A DNA stretch of 64,000 nucleotides from Vulcanimicrobiota bacterium (GCA_963723515.1 CAVRQT010000002.1:782548-846547), one strand, 5' to 3'; positions 1-64,000 are shown, counted from the first letter of the stretch. The notes: generated by a model from the letters alone, not told the origin. Program-made: numbers and translations.

Positions 1-350
1 AGGAAGACGATCGATTTCAGCAGCCCAACGCCGCCGCCTGCTAGAGCATTTCCCAATCCGAGAAACGGAAGCTTCGCGAAGCGATTGAGAAACCAAGCCA
101 CTGCGATGACCGCAATGTAGGTGAGAAGGCCGACGACGAACATCGCAACGACATGCGCGGATCCCGGTCCTAAATGCACGTAGCTTTGAAGTGTTTGGTC
201 CGCAAAGCCGTTATACCAAAACGGCGTAATCAAGGCGGCGAAGAGCGCGATGCCGCCGGTCAGCTCCGAAATGAAACCGCGTTTGTACCCCTTGAGCGTC
301 GCGATCAAGACGATCGCGCCGATGACCAGGTCCGGCCAAACGAGTCCCAT
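1..350 (-). CDS. cvpA: CvpA (colicin V production) family membrane protein, runs off window edge
   Basis: Manual translation MGLVWPDLVIGAIVLIATLKGYKRGFISEL...NALAGGGVGLLK matches the CvpA 'GxxRGF' N-terminus; ATG overlaps the pheT TGA. Confidence 0.75.
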   Translation of the reverse strand, partial: MGLVWPDLVIGAIVLIATLKGYKRGFISELTGGIALFAALITPFWYNGFADQTLQSYVHLGPGSAHVVAMFVVGLLTYIAVIAVAWFLNRFAKLPFLGLGNALAGGGVGLLKSIVF

Positions 351-2712
351 CAGGTGCGAAGCGTTGCGCCGAGCTTTTGTTGCAAGGCTTTAACGACGCG
401 CTCGACGACCTCGTCGGCTTGCGAGTCGGTCATTGTCGTGTCGTCGCGGCCTAAGATCATGCGTGCCGCGAGACTCTTGCGCTCCGGACCGATTTGCGGC
501 CCTCGGTATTCATCGAAGACGCGCACCCCTTTGCACAGCGGCCCCGCGGCCTCGAGCGATCGCTGCTTCGAGATGTGCCGCAGTGACGTCGAGCGGAAGG
601 ATCAACGCCAAATCGCGATCCGTTGTCGGGAAGCGCGACGGCACGGTGAAGCGCGGCGCAGTCTTCGGCGGCAAATTCTCAAGTTCAATGCCGCCTGCGT
701 AGACCGCAAGCTCGATGTCGTAGGCGCGCGTCAGTCGTGGATCGAGAGTGCCGACATACGCCACGCGCCGTTCGTCGAGCGATAACACGGCGGTTTTTCC
801 GGGGTGGAAACCACGCAATTCTGCGGCCTGCTCCTCGGGCGTTCGGCCGGTCAATTCATGAACGAGCGCTTGCGCGTGCCCCTTAGCGCGCAGAAAGTGC
901 GAATCGCGCCACGGCGGCTCGTCGAGTCGTTTTGCCGTGAAGGCAAAACCGACGACCGCATGTTCGTCAACCGGAGCGCTTGCCTCGAAGACATGTCCGA
1001 TCTCAAAAATCTTCATCGGTTCGCGCAACCGTGCAAAGTATTCGAGGAAGCCGGGTTCTAAAGCGCGTCGTAAGTAGCGCTGATCCTCGGAGAGCGGGTT
1101 GCGAACTTCGGCCAGCGGCACATCGGGTAAACCGGCTTGCGCGCTCTTCTCTTGCACGCGCGATCCATGCAACGAGTAAGAGACGATCTCATGGTAGCCC
1201 AGCGCAGCGAGGGCGCGGGCGGCGCTGCGTTCGCGCAAGTATTCAGCGCTCGAAATGTCGCGGGGCGCCAGCTCCGGAAACTCGGCCGGCACATTCGCAT
1301 AGCCGGCCATCCGCGCGATCTCTTCGACGATGTCGGCTGCATACGTGACGTCGCGTCGCCAAAGTGGCGGCGTGACGTCAAGCATGTCACGAGTTGGGCG
1401 ATGTGACGGAGAAGCCAAGACCCTCGAGATAGGCTTCGACCTCGCCTTGCGGCAGTTCGAAGCCGAGTAAACGCTTGACCTCGCCGAGCGGAAAACGGAT
1501 CGACGGCGGCGCTTCAATCGGCTTGCCGAAGATCAGTGCCGGATGCGGCGTAGCGCCTTCGTCCGCAAGAAGATTTGCGGCGCGTGTGGCGCCGTAATCG
1601 GTGAGGATCGGCGCAAGGCCTTTCTCGTGGCGCGCTGAGGCTTCGGTGCGCAAACCTAAAGCGGCGCTCATTCGGCGAATGCGCGCGCCGGCGAAGTTCG
1701 CGGCCTCAAGAATAATCGATGTTGTCGCCTCGGTGACTTCAGTTCTTTGGCCGCCTTTGAGACCGGCGAGCCCTTGCGCTCCGGCGTCATCGGCGATGAC
1801 GAGATCGCGCGACGACAGCTCGTACTGCATGCCGTCGAGCGTCGTTAGCCGCTCCTTGTCGCCGGCGTCGCGCGCGATCAGATGGCGGCCCGTGATCTTC
1901 GCTGCATCGTAAAAATGCAGCGGCTGACCGACTTCGAGCATGACGTAATTCGAGATGTCGACGACGTTATTGATTGGCCGCTGTCCGGCGAGCGCGAGGC
2001 GCACGCGCATCCAAAGCGGCGAGATGCCGATGCGCACGTCGCTGAACCGTTGAGCGACGAACCGTGGGCAGTCTTTCGACTTGAGCGTAACGCTGACGCC
2101 TTGCGGATCCTCGCCGCCTGGTACGACTTCTTGCATGCCGGCCGGAGGCCGCAGCGGCGTGCGGTATGCGGCCGCAAGTTCGCGCGCCAGGCCAAAGATC
2201 GACATCGCATCCGGCCGGTTCGTCGTGATCTCGACGTCGAGGACATCGTCGCTCAACTGAAGCCACTGCACGACGTCTACGCCCAAGCGCGCGTCGCCGT
2301 TCAGCTGCAAGATACCGTCTTCGAACCATTCCGGTGGAAGCCCGAGCTCGTCGGCTGAGATCATCATGCCCTCGGATTCAAAGCCGCGCATCTTGCGCCG
2401 CTCGATCGTGAGGTTGGGAAGTCGTGCGCCTATCGTCGCAACCGCAATCGTTTGATCGACTGCGACGTTCGTTGCGGCGGTCGCAACGTTTAGCCGCCGC
2501 TCGTTGCCGACGTCAACGCCGGCGACCAACAGCCGATCGGCATTCGGATGCCGCTCGAGAGTCGCGATTCGACCGATGACGATGCCGGAGAGCGCCGGTC
2601 GCTTGACGATGTCTTCAACGGGGAAGCCAATCTCTGCCAAACGATCGGCGATCGCTTGCGAATCGGCGGGCAAATCGACGAACTCGCGCAACCACGCAAT
2701 GGGAGTTCTCAA
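350..2712 (-). CDS. pheT: Phenylalanine-tRNA ligase beta subunit (frameshifted near ~1400 and ~540)
   Basis: ORFs 1387..2712 and 510..1517 carry HPNADRL, TTNRPD, PINNVVDISNYVMLEVGQPLH, NPLSED and RFPTTDRDLA motifs; downstream of pheS. Confidence 0.95.
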
Positions 2713-2828
2713 TTAGACGGCGCTCCGCTCTAAGCTACGCGCCCCCCAGCCGAGCTGGGGCCCCCAGGCCATCGCTCCCTCGCGAATGTCGAAGAAACAC
2801 CATGCCCCGTGGGGTCGCGGAAGAAACA

Positions 2829-3863
2829 TTATCGTAGCTGCTCCAAGAATTGCGGGTCGTTTTCAAAGAAGCGGCGGATGTCGTCGATCCCGTAGCGCCG
2901 TAGTGCGATGCGCTCAAGGCCAAAGCCGAACGCCCAGCCGGAGTAGACGTCAGGATCGTACTTCAAGTTGCGCAAGACGTTCGGATGCACCATCCCGGAA
3001 CCGCCGAGCTCGATCCATCGCGCGCCGCCGCACATCCGGCAAGCGCCGCCCTCACCTTTGCAAACGGGACACCGCGCATCGACTTCAGCGCTCGGTTCGG
3101 TGAACGGAAAATATGACGGCCGAAAGCGCAGGTCGGTCTCAACGCCAAAGAGCTCACGGCACATGCCGATCAACATTCCCTTGAGATGTCCAAAGTGGAT
3201 CGCCTCGCCGACGAGCAGTCCCTCAACTTGATGGAACATGAACGAGTGTCGTGCATCGACCGCGTCGCGCCGATAGCATTTTCCCGGCACGATCACGGCC
3301 ACGGGCGGCGCAAACGCTTCGAGCGTGCGAATCTGCATCGGCGAGGTATGGGGACGTAAGAGCATCGTGTCGCTCAGATAGAACGAATCAAAGCCTTCAC
3401 GCGCCGGATGGTCCGGCGGAATATTCAGCGCATCAAAGTTGTAGTAATCCGGCTCCGCTTCTGGACCAAGCACGATCGCAAAACCGTGCCGTTCGAAGTA
3501 TGAGGCGATGTCTTCCATGACTTGCCGAATCGGATGCAGCGAGCCGAGATCAGGCTTTTCAGCCGGAAACGTTACATCGATCGACTGCTGAAGCGCCGCT
3601 TCAAAGCCCCTGTTTTCCGAGCTTCGCAGCGCGTCATCGAGCGCCGCTTCCATCTTAGCCACGGCTTCGTTGATGATCCGACCGGCATCTGGGCGCTGGG
3701 CGGCCGGCAACGAACCGATCGCGCGGCGCACTTTGGTGACCTCTCCGTTGCGGCCGAGGAAGGAGACGCGCACCGCGTCGAGCGCTTTGCCGTCCAATGC
3801 AGCAGCGAGCGCATCGTCAAAGCGCCCTCGCATTGCTTCCAACTGCTGCTCTAAATCGCTCAT
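2829..3863 (-). CDS. pheS: Phenylalanine-tRNA ligase alpha subunit
   Basis: NFDALNIPPDHPAR, FHQVEG, FRPSYFPFTEPS, GWAFGFGLER motifs. Confidence 0.98.
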   Translation of the reverse strand: MSDLEQQLEAMRGRFDDALAAALDGKALDAVRVSFLGRNGEVTKVRRAIGSLPAAQRPDAGRIINEAVAKMEAALDDALRSSENRGFEAALQQSIDVTFPAEKPDLGSLHPIRQVMEDIASYFERHGFAIVLGPEAEPDYYNFDALNIPPDHPAREGFDSFYLSDTMLLRPHTSPMQIRTLEAFAPPVAVIVPGKCYRRDAVDARHSFMFHQVEGLLVGEAIHFGHLKGMLIGMCRELFGVETDLRFRPSYFPFTEPSAEVDARCPVCKGEGGACRMCGGARWIELGGSGMVHPNVLRNLKYDPDVYSGWAFGFGLERIALRRYGIDDIRRFFENDPQFLEQLR

Positions 3864-3870
3864 TACAAAT

Positions 3871-3904
3871 GAAAAAGCGCCCGGCTGGTTTTTCCGGGCG
3901 CTCT
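3871..3904 (-). terminator. Intrinsic terminator-like hairpin immediately upstream of pheS
   Basis: Minus strand AGCGCCCGG-aaaaaccag-CCGGGCGCT followed by TTTT, ending ~8 nt before the pheS ATG. Confidence 0.65.
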
Positions 3905-3928
3905 TGAAACTCTACCTTTTTTCGCGCT

Positions 3929-4030
3929 TTAGGACGGATTCGGACTCGGATGGAGCTGCCGATAAATCAGGTAAGCGTTGATCGACCCGGTTGTCTTGAA
4001 CAGCTTCCAAAAAAAGTCGCAGGTGGCCAT
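3929..4030 (-). CDS. YqzL-family small protein (33 aa)
   Basis: MATCDFFWKLFKTTGSINAYLIYRQL resembles the YqzL pattern FxWxxFxxTGxIxxYLxY; AAGGAG upstream. Confidence 0.7.
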   Translation of the reverse strand: MATCDFFWKLFKTTGSINAYLIYRQLHPSPNPS

Positions 4031-4094
4031 ATGTGCGCTGCTTCTCCTTCTCATCGGTCGGTCCGCACGCCGGTAGGGCTCTGTGCGTGCGAAG

Positions 4095-4103
4095 AGTATA
4101 GCA
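4095..4103 (-). promoter_or_regulatory. Extended -10 promoter element for yqzL/pheST
   Basis: TGCTATACT on the minus strand upstream of the YqzL ORF. Confidence 0.45.
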
Positions 4104-4172
4104 TGCGACTTTTCCACAGGGTAGTCTTGACAGATTGTCCGATTTGGACTGTCTTGACAAACTCCTGGCCGC

Positions 4173-4955
4173 TCAGCTTCCGCTCCTGGACGCCTCGTAC
4201 AATGCAACCGTGCCGGCCATGGCGGCATTGAGCGATTCAGCCGTTCCAGCCGTGGGAATAGCAAGCAGCCGGTCGCACGCATCTTGCCAGCGTCCTAATC
4301 CGTGCCGCTCGTGCCCAACCACAATCGCCGATTTCGGCGCTAGCGCAAGGCGATCGAGCGGCTCTCCCTCACGCGAGAGTCCGAACACCGTCCAGCCGTG
4401 AGCTGTTGCAAGCTCGGAACATTCGCGCGGCGGCGCCTGAGCAATCCGCGCGCGAAAGAGCGATCCCATCGCAGCTCGCACCACTTTGGGGTGGTGCGGC
4501 TCGACGCCGGCGTCGCCGAACAGCACTCCGCGTACGCCGAATGCATCGGCGGCACGCACCAGCGTACCGGCATTGCCGGGGTCATTGAGATCGGCCAAAA
4601 CCAAGATGCGGCCGCCGGCTTCGAAGAGCGCTGCGGCTTCTAAGAGATTCGCTTTTCCGATCGCGACGATGCCTGGCGGTGTCACCAGATCGGAAAGCGA
4701 TTTGAGCGTGCGAACGTCGACGAGGTAAATCGGCGGCTCTTCACGCCGATCGATCTCTTGAAGCAGCGCGAACGTTTCAAACGCTTGGGCCGTCGCGAAG
4801 ATCGCCTCCATTTCTACGCTTGAGGAAAGCGCTTCGGCGAGCACGGTCGGGCCTTCGAGCAAGAAGTGTCCCTGAGAACGCCGTTCCCGACCCTTTAGTA
4901 GGCGACGCGCCTCGGTTAAGCGCCGGTTGTGCGCCCCCAGCACTTGCGGACTCAT
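4173..4955 (-). CDS. TrmH/SpoU family RNA 2'-O-methyltransferase
   Basis: DPGNAGTLVR, VVRAAMGS, VVGHERHGL, ESLNAAMA SPOUT motifs; true start MSPQVLG at 4955. Confidence 0.92.
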   Translation of the reverse strand: MSPQVLGAHNRRLTEARRLLKGRERRSQGHFLLEGPTVLAEALSSSVEMEAIFATAQAFETFALLQEIDRREEPPIYLVDVRTLKSLSDLVTPPGIVAIGKANLLEAAALFEAGGRILVLADLNDPGNAGTLVRAADAFGVRGVLFGDAGVEPHHPKVVRAAMGSLFRARIAQAPPRECSELATAHGWTVFGLSREGEPLDRLALAPKSAIVVGHERHGLGRWQDACDRLLAIPTAGTAESLNAAMAGTVALYEASRSGS

Positions 4956-5149
4956 CGGCGAAACCGGCGGATGTAGAAGAGGTAGCGCACGAAGATCGTG
5001 AGCATCCCGACGATGATGCTCGCGAGCATCAAGACGATGATCGGATTGTAATGCCGAGGAAGCAGCATCGCATTGAGCACGCTCAAGAACGCGACGAAGA
5101 GTACGATGAAAAGCACCAAGAATCCGATCTCTGCTTTGATGCCGGTCAC
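4952..5149 (-). CDS. Small two-helix membrane protein
   Basis: 65 aa with two hydrophobic stretches; stop overlaps the TrmH start (ATGA). Confidence 0.6.
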   Translation of the reverse strand: MTGIKAEIGFLVLFIVLFVAFLSVLNAMLLPRHYNPIIVLMLASIIVGMLTIFVRYLFYIRRFRR

Positions 5150-5208
5150 GATGCGCTCTTGCGGCGTCGCGCAGGCGTTCCCTCGCAGCGAGAAAATTTA
5201 CCGCAATC

Positions 5209-5757
5209 GTGACTGAAGAGCGACCGCAAGTCATTTCCTCGGAGCCGGTTTTTGAGGGGCGCGTCTTCAACGTGCGGGTTGACGTCGTCAGACAGAACGG
5301 TAAGGCGTGCCGCTATGACATCGTCGAGCACCCGGTCTCTTACGCGATCGTTGCGCGGCCCCAAATCGATAAAGTACTGCTGATCCGGCAGTATCGGCAT
5401 GCTACGGGCGGATATTTGTGGGAGTTGCCGGCCGGATCTTCGGAGCCCACTGAAGAGGCAATTGACGGCGTTCGGCGCGAGCTCCGAGAGGAGACGGGCT
5501 ACTCGGCGGAGTCCGTTCGCGAAATTCTCTCGACGTACATGACGCCAGGTTTTTGCACGGAAGTGATGCGATTTTTCGTCGCTGACGGGCTCACGAGCGG
5601 CCCGACGCAGTTCGATGAAGATGAAGATATCGAGACGCAGACGTTCTCGCTCGCCCAAGCAATCGAAATGATCCGCAACGGCGACATCGTCGATGCAAAA
5701 TCGATCGTCGGATTGCTCTACTTCGAGCGGTTTGCGCACGGCAGCGTAAGCGCGTGA
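5209..5757 (+). CDS. NUDIX hydrolase (ADP-ribose pyrophosphatase-like)
   Basis: RQYR, ELPAG, RRELREETGY Nudix box, IVDAKS. Confidence 0.92.
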   Translation: MTEERPQVISSEPVFEGRVFNVRVDVVRQNGKACRYDIVEHPVSYAIVARPQIDKVLLIRQYRHATGGYLWELPAGSSEPTEEAIDGVRRELREETGYSAESVREILSTYMTPGFCTEVMRFFVADGLTSGPTQFDEDEDIETQTFSLAQAIEMIRNGDIVDAKSIVGLLYFERFAHGSVSA

Positions 5758-5814
5758 ATCGGGCGCCGATCGTCGTGTTCGCCACTAGGCTGGCCGCCTG
5801 GGCTAGCAGTGCGA

Positions 5815-5886
5815 GGCGACACGGTCCGCGCAGCCGACGTCGACCGCCGGTGGATCGGCTGGCTCGCCCACTATTTGCGTTAGCGA
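5815..5886 (+). repeat. 72-bp direct repeat of 9451..9522 (3' end of the second S9 peptidase gene)
   Basis: GGCGAC-CGGTCCGCGCAGCCGACGTCGACCGCCGGTGGATCGGCTGGCTCGCCC-CTATTTGCGTTAGCGA; 2 mismatches by eye. Confidence 0.9.
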
Positions 5887-5903
5887 GAAATCGCGTTTAA
5901 CCC

Positions 5904-7406
5904 CATCTCGATGCCTTTGAAGTCGGCGACAACGACTATCTGAGGACGGAAGCCTCCGTTCCCTCGCATTTGTGGATCATTGCCGCCTCAGGTGGAACGG
6001 CAAAGCGGCTCACGGAGGGAACCTTCAGCCTCTCCACTGTCGATCCGGATGTTGGGTCCGAACTATCCTGGTCTGCCGACGGCCGATATATCGCCTTCAA
6101 TCGTTTGCCCAATGCGATCTACGGCGACTCGCTGGGCAGCGTCATCGCATTCTACGATTTGCGCGCGCATCGATTGCGCAGACTGACGACGCATGCCGGT
6201 TTGGAAGGTGATCCGCTGTTTGCACCACGCGGTGACTTGATCGCCTATGGAAGACCGACGAACGGCGATACAACCGCTGGCAGCGGCGTCACGCTCACCC
6301 GCATCGGCGGCGGAAACGGTTCCGATATTCGGCGCAATCTCGATCGCAACATCGACGCCAAAGAATGGCTGCCGGATGCAAGCGGCATGTTGCTGTTCGG
6401 CATCGATGACGCGCATGATGCGGTGTGGATGCAACCACTGAATGGCTCGGCACAGCGTCTTCCGCTTGGAAGCCTGAACATCGCGCAATCCGGCAACATT
6501 GCACCCAGCGGCGCGATGCCGTTCGTCGCAACACGCTCGAACCACCCATCCGAGCTGTTCTACCTGCCATCTTTGCGCGGCAAGCCGGTCGCGCTCACAA
6601 ACGCAAACGGCTTCATCGATGCTCTGTCGCTCGGTCATGTTGCGACCGTGACGTGGCGCGGGCCAAATGGCTTCATAGAAGACGGCGTCCTGACGACGCC
6701 ACCCGGATTTGTAAGAGCGCGACGCTATCCGCTCGTCTTGCTGATTCACGGCGGACCGCAGTCGGCTTCCACGGAGAATTGGAATACGCGCCGCCTGTTG
6801 ATTGCGTCGCGCGGTTATGTCGTCTTCGAGCCAAATTATCGCGGAAGCACGAATCTGGGCGATCGATACGAGCGCGCGATTTCACGCGATGCGGGTGAAG
6901 GGCCCGGCAAGGACGTGATGGCCGGCGTTCAGAGGGTACTGCAAATGGGCTTTGTCGATCCCAACCGCATCGCGGTTTCGGGATGGTCGTACGGCGGTTA
7001 CATGACGTCGTGGCTCGAGGGTCATTATCATCTCTGGAAAGCAGCGGTTGCCGGCGCGGCGCTCAACGACTATTTCGATGACTACAACGTATCGTTTTAC
7101 GTGAAGACGGATGTGCCGTGGTTTCCAGGGCCGCCGACAAACCGAAAATTTGCATGGATGTGGTGGCAGCAATCGCCGCTGGCATACGCCGCACAAATCA
7201 ATACGCCGACGCTTATCTTGCATGACACCAGCGACAACAACGTGACGATCACGAATTCGTACAAGATGTACCATGCCCTTAAGGATCGCAACGTTCCGGT
7301 CGAGTTTATCGGGATTCCGGTCGAGGGACACGTTCCATCGGATCCGGTGCGTTTGGAAGATGTGAACCGCTATTGGATCGGCTGGCTGGACAAGTACTTG
7401 AAGTGA
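5904..7406 (+). CDS. S9 family (prolyl oligopeptidase/acylaminoacyl peptidase) peptidase, N-terminus missing
   Basis: IHGGP, PNYRGS, GWSYGGY nucleophile and EGH motifs; the frame upstream of 5970 (HLDAFEVGDNDYL) aligns to the middle of the downstream paralogue. Confidence 0.88.
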   Translation, partial: HLDAFEVGDNDYLRTEASVPSHLWIIAASGGTAKRLTEGTFSLSTVDPDVGSELSWSADGRYIAFNRLPNAIYGDSLGSVIAFYDLRAHRLRRLTTHAGLEGDPLFAPRGDLIAYGRPTNGDTTAGSGVTLTRIGGGNGSDIRRNLDRNIDAKEWLPDASGMLLFGIDDAHDAVWMQPLNGSAQRLPLGSLNIAQSGNIAPSGAMPFVATRSNHPSELFYLPSLRGKPVALTNANGFIDALSLGHVATVTWRGPNGFIEDGVLTTPPGFVRARRYPLVLLIHGGPQSASTENWNTRRLLIASRGYVVFEPNYRGSTNLGDRYERAISRDAGEGPGKDVMAGVQRVLQMGFVDPNRIAVSGWSYGGYMTSWLEGHYHLWKAAVAGAALNDYFDDYNVSFYVKTDVPWFPGPPTNRKFAWMWWQQSPLAYAAQINTPTLILHDTSDNNVTITNSYKMYHALKDRNVPVEFIGIPVEGHVPSDPVRLEDVNRYWIGWLDKYLK

Positions 7407-9519
7407 AATACCGCCACGGCGAAACGATAAAGCATCACGGCGAAATGCTGAACTGTCACGTTGAGCCCGTCGAAGCGCCACGATTAGGGCTGCCCTTCGA
7501 CAAGCTCAGGGTGACAGGCATTACATTGCCACTCGTTACGGCGATATTTTTCATTGCTGCCTTAGCGCCCGCACAGGCTCGCAAAATACAACTCGAGGAC
7601 TTCAACCGGATTATCAATGTCTCTGATGTGCAGATTTCGCCGAACGGCAAGCACATCGTATATCTTCAAGGGCGCGCGAATTTGAAGGACGATCGCTTCG
7701 AGCAACGGCTTATGCTATACGACCTCGCGACGCGGTCCGAACGGCCGTTGACGCTCGAACGACGGGGCCTAGGCTCGCCGCGGTGGTCGCCGGACAACTC
7801 AAGAATCGCATTCTTGGCATCCGCTGCGCCGAAGCGCGAACCGCAGCTTTTCGTTTTAGATCTGCGCGGCGGCGACCCGATGCGAATCACCAGCGCCCAG
7901 CGCGGTGTTGAGCAGTTCGCATGGCGGCCGGATTCGCAAGCGATCGCGTACGTTACCGCGGACGAGCCGGCAAATCAAAAGCAGATCGAAAAGCACCACG
8001 ATCTCTTTGTCGTCGGCGACCAAGATTATCTCTCGACGCAGAGACCCACGCCAAATCACATCTGGCTCATCAACGTCGACGGTACCGGGAATCGACGCTT
8101 GACGTCGGGCCAGTGGAGTCTGCCGGGAAGCGAGCCGCCGAGCTCGCCCGCCTCTCCAATTTCGTGGTCCCCAGATGGTCGCTCGATTGCATTTACAAAG
8201 ATGCCGAACGCCTATGACGCGGACAGTGATTTCGCGATCGTCGCCACAATTGAGATCGCAACCGGCACAATACGGCCCTTTACATCGCACGGAAAGCTCG
8301 AAGGTTATGGCGAGTACTCGCCGGACGGCAGTAAGGTTGCGTATTGGTATCCATACAACGGTGACGGTGCCGCGCAAAACGACATCTACGTTGCGCCGGC
8401 CGAAGGCGGCGATGGAAACGATATTACTAAGGACGACATCGATACGAACGTTGAGCGCGCAATCTGGATGCCGGATTCAAAATCGCTGCTCGTCTCCGGA
8501 CATAAAGGCACCGACGCAGCGCTCTGGATCAAGCCGCTTAGCGGACCGGCACGACGCCTTTCATTGAACGGCGTTCAGCCGGTCCAGGCGTATTGGCTTG
8601 ACGCGAGCGTCAGCAACAACGGGGCGCTTGCGTTTGCAGCCACCGAGCCGCACCATCCAGTCGAGCTTTACTACATGCAAAGCTCGAACGCTGAACCGAT
8701 CCGTCTCACAAACCACAACGATCCGATCGCTGCACTCGATCTCGGCAAAGTCGAATCGATCTCGTGGACCGGACCAAATGGATTTCAAGAAGACGGTGTA
8801 TTGACATATCCGCCCGATTTTGTCGCCGGCAAACGCTACCGCTGGTGCTGAACATCCACGGCGGTCCGAATTCCGCGTCGATCGCGAGCTTTGGCGGCTT
8901 CTCGCAACTGCTTGCGGCGCACGGCTGGCTCGTCTTCTCACCGAATTATCGCGGAAGCGACAACCTTGGTGAAACGTATTGGCACGCGATCGTCGGCGAC
9001 GCTGGTGATGGTCCGGGCAAAGATGTGGTTGCCGGAGTCGAAGCGATCAAGCAAAAAGGGATTGTCGATGACTCGCGCATCGCCGTTTCCGGATGGTCGT
9101 ACGGCGGTTACATGACATCGTGGCTGATCGGACATTACCACTTCTGGAAGGCCGCGGTTTCCGGAGCAGCGGTGAATAACCTGATCGATCAATACGCCTT
9201 AGCTGACAATGGCGTGGGATGGCGCTACGAATTTGGTGGTAGGCCATGGAGCAGCCCGAAGATCTTCGCGCAATATCGCGCTCAGTCGCCCATCACGTAC
9301 GCGTCGAACATCACCACGCCGACGCTGATCTTAAGCGACACCGGCGACGCACGCGTGCCGATCACCGAATCGTATGCGATGTTTCGCGCTTTGCGCGACC
9401 ACCATGTGCCGACGCGTTTCTTTGCCTATCCGGTTGAGGGGCATTTCCCCGGCGACCCGGTCCGCGCAGCCGACGTCGACCGCCGGTGGATCGGCTGGCT
9501 CGCCCGCTATTTGCGTTAG
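7403..9519 (+). CDS. S9 family peptidase, secreted (frameshift near ~8840; start may be GTG 7511)
   Basis: Signal-peptide-like IFFIAALAPAQA, WSPDG propeller repeats, HGGP, GWSYGGY, EGH. Confidence 0.9.
7453..7517. repeat. Palindromic REP/MITE-like element (TGTCA..TGAGC..GTCGAAG / CTTCGACAAGCTCAGGGTGACA family)
   Basis: Imperfect inverted repeat CTGTCACGTTGAGCCCGTCGAAG ... CTTCGACAAGCTCAGGGTGACAG; related copies at 19245, 36152 and 47802. Confidence 0.85.
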
Positions 9520-9530
9520 CGACGGCGCGT

Positions 9531-9914
9531 TTACGTCCGAGCGGCTCGGCGCGGCTCCTCTTTTTGACCGGCTTTGGCGACCTTCAAGAGTGATGCAAAG
9601 GCGGCACCATCGCTAACCGCGAGTTCAGCAAGCGTCTTGCGGTTGAGCGTGACGCCCGATTTCTTCAAGCCGTTCATGAAGACGCTGTAGGTCATGCCCT
9701 CTTTGCGCGCGGCGGCATTGATCCGGCTGATCCAAAGCGAGCGGAAATCGCGCTTGCGAACGCGCCGGTCGCGGTACGCGTACGCGAGCGAGTGCAGAAG
9801 CGCTTCGTTTGCAACGCGGTAATTGCGGCGCCGTGCCGCACGAAAGCCCTTGACGAGCTTCATGACTTTGCGCCGGTGTTTGATGCCGCCAACACCGCGC
9901 TTGATGCGTGCCAT
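9531..9914 (-). CDS. rplT: 50S ribosomal protein L20
   Basis: MARIKRG...YAYRDRRVRKRDFRSLWISRINAAAR. Confidence 0.98.
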   Translation of the reverse strand: MARIKRGVGGIKHRRKVMKLVKGFRAARRRNYRVANEALLHSLAYAYRDRRVRKRDFRSLWISRINAAARKEGMTYSVFMNGLKKSGVTLNRKTLAELAVSDGAAFASLLKVAKAGQKEEPRRAART

Positions 9915-9928
9915 CTCTCTTTATCCTC

Positions 9929-10135
9929 CTACACCAAGTATGGAATCGTCGGCGCCAAACGCTTTAAGTCGCCCTTGAAAATCGGTTGGTCTTTGCGGAA
10001 TTTCCGCTTGCGTTTGCGCGTCTTCTTGCTAAGAATGTGACCGCAACCGCTGAATTGATGGCGGTGCGTTACCTTGCCGGTCGCACTAACCTTCACGCGT
10101 TTTGCGGTACCACGGTGGGTACGGATCTTAGGCAC
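9929..10135 (-). CDS. rpmI: 50S ribosomal protein L35
   Basis: MPKIRTHRGTAKRVKVSATGK...HILSKK; GTG start. Confidence 0.96.
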   Translation of the reverse strand: MPKIRTHRGTAKRVKVSATGKVTHRHQFSGCGHILSKKTRKRKRKFRKDQPIFKGDLKRLAPTIPYLV

Positions 10136-10700
10136 TGGTCGCTTCCTTTACCTTAGTGTTCTGAGGAGAAAATTTCGGTGGTCCGGTCGGCACCGCGCGG
10201 GGCGCCAAAATCATAAACATGTTTTTGCCTTCGAGTCGTGGCTCGCGTTCAACCGTTGCGATCGGCGCCATGTCGACGACCATGCGATCGAGCAGGCGGC
10301 GTCCGAAGTTGGCGTACGTGATCTCTCGCCCGCGAAACATGATCGTCACTTTGACTTTCCCGCCGTCCATCAAGAGCCGCTCGGCCATTCGCGCTTTCGT
10401 CTCGTAGTCGTGCGTCTCGATCTTCGGGCGAAGTTTGACTTCCTTTAACTCCCAGTTTTTCTGCTTGCGGCGAGCATCTTTATCTTTCTTCGATTGCTCG
10501 TACTTGAGCCGGCCGTAGTCGCCGATTTTGCAGACCGGGGGACTCGCGTTCGGAGAAACTTCGATCAGATCGAGCCCTGCCGTCCGCGCCGCATCTTGCG
10601 CCTCCTCCGTCAACATGATCCCAAGTTGTTGACCGTCTTCGCTGATCACGCGAACTTGTCGCACACGGATCTGGTCGTTCACTCGCAGCGGTTTTGCTAT
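10128..10700 (-). CDS. infC: Translation initiation factor IF-3 (probable ATA start)
   Basis: RVNDQIRVRQVRVI, PPVCKIGDYG, KEVKLRPKI, FRGRE; AAAGGAG 7 nt before ATA. Confidence 0.96.
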   Translation of the reverse strand: MAKPLRVNDQIRVRQVRVISEDGQQLGIMLTEEAQDAARTAGLDLIEVSPNASPPVCKIGDYGRLKYEQSKKDKDARRKQKNWELKEVKLRPKIETHDYETKARMAERLLMDGGKVKVTIMFRGREITYANFGRRLLDRMVVDMAPIATVEREPRLEGKNMFMILAPRAVPTGPPKFSPQNTKVKEATSA

Positions 10701-10751
10701 CCTTACTCTCCTTTTACATTGCGTTGAACTAACGCTCAACGCTTGCCGCCA

Positions 10752-10872
10752 AATAAAAAATGGCGCCGCCGAAGCAACCCCACTACTGAAAAGAACCTGC
10801 CGGCGGTCCCTTCGTGAAGACCGGATCGCTCGAGAGCATCCGGTGAGGATTGCGTTTGCATCCCACTTCGGC
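10752..10872 (-). promoter_or_regulatory. Structured leader of infC-rpmI-rplT (L20-leader-like) ending in hairpin plus U-tract
   Basis: CTCACCGGAT...ATCCGGT stem, then GGGGTTGC-TTCG-GCGGCGCC-ATTTTTT; position matches known L20 autoregulatory leaders. Confidence 0.5.
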
Positions 10873-10878
10873 TCGGGC

Positions 10879-10908
10879 AGTATAACAGGAGGCCTTCGGG
10901 ACTGTCAA
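10879..10908 (-). promoter_or_regulatory. Sigma70-type promoter of the infC operon
   Basis: TTGACA (10903-10908), 18-bp spacer, TG-n-TATACT (10879-10884). Confidence 0.75.
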
Positions 10909-10925
10909 ACGCCAAAGTGCCCGCG

Positions 10926-11435
10926 ATGGATGAACCGAGTACGGGCGAGCACGAGCTTTCCGGAAAAGCCGCAGCCTTGCCGCCGTGGATGCCGCTCGCG
11001 CTGCTCTGGGCGGAACGGCTGGTTTTCTTCGTGGTCGGCGTGCTGTTGTTTATCTCCGCGCTTGTCTTAGCGTTCAGAAGCATCCAAGTCTTGGGCCAGC
11101 TCTTCAACGGCACGGTATCCGATACGGTCTCGTTTACGGCCGAATTCTTGGATATGGTCCTGCTGATCTTGATGATCGTTGAAATTGCGTACACCGTCTC
11201 GCTTTCGTTGCGCGGCGCGATGTTGCGTGCGCAACCTTTCTTGATCGTCGGACTGATCGCGGTCATTCGGCGCGTGCTCGTGCTCACAGTGCAAGAAGTG
11301 CGCGACCGAGGAACGCCCGTCGCCGGCGGGTTGATTTCACGTCCAAACATCGAACTGGCGGTTCTTGCGCTGGTGGTAATGGTCTTCGTGCTGGCGATCT
11401 ATCTGCTCAGAAATAAGGAACCGCTGCACGAATAG
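10926..11435 (+). CDS. Phosphate-starvation-inducible PsiE family membrane protein
   Basis: Four hydrophobic helices; LLILMIVEI and PFLIVGLIAVIRRVL motifs. Confidence 0.75.
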   Translation: MDEPSTGEHELSGKAAALPPWMPLALLWAERLVFFVVGVLLFISALVLAFRSIQVLGQLFNGTVSDTVSFTAEFLDMVLLILMIVEIAYTVSLSLRGAMLRAQPFLIVGLIAVIRRVLVLTVQEVRDRGTPVAGGLISRPNIELAVLALVVMVFVLAIYLLRNKEPLHE

Positions 11436-11437
11436 CG

Positions 11438-12650
11438 CTAGCGCGCTTCAGTAAGTACCTCTTCTAAGGTCGCGGCGAGAAACTCGAGCTCGGGTCGTTC
11501 GATAATCAGCGGCGGAGCGATGCGCAAGACGTGCTCATGGGTCTCCTTTGCGATGATGCCTTTCTCCAGCAGACGTTCGGCGAGGAAGCGCGCCGAGCCG
11601 AAGACTTCGATTCCGATCAGCAAGCCGCGTCCTCTGACTTCCTTTATAGACCGGCCTTGCAGCGCGATGAGGCGCTGATGCAACATGGCTCCCGATTCCC
11701 GCGCGCGCTCGGGAAGCCGCTCATCCACGATAACATTGATGGCCGCTTCGGCGATCGCGCACGCCAATGGATTGCCGCCGAAGGTGCTGCCATGTTCGCC
11801 GGGCCGGAAAAGCAGCATCAGGTCGCGACTGGCAAGCGTTGCCGAAACTGGATAGACGCCACCGCCGAGCGCCTTGCCGATGGCAAGAATGTCCGGCTTG
11901 ACGCCGTCATGATCGCACGCAAAGAGATCGCCGGTTCGGCCGAGGCCGGTTTGAATTTCATCGGCGACAAAGAGCACATTGCGTTGCGTGCACAGCTCGC
12001 GCGCGGCGCGCAGATAGCTGGCCGGCGGCACGAGAACCCCGCCCTCACCCTGAATGGGTTCGATCAAAATCGCTGCCGTTTGCGGTGTGATCGCCGCTTG
12101 AAGCGCGGCGATGTCGCCGTACGGAATGTTGACGAAGCCGGGTGCGAACGGTCCGAAACTGCGGCGGTAGTTTGGTTCTGACGATGCGCTGATTGCCGCC
12201 AGCGTGCGTCCATGAAAATTGTTGGCAAAGACAACGATCTCGGCGGAGTTTTCAGCGATGCCTTTGCGGTCATAAGCCCAGCGCCGTGCGAGCTTTATGG
12301 CCGTCTCGATCGCCTCAACGCCCGTATTTGACGGCAGCGCCATCTCGTAGCCGCAAAGGTGCGTCAGCTTCTCGAGAAATTCACCCAGGCGTGCGTTGCG
12401 AACGGCACGCGAGACGAGCGAAACGCGTTTCGCTTGCTCACGTCAGAGCCGCAACGATGCGAGGATGCGCGTGGCCTTGATTGACCGCGGAGTAGGCGCT
12501 GATGCAATCGAGATAGCGATTCCCGTCGACGTCGTAGAGCCAAACGCCATCGGCTCGGGCGATGACGACGTTTAGTGGATCGTAATTGTGCGCGCCGTAT
12601 TTCTCTTCGAGATCGACGAACTGTTGCGTATGCGGGTTGGCCGTGTGCAT
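11438..12650 (-). CDS. rocD: Ornithine aminotransferase (frameshifts ~12345-12440)
   Basis: [61 protein letters not shown]. Confidence 0.92.
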
Positions 12651-12744
12651 CGCTGCTGGACTTAAGGACGGCGCAGGCCGCTCCTTTTTCGGCTCGCAAG
12701 CAGGGCGAAGGCGCGCGCAAATGTCATACGTTAAGCGTTGCAGA

Positions 12745-13592
12745 TGATTTCAGGAACTCAGGCGCAGGCGCGCCGCATCTTCGATCGCGATACCGCCGAT
12801 CTCCGGGAAGAAGGCCGCTCGCTTGTGCTATCGCATGGCGAACGGCGTTCGAAGGCGGCGTTGCTGCTGCACGGAATGACCGCAAGCCCGTGGCAGTTCA
12901 TTGAAGTCGCCCGTTCGCTTCACGAGCGTGGATATAACGTCGTCGTGCCGCGTCTGCCGCGACACGGCCATCGCGATCGTCTGACGAACGTGCTGGTCGA
13001 TCTCTCTTCCTCCGAATTGAAAGCGACGACGCAAAGCGCGATCGAGTTCGCGCGCGACTTAGGCAGTCGCTTGACCGTCATCGGTTTTTCGCTCGGCGGT
13101 CTTCTCGCAGCCTGGGCTGCGCAGCACTATGCAATTGAACGAGCGGTCTGTATCGCTCCATTTCTCGGCGTGGCGCTCGTCCCATCGCACATTGCGCGGC
13201 ATGCTTCGCGGATCGCATTGCGCCTGCCGAACTGGTTCGGGTGGTGGGATCCGATCCGCAGGGAACGCCAAATGCCGGCCCACGGGTATCCGCGGTACTC
13301 AACGCACGCCGTGGCGCGCGTGCAGCAGTTCGCCGGTGAGGTGTTAGAGGAAGCGCGCTGTGAACCGCCGCGCGCAAATTCGGTGCTCTTCGTCACCAAT
13401 GCGCGCGAAATGACGGTCAATAATGCGCAAACGCGAAAGCTTGCCGAGCGGTGGCGCAACCACCGTTCGGCAGTCATTGAGATGTTCGAGTTCAAAGATC
13501 TCCCGTTTTGCCATGACATCATCGAGCCGTCCAGACATCCCGGCGTAACGGCGCGCGTCTATCCCAAACTGTTGCAACTGATCGATCGGTGA
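12745..13592 (+). CDS. Alpha/beta hydrolase (carboxylesterase-like)
   Basis: LLLHG, PRLPRHG, GFSLGG nucleophile elbow, C-terminal HDII. Confidence 0.8.
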
Positions 13593-14148
13593 AGCGTCGC
13601 TGTGCTTGGGCGCGCAGCGATCTCATGATCGCCTACCACGATGGCGAGTGGGGCGTGCCGGTGCATGACGATCGAACGCATTTTGAATTCCTGATCCTTG
13701 AGGGCGCGCAGGCCGGCCTGAGCTGGGAAACGATCTTGCGAAAACGGGATGCGTATCGCAAAGTCCTTTGCCCAGTTCGATCCGAGACGCGTCGCGCGAT
13801 TTCACCGATGCGAAGATCGAACGGCTCTTAGGCGACGCCGGCATCGTGCGCAATCGCGCCAAGATCGAGTCGGCACGCGATAATGCCCGCGCTTTTCTGA
13901 GCGATTCAAAAAGAGTTCGGCAGTTTCGACGCTTACGTTTGGCGTTTCGTCAAGGGAAAGCCGGTCGTCAACCGCCCGAGAAAGCGGCCGACGTTCCGTC
14001 CAAGACGCCGCTCTCGGATGCACTAAGCAAAGACTTACGCAGCCGCGGTTTTCGATTCGCCGGCTCGACGATCTGCTACGCGTACATGCAAGCCGTCGGC
14101 TTGGTCGACGACCACGCCGCTGGCTGTTTCCGCGCCAAGCGCCGCTAG
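13589..14148 (+). CDS. tag: DNA-3-methyladenine glycosylase I (frameshifted)
   Basis: RCAWA, YHDGEWG, LEGAQAGLSW, GIVRNRAKI, YAYMQAVGLVDDH..C across two ORFs. Confidence 0.93.
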
Positions 14149-14152
14149 AGTC

Positions 14153-15052
14153 ATGCTTCTGCAACCGCCGTCGCGTCCGGCCGCAACGTACGATGAAGCG
14201 TTGCAGCGCGTTCGCGCGATGCAGGCGCTCGACGACGGTTCGATCTTGCCCGAAGCCGGCACGAAGCTCTACGACCATGGACGGCGCACGCCGCTGGTCG
14301 CTGTATTGTTGCACGGCTTGACGAATCACGCCGGCCAATACCGCGACTTTGCACCCCAGGTCCATGCGCAGGGCGTGAACGTCTTCGTTCCGCGTCTTCC
14401 GGAGCAAGGCGACCGCAATCGAATGACGACGCGCCTTGCGACCTTGACGGCGGAAGATCTCTTGCGAAGCGCAACGGAGGCGGTCGACATCGCACAAGGT
14501 CTTGGCGAGCGCGTAGCGCTGCTCGGGATCTCAACGAGCGGCCTCTTGTGTGCGTACTTCGCGCAGTGCCGCAACGATATCGCGCGCTCGATTCCGGTCA
14601 ACCCAGTCTTCGCAATGCTGCACTTTCCCTATTTGCTGAGCCGTTTGATCGCCGCAATCGCTCTCAAACTGCCGAACGTCTACATGTGGTGGGATCCGCG
14701 CTATAAGATGAAAGAGTTGCCGCAAACCGGCTACCCGCGCTTTCCGACGCATGCGCTGGCGCAATGTCTTCGCATCGGCGACGACGTCTATGCTGTAGCC
14801 AAGCGGCAACCGATGCGCGCGCAGTCGGTGGTCATGGTAACGAATAAGCGAGACCCCGCGGTCAATAACTCCGCAACGCGGCAAGTTGTTCGCGCGTGGC
14901 GCAAACGAACGCCCGAGCGCGTTCAGAGCTACGAATTCACGAACTTACCGGTCAACCATGACATCATCGATCCGCAGAATTCTCAGCCGCGTACCGACAT
15001 CGTCTATCCGGTTTTGCTATCCTTGATCATGCAGACGCCCTCGGCGGCATAA
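14153..15052 (+). CDS. Alpha/beta hydrolase, paralogue of 12745..13592
   Basis: LLHGLTN, PRLPEQG, GISTSG; shares WWDP, GYPR..THA and HDII with the upstream paralogue. Confidence 0.8.
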   Translation: MLLQPPSRPAATYDEALQRVRAMQALDDGSILPEAGTKLYDHGRRTPLVAVLLHGLTNHAGQYRDFAPQVHAQGVNVFVPRLPEQGDRNRMTTRLATLTAEDLLRSATEAVDIAQGLGERVALLGISTSGLLCAYFAQCRNDIARSIPVNPVFAMLHFPYLLSRLIAAIALKLPNVYMWWDPRYKMKELPQTGYPRFPTHALAQCLRIGDDVYAVAKRQPMRAQSVVMVTNKRDPAVNNSATRQVVRAWRKRTPERVQSYEFTNLPVNHDIIDPQNSQPRTDIVYPVLLSLIMQTPSAA

Positions 15053-15065
15053 AGGAGAATCGATC

Positions 15066-15140
15066 GTGCGCACTTTGCTCATCCTGGCGCTCGCGCTGAC
15101 CTTGACAACCGCTTGTTCGAACAACGCGGCGCGGCGATGA
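15066..15140 (+). CDS. Very short lipoprotein-signal ORF (24 aa as written)
   Basis: AAAGGAG then GTG; MRTLLILALALTLTTAC-SNNAARR with a lipobox. Confidence 0.45.
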   Translation: MRTLLILALALTLTTACSNNAARR

Positions 15141-15164
15141 AGTGAAAGCGGGCGGCGTAACGCG

Positions 15165-18100
15165 CTAGCGCGTGCCGGGAAGCTTCAGCGAAGGCCGCGT
15201 CTTGATGTCCGGCTTGACGATGTTGTTTTTCTTGGCCAAATCGAGAACGAGTTCGATCGCGCGCTCCATTTGCGGATCGTTTCCGTCGCGATAATCGTGC
15301 GGCGCGATATCAACGTCGTGGTCCGGATCGGTGCCGTAATTCTCGATCCCCCAACCGACATCGTTGAACCAGAATGACGCCTCCGGTTGCGTCGTAATCG
15401 TTCCGTCGACGAGGCGATGGTAAGGATTGATACCGATGACGCCGCCCCACGTCCGTTTTCCGATTAACGGACCGATGCCGTAGAGTTTGAAGCAATGGCT
15501 GAAGATGTCGCCGTCCGATCCGGCAAACTGGTTCGTTAAGGCGACGATGGGCCCGGCGATCGATTCGGGCGGATAGGGTTGCGTCGGCGCATAGCGCAGG
15601 ACGTCATAGCCCACCCGCTTGCGCAGAAGCTTGCCTAGCAGCAACGGTGAAACATGGCCGCCGCGATTGTAACGCACATCGACGATCAAGCCTTCGCGAT
15701 TGAACTCCGATAAGAAGCCGCGATGAAATTCCGAGAATCCCCACGGCCCCATGTCGGGGATGTGAATGTAGCCGATGCGATCGCGCGTGCGCCGGTGAAC
15801 GTTGCGCCGGTTTGTTTCGACCCACGAACGGTAGCGTAAGCGCTTTTCGTCGCCGAGCGTCTTTACGGCAAAACGCCGCTCGGAAGTCTTGCCGTCCTTT
15901 AGCATGACGACGACTTCCCGTTCGGCGAGATTGACGAGCGCTTGATCCGGACCGAACTCGCGCGTCAGCCGTCTGCCGTTGATGGCAATCAAGACGTCAC
16001 CTTCGGCGACGTCGGCGCCCGGTTCGGCGAGTGGAGAATCGATCTGGCGATTCCAGGAATCACCGCGCAAGATGCGCTCGATCCGATAGCCCTGCGCGCG
16101 TTCATCCCAAACAAAGTCTGCGCCGAGAAAGCCTTGCGCGTAGTGGGGCGGCTCGCCGCCAGTCGCCCCCGAATTCGTACGCGTGCGAGGTGCCGAGCTC
16201 GCCTTGCATCTCCCAAATCAGATCCGATAATTCCGCGCGCGTTCGAATGTACGGCAAGACGCGCTCGTAGCGCTCCAGGACGCGATTCCAATCGACCTCC
16301 GACATATCTTCGACCCAGAACTGTTCGCGTTGCAGTCGCCACGCCTCGCGATACATCTGCGACCACTCTTTGGCCGGCTCGACTTCAACGCCGACGCGCT
16401 CGAGATCGATCCAGCCGCTCTTGCGCCCGGGATCAGGCGGCGGCTTCGGCTGTTCGTCGCCTTCTTCAGGCAGATCCGCGAGCGCATCGATTGCGCGCAG
16501 CCGGTCTTGCGAGCGATACAGCAGCGTCCGATCGTCTCGCGCGAGCCGAATGTCACTGACGTCGCGAGCGATCGGCGCACATCGCATCTGATCGAAGTCA
16601 TAGGCGAGAAGCGTGCCGGCCTCAGGCTCCTCTTCCCAGCTTAATCCAACCGGCTCGATGCCTTTGACTTCGAATCTTGTAAAGAGCACGCGTTTGCGAG
16701 CCGCAGCAATTTCGCCGTACTGCCCTTCATCGACCGGGAAGCCGATCACGCGCCCCGTGATGCCGTCAAAGTCGATGTCAACGTGCGCCGGCTTCTTTGC
16801 TTTCTTGTCGTTGCCGGCGGCGTCGGCATGTCCGTCGTGATCGCGATGGATCGGGCGCGGCTTCGGAACGAACGGTGAGGGCACGTCTTTGCGCAGCGTC
16901 ACGACGTAGGGCCGCGCAGCTTGCGGAAAGCTCAGATCGAACTGCAATGCATCGTACACCGGATTAAAGTCGCGCGTGGAGATGAAGAACAGATAATTGC
17001 CTTCCGGATCCCACGCCGGCGAGTAGTCGGTTCGCATGGGCGGCGTCACATCGTGCACGCGACCCGATTTCACTTTCGCAACGCGAATGATCGACGTGTC
17101 GACAGCTGGCCAAGAGCAGTACGCGAGATAGCGGCCGTCCGGTGAGAAAGAGATGTCGGTGACGCGATTTGCCGGGCTCTTGTCAACGACGCGCGCATCG
17201 CCGCCCTTTGCGTCGATGAACAGCAGTTCGTGGCGGTGGTTGGCAACTGCTATCATGTCGTCAACGGGCGAACAAGCAAGGTCCGTAATCGCGCCCGATA
17301 TCGCCCTTGGTCAGCAACGCCGGCTTATCGCTTCCGTCTGCCGCATGCAGCTCGAGTTGTTCGAAGCCGTTGCGATCCGTGACGCAGATGACGTGTTTGC
17401 CGTCCGAAGTCCACTCCGTCAATCGATAGCGAGCTTTGCTTCCGGTACCGTGATGCAAGACGGCGTCTTCCCAGTACGGTAGCGTAAAGGGTTGGCCGCG
17501 TGAAACGAGCGCGAGACCGGTGCCGTCGGGCTGCGGCGCAAAATGTTCGAATTCTTCCGATGCGTGGACGAAACGCCGTACGGCTTCTCGTGCCGGAGAT
17601 GGCGTCGCCACCTCGAGCGTCGTAACGGAATCTGCGGCGACGTCGAGCACTTTTATATCGCCGCCGGCGGAGTAAACGATCCGTTTGCCGTCCGTGGACG
17701 GAAAACGCGCGTAGTAGTCGCGCTCGTGCGTGTGGCAGCGAATGTCGGCGCCGTTCAGGTCGCATGAGTAAATGTTTCCGATGCCCTCGCGATCATCGAG
17801 GAAGTAGATGCGCTGCCCGATCCACATCGGCCAGACGGGATTGCTGCCGGCCGCAATGAGTCGCGAAAACGTTCCTTTGCCGTTGCGATCGATCCAAAGC
17901 TCGCCCGCCGTTCCACCGCGATACCGTTTCCAGCGAGCACAATCATCGGCGTTGCGACCGACGACGAGTGCGCCTTTGGGTCCAAGAGACATCGATTTCA
18001 TGTGGCCGAGGCGCAGCGGGGTTAGCGGCTCGTCGCGTCCGATCGCGTAGCCGGCGGTTTCCCGTTCGTACCACGCTCTGACATTGCTAACGAAGTAGAC

Positions 18101-18400
18101 TCGCGTACTGTCGGCGCTCCACGTGCTGACGGCGGCGAGCGAACCGCCCAGGAACGTTAGCCGCTGGGCTGGACCGCCTTCGGCAGGCATGACATAGAGT
18201 TCCGGATTGCCCTCGTCATTGGCGATATAGGCGATCCATCGGCCGTCGGGCGAGAGCCGCGGTGTGCTGCATTGCCCTGAACTGACGGAAAGGCGAACCG
18301 CCGTGCCGCCGGTTGCCGGGGCGGCCCAGAGATCGTCCTCGCAGACGAAGACGATGCGCTCGCCGCTGATCGTCGGGTACCGATAATAACCATGGTTCAT
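15165..18400 (-). CDS. Tricorn-like S41 protease (frameshifts ~16090 and ~17260)
   Basis: GYYRYPTI, WKRYRGGTAG propeller, PDZ, GYIHIPDM, DVRYNRGG, GSDGDIF, GKRTWGG. Confidence 0.93.
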
Positions 18401-18482
18401 GAGGGCCGTAGGGTTGGCGCGTCAGCGCTGAGCGTCCCGCCGAGCTTGCGAGCGCCGTAACTTTGTGATACAAAGTTAGTCA

Positions 18483-19199
18483 ATGGCCGCACGCGTGCTC
18501 CCCCTGATTGCCGCTCCGCAACACGTCGCCATCATTATGGACGGCAACCGTAGATGGGCGCACCTGCATGGCGTCGATTTGCCGGGCGGCTATCGGCGCG
18601 GCGTCGATGCGTTGCGCAATGCCGTTGCGGCAGCGCTCGGTCACGGTGTTGAGGTCTTAACCGTCTACGGTTTCTCGACCGAAAATTGGCGTCGCGAGAA
18701 ATCCGAAGTGTCGTTACTGATGAACGTCTGTGGCGCCGCCGCGCAAAGCGAACTCTTCGGGCTGGTTCGAGAATCGGTTCGCGTTCGGATCGTCGGCGAC
18801 ATCACGCCGTTTCCGGCGTCGACTCGCGTAGCGTTGATGCAACTCGTCGCAGCAACGGCGCGCAATTCACGCTTGACGTTGCAAATTGCCTTGAACTACA
18901 GCGGGCGCGCGGAAATTTTGCGTGCGGTGCGCTCGATCGTGGCTGACGCTGCGACCGGCCAGCTTTCAAGCGACGACATCGATGAGGCGTTTTTGCGCGG
19001 TCGTATGTATGCGCCGGATTGTCCGGATCCGGATCTGTTGATTCGCACGGGCGGCGACTTGCGCGTTTCAAATTTCTTGCTCTACCAGCTCGCGTACACT
19101 GAGATCGTCGCCACGCCTGTGCTCTGGCCCGACTTCAACGAAAGTCATTTTGCGGCGGCAATTTCCGACTTCGAACAGCGTCGTCGCTTCGGCGCCTGA
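18483..19199 (+). CDS. uppS: Polyprenyl diphosphate synthase
   Basis: HVAIIMDGNRRWA, FSTENWRR, NYSGR, PDPDLLIRTGG, RVSNFLLYQ. Confidence 0.95.
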   Translation: MAARVLPLIAAPQHVAIIMDGNRRWAHLHGVDLPGGYRRGVDALRNAVAAALGHGVEVLTVYGFSTENWRREKSEVSLLMNVCGAAAQSELFGLVRESVRVRIVGDITPFPASTRVALMQLVAATARNSRLTLQIALNYSGRAEILRAVRSIVADAATGQLSSDDIDEAFLRGRMYAPDCPDPDLLIRTGGDLRVSNFLLYQLAYTEIVATPVLWPDFNESHFAAAISDFEQRRRFGA

Positions 19200-19244
19200 A
19201 AGAACGGAGCACGGTTCCGTCGGGACGCTCCCTTTCGTGCGCGT

Positions 19245-19336
19245 TGTCACGCTGAGGCTCTCGAAGCGCCACGGTGATGGAGAGACAGAACGCAAATGCG
19301 CGATTATGGTTGCCCTTCGACAAGCTCAGGGTGACA
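19245..19336. repeat. Palindromic REP/MITE-like element overlapping the GH125 3' end
   Basis: TGTCACGCTGAGGCTCTCGAAGCGCCACG ... CGATTATGGTTGCCCTTCGACAAGCTCAGGGTGACA; right arm near-identical to 7481..7516. Confidence 0.85.
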
Positions 19337-20758
19337 CAGTGCGCGCGCTCGGGCCAGCGTTGGTGTAAGAGCGCTCCCAGCGCGCGACGCATCTTCGAGT
19401 TGCACTTCAGGCGTCGTCAAACGCGGGGTTATCGAGCGCGGTTCGAGACCGAAGATCCGGTGCGGCGTCGTGAAATTGGTGTCCGAAAAACCGGCAACAC
19501 TGCGAAAGATCAATTCAGCGTACAGCGCGTTTGCCCACCCGAATTCCTCGCGCGTGTAGCGCCAATACCCGTCGGGATAGAAACTTTCGTGAATCAGACC
19601 GGTTTCGCTGTCGGTTTCAGCGAGGTCGGTCACGCTTTCGAGCGTCTCCTGGCGCGCCTGCGCCGTTAACGCGCGCGTGATAATACCGAGCGGCCAAATC
19701 CAACCGGGCGGCGTGTGCGCACTACCGAGCCCGCTCGCGTAACGGCCGCGGTGGTAATACGGGTCGGCCGCGGACAAGACAAAGGCGCGAGTCGATGCAT
19801 AGAGCGGATCGGCGTTGTTGCGATAACCAAAATACGGAATCGACAGCAAGTTGGGCAGATTCGCATCATCGATCAAGAGGACGCGGCCTTCGGCGTTCGT
19901 TTCGTACACGTACATCCAGCCGTGTCGAAAATCGTAGAATCGTCCGTATCGCTCAACACCGCTTTCAATCTGATCGCTGATTGTCTGCGCCCTGCTTGCG
20001 AGCGGGTAATCACCGTAGCCTTCGCGGGCGAGCACCACGAGCTCGCGAAGGGCAATCACCGCTACGATCTGTTGCGGGATATTGAAGCGGTATGCCACCG
20101 CATCGTCAGACGGTCGAAAGGCGCACCAGATCATGCCGGTACCGGCCGCGTAGTCGTATTCCGTCCGAGCGCGGCCCGGATACGAATAACGCGAGCACCG
20201 TTCGTGCTCTTGCTCGCAGCCATAGGTAGTAACGATGCTGCGTAAAGCGTCGTGCACCGAGCGGCTGAAGATCGTATGGTCTTGCGTCTGCGACCAATAG
20301 ACCCACGTAAGCAGAACGAAGAACGCAAGCGAGTCAACTTCCCACTTGCGCTCCCAAACCTGGTAATTGGGAAGAAACGCATTTGCATACGGGTCAACGT
20401 GGATGTTGCGCGCATCGCGTTCGATCACGCCGCCGATGCGCGCGCGAAGCTTCGGGTAGAACACCTGAAAGCGAACGTACGGTAGACTCTGTGCGGAGGA
20501 ATCGCGCAGCCACATCGCCGGGATGTCGCCGGTCTGCACGTACGTCGTTCCGTCCGGCTCTGCTCGGAAATCATTGAACAGCGTGTGAAAGAGCGATGAG
20601 GTCGTGATCGCGCGTACGCGCTGGCCGGTCAGCGGCACGCGCAGGAAACGCGGCGCTTCAAAGCGCGTTGAAAGCGAGATGGCATGGGTCGCATTCGCCG
20701 GCAGAGTCGTAGCGCAGATGATGATGATGAGCGCGACGGCGACTCTTCGATGCCACAT
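19304..20758 (-). CDS. Glycoside hydrolase family 125 (exo-alpha-1,6-mannosidase-like), secreted
   Basis: QTGDIPAMWLRDS, ERKWEVDSL, FRPSDD, DDANLPNLLSIPY, FGWANALYAE; signal peptide MWHRRVAVALIII. Confidence 0.88.
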   Translation of the reverse strand: MWHRRVAVALIIIICATTLPANATHAISLSTRFEAPRFLRVPLTGQRVRAITTSSLFHTLFNDFRAEPDGTTYVQTGDIPAMWLRDSSAQSLPYVRFQVFYPKLRARIGGVIERDARNIHVDPYANAFLPNYQVWERKWEVDSLAFFVLLTWVYWSQTQDHTIFSRSVHDALRSIVTTYGCEQEHERCSRYSYPGRARTEYDYAAGTGMIWCAFRPSDDAVAYRFNIPQQIVAVIALRELVVLAREGYGDYPLASRAQTISDQIESGVERYGRFYDFRHGWMYVYETNAEGRVLLIDDANLPNLLSIPYFGYRNNADPLYASTRAFVLSAADPYYHRGRYASGLGSAHTPPGWIWPLGIITRALTAQARQETLESVTDLAETDSETGLIHESFYPDGYWRYTREEFGWANALYAELIFRSVAGFSDTNFTTPHRIFGLEPRSITPRLTTPEVQLEDASRAGSALTPTLARARALCHPELVEGQP

Positions 20759-20804
20759 GCGCAGGGGAGGTGCGCCGCCGCGGCGGCCGCAATCCTTGTA
20801 CGCC

Positions 20805-21793
<989 letters not shown>

Positions 21794-21797
<4 letters not shown>

Positions 21798-23755
21798 GGA
21801 GAACGAGAATGACTCGCACCCCGAAGCAAGCTGTAATCGCGAGTGCGCTGACCTGCGCAATGCTCTTCGCGCTGCCGGCGGCTCCGGCGCGCGCCGATCT
21901 GCCGCCGCTGATTCCACGGGCTATTCTTTTTGGGAATCCCGTCAAGGCGTCGCCGGAGATTTCACCGGACGGCCGTCTGCTCACATACCTGGCGCCGGAC
22001 CGCAACAACGTCCTCGGCATTTGGGTGCGCACGATCGGCAAATCGGACGACCATCTCGTCGCGACGGATCCGAAACGTCCGATTCGCAACATCACGTGGC
22101 AACCCGACAGCAAGCACATTCTGTACCTGCAAGACAAAGCCGGCGATGAGAACTTTCAATTGTTCCAAACCAACGTTGCGACGTTACAGAAGCGTGATCT
22201 GACGCCGTTCCCGGGCGTGCGGGCGATCATTGACGACGTCGATCCGGCGTTTCCAAATGTCGCGCTCGTCGATCTGAACCAGCGTGACAAACGCGTATTT
22301 GACGTCTACCGTTTGGATTTGCGCAGCGGCAAGCTCACGATGGATACGCAGAATCCCGGCAATATCGCGGGTTGGGTCGCTGACAATGCGATGCACATTC
22401 GCGCGGCCATTCAGAGCAACGATGATGGTTCCACGGAGCTCCTGGTGCGTGACACGGTTTCATCGCCATGGCGAACGCTGGTGAAGGCATCGGCGGATGA
22501 TACGATCGCGCCGCAAGCCTTCTCGCCGGATAATTCCGCGCTCTACGTTTCAAGCACGCTCGGCGCCAATGCTGCGCAGTTGGTTCGCTATGATTTGCGA
22601 ACCGGAAATTCGAGCGTCGTTTACAGCGATCCAACGTACGACGTCGGCACCGTGGCAACTGACCCGCGCACCCGTCAAGTGGTCGCCGTCAGTATTGAAC
22701 GGGATCGGACGCAATGGCAGGTCCTCGATTCATCGTACGCGGCAGATTTTGCGGCAATCGGCCGCATGCACGCCGGCGATTACGATTTCACGAGTGCGAC
22801 GACCAATGGGCGGCGATGGATCGTCAGTTATCTCGTCGACAACGGTCCGGTCAGCTGGTACATGTACGATCGCACCACCAAGCGCGGCAAGTTCCTTTTC
22901 GTTTCGCGCCCGGCGTTGCTCAAGTACACGCTCGCTCATATGCAGCCGATCACCTACGCCGCGAATGACGGCCTAACGGTTCACGGGTATTTGACGCTTC
23001 CTGTCGGCGTGGCGCCGACGAATTTGCCGATGGTGCTCTTCGTGCATGGCGGTCCGTGGGCGCGCGATACCTGGGGATACAATTCGTACGCGCAGTGGCT
23101 TGCAAATCGGGGCTACGCGGTACTGCAAGTGAACTATCGCGGATCAACGGGCTACGGCAAGCAATTCTTGAATGCGGGCGATCGTCAATGGGCCGGCGCG
23201 ATGCATCAAGATCTCCTCGACGCGAAAGAGTGGGCGGTCAAGCAAGGATACGCAGATCCAAAACGTGTTGCGATCATGGGCGGCAGTTACGGCGGCTATG
23301 CAACGCTTGCGGGCGTCGCATTTTCGCCGAATGCATTTGCTGTCGGAGTCGATATCGTCGGCCCCTCAAATCTAAATACGTTGCTCGCGTCGATTCCGCC
23401 GTATTGGTTTACCGGGTTAGCGCAATTTCACAAGCGCATGGGGCAAGATCCGGCATTTCTTAATTCGCAGTCACCGCTCTTCAAAGCCGATCAAATCAAA
23501 GTCCCGCTTCTCATTGGCCAAGGCGCGAACGATCCGCGCGTCAACAAACGCGAGAGCGATCAAATCGTGGCCGCGATGCGGATCAATCATCAGCCGGTCG
23601 AGTATGTCGTCTTCCCCGACGAAGGACACGGATTTGCGCGACCGGAGAACAATCGCCGTTTCAACGCCGCGACGGAAGCCTTCTTGGGGAAATATCTTGG
23701 AGGACGCGTCGAGCCGGCTTCCGCCGGCGAGAGCATCCAAGCGTTCCTCCACTGA
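21794..23755 (+). CDS. S9 family peptidase (dipeptidyl aminopeptidase-like), secreted
   Basis: PPLIPR..LFGNP, VHGGPW, GGSYGGY, QGANDPRV, FPDEGHG. Confidence 0.93.
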
Positions 23756-23773
23756 TCGTCGAAATCACATTAC

Positions 23774-25504
23774 ATGGCTAAACTGATCGAGCGGCCCTCG
23801 AGCGGCGCCCGTCGACAAACTCAGGACGGCGCACCGGCGCAAGATTTCTCGGCGGAACGGCAAGGCTGGGAGAGTGCCTCGGCACGCGGCCGGCGCCGCA
23901 AGGGCGCCGGTTCCGGCGCAGTCGATCGCACGATCTCCGACATCCCGCTCAAGACGCTCTACGCTCCGCAAGATCTTGCAGAGCTTGATCTCGCGCGCGA
24001 TCTTTCGTATCCGGGACAATATCCGTTCACGCGCGGGATCCATCCGAACATGTATCGCGACCGGCTTTGGACGATGCGCCAATTCGCCGGCTTCGGCAAC
24101 GCGAAACAAACGAACGAGCGTTACCATTTCCTGCTTTCGCAAGGTCAACACGGACTTTCCGTCGCGTTCGATATGCCGACGCTCATGGGTTACGATTCCG
24201 ATGCGCCGCAGGCACGTGGTGAAGTCGGCAAATGCGGCGTCGCGATCGACTCGCTCGCCGACATGGAACAGCTTTTCGACGGCATCGACATGGGCGACAT
24301 CACGACGTCGATGACGATCAACGGACCGTCCTGCATCGCGCTCGCGCAATATATCGCCGCGGCAGAGAAGAAGGGGATTCCACGCAAGGCGCTCGGCGGC
24401 ACGATCCAAGCCGACATCCTCAAAGAATACATCGCGCAAAAAGAGTGGATCTTTCCGCCGCGTCCGCACATGCGCATCATCGTCGATATGATGAAATTCT
24501 GCCGTGACGAGATGCCGAAATGGAACACGATCTCGATTTCGGGTTACCACATTCGCGAAGCAGGCTCGACGGCAGTTCAGGAGCTCGCGTTCACCTTGGC
24601 CGACGGTTTCGCATACGTCGAGGCCGGTATCAAAGCCGGTATGGACGTGGACTCTTTTGCGCCCCGGCTCTCGTATTTTTTCAACTCGCACATCGACTTC
24701 TTTGAAGAGATCTGCAAGTTTCGCGCGGCGCGGCGCATCTATGCGCGCCGCATGCGAGAGAAATACGGCGCGAAAGATCCACGCTCATGGCAGCTGCGTT
24801 TCCACACACAGACGGCCGGTTGCAGCGCGACGGCACAGCAGCCCGAGAACAACATCGTGCGAGTCGCTTATGAAGCGATGGCAGCCGTCTTAGGCGGCAC
24901 GCAATCGCTGCACACGAACTCGATGGACGAAGTGCTTGCTCTTCCGAGCGAAAAATCGGTCGAAATCGCGCTTCGAACGCAGCAGGTCCTCGCGTACGAG
25001 ACGAACGTGACGAACGTCGTCGATCCACTCGGCGGCGCCTACTTCATCGAAGCGCTGACCGATGAGATGGAAAAAGAAGCCGAGCACTACTTTAGACAGA
25101 TTGAAGAGTACGGCGGCGTGATTGAAGCGATCGAAGCCGGTTTCTTTCAGCGCGAAATCGCGGATGCTTCCTATCGGTATCAGCGTTCGCTTGAAACCAA
25201 AGAGCGTGTCATCGTCGGCGTGAACCACTTCCAAAAAGATGAATCCGACGCTGAGATCGAGCTGCTCCAGATCGGTCAGGAAATCGAGCGCGGTCAGGCG
25301 CAAGCGGTCCAGTCGGTTCGTGCGGACCGCAATCAGCAGCAAGTCAGTGCGATGTTGGCGCGGTTGAAGGCAGCGTGCGCGGATGAGAGCGACAACTTAA
25401 TGCCGCATCTGATCGATTGCACCAACGCGTATGCGACCGAAGGCGAAATTGTCGAAGCGATGGTCGAGGTCTACGGCCGCTACACGGAACGCGCCGTTTT
25501 CTAA
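23774..25504 (+). CDS. B12-dependent acyl-CoA mutase large subunit (isobutyryl-CoA mutase-type residues)
   Basis: PGQYPFTRG, WTMRQFAGF, DILKEYIAQ, SISGYHIREAG, GGTQSLHTN. Confidence 0.93.
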   Translation: MAKLIERPSSGARRQTQDGAPAQDFSAERQGWESASARGRRRKGAGSGAVDRTISDIPLKTLYAPQDLAELDLARDLSYPGQYPFTRGIHPNMYRDRLWTMRQFAGFGNAKQTNERYHFLLSQGQHGLSVAFDMPTLMGYDSDAPQARGEVGKCGVAIDSLADMEQLFDGIDMGDITTSMTINGPSCIALAQYIAAAEKKGIPRKALGGTIQADILKEYIAQKEWIFPPRPHMRIIVDMMKFCRDEMPKWNTISISGYHIREAGSTAVQELAFTLADGFAYVEAGIKAGMDVDSFAPRLSYFFNSHIDFFEEICKFRAARRIYARRMREKYGAKDPRSWQLRFHTQTAGCSATAQQPENNIVRVAYEAMAAVLGGTQSLHTNSMDEVLALPSEKSVEIALRTQQVLAYETNVTNVVDPLGGAYFIEALTDEMEKEAEHYFRQIEEYGGVIEAIEAGFFQREIADASYRYQRSLETKERVIVGVNHFQKDESDAEIELLQIGQEIERGQAQAVQSVRADRNQQQVSAMLARLKAACADESDNLMPHLIDCTNAYATEGEIVEAMVEVYGRYTERAVF

Positions 25505-25520
25505 TTTGGCGAAGGAATAA

Positions 25521-25925
25521 ATGGCGCGACCGCTGCGGATCATCGTCGCGAAGGCCGGTTTGGACGGCCACGATCGCGGCGCCAAGGTGATCGCGCGCGC
25601 GCTCCGCGATGCGGGAATGGAAGTGATCTACACCGGCCTTTTTCAGACGCCGGAGCAAATCGTCCAAACCGCGATTCAGGAAGACGCCGATGGGATCGGC
25701 TTGTCGATTCTCTCAGGCGCCCACATGACGCTGTTTCCAATGGTCGTCCAGCAGCTCAAAGCGCAAGGCGCCGACGACATCGTCTTCTTCGGCGGCGGAA
25801 CGATCCCACCGGATGACGCCGAAGAACTAAAGCGCTTGGGCGTTCGCCAGATCTTCACGCCCGGCGCGCCGCTTTCCGAGATCATCGAGTTCGTCAAACG
25901 CGAGTGCGGCGCGCGCGCCGCGTAG
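25521..25925 (+). CDS. Cobalamin-binding small subunit of acyl-CoA mutase
   Basis: GLDGHDRG (DxHxxG), SILSGAH, GGG.IP, FTPG. Confidence 0.95.
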
Positions 25926-25929
25926 CGGC

Positions 25930-27426
25930 GTGACCATTCGTACCCGCATCGCGCCTTCCCCGACCGGCGATCCGCACGTTGGCCTCGCGTATGTTGCGCT
26001 GATCAACTACTGCTTCGCGCGAAAAGCGAACGGCGCATTCATCCTTCGCATTGAGGACACCGATCAGGCGCGCAGCACGCGTGCTTCGGAAGCAGCAATC
26101 CTTGATGCCTTGCATTGGCTCGGTTTGCAGTGGGACGAAGGTCCGGACGTCGGTGGCGCGCATGCGCCGTATCGCCAGACAGAACGCTCCGCCATCTACC
26201 AGAAATACGCGCAGCAGCTGCTCGCGCGGGGCGACGCTTTTAAGTGTTTTTGCTCGCCGCAGCGACTGGAAGCGGTGCGCGAAGCGCAGCGAGCCGCCAA
26301 GCAGCCTTCACGCTACGATGGACACTGCTTGCGTCTTTCAGCGCAAGAAATCGCTGAAAAAGAATCGAGCGGAACGCCGTATGTGATTCGCATGAAGGTG
26401 CCGGCGGACGGCGTCTGCATCGTCAACGATCTGCGGCGCGATCCGATCGAAATCGAATGGTCAGCTGTCGACATGCAGGTCTTGCTCAAGTCGGATGGCA
26501 TGCCGACGTACCACCTCGCGAACGTCGTCGACGATCACTTGATGGAAATCACGCATGTAATTCGCGGCGAAGAGTGGCTGAGTTCGGTTCCAAAGCATCT
26601 CCTGCTCTACCAATATTTCGGCTGGACACCACCGGCGTTTCTGCATCTTCCGCTTCTGCGCAATCCCGATCATAGTAAACTCTCGAAGCGGAAAAATCCG
26701 ACCGGCATTCTCTTCTACGCTGCGATGGGGTATTTGCCTGAAGCGCTGCTGAATTTTTTGGGATTGCTCGCCGTTCCGACGCCTGAAGGCGAAGAGATGA
26801 TGGATCTGGCGACGATGGTCGAGCGTTTCGACGTTGGACACATCTCGCTTGGCGGTCCCGTCTTCGATACGGCCAAACTCGATTGGTTGAACGGACGGTA
26901 TTTGCGCGAACGCCTCGACATCAGCGCGTTCGAGCAACGCGTTCAGCGCTGGGGCTTCGGTACGGAACGGTTGCTGCGGATTGCCGCATTGGCGCAGCCG
27001 CGCATCGAACGACTGAGCGATTTGGGGCCCTTGCTGATGTTTTTCTTTGCCGGACGGCTGCCGCTCTCGCCGGAGCAGTTGCGTGACGGTAAGCTCGACG
27101 ATGAGGCAGTGCGCAAAGTACTTGCCCTGGCACGTTGGAATCTCGACGACGTCCCGGAATGGAACGTTGCTAACATCGAAGCTGCGCTGCGCAATGTCGC
27201 GACGGCACTCGGTCGAAAATTCCGCGAGGTCGTTCGGCCGTTGTACGTGGCGATTACGGGCAGCCCGGCATCGGTTCCGCTGTACGATTCGATCGAGTTG
27301 CTAGGTCGAGACTTAGCGCGCGAGCGCTTGCGTCAAGCGCTCCAATTGATGGGCACGCCGACGGCAGCGGAAGAGAAGGCATGGCGCGCACTGGGTGCAT
27401 CGCAACCCGCACCGGAAGGCGTTTAG
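25930..27426 (+). CDS. gltX: Glutamate-tRNA ligase
   Basis: RIAPSPTGDPHVG, LRIEDTD, VDDHLMEITHVIRGEEW, KLSKR. Confidence 0.97.
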   Translation: MTIRTRIAPSPTGDPHVGLAYVALINYCFARKANGAFILRIEDTDQARSTRASEAAILDALHWLGLQWDEGPDVGGAHAPYRQTERSAIYQKYAQQLLARGDAFKCFCSPQRLEAVREAQRAAKQPSRYDGHCLRLSAQEIAEKESSGTPYVIRMKVPADGVCIVNDLRRDPIEIEWSAVDMQVLLKSDGMPTYHLANVVDDHLMEITHVIRGEEWLSSVPKHLLLYQYFGWTPPAFLHLPLLRNPDHSKLSKRKNPTGILFYAAMGYLPEALLNFLGLLAVPTPEGEEMMDLATMVERFDVGHISLGGPVFDTAKLDWLNGRYLRERLDISAFEQRVQRWGFGTERLLRIAALAQPRIERLSDLGPLLMFFFAGRLPLSPEQLRDGKLDDEAVRKVLALARWNLDDVPEWNVANIEAALRNVATALGRKFREVVRPLYVAITGSPASVPLYDSIELLGRDLARERLRQALQLMGTPTAAEEKAWRALGASQPAPEGV

Positions 27427-27430
27427 AGCA

Positions 27431-28774
27431 TTGCTGCGCGCAATCGTCTTAGCAGCCGGCAAGAGCACGCGCATGAAAACGGGCGTCCCGAAGGCGCTGC
27501 ACGAGCTCTGTGGGCGTCCCTTGTTGTGGTACGTTTTGAGCGCATTGCGCTCGGCCGGAATCGACGACATCTCCGTCATCACCAATCCGCAACTGCAAGA
27601 GCGAATCAGCGAGTTCGGCGTTACAGCGCTCGTACAAAGCGACCCGCGCGGAACAGGTCACGCGGTGCAGATTGGATTGCAAAACCTGCCGACAGATAGC
27701 GGCGGTCAGATCCTCGTTGCATACGGCGACATGCCGCTCGTTCCCGCGGAGCTCTTTCGCGGGCTTGCAGCATCTTTAACCCACGATCGGAACGCGGCGG
27801 TCGCGCTGGTGACCGCCAAGATGCCGCTGCCCTCTGATTTCGGACGTGTCGTTCGTTCCGGCGCGGAGGTGCGGCGCATCGTCGAAGCGCGTGATGCAAC
27901 CGACGACGAGCTGCTGATCGATGAGATGAACGCCGGTATCTATGCATTCGATGAGGCAATCTTACGCGAGTCGATCGGCGCACTGCGCGATGACAACGCG
28001 CAAGGCGAATACTATCTAACCGACACGATCGATATGCTGGCCCGGCAGGGAAAGAAGATCGTGCCGGTCATCGCGGGCGACCATCTTCACGTGCTCGGCA
28101 TCAACGACCGCATTGATTTGGCGCGGGCACGCAGCGCGATGAACCGGCGTCTGTGCGAACAACACATGCGTGACGGCGTAACGATTATTGATCCGAACAC
28201 GACGTATCTGGAACCGGAGTTGGTCCTGGGACGCGACACCGTCATCTATCCGAACACGATCATTGGCCGGCTAAGTAAAGCCGGTGAACGCTGCACGATC
28301 GGTCCGAACACTCGATTGTCCGCAGCGGAGCTTGGCTCGGACGTAACCGTTCAGAACAGCATCGTTTTCGACAGCTCGCTCGACGACGAGGTGACGGTCG
28401 GGCCATTTGCGCACATTCGCGGCAACGCGCGGCTCGAGCGCGGCGTTCACGTCGGCAACTTTGTCGAAGTCAAGAACTCGCAACTCGGCGCAGGCGTTAA
28501 GGCGAGCCATCTTTCGTACATCGGCGACGCGACGATCGGGGAACGCACGAATATCGGCGCCGGCACGATCACCTGCAACTTCGATGGCCGCAAGAAAAAC
28601 CGAACGACGATCGGCAAGGACGTTTCGATCGGCTCGAATACGTCGCTTGTTGCGCCGGTCACCCTCGGCGATGGTTCGCTGACCGGCGCTTCGTCCGTGG
28701 TGACGAAAGATGTCGCGCCGGGCGAGCGCGTCGCCGGCAATCCGGCGCGCCCTCTGCCGAAAAATAATTCTTAA
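27431..28774 (+). CDS. glmU: Bifunctional UDP-GlcNAc pyrophosphorylase/GlcN-1-P acetyltransferase
   Basis: LAAGKSTRMK, GTGHAV, YGDMP, EYYLTD, GNFVEVK, HLSYIGDA, GAGTITCNFDG. Confidence 0.96.
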   Translation: MLRAIVLAAGKSTRMKTGVPKALHELCGRPLLWYVLSALRSAGIDDISVITNPQLQERISEFGVTALVQSDPRGTGHAVQIGLQNLPTDSGGQILVAYGDMPLVPAELFRGLAASLTHDRNAAVALVTAKMPLPSDFGRVVRSGAEVRRIVEARDATDDELLIDEMNAGIYAFDEAILRESIGALRDDNAQGEYYLTDTIDMLARQGKKIVPVIAGDHLHVLGINDRIDLARARSAMNRRLCEQHMRDGVTIIDPNTTYLEPELVLGRDTVIYPNTIIGRLSKAGERCTIGPNTRLSAAELGSDVTVQNSIVFDSSLDDEVTVGPFAHIRGNARLERGVHVGNFVEVKNSQLGAGVKASHLSYIGDATIGERTNIGAGTITCNFDGRKKNRTTIGKDVSIGSNTSLVAPVTLGDGSLTGASSVVTKDVAPGERVAGNPARPLPKNNS

Positions 28775-30181
28775 AGCGTCGCGGCCGCTTTGACGGCGTC
28801 GAAAAGTTCATGCACGTCGCGTTCGGTCGTCCTTTGATTTGTAAAACACGCGCGTAGCGCGCGCCGGCCTTCGACGGTCGTCGCCGAGATGACCGCGCGC
28901 CCGCTCAATTGCACTCGAATGGCAATCTCATCGTTGAGGACGTCTTGATCCGTACCGCGATAACGAAAACAGACGATGTTGAGTCCGACCGGCGCCGCCA
29001 GTTCGAAGTCCGGCGAGGCTTCAATCATATCTGCCAGCAATTGCGCCTGATCGCAGTTGCGTTCGATTGCCTCGGCTAACCGCCGCGTTCCGAAATGTTT
29101 GAGCGTGAACCAGACCTTCAGTGCACGAAAGCTGCGCGAGAGATCCGGCCCGTAGTCAGCGAACCACGGTTCGCCCGCAGCGAGCCCACGCTGCATGCCG
29201 CGTGATATATGGGCCCTCGGAGGCAAACGTTTCGCGCTGCATCGTCCCGTCGCGGACGAGCACGCATGCTGCGTCGTACGGAACGTGCAGCCACTTGTGA
29301 AAGTCAAAGGCGATCGAATCGGCGCGCTCGATGCCACGAACCAAATGCCGAAGTTTCTCTGAAAGGATCGTCATTGCGCCGAATGCGCCGTCGACGTGAA
29401 ACCAAAGGCCGCTCTCTTTCGCGATCGACGCGAGGTCGTTCAATGGATCGAAGGCGCCGACGTCTACCGTTCCCGCGTTGCCGACAACGATGAACGGCCG
29501 AAGTCCCTGCGCGGTGTCGCGCTCAATCGTCGACTGGAGCGCATCGAGATCGATCCGGTGGGCGGCGTCGATGGGAAGCACGCGAAGCGCATCCGATCCG
29601 AGTCCCGCCATTTCAAATGCCTTGCGTACGCAGCTGTGCGTCGCTGAGGACGCGTAGCCGACGAGCGGTTGTGCACGTTGATCGAGCCCGTGGTCACGAA
29701 CATCGCGTCCCAATTTCGCGGTGCGCGCAACGAGAATCGCGACGAAGTTTGCAAGCGACGTGCCCGAGAGCAAAATGCCCGAGGCGCCCTCAGCCAGGCC
29801 GAAGAGGTCGCAAAACCATTGAATGACTTGGCGTTCCACGTACACCGCACCGTGGTCTCGGCCGCCGACGTTCGCGTTCATCGCCGAAGCGAGAAAATCT
29901 GCGAGCGCTCCGGCCGGCGTACCGCTGCCGTGGACCCAGCCGAAGAAACGCGGGCTGATGTTGCCGGTTGGATATGGCAAAATCAATCGGCTGAATTCTT
30001 CGTACGTTTTGGCAAGCGGCATTCCGTCAGTTGGTAGCGGCTCGCGAAGCGCGTCCTTGATCGTTCTGGGTACCGGCTGCCACGCCGGACGATCACCCGC
30101 GGTTTGCAGATACTCGACAATCGAATCGACCGCGCGATAGCAGTCCGCTCGAAACTCGTTCCAGTCGTTTGGGTCGAGCAC
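28771..30181 (-). CDS. Group II PLP-dependent amino acid decarboxylase (frameshift ~29190)
   Basis: PRFFGWV, HSCVRKA, GTVDVGAFD, WFHVDGAFG, DFHKW, SRSFRALKVW. Confidence 0.88.
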
Positions 30182-30239
30182 GTCGTTTTCGTTGCGGCTT
30201 TGTGAAGAAAAACGCCTGCGGTGGGCGAAACAGCCCGAA

Positions 30240-30867
30240 ATGTCATGCCGGCTCATCTGGATTACGCCTGAAGCGGAGCGTCTCATGGGTTATTGCGCTC
30301 GCGTCAGCAACCCGGAAAACCAAGAGAATCCCCAAGTGGCAAAGCTGCTGCGTTTTTGCGTGAAGAACGCGCATTGGTCCGTTTTCGAAATGGCGGACCT
30401 CTGCATTGAGATCAAGACGACGCGCGCGATCAGCGCGCAGATCATTCGTCATCGCAGCTTTCACTTCCAAGAGTTCTCTCAGCGCTATGCGCCGATCGCC
30501 GACATCGAGCGCGTGCATCCGCGGCGTCAAGATCCCGAAGAATCGGCAGTCATCGCATGATGATTTGCCGGAGGAGACGCTCGCATGGTTCGATCGCGCG
30601 CAGGACGAGCACTTCACTCAGGCGCGTGCGATGTACGATCAAGCGCTCGCAAAGGGAATCGCCAAAGAATCGGCGCGCTTCTTGTTGCCGCTGGCATCGG
30701 GCACCACGCTGTACATGAAAGGCACCGTGCGCGACTGGATCCATTACATCAACTTACGCAGCGACGCCGGCGCACAGGCGGAACATCGGCAAATCGCGCT
30801 CGAATGCAAAGAGATTTTCAGCGAACACCTGCCCGCGGTCGCTCAAGCACTCGGCTGGCGCGATTGA
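30240..30867 (+). CDS. thyX: FAD-dependent thymidylate synthase (frameshift ~30535)
   Basis: ARVSNP, HWSVFE, RHRSFHFQEFSQRY, KESARFLLP, AQAEHR. Confidence 0.93.
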
Positions 30868-32138
30868 TGGCGCGCGCTCGCGCACCGGCGTTCCTCTGCC
30901 TGCTTCTCACGGCCCTCTGCGTTGTGATTTGCGCCCGCGCGGCAAGCGCGCAGATCGGCGAACGGCAGATGGAACGTCGCGTGAGCGCGATCCCGGTTGC
31001 ACAGTTGCTTTCGAAGCCGCCGCAACAACTTGTGGACCCACAGCGCCAGGCCGTGGCGCGGCAACTCGTGAGCCTGACCCGCCCCGCATGGTTTGCATGG
31101 ATTGCGCTGCAGCTTTTCGCGCTGTTTTATCTGTGGGTGAGCGGCACGGCGGCTCGCTCGCGCGACGCGTTGAAACGGTCGATCCGTTCAAAGGCCCTCG
31201 TGCGCTTTATCTTCGGCGCTGCATTGACCGCGGTCGTGCAAATCGTTGCTCTACCGGTGGAGTTTTTCAGCTATCGCGTGCTGCGCGTGATGGGACTTTC
31301 CACACAGCCGACTTCGGGTTGGTTCGGCGATCTCGTTATCACCACGCTCTTAGAGATGCTGGTCATCGGTATTATCGTCGTCGTCGTTCTGTGGCTCGTC
31401 GATCGAACGCACTTGTGGTGGGTGTACGTTGCGGGCCTGATCTTCGGCTTCACGTTCTTACTTTCGTATGTTTTTCCGATTGTGATCGAGCCGATCTTCA
31501 ACCGCTTTACGCCGCTGCCGGCGAATCGGCCGCTAACGGTTCAGATCGAAGCGCTGGCGCATCGCGCCGGCGAAGGAAATTTGCCGATTTACGTCAGCGA
31601 TCTATCGCGCCGCACGCATGCCGGAAATGCGTACGTCGTCGGGATCGGGCCAAGCCGGCGAATCGTTATCGGGGACACGCTGCTCGATGCGGCGACGGAC
31701 CACGAGATTCTCTTCATCGTGGCGCACGAGTTGGGCCATGACGTCCATGGCGACACGTTCCGCGGCTCACTCTTCGGCGCCATCATCTTTGTCATTGCGG
31801 CCGCTTTGGCTGTCTTGATCGCGGATCGCGTCGGCTTTCGGCGCGATGATGATCCGCTATCGCGTCTGACGCTCGTTGGCGCGCTCTTAGGATGCGTCTA
31901 CTTGTTGTTTTTGCCGGCGATTAACGGCTATTCGCGCGCGATAGAAGCGAGCGCCGACGCGTATGCGTTGCAGTTGACGCATGATCCGGCCGGCGGCGTT
32001 CGAGCGTTCGTTCGATTTGCAGATGAGGATCTCTCGCTGCTTTGTCCCGGCCGTCTTGCGCGCCTGTACTGGTACACGCATCCGCCGATCGGCTCGCGCA
32101 TCTCAGCTCTGAACGGCCAGCCCAACCCGTGCCCGTAG
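30867..32138 (+). CDS. M48 (Ste24/HtpX-like) membrane metalloprotease
   Basis: NAYVVGIG, AHELGH, E..AD, THPPI..RI with several TM helices. Confidence 0.9.
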   Translation: MARARAPAFLCLLLTALCVVICARAASAQIGERQMERRVSAIPVAQLLSKPPQQLVDPQRQAVARQLVSLTRPAWFAWIALQLFALFYLWVSGTAARSRDALKRSIRSKALVRFIFGAALTAVVQIVALPVEFFSYRVLRVMGLSTQPTSGWFGDLVITTLLEMLVIGIIVVVVLWLVDRTHLWWVYVAGLIFGFTFLLSYVFPIVIEPIFNRFTPLPANRPLTVQIEALAHRAGEGNLPIYVSDLSRRTHAGNAYVVGIGPSRRIVIGDTLLDAATDHEILFIVAHELGHDVHGDTFRGSLFGAIIFVIAAALAVLIADRVGFRRDDDPLSRLTLVGALLGCVYLLFLPAINGYSRAIEASADAYALQLTHDPAGGVRAFVRFADEDLSLLCPGRLARLYWYTHPPIGSRISALNGQPNPCP

Positions 32139-32164
32139 TTAATTGACGAGCGATTGTTACAGCA

Positions 32165-32270
32165 TGTCATCTTCGAGAGCCGTCCAAGCGGCTCGAAGGA
32201 TCGAACGGGCAACCGTAATGCGGCGACTCGTATGCTCGTCGCTGCAAGCACAAGTTGACTCAGCGTGACA
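32165..32270. repeat. Divergent member of the TGTCA...TGACA palindromic element family
   Basis: TGTCATCTTCGAG...CTCGAAGGATC ... GACTCAGCGTGACA between convergent genes. Confidence 0.5.
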
Positions 32271-32290
32271 GTGTTGGCGTGCCTATGGCT

Positions 32291-33093
32291 CTAGTGCGGG
32301 AGCGCCGAGCCTAAGTTCCCGAAGATCTGTGACGGGTCGTTTGTCTGCGTGAATCCCGCCGGGACTGCAAATGAGGATGGATCGGGCGCAGTAGCCGATA
32401 GCGTGGTGAAATCGAGACGGAAGGAGCCGTTGAAGTTCTTTCCCGTCATCGCTGACGTAATACGAACCGGCAGCCCTTGCGCGTCGTCCGCCAAATCGAC
32501 GTTGCCCGACATCGACGAAAGCGCGCTCCCGCGTTTCTGTTCACGCAGGCTGTATTGCAGCATCGTAACCGCGTGACCGTTCACGTTGCCTCTGCCGGTC
32601 AAGCGCGCCGAGATGTCGTAAACGCTGTAGTCCTTGATGCTCCTGAGGATCTGCATCACAGAGCCGGCTCTGCGCATCAAAAAGCGCGCCCACGGCGCTT
32701 CCGGAAGCCGATGAATCCGTGGTACTGCTGGGAGCGGCGGTCTGCGAGCTCGTGTGCACGTAGTACATTCGGCGATCCGTCGACCAAAGGGTGACGGTAT
32801 GCGTTGGACGATCGATCACCGCCGTGAACGAGCCTTGCGGCAGAAATTGCTGAATCAGCGCCCCCATCATTGGATCGGATCCGGGAGCGGATAATCGGGA
32901 AACGTCAACGCGCAGTTGTTGCCCGCGCATCATCAACCCGACATCGGCCCCAACATTCACCCGCATCCCGCCGAAGGCGGCTTGAATGACGGCACTCCCG
33001 TGCCCCGAGAACCCGTCCAGCGGTGCTTGTTGCGCTCGCGCAGTCGCGGTGCTCAAGAAGATCAAGACGATTAGCGCGCCAAACGTTTTTCAC
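32291..33093 (-). CDS. Hypothetical secreted protein (frameshifted)
   Basis: Signal-like N-terminus ending ARAQQ; C-terminal PDPSSFAVPAGF pattern; pieced from ORFs 32905..33093, 32541..33065 and 32291..32680. Confidence 0.6.
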
Positions 33094-33777
33094 GGTAAGT
33101 CTCCCGCCGTGTAAGGCAGCACGGCGCCCGTCACTTGCGTGCCGAGATGCCGTTGGGTCAACAGCTCAACGATCGAAACGTGCGCGACGCGCCCATCGAC
33201 GATCTGCGCCGCTTCGACTCCAGCCCGCACTCCGAGCGCGGCCGCACGAATTGCGCCACGCAAATCTTCGGGAACGCGTCGATCTTCTGCCAGTTCGAGT
33301 GCTTCAGCCGGCGTCAGCTCATCGATCAGCGCTGCCGTCTTGGGATCCGGCACGCCGCCTAACACATGAAAGAAAATCGCGCGAATCGCCTCCGTCGCGG
33401 CGGCAATTGCCTGCGCAACATCATCGGCGCGCAACTCCGCGTCTTCGCCGAACGGCGCAAAACTCGTCGGTTGAATCACCGGAATGTAGCCGTTTTGGGT
33501 CAGCGTTTCAAGAATGCCGGGTTGGATGTTGCCAAGGCCAGGGCCGCGCTGCGGCAGCATCGCGGCGTCCGCGCCGTCCAAGCTGACGGCGGAATTTCCG
33601 CAGCGGTTGATCGTGCGCACGAGCGCGCGGGCCGATTGAAGCATTCGGAGCGACAATGATTGGACGGACGTTGTGCCGGCTCAAAAATGTGAGATCGGAG
33701 GCGAGCGTTGAATCTTCAGCGTGCGCGACGCTTTCATCGACACGCAAGACGAACGCTTTTCCCGCAAAGGCGTTCAT
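33090..33777 (-). CDS. Amino-acid-kinase (acetylglutamate kinase-like) fold protein, degenerate (frameshift ~33635)
   Basis: AVSLDGAD, GYIPVI.P, ADDVA.AIA, IVDGRVAH..IVELLT..GT match the NAGK scaffold. Confidence 0.7.
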
Positions 33778-34328
33778 GGCTTCACGGTATTAACGAATTG
33801 CATCGCCGAGTCGATTCCTTCGGCAAGCCAGCGCTCTACGCCCTCGGCGGCCGAGTTGATGATGCCGCCAATCGCTGCGCGCTCCTGGGTGGTAAATTGG
33901 CTCAGGACGTGGTCGACTGAATCGAACTGCGGCCGGCCGATGCCGACGCGGATGCGCGGAAAATTCTCGCCGATCGTTGCGATGATCGACCGCAAGCCGT
34001 TATTTCCGCCGTGTCCGCCATGCGGCCGCATGCGAAGCGTTCCAAACGGCAGATCCAAATCGTCGCAAATCACGAGAATCCCGTCGGGCGGCGTGCGATA
34101 CCAGGCGCTGATCAAGCGCACCGGCACACCGCTTCGGTTCATGAAGGAGGTTGGTTGAACGAGCACCGCGCGGCGTTCAGAAACGACTGCCTGCCGTGCG
34201 CTGTCTTTGTTTTTCCAAGATCTGACGTTCCAGCGCTGCGCCAGCTCGTCAACGACCGCAAATCCGAGGTTATGCCGCGTTTGCGCATATTCGCGCCCAG
34301 GATTGCCCAAGCCGACGATCAGCTTGAA
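33774..34328 (-). CDS. pth: Peptidyl-tRNA hydrolase (start uncertain)
   Basis: FKLIVGLGNPG, TRHNLGF, FMNRSG, DDLDL, GGNNGLRSI, RIRVGIGR. Confidence 0.95.
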   Translation of the reverse strand, partial: FKLIVGLGNPGREYAQTRHNLGFAVVDELAQRWNVRSWKNKDSARQAVVSERRAVLVQPTSFMNRSGVPVRLISAWYRTPPDGILVICDDLDLPFGTLRMRPHGGHGGNNGLRSIIATIGENFPRIRVGIGRPQFDSVDHVLSQFTTQERAAIGGIINSAAEGVERWLAEGIDSAMQFVNTVKP

Positions 34329-34351
34329 CGCGTCGCCCGTCGGGCGACGCC

Positions 34352-35038
34352 CTACTCCGAAGATTCGCGCGTTTCGGCTGGCTCTTCTGTCGCCGCTGCC
34401 TCACCGATGACTTCAGGCTCAACTCCCTCGGCGGGAGCTGCAGCAGCGGCTTCGGCTTCTTCGAGCTGCGCCGCGGTGCGTGACGCCTCGACGGCCGCGA
34501 CGGTATGGTCGGGCGGCGTCAATAATTTGAATCCATCGGGCAATTTGACTTGCGATGCGGTGATGTGATCGTGGATGCTCAGCTCCGATACGTCAACTTC
34601 AACTTGCGACGGAAGCCGATTGACGGGTCCTGCGATTTCCAATTCGCGCGTGATCATGTCCAGGACGCCGCCGTACTCTCGAACGCCGATCGGAACGCCG
34701 ACCGCAACGATCGGCACGCTCGTGTGCACCTCTTCATCGACCGAAACGCGCTGCAAATCGGCGTGAATGATCTTGCGCGTCAGCGGATCGCGCTGCAGCT
34801 CCCGGACGAGCGCGGTGTCCGTCTTTCGCCCATTGAGCGTCAGGGTGATCAAAGAGCTGCGCGCCCCGCGATGCAGCAAATCATCGAATATCCGCGCCTC
34901 AAAGGCGATGTGCTGCGGCGTCGTGCCGTGCCCAAAGAGCACGGCCGGTATCTTGCCGTTGCGGCGAAGCGCGCGAGCATGCGTTGTGCCGGCCTCTTCA
35001 CGCCGTTCGATCGCTAAAGTGAGATCTTTCTGGGGCAC
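34352..35038 (-). CDS. rplY: 50S ribosomal protein L25/Ctc
   Basis: LRRNGKIPAVLFG, ELQRDPL, IHADLQ, acidic C-terminal tail. Confidence 0.95.
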   Translation of the reverse strand: MPQKDLTLAIERREEAGTTHARALRRNGKIPAVLFGHGTTPQHIAFEARIFDDLLHRGARSSLITLTLNGRKTDTALVRELQRDPLTRKIIHADLQRVSVDEEVHTSVPIVAVGVPIGVREYGGVLDMITRELEIAGPVNRLPSQVEVDVSELSIHDHITASQVKLPDGFKLLTPPDHTVAAVEASRTAAQLEEAEAAAAAPAEGVEPEVIGEAAATEEPAETRESSE

Positions 35039-35056
35039 GCGAAAATCTTATCCTCT

Positions 35057-36080
35057 CTAAGCGGGTACTGCGGGCATCTCGATCGGCGCGTAGTCAGCTA
35101 TTTTTTTTTCGTCGTCGTCGGTAAAGAGCTCGGAAACCGAGCGGTTCGTCGTGATACGACTGATCGCATCGGCAAGGATCTGCGCGATCGAGAGCACGAC
35201 AAATTTGGGGTGATGCTCGATATCGAAGAACGGTATCGTGTTGGTGACGATCACCTTCTCGACCTGCGACTCGTCGAGCACCTTGATTGCGTCGCCGGCA
35301 AAAATTCCATGCGTCGCAACCGTGTAAACTTTGGTGGCGCCTCGCTTGAGGATCGCTTCCGCCGCGCGGGCCAACGTTCCACCGGTTGAGATCATATCGT
35401 CGACAACGACGGCAATCTTGCCATGCACATCGCCGACGATATCCGTGACTTCTGAGATGTCGGGCTCCGGGACGACGCTTGAAGACGATCGCAAGCGAGC
35501 TGCGCAGCCGCTTCGCAAAGAGTTCGGCCCGATGCACGCCGCCGGCGTCCGGCGAGACGACCACGATCCGGTCGTCGCAGAGGCCTTCCTTCTTCAGATA
35601 GTTGCACAGCGTGGGCATTGCCATCAAATTGTCGACCGGGCCATCGAAGAAGCCCTGAATCTGCGCCGCGTGGAGGTCCATCGTCACCATCCGTTTGACG
35701 CCCACGATTTTCAGAAGATTGGCGATGACCTTAGCGGAGATCGGCTCGCGGCCTTTGGTCTTCTTATCCTGCTTCGCGTATCCATAGTACGGCACAACCG
35801 CCGTGATCCGTCCGGCGCTGGCGCGTTTGAGCGCATCGATCATCAGCAGCAGCTCCATGATCGAATCGTTGACGGTATTGCCGTTGGCCGCTTTACAGGT
35901 CGATTGAACGACGAAGACTTCTGAGCCGCGAACGTTTTCGCTGATCTCGATGCGGCATTCTTCGTTTTTGAATTGGGAAACCAGCGCTTTGCCGACGTGC
36001 AGCTTCAAACGCTTCGCGATCTCTTCGGCCAATTGCGGATTCGAATTGCCGCTGAAGATAAGCGGATTTTGGCTCAACAT
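35057..36080 (-). CDS. prs: Ribose-phosphate pyrophosphokinase (frameshift ~35475)
   Basis: IFSGNSN, PYYGYAKQDKK, DLHAAQIQGFF, VSPDAGG, VDDMISTGGT. Confidence 0.96.
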
Positions 36081-36151
36081 CGACCTCCGGCTCGGCTCCT
36101 CTTGGTTGATGGTGCCGCTAAGTCCTCGAAAGATAGCGTATATCACGCTAA

Positions 36152-36180
36152 CTGTCACGTGAGCTTGTCGAAGGGCAAGC
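36152..36180. repeat. Single arm of the palindromic element in the prs/uvrB divergent region
   Basis: CTGTCACGTGAGCTTGTCGAAGGGCAAGC. Confidence 0.7.
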
Positions 36181-36236
36181 ACGGTGGTCGAAATCGAGGC
36201 AGAACTCTTAAGCTACAGAAGGGTTGAATATAACGC

Positions 36237-38285
36237 ATGCCCTCTCATCGTTTCCGGCTCGTCGCGCCGTTTCAGTTGGCGGGCGATCAACCTCCAGCAA
36301 CTGAAGCGCTTGGCGCCGCCGTCCACCGCGGGGACAAGATTCAGACGCTGCTCGGCGTCACGGGCAGCGGCAAGACGATGGCAATGGCACGCGTCATCGA
36401 GATGGCGCAGAAGCCGGCGCTCGTGCTTTGTCACAACAAGACGCTCGCTGCGCAACTGTGCGCCGAGTTTCGCGACTTCTTTCCGAACAACGCGGTCGAA
36501 TACTTCGTCTCGTACTTCGACTACTATCAGCCCGAAGCGTACATCGCGCACACGGACACGTATATCGAGAAGGACAGCTCGATTAACGAAGAGATCGAGC
36601 GGCTGCGGCACGCCGCCACGCAGTCGCTCTTGACGCGACGCGACACGCTGATCGTCGCCTCCGTGTCCTGCATCTATGGCCTCGGTTCACCGTCGGATTA
36701 CATCGAGCTCTCGCTCAAAATCAAGTTAGGGCAGGAGATTAACCGCGATCTGCTCTTGCGCAAGCTCGTCGACATGCAGTACCGGCGCAACGATCTCAAT
36801 TTGGTCCGCGGCACGTTTCGCGTGCGCGGCGATACTCTGGAATACGTCGGCGTCGAAGAGGAACTCGTTCACCGGATTGAGTTCTTCGGCGACCAGATCG
36901 AGGCGATCAACGTCGTCAACATCCTGACCGGTGAATACGTCGAATCGAAGGACGCGCTGACTATTTTTCCCGCCAAGCACTTCATCACGCCGGACGAAAA
37001 ATTGCGGCGCGCGATTATCGCCATCGAAGAAGAACTCGAAGAGCGGCTTGCCTACTTTAAAACAAACGGCAAACTGCTCGAAGCGCAGCGCCTGGAGATG
37101 CGCACGCGCTACGACCTCGACATGCTGCGCGAGGTCGGCTACTGCAACGGCATCGAGAACTACTCACGTCATCTGTCGGGACGCGAAGCCGGTTCAACGC
37201 CCTGGTGCTTGCTCGATTTCTTTCCGAAAGATTGGCTGCTCTTCGTCGATGAATCGCACGTCACGCTCCCCCAAGTGCATGGCATGTACGGCGGAGATCG
37301 TTCGCGCAAAGAGTCGCTCGTCGAACACGGTTTTCGCTTGCCCAGCGCGCTCGACAACCGTCCGTTAACGTATGACGAGTTCGATCAACACATCAATCAA
37401 GTGGTGTACGTCTCGGCGACGCCCGGAACGTACGAGATGGGCCGTTCCAGCCAAGTTGTCGAGATGATCATTCGGCCGACCGGCCTGGTCGATCCGGAAG
37501 TCGACGTCCGTCCGACGCGCAACCAAGTTGACGACCTGATGGAAGAGATTCGGCAACGGGCAGCGCGCAAAGAACGCGTCCTCGTTACGACGCTGACGAA
37601 GAAGATGGCCGAAGATCTGACCGATTTTCTGCTCGAGATGGGATTTCGCGTGCGTTACTTGCACAGCGAGGTCGACACGCTCGAACGCATTGCGATCTTA
37701 CGCGATTTACGGTTGGGCGTCTTCGACGTGCTCGTCGGCATCAATCTGTTGCGTGAAGGCCTTGATCTGCCGGAAGTTTCGCTTGTCGGCATCTTGGATG
37801 CGGATAAAGAAGGCTACTTGCGCAGCGGCACTTCGCTGATTCAGACGATTGGCCGTGCGGCGCGCAACGTGGACGGCAAGGTCATCATGTACGCGGACAG
37901 CGTGACGGAGTCGATGGCGCGGGCGATCGGCGAGACAAAGCGGCGCCGCGATCGGCAGCTCGCACACAACGCTGAACACGGCATCGAACCGCGCACCGTT
38001 CGCAAAGAGGTGCGTGACATTCTGGCGAGCGTCGGCGCTGCCGACGACGGTGCAGCCGCAATTCGAGCGGAAAAAATTCCGCGCGACGTTGCGCAGCGTA
38101 TGGCCAAAGAACTCGAACAGAAGATGCGCGAGTTTGCCGCGAATCTCGAATTTGAAAAAGCGGCCGCCTTACGCGATGAGCTGCTCGAGTTGCGCAAACA
38201 GCTCGGCGGCAACGAATCAGTGCTCTTTCAAGGAAAGGCGCCGAAGATTTTCGAGCACGCGCTGCGCGAGCTCGTCGAGAGCTAA
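36237..38285 (+). CDS. uvrB: Excinuclease ABC subunit B
   Basis: [38 protein letters not shown]-terminal UVR domain. Confidence 0.98.
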
Positions 38286-38300
38286 CCAGTTCGTGCGCAC

Positions 38301-40739
38301 GTGATGCGCGCGGCGCTGCGGACCGCCGCTCAAGAAGACGGCATCGCCGTGTTGGCGACCGTTGTTGAAAGCCCAGGTCCGCAAACGATCTCTTACGCCA
38401 CTCGGACCGGCGCGCTGCTTCGCATCAACGGCATCGCGGCCGGCGCATTGGATCGCGAACATCCGGCGATGACCTGCGACGTACCGCCGCAAGCCGAGGT
38501 GCGGCTTGAGGTTGAGTTGCGATCGTTGCCGACAAACGGTCTGCCGTCCGGCCCTGGGCTGCGCTGGTGGCTGATGAACCTCTTTGCGGCGCAACGCCCG
38601 TCGCAGACGTTGACGATTGCGGACGCTGATGCGGCCTCGCAAACACGCGCCGGTTCCGCGACCTGGCCGCTCATCGGACATTCGCATCTCGATGTCGCGT
38701 GGCTGTGGACGTATGAAGAAACGCACCGCAAAGCGGCGCGCACGTTCGCGATTGCCGTGAACCTCTTAGAGAATAACCCTGAGTTTACATTTGCGCAGAG
38801 CCAGCCGCAGCTCTACGAATTCGTTCGCGTTAAGGATGCGCAGCTATTCGATCGGGTTCGCGCCCTCGCAGCCGAGAAGCGTTTCGATCCATCCGTTGCA
38901 GCTCTGTGGGTGGAAGCCGATTGCAATCTGCCGAGCGGCGAGTCGCTGTTGCGTCAGATGCTCTTCGCCCATCGATTTTGCAGCGACCATTTCGCCGAGG
39001 CGCCGAACGTTGCGTGGCTTCCCGATTCCTTCGGCTTCGCCAACACGCTACCGACGCTACTCGCCCATGCCGGCATACCGTACTTCGTCACGACGAAGCT
39101 GCAGTGGAACGACACGACGCGCTTTCCGTACGCGCAGTTTCGCTGGCGTGGTCCCGACGGCAGCGAGGTCGTCGCCGCGCTGATCGATTCGTACGACGGC
39201 GGCTTTAATCCATGGCGCGTCGCGCCGCGCCCGCGCGCGGCATGAGCCGATCATCGCCGGATATGGCGATGGCGGCGGCGGCGTTACTGCTGAGATGATT
39301 GCACAAGCGCGCGAACATCGGAAAGTGGACGCGCCCGGCCGACTGGCTGCAAAGTTTCGATGCCGGCGCTTTGCCGTTGCATCAAGACGAGCTGTACTTG
39401 GAGTATCATCGCGGCGTCTACACCACGCATCACGATGTCAAACGGCGCAATGCGCGCCTTGAACGGCTGCTGATGGAAGCCGAAGAGGCCGTTTCTGTTT
39501 GCATCGCGCGTCGGCATGACGCTATTGCGCTGGATCGCTGGCGCGGCCGCCTCGATGACGCCTGGAAGATTGTTCTGCGCAATCAATTCCACGACGTGCT
39601 GACAGGCACGTCGATCGCAGCGGTCTATGCGGACGTTCATCAGGAGTACGATTCCGCTGAAAAGCTGCTTGCGGACGTTCTTGACGACGCGCTACGCGCT
39701 GATCGAGCGACCTTGCGGACATGAATTGCGTACCAGCCCGCCGACACCATCCGATGGGGCGTTTGCTTTTCAGCAACGGTTTGATCGAAGCGCGCGTCTT
39801 ATCGGACGGTTCGATCGATTTGCTAAGAACCTCCACCGGTTCAAACGTCGCCGCACGCGCCAATGTCTTGACGCTGTATCGCGATCGGCCACGCCAGTGG
39901 GACGCGTGGAATATCGATGCGAACTACCGAATGCGCAGCTGGTTTCCGCGTGCCGGCGAGATGCGAATCGACAACGGCACGTTGATCGTGCCGCTCGCCT
40001 TTGGTCGCTCGCAATTGGACATGCGCGTGCAACTTTGCGAAGGCGAACCGTTTCTGCGAGTAACGTTGAGCGGTGCGTGGCGCGAGCGCCATACGTTGTT
40101 GCGCGTTGAAAACGACTTTGCCATCGATTGCGAGCGACGTTGTCTACGGCACGCCGCATGGAAGTATCGAACGTTCGCGCACTCGCTCGCACGCCGCAGG
40201 AGCGCGCGAAATTCGAGGTGCCGGGTCAGCGGTTTGCATTGGCCCGTTCGGGAGAAACCGCCGTTGCAATTCTGACGCTCGACACGTACGGCTGGAGCGG
40301 CCTCAGCGATCGAAAAGCGCTGCACCTGGGCCACTCGCTGCTTCGCTCGCCGATGTGGCCGCATGCTGATGCAGATGCCGGCATTCAGCAGCTTTCATAC
40401 GCGCTGGCACCGCTCTCCGGCGGCTCGATCGCTGAAGTCGAGCAGCTTTGGCGCCGCTTCGCAGGACAAGTTGAGCATCGACTTTTCACGACCGGTGACC
40501 TTGCCGTGGGGATCGTCGCTTGCAAACCGGCGCAGGATGGCGACGGCGTCGTCGTCCGATTGCGTGAATGCAATGGTGCAGCGCTAACGGCTCGGGTTGG
40601 ATGCGCCCATCAGATGAGGGCAATCGAAAAAGTTGATGGGCTGGAGCGATCTCTCGGGGCGGTTGACACGAATGACGGGCTTTCATTCGAAACGGTGCTG
40701 AGGCCGTTCCAACTTCAGAGCTTTCGCGTTCGATTTTGA
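38301..40739 (+). CDS. Glycoside hydrolase family 38 alpha-mannosidase (several frameshifts)
   Basis: GHSHLDVAWLW, GESLLRQ, WLPDSFG, ELYLEYHRG.YTT, NQFHDVL.G, RLREC. Confidence 0.88.
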
Positions 40740-41455
40740 TGGACCGAAAACTCGAGGCGGTCCTTTTCGACCTCGATGATACGCTCCACGACGATACGCT
40801 GGCCTATCAAAGCGCGGCTGAGGAAGTCGCGCGCCAGGTCGAAGCGGAGCACGGCATCGACGCTCTGGCGCTCAAGCAAGCCTATATCGCACAAGCGCAG
40901 GGTTTCTGGACGCGACTCTCGGCGACGACGCTTTCCGAAAAACTCGGTAACATCCGCGCGAAACTGTGGGAGTCGGCGCTCGCCGAGGTCGGATTGCGCG
41001 ATCGGGAACTCGCGAAGCGCTCGGCGACCGATTATCTCCGCTTCCGAAGCCGTTACTTCACCCCGTTCCCGGGCGTCGTTGACTTGCTCAAACATCTTCG
41101 TAAGCGCAATCTCAAACTCGGAATCGTGACCAACGGGTTTTCCGAAACGCACCGTGAGAAGATCGCGATTTTGCAGATCGGCGATTACTTCGATGCGATC
41201 TTCATCGCCGATGAAATCGGCATGGTCAAACCGGATCCGTTGCTCTTCGCGCACGCGTGTACGCGGCTGGGCAGTCCACCGGCGGTCAGCGCAATGGTCG
41301 GCGACCGTTACGAACGTGACATCCGCGGAGCGCTGGAAGCGGGCCTCTTCACGGTGTGGATCAATCGCGAGGATGCGCCGCTTCCACGAGGAGCGCGCGC
41401 GCCGCACCAAACGGTTGCGTCGATCTCCGAAGTGCAAACGGCGCTACGGCTATAA
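40739..41455 (+). CDS. HAD family hydrolase
   Basis: FDLDDTL, VTNG, KPDP, VGDR..DI motifs I-IV. Confidence 0.9.
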   Translation: MDRKLEAVLFDLDDTLHDDTLAYQSAAEEVARQVEAEHGIDALALKQAYIAQAQGFWTRLSATTLSEKLGNIRAKLWESALAEVGLRDRELAKRSATDYLRFRSRYFTPFPGVVDLLKHLRKRNLKLGIVTNGFSETHREKIAILQIGDYFDAIFIADEIGMVKPDPLLFAHACTRLGSPPAVSAMVGDRYERDIRGALEAGLFTVWINREDAPLPRGARAPHQTVASISEVQTALRL

Positions 41456-41526
41456 GGCCAGGGGTCGCCCGCTCCCCGCCGAAAGGGTTTTTTCGGCGCT
41501 TGCTTTGCTATTGGAGTTGAACTTAT

Positions 41527-42352
41527 ATGCAGACTGATCCCGGCCGAGACATCGGTAATACCTTTAGCCGCGCATGGCAGCTCTTAACCTCAAATTGGAT
41601 CATCATCGTTCCCGGCATCATCATCGGAATCGTTGCCGGGATCGTAACGGCTTTAGTCGTCGCGGCCGCAGTTCCGTCAAGTCGTCTATGACGTCAACGG
41701 CGAATGCCGACCGGCATGAGCCACGGCGGGGTCATGGTGGACGTTGCGGCTTCGCGCCACATCATCGCGATCATTGCGACGATCTTATCGATCACATATA
41801 CGACTGGAATGGCCGGCGCGGCGTGGCAGCGCGGAACGACGACGCTTAGCTGACGGTGCGGAATCGTTCCGCGAGGATGCCGGACATGTACTGATGGCGA
41901 TGCTGATATTGATAGTCGCTCGGAATCATCGCCGCGATTTTGGCCCCGTTTACGATCGGCTTGAGCTTCCTCGCGTTTTTGCTGTTCTTCATCTACACGA
42001 TGCCGGCCGCTGTTGTTGGGAAATCGTCCCGGCATGCGAGGCGGTCTGCGGAGTCGGTTCAGATGGTGATGCGCGCTTTGGAACGACCGTCATTATCGTG
42101 CTCTTGATCTTCGTGATCAGCATCATCGCGGGAGTTATCGGGGCTGCACTGCACGCGATTCCTTTCATCGGTCCGATCGTCGGTCAGGTGCTGCAGATGA
42201 TCGTCGTGGCGTTTTCAACGCTGGTTATCGTCGGCGAATATCTGAAGTTGAAGGGACCTGCGACGACGCTTGCCGGAACGAGTGGCGGCTCGACGACCTA
42301 CACGCCGCCGCCTCCTCCTCCGCCGCCGTCGGCTCCCGGTCCGACTGTGTAG
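41527..42352 (+). CDS. Hypothetical multi-pass membrane protein (multiple frameshifts), Pro-rich C-terminus
   Basis: GGAG then MQTDPGRDIGNTFSRAWQLLTSNWIIIVPGII...; C-terminal IPFIGPIV...PPPPPPPP. Confidence 0.6.
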
Positions 42353-42391
42353 CCGCAACGCGGAGCTCGCCTTTTCGGTCATAATGTAGGC

Positions 42392-45300
42392 ATGAGCTCT
42401 GCGGTCCCCGGCGCTCTTTACAATGGAGCCAAGCCCAGCGGGCTTGACTCCATTGTTATCAAAGGCGCTCGCGAACACAACCTCAAGAACATCGATCTCG
42501 CTCTGCCGCGAAATCGGCTGATTGTCGTTACGGGTTTGAGCGGTTCGGGCAAGTCGTCGCTTGCCTTCGACACGATCTATGCGGAAGGTCAGCGACGCTA
42601 TGTCGAGTCGCTGTCATCGTACGCGCGTCAGTTCCTCGGTCAGATGGAAAAGCCGGACGTCGATTACATCGAGGGCCTCTCGCCGGCGATCTCGATCGAC
42701 CAAAAATCAACCTCACGCAATCCGCGTTCGACGGTCGGCACCGTAACCGAGATCTACGATTACCTGCGGCTGCTTTATGCGCGCATCGGCATTCCGCATT
42801 GCTATAATTGCGGCCGCGAGATCAGCTCGCAGACGAGCGAACAGATCGTCGATTCGATCATGGACTTGCCGGAAGGTTCGCGCATTCAATTGCTGGCGCC
42901 GATCGTCCGTGGCCGCAAGGGCGAGTATACGAAGCTGCTCGAGGAGATCGCCAAAGAGGGGTTTTCGCGAGTGCGCATCGACGGCGAGCCCAAAGAACTC
43001 CGCGAGAAGATCACGCTCGATCGCAAACGCAAGCACACGGTCGAAGTGATCGTCGACCGGCTGATCATGAAGCCGGACATTCGCAAACGTTTGACGGACA
43101 GCGTTGAGACGACGCTGCGTCTCTCGACCGGAATCGTGACCGTTTTGCTGAGCGAGCCGGAAACAAAAAAGACGCGGGAACTGACGTTCAGCGAGGCATT
43201 TGCTTGCGTCTACTGCGGTCTTTCCTTTGAAGAGCTTGCGCCGCGGCTCTTTTCGTTCAACTCCCCGTATGGCGCATGTCCGACGTGCAGCGGGCTCGGC
43301 GAGCGCATCGAGATCGATCCGTGGAAAGTGATTCCGGACCGAACGAAGTCCATCGCAGAAGGCGCGATCGTTCCGTGGAGCCGCTCGATCGGCTCGGGCC
43401 GCTTTCCGTCGATGAACCCGTACTATTTGCAGCAGCTCGAGCGCGTCTTGCGCGGGCGACGCATTCGCACGTCAACGCCGATCGAGAAGATGCCCAAAGA
43501 CGTCGTTGACATGATCCTCCACGGCACCGATCAGGAGCAACGGTTTTCATATGAGACGCGCAGCGGTCACGTTTGGAATTATCGCGCGACGTTTGAAGGC
43601 GTCGTCAACAATCTGCAGCGCCGCTACAACGAGACGAGCAGCGATTACGTCAAGGAAGATATCGAGAAGTTCATGTCGGCGTCGAACTGCCCGCAATGCA
43701 AAGGCGCACGCCTGAAGCCGGAAGCGCTGGCGGTTACAGTCGGGGGCATGAACATCGACCAGCTGACGCGGCTTTCCGTCGAACACGCGGAAGATTTCTT
43801 CGAGCAGTTCAAGCCGACGCCGCGGCAAGAGCTGATCGCGCATCAGATTCTCAAAGAGATTCGTGCCCGGCTCGGATTTCTTGCCAACGTCGGATTGAAT
43901 TACCTGACGCTTTCGCGGTCGGCGACAACGCTTTCAGGCGGCGAGTCGCAGCGCATCCGGCTTGCGACACAGATCGGCTCATCGCTGGTTGGAGTGCTAT
44001 ACATCTTGGATGAACCGTCGATCGGGCTGCATCAACGTGATAACAACCGGCTCTTGGCGACGCTGAAGACCCTGCGCGACCTCGGCAATACGCTGATCGT
44101 CATCGAGCACGACGAGGATACGATGCGCATGGCCGACGTGATCGTGGACATCGGGCCGGGCGCCGGTGCGCAAGGCGGCGAGATTTTGACGGTCGGTTCG
44201 CTTGAAGATGTGATGCGAAATCCGGAATCGATGACCGGCGCCTACCTCTCTGGGCGGCAATTCATTCCAATTCCACGCCATCGTCGCAAGCCGCGCGCAT
44301 GGCTCTATTTGAAAAACGCGCGCGCCAACAATATTCAGGGCGTTGACATCGATATTCCACTCGGGGTCTTCGCCTGCATCACGGGCGTCAGCGGCAGCGG
44401 GAAATCAACGCTGATGAACGACATTTTGTGCAAGGCGCTCAATCAGCATCTGCACCATCAGCCCGCGGGCGGAACCTACGGCAGCGTTCGCGGTGCGGAT
44501 GCGCTCGACAAGCTCGTCGATCATCGATCAATCGCCGATCGGCCGCACGCCGCGTTCGAATCCGGCAACCTACACCGGGGTCTTCGATCATATCCGCGAG
44601 CTGTTTTCGATGGTGCCCGAAGCGAAGATGCGCGGCTACGCGCCGGGCCGCTTTTCTTTTAACGTGCGCGGCGGCCGTTGTGAAGCGTGTCAGGGTGACG
44701 GCATCATCAAGATCGAGATGCACTTCTTGCCCGACGTCTATGTGCCGTGCGAAGTTTGCAAAGGCAAGCGCTACAATGCGCAGACGTTGGAAGTCAAATA
44801 CAAAGGGAAGACGATTGCCGATGTGCTTGAGATGCGCGTCGATGAAGCGAATGAGTTTTTCGGTTCGATTCCGCGCATTCACAACAAGTTAAACACGATC
44901 TGCGACGTCGGTCTCGGCTACATCAAGATGGGGCAGCCCGCGACGACGCTTTCGGGCGGCGAGGCGCAACGCGTGAAATTGGCGACCGAACTCTCACGCC
45001 GCTCGACCGGCCGCACATTCTACGTTCTTGACGAGCCGACGACCGGTTTGCACTTTGCCGACATCCATAAGCTCCTGGAGGTCTTGCAGCGGCTAGTCAA
45101 GACCGGGAACACCGTGATTGTCATCGAGCACAATCTCGACGTGATCAAGACGGCAGATTATCTGATCGACCTCGGACCCGAAGGCGGCGATCGCGGCGGC
45201 AAGATCGTCGCGACGGGGACGCCGGAAGAAGTCGCGGCCAATTCGGGATCCTACACCGGCCAATATCTCGTTGAGGTACTGCGCGATCAACGAGCGGTCG

Positions 45301-45410
45301 GGCATCATGCGCTGGATCGTGAGACACTCGATGCGCTCGCAAAGGAGAACATGGACGTGCTCGACGAGCTGGCCAAAGATAAACGCGTGATGGTGGAAAC
45401 ATCGACGTAA
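42392..45410 (+). CDS. uvrA: Excinuclease ABC subunit A (frameshift ~44520)
   Basis: [51 protein letters not shown]. Confidence 0.97.
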
Positions 45411-45427
45411 GCAAGTTCACGACGGCG

Positions 45428-47774
<2,347 letters not shown>

Positions 47775-47801
47775 CTTTCACGTGTGACGCTGAGCAGTAT
47801 C

Positions 47802-48124
47802 TGTCACGCTGAGCTTGTCGAAGCGCAATCGTTATCGCGACTCACGATGTGGTCCCAGTGTCATGCTGAGCTTGCCGAAGGGCAATCGTTCTCGCGACTC
47901 ACGATGTGGTACCAGTGTCATGCTGAGCTTGTCGAAGGGCAATCGTTCTCGCGACTCACGATGTGGTCCCAGTGTCATGCTGAGCTTGTCGAAGCATGGC
48001 AAGGAGAAAATCTTAGCCACACTTCGACAGGCTCAGTGTGACACTGGTACTCCTTCGCTAGTGGCGATGAGCGCGGCGCTTCGACCCTTCGACCTCGCTC
48101 AGGGCAGGCTGAGCTCGCGTGACA
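47802..48124. repeat. Tandem array of 57-bp units built on the palindromic element arm, plus inverted arms
   Basis: TGTCAYGCTGAGCTTGYCGAAG arm starts at 47802, 47859, 47916, 47973 (period 57); inverted arm 48022..48050; further arm 48086..48124. Confidence 0.92.
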
Positions 48125-48131
48125 GGAAAGC

Positions 48132-48515
48132 TTAGACTGTCGGCAGTTCCTCGGCGGACGACCACAATTCAATCGGACGGCCGTCGGGATCCTCAACGAT
48201 CGCGCGTATTCCCCAGGCTCGTTCCTCCGGACCGGCCAGCACCTTAGTCCCTAGTTCGGTCAGGCTTTGAAGCGTCGCCGGAAGATCTTCAACGACAAAC
48301 CCCGGCCACGTGCACCCTCCCTCGCGCCATCGTTGCGCGTCGCCATCGTCCGATTGGTACAGCGCAACGTGCACGCCGTTCAAGTCCGCCGCGTAATGCG
48401 TCGGCCCGTCTTTCTCGTGCGATTCGGTTACCAGCGGAACGCCGAGCGCGCGGTAGAACCGCAATAGCGGCTCGACCTTCGACGAGAAGAAGATCAGCGA
48501 TCCAAGCGTCGGCAT
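48132..48515 (-). CDS. VOC/glyoxalase family protein
   Basis: RFYRALG, GFVVEDL, WGIRAIVEDPDGRPIEL. Confidence 0.82.
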   Translation of the reverse strand: MPTLGSLIFFSSKVEPLLRFYRALGVPLVTESHEKDGPTHYAADLNGVHVALYQSDDGDAQRWREGGCTWPGFVVEDLPATLQSLTELGTKVLAGPEERAWGIRAIVEDPDGRPIELWSSAEELPTV

Positions 48516-49192
48516 CACGTCTCGGGCCGGCGCTCGGCAAAGAGTGACATTTCCTTTGGTTCGTACGGCTCGATGCACTGCGGCTCATCGACATCCGGCG
48601 TATTGACGACCGGGTTGACGATGTAACTTTCCATCTCGGAGCTCGCAATCGGCCGCAGCATCGCCTGCAGTTCATCCGGGTCTTTTTCGGTCAGCCATTT
48701 TCGTGCGTCTTCGAGTATAACGGGCATGCGATTGTGAACCGGCGCAACGAGCGCATTTGAGTCGGTCGTGATGATGACGCAGTGGCGTTCGTCGCCTTCT
48801 TGATCGTAGACGCCCGCAAACGCGAACGGCTCTTGGTTGCGCAAACGATAGTAATGCGGATAGCGCCGGCCGGCGCGGGATTCCCATTCAAAGAAACCGT
48901 CGGCCAGCACGAGACAACGCCGGTTCGAGAAGGCTTGTGAATACGCCGGGCGCGCTTGCAGCGTCTCGGCTTTAGCGTTTACGAGCGTGCGCGGCTGCTC
49001 GTCACTAGGGAAGATCGTGATGCCCCAGTCGAGCTGGACGATTGAAGCCGGATCGTCTTGGCAAATCGCAAGCACCGGTTGCGTTGGAGCAATATTGTAA
49101 CGGGCTTTCGGCCCGTCACGCGCACGCGCTTTGGCTTTGAATATTCGCTCGAGCACGTCGAGCCGCTGCGTCAGTGAAAATCGGCCACACAT
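48515..49192 (-). CDS. SRAP/HMCES-family (SOS response-associated peptidase) abasic-site protein
   Basis: MCGRF N-terminal Cys, RYNIAPTQ, RCLVLADGFFEW, HNRMPVIL. Confidence 0.93.
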   Translation of the reverse strand: MCGRFSLTQRLDVLERIFKAKARARDGPKARYNIAPTQPVLAICQDDPASIVQLDWGITIFPSDEQPRTLVNAKAETLQARPAYSQAFSNRRCLVLADGFFEWESRAGRRYPHYYRLRNQEPFAFAGVYDQEGDERHCVIITTDSNALVAPVHNRMPVILEDARKWLTEKDPDELQAMLRPIASSEMESYIVNPVVNTPDVDEPQCIEPYEPKEMSLFAERRPET

Positions 49193-49197
49193 GAGAA

Positions 49198-50748
49198 CTA
49201 CGCTTTAAACACGAGCCGCAAGTCCGTGGATTCACATCGCAGCCGGCAGAGCCGCTGCCAACGCGTCCGGCAAATCGCCGGCAACAACACCGCGCGGTCG
49301 CCTCTTTGCGCAATGCAAAGCGGCGAGCCCATGCCAGATAAGCGCCTGCGCGAGCGGCGTCGACGGGCGAAAGTCCTTGCGACAGCAGCGTGGCAATCAT
49401 GCCGGTGAGGACATCGCCGGTTCCAGCGGTTGCAAGCGTCGAGGTTCCGGAGAGGTTGAAATGCAGCGTCGTGCCGTCGTAAATCAGCGTCGTGCGTCCT
49501 TTCAGAAGCGTCGTGCACTGCGTGCGTTCGACAAAATCACGCAATCGGGAAACGCGGTCCTCGTCATGCACCGTTCCGCGCCCGCTCAGTCGCGCGAATT
49601 CGCCCGCGTGCGGCGTGATAACCGCACGCGGCGTTTTCAAGACGTCCAGATGTTTAGCGAAGTGGAAGAGCGCGCTCGCGTCTGCGACGAACGGCAACTC
49701 CGTTCGCTGCAGGAAGCCGCGCACGATCTCGCCGGTGCGCCCGTCGAGACCGAGTCCCGGCCCGATGCCGATCGCGGAGCAGTGTTTGGCCGTATCGAGC
49801 AACGCTTCGATCGCATCTTCGACTTTCGCGTGATCGGCGATTTCGGTGACGACTTGCTCGACAAGATGCGCGCGCAAGATGGGCGCCGCTTTCGCGCTCG
49901 TCGCAACCGTCACATAACCGGCGCCGGCGCGCGCCGCGCCGCGCGCGCAAAGCACCGCCGCACCGGGAAACTGCTGCGAGCCGGCGATGATGAACGGTGC
50001 GCCTGCGGCGCGTTTGTCCGCGGTAGGCGATCGTTTCGGAAGCAGCGAGCGCAGTTCGCCGGCGTCGATCGCTGCAAAACCGCTCGCTTCTGCGCGGCGA
50101 GTTCTTGGTCCGAAATGCCGATGTCGGCCAAAATCAAATCGCCGACCAGCGACCGCGGCCGGATCCAAGAGAAGCCCGGGCTTCAGCGCGCCGAGCGTCA
50201 CGGTGGCACGTGCTTGAACGGCAACTTCATCGGTGATGCCGCTCAGCGCATCGATGCCGCTCGGAATGTCGATCGCAATCGTCGGCACAGTCCGATGCGT
50301 TTAGCGCGCGGATGATCGCGCGATACGGATCGCCGATCGGCAGGCGACTGGAGGTTCCGAAGAGGCCATCCAATGCAAGCCCGGCATCGCGCCAACGCCG
50401 TTGCAGCTTCGTTCTCATTGTGCGGCAGCGATCGCCGCTCCACGCCTTCGGCTTTGGCGTCGTTTTCTGCATCTCGACGCGCGGCGGAGATATCGCGCTC
50501 TTCAGTCGCATAGACGACGCACGCTCGCGGCGCAAGACTTCGCCGGATCGCCGCACATGCGGCAAAGGCGTCGCCGCCATTATTGCCGGGACCGGCAAAC
50601 GCAACGACGCGACCTGTCGCCGGCGTAACGAAGCGCCGCCGCTGCGACCTGGTCGACCGGCGTTGCGCATGAGCGCGCTCTCTCCGAGCCGCGCAAATGC
50701 TGCGCGGTCCGCGTTGTGCATCTGCTCGGGCGTCAAGACCGCAATCAC
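49198..50748 (-). CDS. nnr: Bifunctional NAD(P)H-hydrate epimerase/dehydratase (multiple frameshifts)
   Basis: LMRNAG, IDIPSG, GAAVL, IGPGLG, TPHAGEF, LKG, ATAGTGDVLTG. Confidence 0.9.
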
Positions 50749-51110
50749 GCGCGTTCCAAAATCACGATCGCGGCCGCGATCGCGGCGGTATGAGTGATCG
50801 TCAAATGAATTGCGGTGATGCCGCGTCGCGCCGGCAGCTCACGCGCGCGGCCAAGCAGTTGCAGCACCGGCTTTCCGCTGGCTTCATGCGAAACGCCGAT
50901 CTGACGCCATGGAATCGCATGCCCGAATGCCTTGCGCGCCGCCTCTTTGGCCGCAAAAAATCCGGCGAATCGTTCGGCGCGATTGCGCTTGCGCAGCGCG
51001 TAGCCAACCTCTTCATCGGTATAGACTTTGCGCGCAAACCATTCCAGCGCGCGCTGATCGAAGGCATAACGCGCGACGTCAGCGACGTCGAAACCGATCC
51101 CGACGATCAT
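50745..51110 (-). CDS. acpS: Holo-ACP synthase
   Basis: MIVGIGFD, FAAKEAARKA, GKP, HLTITH. Confidence 0.9.
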   Translation of the reverse strand: MIVGIGFDVADVARYAFDQRALEWFARKVYTDEEVGYALRKRNRAERFAGFFAAKEAARKAFGHAIPWRQIGVSHEASGKPVLQLLGRARELPARRGITAIHLTITHTAAIAAAIVILERA

Positions 51111-51261
51111 CTGGCGGACCTTCTGCCAGCCGAGCGGTTTTCCGTTCACGAGCGGAGAAGGATGCGCTCCGACATGCCGAGTCGGATTTTTGTTGTGCCG
51201 ATCAATGCAGTCGATCGGACCTTCCTCGCGCGCCTGACGGTTTGCCTTGAAGAGCGGTTTC

Positions 51262-51711
51262 ATGGCGACGATTGTTGCTGCCGATCGGCTTGAAATTCCA
51301 AGCAGCGCGCTCAACAGTCAACGCAGCCAGATGTTCGTCAACTCCCTGATATCGCGCGTTATGCGCGCGACACCGGTTGAAGACGGTGTGCGCCTTGCAA
51401 TCACCGATTACGATCTCTATAAGACGGGACAGCGCTTTTTGTTTAGCGATGCAGATCGGCAAACCGGCGTTGCCGTCGTGTCGCTCCATCGATTGCGTGC
51501 CGAATTCTATGGCGAAGATGCGGATGAAAATCTGCTGTTCCAGCGAGCACTCAAAGAGTCCGTATGCGGTCTAGGCCGCGCGATGGGACTGAAGGCGTGC
51601 TACGATGCGCGTTGCGCGATGCATCACTCATCTTCGGTTTTTGAAACGGACAATAAGATGTCGCACTTCTGCGAGCAGTGCGACAAGCGCAGCCGCGCCG
51701 AACGCAGTTAA
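51262..51711 (+). CDS. Archaemetzincin-like protein lacking the HExxH motif
   Basis: AITDYDLY, AVVSLHRL, R.LKE, C...C.M..S.S..ETD.K..FC..C; CGLGR in place of HELGH. Confidence 0.72.
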   Translation: MATIVAADRLEIPSSALNSQRSQMFVNSLISRVMRATPVEDGVRLAITDYDLYKTGQRFLFSDADRQTGVAVVSLHRLRAEFYGEDADENLLFQRALKESVCGLGRAMGLKACYDARCAMHHSSSVFETDNKMSHFCEQCDKRSRAERS

Positions 51712-52487
51712 CGCACGAACGCGGGCATCAGCAAGAGCGATTTCGCGCTCCTGACCGTTAACGCGCACGACTAATGCTCCTTGTGCGCCAAGCCGCTCGG
51801 CGAGCGCATCGATCGGTTCGCTTTCGCCGTCGATCAGAATCCGATACGGCGTTCCGCGCAACTGAGCCGCGCTTTCCCACCGTCGCGCAACGCCATCTGG
51901 ATCTTCCAATTCTGTTAAGGGACGCTGCAAATTGGCGCAAGATCGTTGCCAGCAGATCGGCGCGTTCGATTGACTTCACGTCGCTGAGGAATCCCGGCGC
52001 AGGCTGGATGCCGTCATAGAATGTGTCGTTGGTACGCGTTACGTTGATTCCGACGCCGCATGCTGCCCACGCACGCGTTCCAACGCCGCGCGAGACGCAA
52101 AGAATGCCGGCGACCTTACGGTTGTCCAGTAAAAGGTCGTTCGGCCACTGCAACTTCGTCTCGAAGCCGTGCACAGCGAGCGCTTCTTTTACGGCCAAAG
52201 CACACCAAAACGGAATCGCCCACAGCGCACGCGGCGTCCAACGTTACGGGGAGGATCGTTGTGAAAAGCAGCGCCGCCTTCGGTGCGGCGATCCACTCGC
52301 GCCCGCCGCCGTCCGCGACCATGGGTTTGGAAGTCCGTGACGATCGTGACGCCGGAATTGCGCTCCGCTTCTTCAAGCAAGTTCAGCGCATCGGCGTTTG
52401 TGCTTTCGGTCTCGGGCTTTGTAGCGAACGTCGGAGAAAATCGTTCCGCGCCAACGCTTCTTGGGTTTTAGCGTAAGGGTTTTGCAT
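51707..52487 (-). CDS. birA: Biotin-protein ligase (multiple frameshifts)
   Basis: QTHGRG, WPNDLLL..RKVAGIL, GVGINV, GAL; pieced from several ORFs. Confidence 0.88.
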
Positions 52488-52494
52488 GGCCCTC

Positions 52495-52529
52495 AAAAGG
52501 CGAGGCGCCGCACTACTGCGGCGCCTCTT
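52495..52529 (-). terminator. Intrinsic terminator-like hairpin
   Basis: GAGGCGCCGCA-gtag-TGCGGCGCCTC (11-bp stem) then GCCTTTT. Confidence 0.7.
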
Positions 52530-52610
52530 GCGCTTCGATGTGATCGCCAGTCCGACACCTCCGAACATATCACACCGTTAACGCCGTCGCAACGCATAAC
52601 TGCATTGCGC

Positions 52611-52682
52611 TGGAGCGCCCGGGAATCGAACCCGGCGCCGCTCAGAGGGTCGGACTGGCGGTCGATACCATCGAAACGCCCC
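52611..52682 (-). ncRNA. tRNA-like RNA resembling the tmRNA tRNA-like domain, without tag-coding region
   Basis: GGGGCGT/GCGCTCC acceptor stem with G3.U70 and A73; TGGTATCGAC D-loop-like; CCGGG-TTCGATT-CCCGG T-arm; no canonical anticodon arm. Confidence 0.6.
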
Positions 52683-52767
52683 AGCAACGCACAATCCCGC
52701 TTGTTACGACTTCATCTCGTCCTACGCAGCGGAGGCAAAGCGAACCGAGCGCGCTAATGCGTGACTG

Positions 52768-54608
<1,841 letters not shown>

Positions 54609-54628
54609 CAGTGCGTTGAAAAGTACGC

Positions 54629-54703
54629 GGCGCCATCGTCTATCGGTTAGGACATCGCCCTTTCAAGGCGGAAAGACGGGTTCGATTCCCGTTGGCGCTA
54701 CCA
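54629..54703 (+). tRNA. tRNA-Glu(TTC)
   Basis: GGCGCCA..TGGCGCTA-CCA; CT-TTC-AA anticodon loop; ACGGG-TTCGATT-CCCGT. Confidence 0.95.
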
Positions 54704-54799
54704 AAAATAGACCTGAATTTACGCGGTTTTTTCGACGTACGTTGAAATTCGGTTGCCATTTGGTTGCCATCGCTCGAGAAATTTGCTGTATTTTGCGAA

Positions 54800-54985
54800 G
54801 CAGCGGCCGCTTTAGCATCTTCGAGCTCGCACCCAGACGATCGACCGCATCCGTTGCGCGTCGTTAGTAAGTCAGCTTAGGTTGTGAGCGTGACGGTAGG
54901 CGTCGCATGACCTAGAACGCCCGCCGCTGCGCTTCCGTCCCATGTTGAACCGGTAGCAGGTCTGCGAACGTGAGTGCAACGTCAT
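54800..54985 (-). pseudogene. Tyrosine integrase C-terminal remnant
   Basis: Manual translation AAGVLGHATPTVTLTT*ADL (54918 to 54868); degraded TLH..TFA upstream; DAVDRLG downstream. Confidence 0.7.
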
Positions 54986-55028
54986 TGGGCAGGAAACCGC
55001 GTAGGGCGGGCCAAACGAGGCTTCCCTC

Positions 55029-56795
55029 GTGCGCGCCCGCCGGTACCTTATTTTTCTGGTCGCGTTCAATTTAACAACACAGATGGCTGTCGGTAGATCA
55101 GCAACGCCTGACGTTTGGACTGTTGCTGGGAACGGCTTACCGGGTCTGGCCGACGGCTCCGCGCGGCATGCGGAGTTTCTATTTCCTTCCGGCGTCGCGG
55201 TGCAAAAGAGCGACGGAACCATCTACATTTCCGACGAAGCGGCTCAGCGCATCCGCATGATTACGTCTTCCGGAGAGGTGCGCACAATTGCCGGTTCCGG
55301 AAGGCTGGAACGCGGTCGGCTCGGGGTAGCCGGTGGTTATGTCGATGGACCAGCGCGGCAGGCGAAGTTCGATCGCCCTGCAGGCCTGGCGATTGGTCCG
55401 GATGACGCGCTTTACATCGCTGACTCGCGTAACGAGTCCGTGCGAAGGTTGCTCCATGGTACCGTGTCGACCGTGATTAGCAACGCCACTCTCGCGCAAG
55501 CGGGCAACGTCGCGGCGCACCTTGATAATCCACGAGGTCTCGCTTTTGACCGTAAGGGGAACCTCTACATTGCGGATGATGGCGCGGGTTTGCTTCGATT
55601 GGATGCGAACGGTACGCTTGAGCCTGTTCTCCTTAAATCGACTTCGGAAAAGAGATGGCACAGCGTCGCTTATGGGGAGACAAAGGGCAACGGGGTCGTT
55701 CTCGTCTCATCGCAAACCTCGGTGGTCGCCTATCATCCCTCTACCGGCAGCGATGAAGTCGTTTACCCAACGCTGCACACTGAAGGGCTTAGGCCCTTCG
55801 GTGAACCAAACCAATTGGTGGCGATTGACGCACGACAGTTTTTGTTCACCGACGTGAATTCTGAGGTCGTCAGGTATTTGCGGCTGCAATCCCTACCGTT
55901 TATTTCGACCCCGTTTACGCTTCCAATTGCGGGAAAAGATTACGGAAGGCCCATCGACGGTGCAGGCTACCGAGATGGACCCCGTGAGGACGCGCGCTTC
56001 TATGCGCCAATGGGTATCGCGCTCAACGGTTCAGTGGCTTATATTGCCGATGCCGGTAACCGACGCATACGAAAGATTGCTTTGGGTTATTTCCGCGTCT
56101 CCGAAGTTGGGTTGGACACAAGCGCGCTTCAAGACAAGAACCACTATAATATTGCGTTGATAGGTGCCTCTAATACTTTTTGGGGACAGTCTCGGCGACG
56201 ACTCCATCTGCGCCAATCTGGAACGCACACTCAACGCTTCAGGCCATTTCCCCAAGCCTATTCGCTGCCGATCCGTGCGGATCGATGGGGCGACCCTCCG
56301 TCAAATCGCCAGCTATACGGAAAACGTCCTTGCCTGGAGGGGATGGATGCAGTCATCATGGACCTCCTATCGCCGGAGCTAGACTCTGTGGAGCCAATGT
56401 CGGTCATTGACCGAGCCGCCGAGCTGCGCTCGAACGTCGCCGACATTCTCAAATCGGTTGCCGTACAACATATTTCGCTCGCAATCATTTGGGACTATTA
56501 CGCTCAGGATGTTTCGCTTGCTGAGCAAGTTATTCAAGCCCTTGAGTATCGCGATAGTTTTTTTGTTACATACAGCGGGCATGACCACCATGCGGCGTTG
56601 CAATATGCAGCAGCATTGAAAGGGCTGCCCGTGGTGCAATATGACCTTTACTCGGATTTCGTGCGGTACGAGAGCGGCAAGAGTCCGCCACCGCTGTGGG
56701 ATCCTATCGATCACCATGAAAACCCACGAGGCGCCGCCTTTGTCGGAAAAGATATCGGACTTGGCCTGCTGAGCGCAGGCTTTCCGCATCGCTGA
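55029..56795 (+). CDS. Secreted NHL-repeat protein with C-terminal SGNH-like domain (compensating frameshifts ~56180-56340)
   Basis: Repeated TVAG.G..G..DG....A.F..P.G.A and YIADAGN.RIRKI; IALIGAS and DHHENPRG in the C-terminal part. Confidence 0.72.
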   Translation: MRARRYLIFLVAFNLTTQMAVGRSATPDVWTVAGNGLPGLADGSARHAEFLFPSGVAVQKSDGTIYISDEAAQRIRMITSSGEVRTIAGSGRLERGRLGVAGGYVDGPARQAKFDRPAGLAIGPDDALYIADSRNESVRRLLHGTVSTVISNATLAQAGNVAAHLDNPRGLAFDRKGNLYIADDGAGLLRLDANGTLEPVLLKSTSEKRWHSVAYGETKGNGVVLVSSQTSVVAYHPSTGSDEVVYPTLHTEGLRPFGEPNQLVAIDARQFLFTDVNSEVVRYLRLQSLPFISTPFTLPIAGKDYGRPIDGAGYRDGPREDARFYAPMGIALNGSVAYIADAGNRRIRKIALGYFRVSEVGLDTSALQDKNHYNIALIGASNTFWGQSRRRLHLRQSGTHTQRFRPFPQAYSLPIRADRWGDPPSNRQLYGKRPCLEGMDAVIMDLLSPELDSVEPMSVIDRAAELRSNVADILKSVAVQHISLAIIWDYYAQDVSLAEQVIQALEYRDSFFVTYSGHDHHAALQYAAALKGLPVVQYDLYSDFVRYESGKSPPPLWDPIDHHENPRGAAFVGKDIGLGLLSAGFPHR

Positions 56796-57272
56796 CGGGC
56801 AGCGCGATTCGACAAATGATGATGCCGGAGCAGCTCGACGCCCCTTGATCTGCCCAAGCGTAGCTCGGGCACCGACCTCGTTGGCGATTCTCCGAAGCGC
56901 ACGTGCTCTCGGGGAGCGCGTGGTGCGATTAAGACGTAAAATCGTCGTGTCAGACGATTCGGGAGCTCGCGAGGAGTTAGTTTAGGACTTCAAGCGCGGT
57001 GCCTCCTCGCAACTGTCGATGGTTTTCAGATTCGATTCCCGTTGGCGCTACACCTGAAAGCGCTTGCGGATCTGGCCCAAACCCATCCTCGACGTCGCCG
57101 TTAAGCAGCGCCGCGTTTGCGACCACTTCGTCGCGCAAAACTGCTCGTATGCGTTTTGTTGCAACATCGCTACTCTCGAGGACGGTAGTGTATCTCGAGA
57201 CCTTAGTGTGCTCGGTGGGTGTCTACGGCCCTGCGCCGGCACATTATATCGCGGTCGACCAATCGCGCATTG

Positions 57273-57764
57273 CTACCTGTCCAGGACGGCCACGATTGTC
57301 TTGGAGCCGGCCGCATAACCCTTGTAGCCCGGGTTGACCGGCTCGATCGTGATACTGAACGCGCCGTCCGAAACGTTGCCCGTAAAGCCCCATTCGGGCG
57401 CTGCGTCGGGGTCTGGCTCCCTCCACTTGCCCGGCACGGCTGCAGGGATGTGCGCTTTGCACCACGCGACGACTTGCTTAGGTGTGTCGGAGGTCTCGAA
57501 CTGGTACATGCCCGACGTGACGGTGCTAGGCTTGGCCGTGGTGTTCGAATCGTAGATCGGCACGCGGTTCTTGACGCCGTCGAGCGTCTCCGGTTGCGCC
57601 TGCGGCTGAGTTGCGTTGGCTTGCGAACCGCTGCCGGAGGGTGCCGCTGCCGGCGAGGATGCTTCGCTCACGGTGCCGGACGAGGTCGATTTGGAAGTAC
57701 AACCCGCGGCCAAGACGGCCGCGAGGAGGAACCCGCAGAGCATTAATGCGTTTGTGATTTTCAT
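57273..57764 (-). CDS. Hypothetical lipoprotein
   Basis: MKITNALMLCGFLLAAVLAAGC lipobox, Ser/Ala/Pro-rich linker. Confidence 0.7.
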   Translation of the reverse strand: MKITNALMLCGFLLAAVLAAGCTSKSTSSGTVSEASSPAAAPSGSGSQANATQPQAQPETLDGVKNRVPIYDSNTTAKPSTVTSGMYQFETSDTPKQVVAWCKAHIPAAVPGKWREPDPDAAPEWGFTGNVSDGAFSITIEPVNPGYKGYAAGSKTIVAVLDR

Positions 57765-58005
57765 AGGATGACGATACCAATCGGGCGTGCGAGCGCCGTG
57801 CTAAGGCGATACGAGTCCCGCCGGATTGGTGGCGGCAACTGCACGACTTAGCCGCTACGGGCGGTCCCTGCACCGGGCGTGATGCGTACGAGATTTCCGT
57901 TAGAATCGAGCTCCACCGATGCGTATTGCACCAACCAAGTCACGATATGCGTGTAAACTCGGCGGCGCAGTAGTTTGAGAGATCTAGCGAGATCTAGAAT
58001 ACATC

Positions 58006-58886
58006 GTGCCTGAGCTGCCCGATATTGCGACGTACATCAGCGCGCTCGAGAGCCGCATCATCGGGCAGCCACTGCAGCGAGTCAGAATCACAAACCCTTT
58101 TTTGTTGCGCACGGCCGAGCCGCCGCTTTCCAGCGTCGATGGGCACGTTGTACGCGAAATCAGGCGGGATCGGTAAACGCATCGCAATCCTTGTAGACGG
58201 CGATCTCTGGATCGTGATTCATTTGATGATCGCTGGGCGGCTGCACTGGCGAGGCGCGTGCGCATCGATCAGCGCGCGGAGTGCGCTCGCGGCTTTCGAG
58301 TTTCCGAGCGGTTCGCTCGTGCTCACTGAAGCGGGTTCGAAACGGCGCGCGTCGCTTTCAATTGTGCGCGGTGCCGAAGCGCTGGCCGCCCTCGATCCGG
58401 GCGGCATCGACGTGATGAACACCGATCTTGAGAAGTTCCGAGCCGCCCTGGAGGGCGAAAATCAGACGCTCAAACGCGCACTCACCGATCCGCGCGCGCT
58501 CAGTGGTATCGGCAATGCGTATTCAGATGAAATCTTGCACGCCGCAAAGCTCTCCCCGCTGGCGCTGACGCAAAAATTAACCAACGAGGAGTGGAAGCGG
58601 CTCTTTGCTGCGACGCAGGAAACGTTGCGCGCGTGGACTGCCCGTTTGCAAGCGGATGACGAAGGGCGAGTTTCCCGAACATGTAACGGCTTTTCACGAT
58701 GCCATGGCCGTGCACGGCCGCTACGGCAAACCGTGTCCAGTTTGCGGAGCAAAAATCAAGCGCATCCGCTATGCCGACAGTGAGACGAACTACTGCGCGC
58801 ACTGTCAGACCGGCGGCAAGGTTCTGGCGGATCGCGCGCTCTCGCGGCTTCTCGGCCCGAACTGGGCCCGCGCCTTGGAAGAGTAG
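58006..58886 (+). CDS. Fpg/Nei family DNA glycosylase-like protein (frameshifted)
   Basis: GTG-PELPDI start, [20 protein letters not shown] (H2TH), CPVC..YCAHCQT zinc finger. Confidence 0.88.
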
Positions 58887-58967
58887 GTGCTTAATTATGT
58901 CTCTGCGAGCGTCACGCGTTGTCGGTGTGGGTAGATCCTTAAAAATGTGTACCCTAATTATTAAGAC

Positions 58968-59537
58968 ATGAGGTTGCTGAGTTTGTTGGGTCCCGTTCTT
59001 GCGGTGGTGGTCGCTTTGCCGGCGGGAAGCAGTGCGGCTGCAAGCGATCCGCTAGCAACGTGGTTTGGTTCCCAGACGTGCCGCACACTCGACGGCCTTT
59101 ATAGCAAGCGGGAACCGCCGTATGTAAAAACCGGTAGCGAAACCCTCGTTGTGGACGTCCCGACGCCGGTGCTTTCAAAGCAAAAAATCAGCATGACCGT
59201 CCCGTGGTACGTGTACGACCCCAAAAATAGCGTCGCACTCAGTCACGTCGGCGGAGACTCCGGCGTCGTCTGGACGTTGCGAGTCGTCAAAGGCGCACCG
59301 CCGACGTCGCTGCCGAGAATCGATTTGAGTCACGCGCACACGACGTCCGGTCTGAAGATCGGCGCAAGCGCCGAGTCGGTCGTTCGAACGCTTGGGAAGC
59401 CGCTCGTTGTTCATGCCTGCGGTATGGAGCGCTACGAATATAGCGACGACAAGGACCGCCACGCGGAGCAGAACGATTTGGATTTTACGATTAAAAACGG
59501 CCGCGTTATCGAGATCGCCCACACGTCCTGGGGTTAG
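58968..59537 (+). CDS. Hypothetical secreted protein
   Basis: Signal peptide; T.SGLKIGAS..V...LG.P and F.IKNGRVIEI pattern. Confidence 0.65.
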   Translation: MRLLSLLGPVLAVVVALPAGSSAAASDPLATWFGSQTCRTLDGLYSKREPPYVKTGSETLVVDVPTPVLSKQKISMTVPWYVYDPKNSVALSHVGGDSGVVWTLRVVKGAPPTSLPRIDLSHAHTTSGLKIGASAESVVRTLGKPLVVHACGMERYEYSDDKDRHAEQNDLDFTIKNGRVIEIAHTSWG

Positions 59538-59600
59538 CCGGCGCAGATTGGACAAGCCCCATCACATTTCGCAACGAGGCAGCGTTGTGCACAACGTCCT

Positions 59601-60299
59601 ATGAAAACCGCCGCGTGCGCGACCCTCGCTCTCGTGCTTGCCTCTTCCGCTGCGGCGTACGCTCAAACGCCGGGGAAGACTGCGTACCCATCGATGGCGC
59701 CGGTCGAGAGATACCTCATGCCGAGCGCCGCCGCCGAGATCGCGGCGGCGCGCACCGCGGCACCGCCCTCGGTCTCCGCTCACGCCGAAGTGCTTGTGCT
59801 AACCAAGACGGGATACGTTGTCGGTGCCAAGGGGAGCAATGGCTGGGTCTGCTTTGTCGAGCGTATGTGGACGGCGGGTCTCGACGATCCCGAATTTTGG
59901 AACCCGAAAGGGCGCGCGCCGAACTGCTTCAATCCGCCGGCCGTGCGAAGCGTCCTCCCGCAGTACCTTGCGCGGACGAAATGGGCGTTGGCGGGTGACA
60001 CTCGCGAGCAGATTGCGACGAAGGCGCAAGCCGCATACGCGAGCCATCAATTCAGAGACCCGGCGCCCGATTCGTTCTCGTTCATGCTTTCAAAAGAGGC
60101 CTATCTGAACGACGCCGTCGCTGGGCCTTGGCGTCCGCACGTCATGCTGTTCATCGCGTACGACCAAATGGCGACGTGGGCCGCGGGTTTCGACGGGTCG
60201 CCGATCATCGCGCCGCCGCCAAATATGCGGCCGTACGAGCCAATAACGATCTTCATCCCAGTGCGCCGGTGGTCGGATGGCTCGCCTGCCCCCAAATAA
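59601..60299 (+). CDS. Conserved hypothetical secreted protein
   Basis: Signal peptide ASSAAAYA-Q; EIAAARTAAP, GSNGWVC, PHVM. Confidence 0.7.
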   Translation: MKTAACATLALVLASSAAAYAQTPGKTAYPSMAPVERYLMPSAAAEIAAARTAAPPSVSAHAEVLVLTKTGYVVGAKGSNGWVCFVERMWTAGLDDPEFWNPKGRAPNCFNPPAVRSVLPQYLARTKWALAGDTREQIATKAQAAYASHQFRDPAPDSFSFMLSKEAYLNDAVAGPWRPHVMLFIAYDQMATWAAGFDGSPIIAPPPNMRPYEPITIFIPVRRWSDGSPAPK

Positions 60300-60406
60300 G
60301 ACGATCAGAAAAAAGTAGCGTTTTTTTGTAGCTGCATAGCATTGCCACTGTCGTTGTGTTGCTTTGAGCGGAAGGCAACGCCCTGCGGCAGGCCGTACGC
60401 TCGCGC

Positions 60407-60904
60407 ATGAAGATTTTCGCAAGAATCTCCACGGTCGCACTTTTTCTCGGTGCCGGAATACTAAGCGCGTGCAGCGGAACATCGAACGTTCTCTCGCCAC
60501 GTCCTTCGCCGACCAGTACTCCGATCGTCGCCGGAGACTACACGGGCTCGATCAGCGACAGTCTCAGAGGCGGTGGAACCGCAGCCGCCACGTTGGCCCA
60601 ACACGGCGCAAATCTCGGGGGCGAACTGACTTCAACGTTCGGCACGACGAACATCGAGATGTTTGTCTCGGCGACGCTCGATGCATCGAACAATTTTGCA
60701 GGCGAAATAATACAAGATGCCCCGGTAACATGCGTCTTTACATTGAACGGTTCATACAACACGTCCACCAATCAGTTGACCGGTTCGTATGGCGCGCTTA
60801 CCGGATGCAGCGGGCAGAACGGAAACTTCACGCTGACGCAGCAGTGCATAGATCAACCGACAGCACGAAGAGCGCAGCCGATCTCGGGGCCGAGGCCTTG
60901 CTAG
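60407..60904 (+). CDS. Hypothetical lipoprotein
   Basis: LSAC lipobox, Thr/Gly-rich beta-strand pattern with several Cys. Confidence 0.7.
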   Translation: MKIFARISTVALFLGAGILSACSGTSNVLSPRPSPTSTPIVAGDYTGSISDSLRGGGTAAATLAQHGANLGGELTSTFGTTNIEMFVSATLDASNNFAGEIIQDAPVTCVFTLNGSYNTSTNQLTGSYGALTGCSGQNGNFTLTQQCIDQPTARRAQPISGPRPC

Positions 60905-63554
60905 ACGCGCGCTGCTTCCCCTAGCGCCTCATCCTCTGTCCAACGCGCTCCTTCGTCGATAAGCGCTTGAAGATCCGCCTCGCCGAGTGCGAAAACAAGC
61001 TCCTCATGGAGGTGATCGTGCAGCCGGCGATCTGTGCCGCTCACGTTCCATTGCAATGCCGTGAGCCTGGCACGGGAATTTCCGAGCATGCGCGCAGCTT
61101 TTTTCGCGTCATTCGGTCTTTCAACGGCGGCGAGATATCCAATCGTCAGCGCCAGTAACAGCTCATGTGACGCTGAAGCGGCTGCCGAGAAAGCTTCTCG
61201 CGCGACGGCGGCCCCGCGCTCATAGTTGTGCATCGCAAGCTGCTGGTTTGTGAGGGCGACGAGCGCCCATTTGCGCATCTCTTCGTCGTTTACAGTTAAG
61301 GCTTTTTTCGCAAAGCTCCGCAGCGCGTTCGTAACAGCCGGCATCCGATTCTATGTCAGCCCACCACAGTAACGTGCGAGCAGCTTCGTCGTGCCGGCGG
61401 AGCGATTCAAAAATCGTAACGCTTTCCTGAAATCGCGCGCGCGCGTCGTCGATTTGCTCGGGCGGTAGAACCGCGCATCGGCGAAGCGTTAGTGCAAGCA
61501 CATGTGGATCTGCAAGAGCGCGTGCTTTACCGATCGCCTCGTCGGCGGCGTGTGTTCCCTCCTCCCACTGGTGCTGGCTTAGATGCAACTGCACGACTTG
61601 TGAGAGCGCGCGGACAAGGCCGCGGTTTTCCCCTGATTCGCGGAAGAGGCGAACCGCGGCACGCGCTGCATCGAGCGCGCGAGGCAGAGCTCCCAAATTG
61701 TTGTACAGCATCGAAAGTCCGTAGTGAAGCCGCCCACGCAGCTCCGGCGCTACGCCGGCAACTGCCAGCGCCGCTTCACACCAACCGACCCCTTCCCGAA
61801 GCAGCGCTAGCCGTAGGAAGATCGGTGCTGCATCCGCCGCCAGCGCTGCACCTGAGTGCACCTCGTGCGCTTCTCGCAGCGAATACACGAGCGCGGCTCT
61901 GAAATTATCGAGATCCGGCGACAATCGTTGGATCCACATCGGTTTCGGGTCGCCTTCCCACTCGAGGTATGCGGCACGTGCAAGATCGCCAAAGAACGCT
62001 GCATGCTTTGCGCGGATACGGTCGAGCTCGCCGCTGTCCGCTAGGCGCTCGCGCGCGTATTCTGCAAGCGTTTGAAGCATGCGGTAGCGCCGTTCACTCG
62101 CAACCATCGCCATCGATTTATCGCAAAGCGTGCTCAAGAGATCGCCTGCTTCGATGGCATCGCATCTTTCATCGCCGCAGGTTGAAGTAAGCCGCTTCGA
62201 GACTGAAGCTGCCGGCGAAGACGCCGGCGCGGCGGAAAAACCGCTGCTCGACTTCGCCGAGAAGATCGTAGCTCCAATCGATAAGCGCGCGGACGGTTTG
62301 ATGGCGCGGCAATGCGGTTCGGCTGCCGCCCACAAGAATGCGAAACCGTTCATCGAGGTACTTGGACAACTGCTCCAGCGACAAAGTGCGCAGACGGGGC
62401 GCCGCCAGTTCAATTGCCAGCGCGATCCGATCCAGCCGTTCGCAGATGCTCTCGACAAGCTGACGGTTCTGCTTGGTTACGGTAAACTGAGGATCAACGA
62501 TCTTTGCTCGATCGGCAAAAAGCTTTATCGCCGCTTCCGCGTCGAGAGCCGGAAGCTCGTATAGAACCTCTCCCGCGATGTGCAGCCGCTCGCGACTCGT
62601 CGCAAGCAGCGTCACCTGCGGACATTGCTGAAGGATCGCGGCATCTGCACGCGCCGCTTCCAAGATCACATGCTCGCAATTGTCGAACACGATGAGCGTG
62701 CGACGAGGACGTAAGTAGTTGAGCAGTCGTTCCAGCTGCGGGCGACCGTCGCTTTCAGTTACCCCGAGCGCTGAAAGTGTTGTCGCTGCAACCAGAGATT
62801 CATCGGAGATGGGCGCAAAGTCGACGAACCATGCGCCGTCGTCCATTTGATCAAGCAGATTATATGCGATCTGCAACGCGGTGCGCGTCTTCCCAACACC
62901 TCCGGCGCCGACGATCGTCACCAGCGATGCCCGACGCAGAAGATCTTCGATCCGCGCGATGTCGGCGTCGCGTCCGAAGAAGGCCGTCGGTTGGCGCGGC
63001 AGATTGTTTGCGGTGGCCCGTGCCGAGCGCAGCGGCTTGAATTCGCTCGGCAGATCGGAAGCGGTGAGTTGGAAGACCTGCTCAGGGGCCTGCAACCCGC
63101 GCAGAACCATCGCGCCGCACGGGCGCAATGCAAGGCCATTTTCAACCGTGCCATTTGCGGCGTCCGCCGCGGCTGCCGAAACCAAAACCTGTCCGCCGTT
63201 GGCGATGGAGAGAAGGCGCGAGGCTCGATTGAGCGCGGGACCAAAATAATCGCCGTTGCGCGCCTCCGTTTCACCGGCATCGATCGCCATGCGAACGAAG
63301 AGTCCGCCGACGGCGGACCAATCTTGCGCTAAGAGCCGGCGTTGCGCATCGTGAGCTGCGGCAAGCGCGTGTTCGACCAGCGCAAAGACGGCGTAGAATG
63401 CGTCGCCAGCTGTCTTGAAGACCGTGCCGCCGTGCGAGGTGATGGCGGAGTTCAGGATCGCGTCGTGCTCTCGCAAGGCGGAACGCATCGCGTCGCGATT
63501 CGCATCCCATCGCGACGTGCTGCCCTCAATGTCGGAAAGCAAAAAGAATTGCAC
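60901..63554 (-). CDS. Class III adenylate/guanylate cyclase domain + STAND NTPase + TPR-like protein (frameshifts ~62190 and ~61340)
   Basis: SDIEGST, KTAGDAF, DYFGPALNRASRL; NNLP, GAGGVGKT, DNCEH, ATSRE, ALIDWSYDLL. Confidence 0.87.
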
Positions 63555-63626
63555 CGGCGTCCGCCTTAAAGAAAGCTCACGCCGACCGGGACGCGCGTTC
63601 GCAGGGCGTATCCAAAGTCTCTGAGA

Positions 63627-64000
63627 TTACGGCGATTCGTGCCTTGCGCATTCGGAGAGCGGTTTGTTCCCGACATTCTCAATCGATTGATACAGAGAAA
63701 CGGGGCGATGATTTCGGCACCGCAGGCCACCCACCGGATCAGGGTCGTGGTAGTAGCTGATCGCGAGCGTTCGAGTCCGGTCGTTGAGAGTCAGTTTCTT
63801 TTCGGCCCTGAGTTGCAGAATGGCGTTAACAACGAAGGTTTTGGTGTTGCTGCCAATGCGAAAGTGGTCGGCCGGCGACAGTCTTGCTCCTCTACCATCC
63901 CAGACGCCGACAAGGACGCCGGGAAGTGGCGTGTCGCCTCCGTACTTCCTACGATCGTTCTCGACGGTAGAGATGATCGCTGACTGGACCGACGAACTCG
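63627..64000 (-). pseudogene. Truncated serine hydrolase (beta-lactamase family) fragment, 5' end beyond window
   Basis: Manual translation PGVLVGVW...DHFRIGSNTKTF..AILQL..EKKLTLND (SxxK), after which similarity is lost and a stop follows ~50 codons later. Confidence 0.65.

Follow-up and report, generated by a model that had tools for sequence, protein, structure and literature searches.

A tRNA mimic with alanine identity features and a putative cognate antisense small-RNA gene form a conserved module in a family of Eremiobacterota

What kind of RNA is encoded between ndk (plus strand, 52768-53226) and a biotin/lipoate-ligase-family gene of a Vulcanimicrobiota bacterium (GCA_963723515.1), where the minus strand carries a tRNA-shaped sequence and, downstream, a complement of part of it? 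The window, i.e., the whole stretch of 64,000 nucleotides analysed here, has a preliminary description made from the sequence alone, which proposed an undescribed non-coding RNA, a mini tmRNA-like tRNA mimic with a built-in antisense strand and a terminator. Comparison with homologous loci firmly supports a predicted architecture in which an alanine-identity tRNA mimic is followed by the gene of a cognate, co-evolving antisense small RNA.

Layout and surroundings of the locus

The features of the window copy, all on the minus strand, are the following:
52691..52698, minus: upstream motif GGGATTGT, 5 nt before the unit, from an anchored consensus of 34 upstream regions
52609..52685, minus: tRNA-like unit with a 3-bp clamp (GCU...AGC), from sequence, minimum-energy fold and covariation
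52682-52611, minus: 72-nt core of the unit, G1..A73, with a 7-bp acceptor stem, G3.U70 and A73, without an encoded CCA
52661..52675, minus: reduced D arm UUCGAUGGUAUCGAC, with 4 bp in the stem and GG in its 3-nt loop
52638..52661, minus: anticodon-like arm, a 7-bp stem interrupted by one bulge and closed by a 9-nt loop, where, judging from the predicted pairing, the small RNA chiefly docks
52619..52635, minus: T arm CCGGG-TTCGATT-CCCGG, 5 bp with the loop UUCGAUU
52589..52610, minus: spacer hairpin from the unit to the small-RNA promoter, from minimum-energy folds, variable in sequence among homologs
52564..52592, minus: predicted internal promoter P2 of the small RNA, with conserved -35 and extended -10 elements found by comparison
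52495..52559, minus: predicted small RNA of about 65 nt, its 5' end predicted from P2
52527-52502, minus: terminator hairpin of 11 bp, followed by a T run (52501-52494)

The unit has the 7-bp acceptor stem, 5-bp T stem and 7-nt T loop of a tRNA, both in its fold and in the alignment of homologs, and it possesses the G3.U70 pair, A73 and T arm expected of a tmRNA. The anticodon-like arm departs from the tRNA standard of a 5-bp stem, a 7-nt loop, U33 and a fixed anticodon: among homologs, loops of 9 nt predominate and their sequence drifts, and the U33 position is occupied by C in the window copy. This over-long hairpin is not built for decoding. The cloverleaf is the minimum-energy structure of the unit alone (-38.3 kcal/mol), and folding energy alone is weak evidence for the unit because the z-score is only -1.96, with 7 of 200 shuffles as stable. 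The 72-nt minus-strand unit with G3.U70, A73 and a perfect T arm, lacking CCA, agrees with the preliminary description, and the downstream complement of about 35 nt is likewise real, comprising an exact reverse complement and a second stretch that includes G.U pairing. Homologs in related genomes and the covariation of both pairings, described below, put the observation far beyond chance.

Upstream of the unit, the anchored consensus of the 34 regions reads CTTg.c....gcg....agcG.GgGAT.GA....cGCTGGGG. The motif so defined (CTTGtc...GgGAT.GA, 5 nt, GCUGGGG) lacks the last T of a standard -10 element; GGGATTGT is likely a -10-like element of the unit's own non-canonical promoter, P1, which would be a weak or alternative-sigma promoter with transcription starting at the clamp. 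The spacer hairpin that follows the unit has no U run after it, and its 3' side overlaps the -35 element of P2.

The putative promoter P2 reads TTGCGA-N17-TGATATGTT (52592-52564) and consists of the -35 element TTGCGA (52592-52587), a 17-nt spacer, a TG (52572-52571) and the -10 element TATGTT (52569-52564). A TAnnnT is present at this place in 127 of 129 distinct homologs, all from published genomes; among these 127, TTG is found at 98, 98 and 93%, the spacer has 17 nt in 107 and the TG occurs in 125, figures somewhat flattered by the choice of the best-matching candidate in each sequence. Within the -10 element, the three middle bases vary freely. In the window copy, P2 agrees with the consensus at only 8 of 12 positions, and the terminator tail contains four T; a simple consensus scan flags neither. 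The seed, i.e., the part of the small RNA complementary to the unit, starts within a few bases of the predicted start of the small RNA, and the motif CACATCGAAACGC is kept across small-RNA copies. Copies that consist of the 3' half only keep the promoter, the seed and the terminator, their conservation starting at the -35 element with unrelated sequence upstream. Judged from this comparison, the antisense half is a separate predicted small-RNA gene starting about 45 nt past the unit, and the idea of a built-in antisense strand gives way, since that half has a conserved promoter signature of its own and occurs without the unit too.

A terminator followed by birA had also been proposed; the 11-bp hairpin and its T run are present, with the reservation that the scan flags no terminator and that the ligase-family gene is split over frames. 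This birA-like gene (window 51758-52487, minus) starts 8 nt after the terminator T run, is split over at least two frames, and only its last ORF (51758-52198) matches the Pfam domain, in the C-terminal part only; the split represents either an assembly frameshift or a pseudogene. Among 28 loci scanned, 19 copies adjoin a radical-SAM gene to which they are convergent, mostly together with a UDG-family gene, e.g., the copy at G000:C2:101826-102022 (L040). The window copy is the only one of the 28 with a ligase-family neighbour, which removes both the suggested switch ahead of birA and a birA leader or riboswitch from consideration. The spacers of the tandem arrays look by eye like repeated pieces of the 3' end of the radical-SAM gene, which points to local duplication and not to a functional link.

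Covariation of the cloverleaf and of the antisense pairing

The cloverleaf was assessed in a sequence-based alignment of 52 units (51 distinct), all from published genomes. In the 51 distinct homologs, 96.2% of cells are paired and 17 of 26 pairs are changed on both sides; none of 500 shuffles reached these pairing values, and slid controls were 35-48% paired. The T arm is paired in 99.2% of cells, with four of its five pairs changing on both sides; in the D arm, 45 sequences have AU and 3 have GC at pair 15/23, and the GG is nearly invariant. Six of the seven pairs of the anticodon-like stem change on both sides, and this local covariation means that the cloverleaf must exist at some time.

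The G3.U70 pair is a determinant of recognition by alanyl-tRNA synthetase (AlaRS). Position 3:70 is G.U in 49 of the 51 distinct homologs and Watson-Crick in none, one of the two exceptions having A opposite C, while the acceptor pairs 4:69, 5:68 and 7:66 vary by compensation. A 3:70 pair held as G.U with compensating neighbours is the signature of selection for alanine identity; the alanine identity features of the unit (G3.U70 and A73), recognised already in the single sequence, thus appear from the alignment to be under selection. In the register used by ARAGORN, G3.U70 occurs in this genome in two of 45 calls, both of them tRNA-Ala, and a third tRNA-Ala has it as well when read by eye one base later. 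The tmRNA of this genome also has G3.U70 by eye one base later, and its GGGG...CUCCA ends are common with those of the unit.

The second pairing engages the same strand differently. Within 52560-52545, the small-RNA sequence contains GTCGGACTGGCG, the perfect reverse complement of CGCCAGTCCGAC in the unit; a search of the entire genome gave no better complement for that stretch. Within 52542-52530, CATCGAAGCGC pairs with GCGTTTCGATG of the unit, one G.U included. Segment 1 of the seed (52560-52545) complements the anticodon-like loop and 5' strand, and segment 2 (52542-52530) complements the D arm and the last acceptor pairs. In an alignment of 87 public sequences, which was fitted to the rod structure formed by this long-range pairing so that the counts are biased towards the rod, all 14 pairs of the segment 1 helix change on both sides (94.2% of cells paired), and one of the seven pairs of the segment 2 helix covaries (90% paired). 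For segment 2, the divergent members L187 and L203 have matched A-to-G and U-to-C changes in the D arm and its complement. The unit fold and the long-range pairing, as had been supposed, are predicted to be mutually exclusive and both covary among homologs, i.e., one strand has kept two partners.

The complementarity is specific to each copy. Cofolding was compared in six genomes that have two or three modules each, and every one of the 13 units gained most from its cognate small RNA (-11 to -35 kcal/mol). In the genome studied here, the best complement of each seed is its own unit. For the window copy, the unit and the small RNA in trans are calculated to gain -18.1 kcal/mol over their separate folds, and in the predicted duplex the hairpin and the D arm are opened, as is the acceptor stem in part. 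The marks of an antisense pair, i.e., adjacent genes with copy-specific complementarity kept by co-evolution, are found in this module.

Distribution, copies and transcripts of the module

A DNA search of relatives, unpublished genomes included, found the whole stretch of about 190 nt at 70-79% identity and revealed a second copy in this genome and three tandem copies in another. In the taxonomic family of this bacterium, the covariance model R1 detected the module in 66 of 151 genomes (a tally that also includes unpublished genomes), in 36 of 78 genera and, among high-quality genomes, in 48 of 96; single genomes have as many as nine matches, often in tandem arrays. The genome described here has three module copies, the third of which is divergent, its D and hairpin sequences being different and still complementary to its own downstream half. 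R1 was built from alignment A1, and A1, R1, the RNAalifold calculations and the early counts for the anticodon-like stem include the unpublished genome G022, whereas the P2, cloverleaf and 87-sequence counts given above are free of unpublished genomes. In a phylum-wide sample, R1 found the module in 43 of 71 genomes of this family, which belongs to the candidate phylum Eremiobacterota, and in none of 79 genomes of 20 other families. A small-RNA model matched 41 of the 71 genomes and gave two terminator-only partial hits in the 79 other-family genomes; neither part is therefore older or wider in the genomes searched.

A unit-specific pattern found at least 117 stretches in the genomes of about 185,000 species. 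Most of the 80 matches listed lie in records titled Candidatus Eremiobacteraeota or Vulcanimicrobiota (Baltobacteraceae, Cybelea, Elarobacter and Aquilonibacter are among the names), and a few true copies among them have other submitter labels or only 'bacterium'. True copies occur under the titles Babeliales, Gammaproteobacteria, Verrucomicrobiia, Acidiferrales and Alphaproteobacteria (L068, L076, L081, L122, L128 and L132); either these submitter labels are wrong, or the module is present outside the phylum. The 80 listed loci comprise 75 full modules, three chance matches in DNA that looks coding, and two deletion remnants.

The two halves decay unequally. Six weak model hits turned out to be small-RNA-only copies, truncated units or terminator-like pieces, none of them an intact solo unit, and no intact unit without its small RNA was seen in 81 further places examined; units decayed beside an intact small-RNA gene are present at L186, L193 and L198. 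This asymmetry is an indirect hint, from the pattern of loss, that the free partner may be harmful and that the antisense RNA may relieve it. Small-RNA-only copies are predicted to be able to pair with intact units of the same genome, according to a partial table of units and small RNAs per genome, the search patterns having missed divergent copies.

Traces of the module are present in RNA libraries. A small fraction of the words sampled from a homologous public locus occurs in six metatranscriptome runs, and contigs of four of these runs, from four studies, cover the homologous module, one contig of 257 nt spanning the whole; other RNA-library contigs cover only the unit or only the small-RNA half. 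This evidence consists of assembled contigs of relatives and testifies to presence in the libraries only, and not to starts, ends, strand or level, DNA carry-over being possible. The flank 494-853 of the homologous locus is uncovered by contigs, which may only reflect divergence of the relatives. Just past the module, at L124:175-261, lies an interspersed repeat of reiterated CTCAGGATGACA-type units; it has the highest contig depth in all four RNA runs, is unrelated to the module, and occurs in many genomic contexts, because many contigs end loosely in it.

Interpretation and relation to known RNAs

Taken together with the decay asymmetry, the architecture suggests, with a probability of about one half, that the small RNA unfolds and neutralises the tRNA mimic, in a way that resembles RNA antitoxin/toxin or small RNA/sponge pairs. 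The first gene would produce a tRNA-shaped RNA with a normal acceptor/T-arm half, a shrunken D arm and the over-long hairpin, and the second, transcribed from P2 to the terminator at its end, the small RNA of about 65 nt. The latter would dock on the exposed loop and then invade the hairpin and the D arm, destroying the L-shape of the cognate mimic, which would thereby be kept inactive, or the duplex would be marked for degradation. Since no terminator separates the genes, read-through is likely, and in a read-through transcript the two halves would pair with each other, with the same outcome. For the free mimic, the most likely course would be trimming by RNase P and a 3' nuclease, then addition of CCA and charging by AlaRS; since A73 is paired with U-1 in the clamp and the gene does not encode CCA, the RNA may never expose a chargeable 3' end. 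Among metagenome contigs, none of the stretches found has an encoded CCA and 69 are CCA-less; all those contigs exceed 1 kb and are therefore silent on post-transcriptional CCA addition and transcript ends.

The lack of a terminator between the halves also speaks for a single RNA of about 190 nt, running from the upstream motif to the terminator, which would act as a T-arm-displaying rod or, an idea already in the preliminary description, as a self-inhibited precursor able to switch into the cloverleaf form, the internal promoter-like motif being secondary; cis folding of one long RNA could then explain the covariation without any action in trans. The rod is indeed the minimum-energy fold of the full window transcript (-117.4 kcal/mol versus -99.7 with the cloverleaf enforced, a difference of 17.7 kcal/mol), RNAalifold picks the long-range pairing over the cloverleaf in the full-length alignment, and one RNA-library contig spans the whole homologous module. 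Against this, the promoter signature is conserved exactly at the -35 and extended -10 positions and nowhere between, small-RNA-only copies keep it with unrelated sequence upstream, and the local anticodon-like stem covaries in six of seven pairs. A single RNA is consequently regarded as an unlikely but serious alternative to unfolding of the mimic by a separate small RNA.

A tentative and rather improbable extension is an RNA-only module of the toxin-antitoxin or abortive-infection type with a tRNA mimic as its toxin, in which, once synthesis of a short-lived small RNA stops, the freed unit would be trimmed, receive CCA, be alanylated and enter or jam the translation machinery, acting as a message-less tmRNA-like domain or as an EF-Tu/AlaRS sink. 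If true, the tandem, diversifying and mutually orthogonal copies would reflect selection for independent addiction or defence modules.

By analogy with known sponges, the roles could also be reversed, the small RNA regulating other genes and the tRNA-like RNA serving as its dedicated sponge or decoy. The position of the seed at the very 5' end of the small RNA, the conservation of CACATCGAAACGC across copies, and the excess of small-RNA genes over intact units in some genomes (in G151, intact units accompany only about three of the seven full-length small-RNA matches) fit such a role. The seed is variable, however: it changes in step with its own unit and is not the same in the several copies of a genome, as a seed bound to conserved mRNA targets would be; a crude BLAST search, which is not a target prediction, found no better-than-chance complement elsewhere in the genome, and the small RNA is not wider in distribution than the unit (41/71 versus 43/71 genomes). 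The sponge role is hence considered doubtful.

The remaining alternatives, and the claimed likeness to tmRNA, depend on the relation of the unit to known RNA families. Searches of Rfam at gathering score gave no match to the module, the only matches in the window being a tRNA-Met and a tRNA-Glu, which ARAGORN calls too. A permissive search (E up to 10) revealed four weak hits in the region, including tRNA-Sec (22.2 bits, cut-off 47), mascRNA (19.9 bits) and the permuted tmRNA model, which matches the T arm only (12.9 bits); no other family, and no Y RNA, appeared at this threshold. This is in line with the proposal of an undescribed non-coding RNA, the best weak match being the tRNA-Sec one. 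In the literature search, which read titles and the beginnings of abstracts and had subscription journals outside its reach, no paper contained both 'Eremiobacterota' and 'tRNA-like' and nothing relevant was noticed. The module is undescribed; tRNA mimics and antisense RNA pairs are each already known.

The genome has a canonical ssrA at G000:C1:47840-48193 (92.3 bits with the Rfam model, tag frame present) and one smpB gene, and a collapsed or partial ssrA is thereby ruled out for the module. Whole-genome ARAGORN missed this tmRNA (0 tmRNA genes), the T loop of which differs from the usual TTCGA type, and called a tRNA-Sec gene outside the window (G000:C2:402559-402653), which suggests selenocysteine use in this genome. 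Membership of the module in the tmRNA family, as implied by the initial naming, is not borne out: the unit has no mRNA-like domain, its model match is confined to the T arm, and ssrA and smpB lie elsewhere. A message-less tmRNA-like domain that is alanylated and enters stalled ribosomes with SmpB, or titrates SmpB or AlaRS, would agree with the conserved G3.U70 and A73, with the GG-then-UCGAC at nearly the same distance from the 5' end as in the genome's own tmRNA, and with the single SmpB gene. SmpB sits at the anticodon-like position of tmRNA, where the unit instead has a closed hairpin, next to a covarying D stem; moreover, a genome-wide tmRNA search left the window copy unmatched and scored the divergent third copy at 21.1 bits, below three tRNA-Ala genes, and the presence of a full ssrA argues in the same direction. 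Such a function for the unit is very unlikely.

ARAGORN misses the window copy; of 44 homologous units it reports 10 as tRNA-Ile(gat) or tRNA-Val(gac), forcing an 8-bp acceptor stem on them. Alignment A2, which shows the small-RNA-only copies, has rows from the unpublished genomes G022, G045 and G149, and three of these 44 units come from them. The second copy of this genome (G000:C2:101828-101903) is annotated by ARAGORN as tRNA-Ile(gat), and spurious additional tRNA genes are probably present wherever these genomes were annotated automatically. A decoding tRNA charged with alanine that reads Ile/Val codons, giving regulated mistranslation masked by the small RNA, has these calls and a loop often reading YUGAUAC in its favour, and is scarcely credible in view of the 7-bp bulged stem and mostly 9-nt loop, the C at the U33 position in several copies including that of the window, an 'anticodon' that drifts (GAU, GAC, GUC and others) together with the small RNA, and no Rfam tRNA match at threshold.

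Further candidates were rejected on separate grounds. A 6S-like rod RNA, which had been suggested, is not supported, with no match to RF00013 in the region (E up to 10) or in the genome; this model found its target in only five of 14 control genomes and is therefore insensitive in some phyla; the predicted rod, moreover, has an interior of about 100 nt with two hairpins and a promoter in place of the central bubble standard for 6S. The comparison with Y RNA likewise fell, no Ro/TROVE gene being found in the 88%-complete genome and no Y-RNA match in Rfam. A role as an alanine donor for cell-wall or lipid aminoacylation was set aside with the finding of no FemAB or LPG_synthase_C domain in the same 88%-complete genome. 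A small peptide gene of the type I toxin kind is contradicted by eye, the only ATG frame in the window unit ending after nine codons and the divergent third copy having no such ATG, and the covariation of the stems argues against a coding role of the unit. Recent descent from the genome's real tRNAs is rejected as well, their D arms being canonical, unlike that of the unit.

Comparison with known systems places the module between several of them. With the tRNA-like domain of tmRNA, of which message-less mitochondrial forms exist, it shares the G3.U70/A73 acceptor, the canonical T arm, the reduced D region with GG then UCGAC and the non-decoding character; it differs in having no mRNA-like domain or pseudoknots and in possessing a true D stem and a closed hairpin, and it is multi-copy, has a cognate antisense partner and is unmatched by tmRNA models, with a normal ssrA elsewhere. 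The type I arrays Ibs/Sib and Ldr/Rdl and the RNA-only type VIII pairs SdsR/RyeA and CreT/CreA resemble it in their tandem multi-copy modules, copy-specific antisense recognition, narrow lineage range, better promoter (here a putative one) on the antisense partner and antisense genes that outlive the partner, whereas the putative toxic partner here is a tRNA-shaped RNA and not a peptide mRNA, and the antisense gene lies downstream on the same strand. In enterobacteria, the 3' external transcribed spacer of a tRNA operon sponges small RNAs, so that an RNA from a tRNA context base-pairs with a small-RNA seed there as well, but in the present module the pairing site is inside the tRNA-like body and co-evolves with one adjacent small RNA. 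YrlA and mascRNA mimics are also non-decoding tRNA-like modules with an intact acceptor/T-arm half, in keeping with the weak mascRNA match, in contrast to which the module has no Ro-binding stem, no Ro/TROVE gene was found in the 88%-complete genome, and Rfam gives no match at gathering score. Finally, the antisense control of ColE1 by RNA I and RNA II offers a parallel in the loop-initiated pairing of a cloverleaf-like RNA with a complementary RNA; the module, by contrast, is chromosomal, lies away from a replication origin and has its partners in tandem, not overlapping.

A conserved module coupling an alanine-identity tRNA mimic to a co-evolving antisense RNA is absent from Rfam 15, and it matters for annotation, as a standard detector takes some copies for tRNA-Ile or tRNA-Val genes. 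It provides a clean natural case of three-way covariation, with two alternative partners for one strand and selection retaining both pairings, and it suggests unfolding as a means by which cells may control a chargeable tRNA-like RNA. Its hosts are uncultured soil and peat bacteria of one family, and for their almost uncultured phylum, Eremiobacterota, it is, as far as this analysis could find, the first candidate regulatory RNA.
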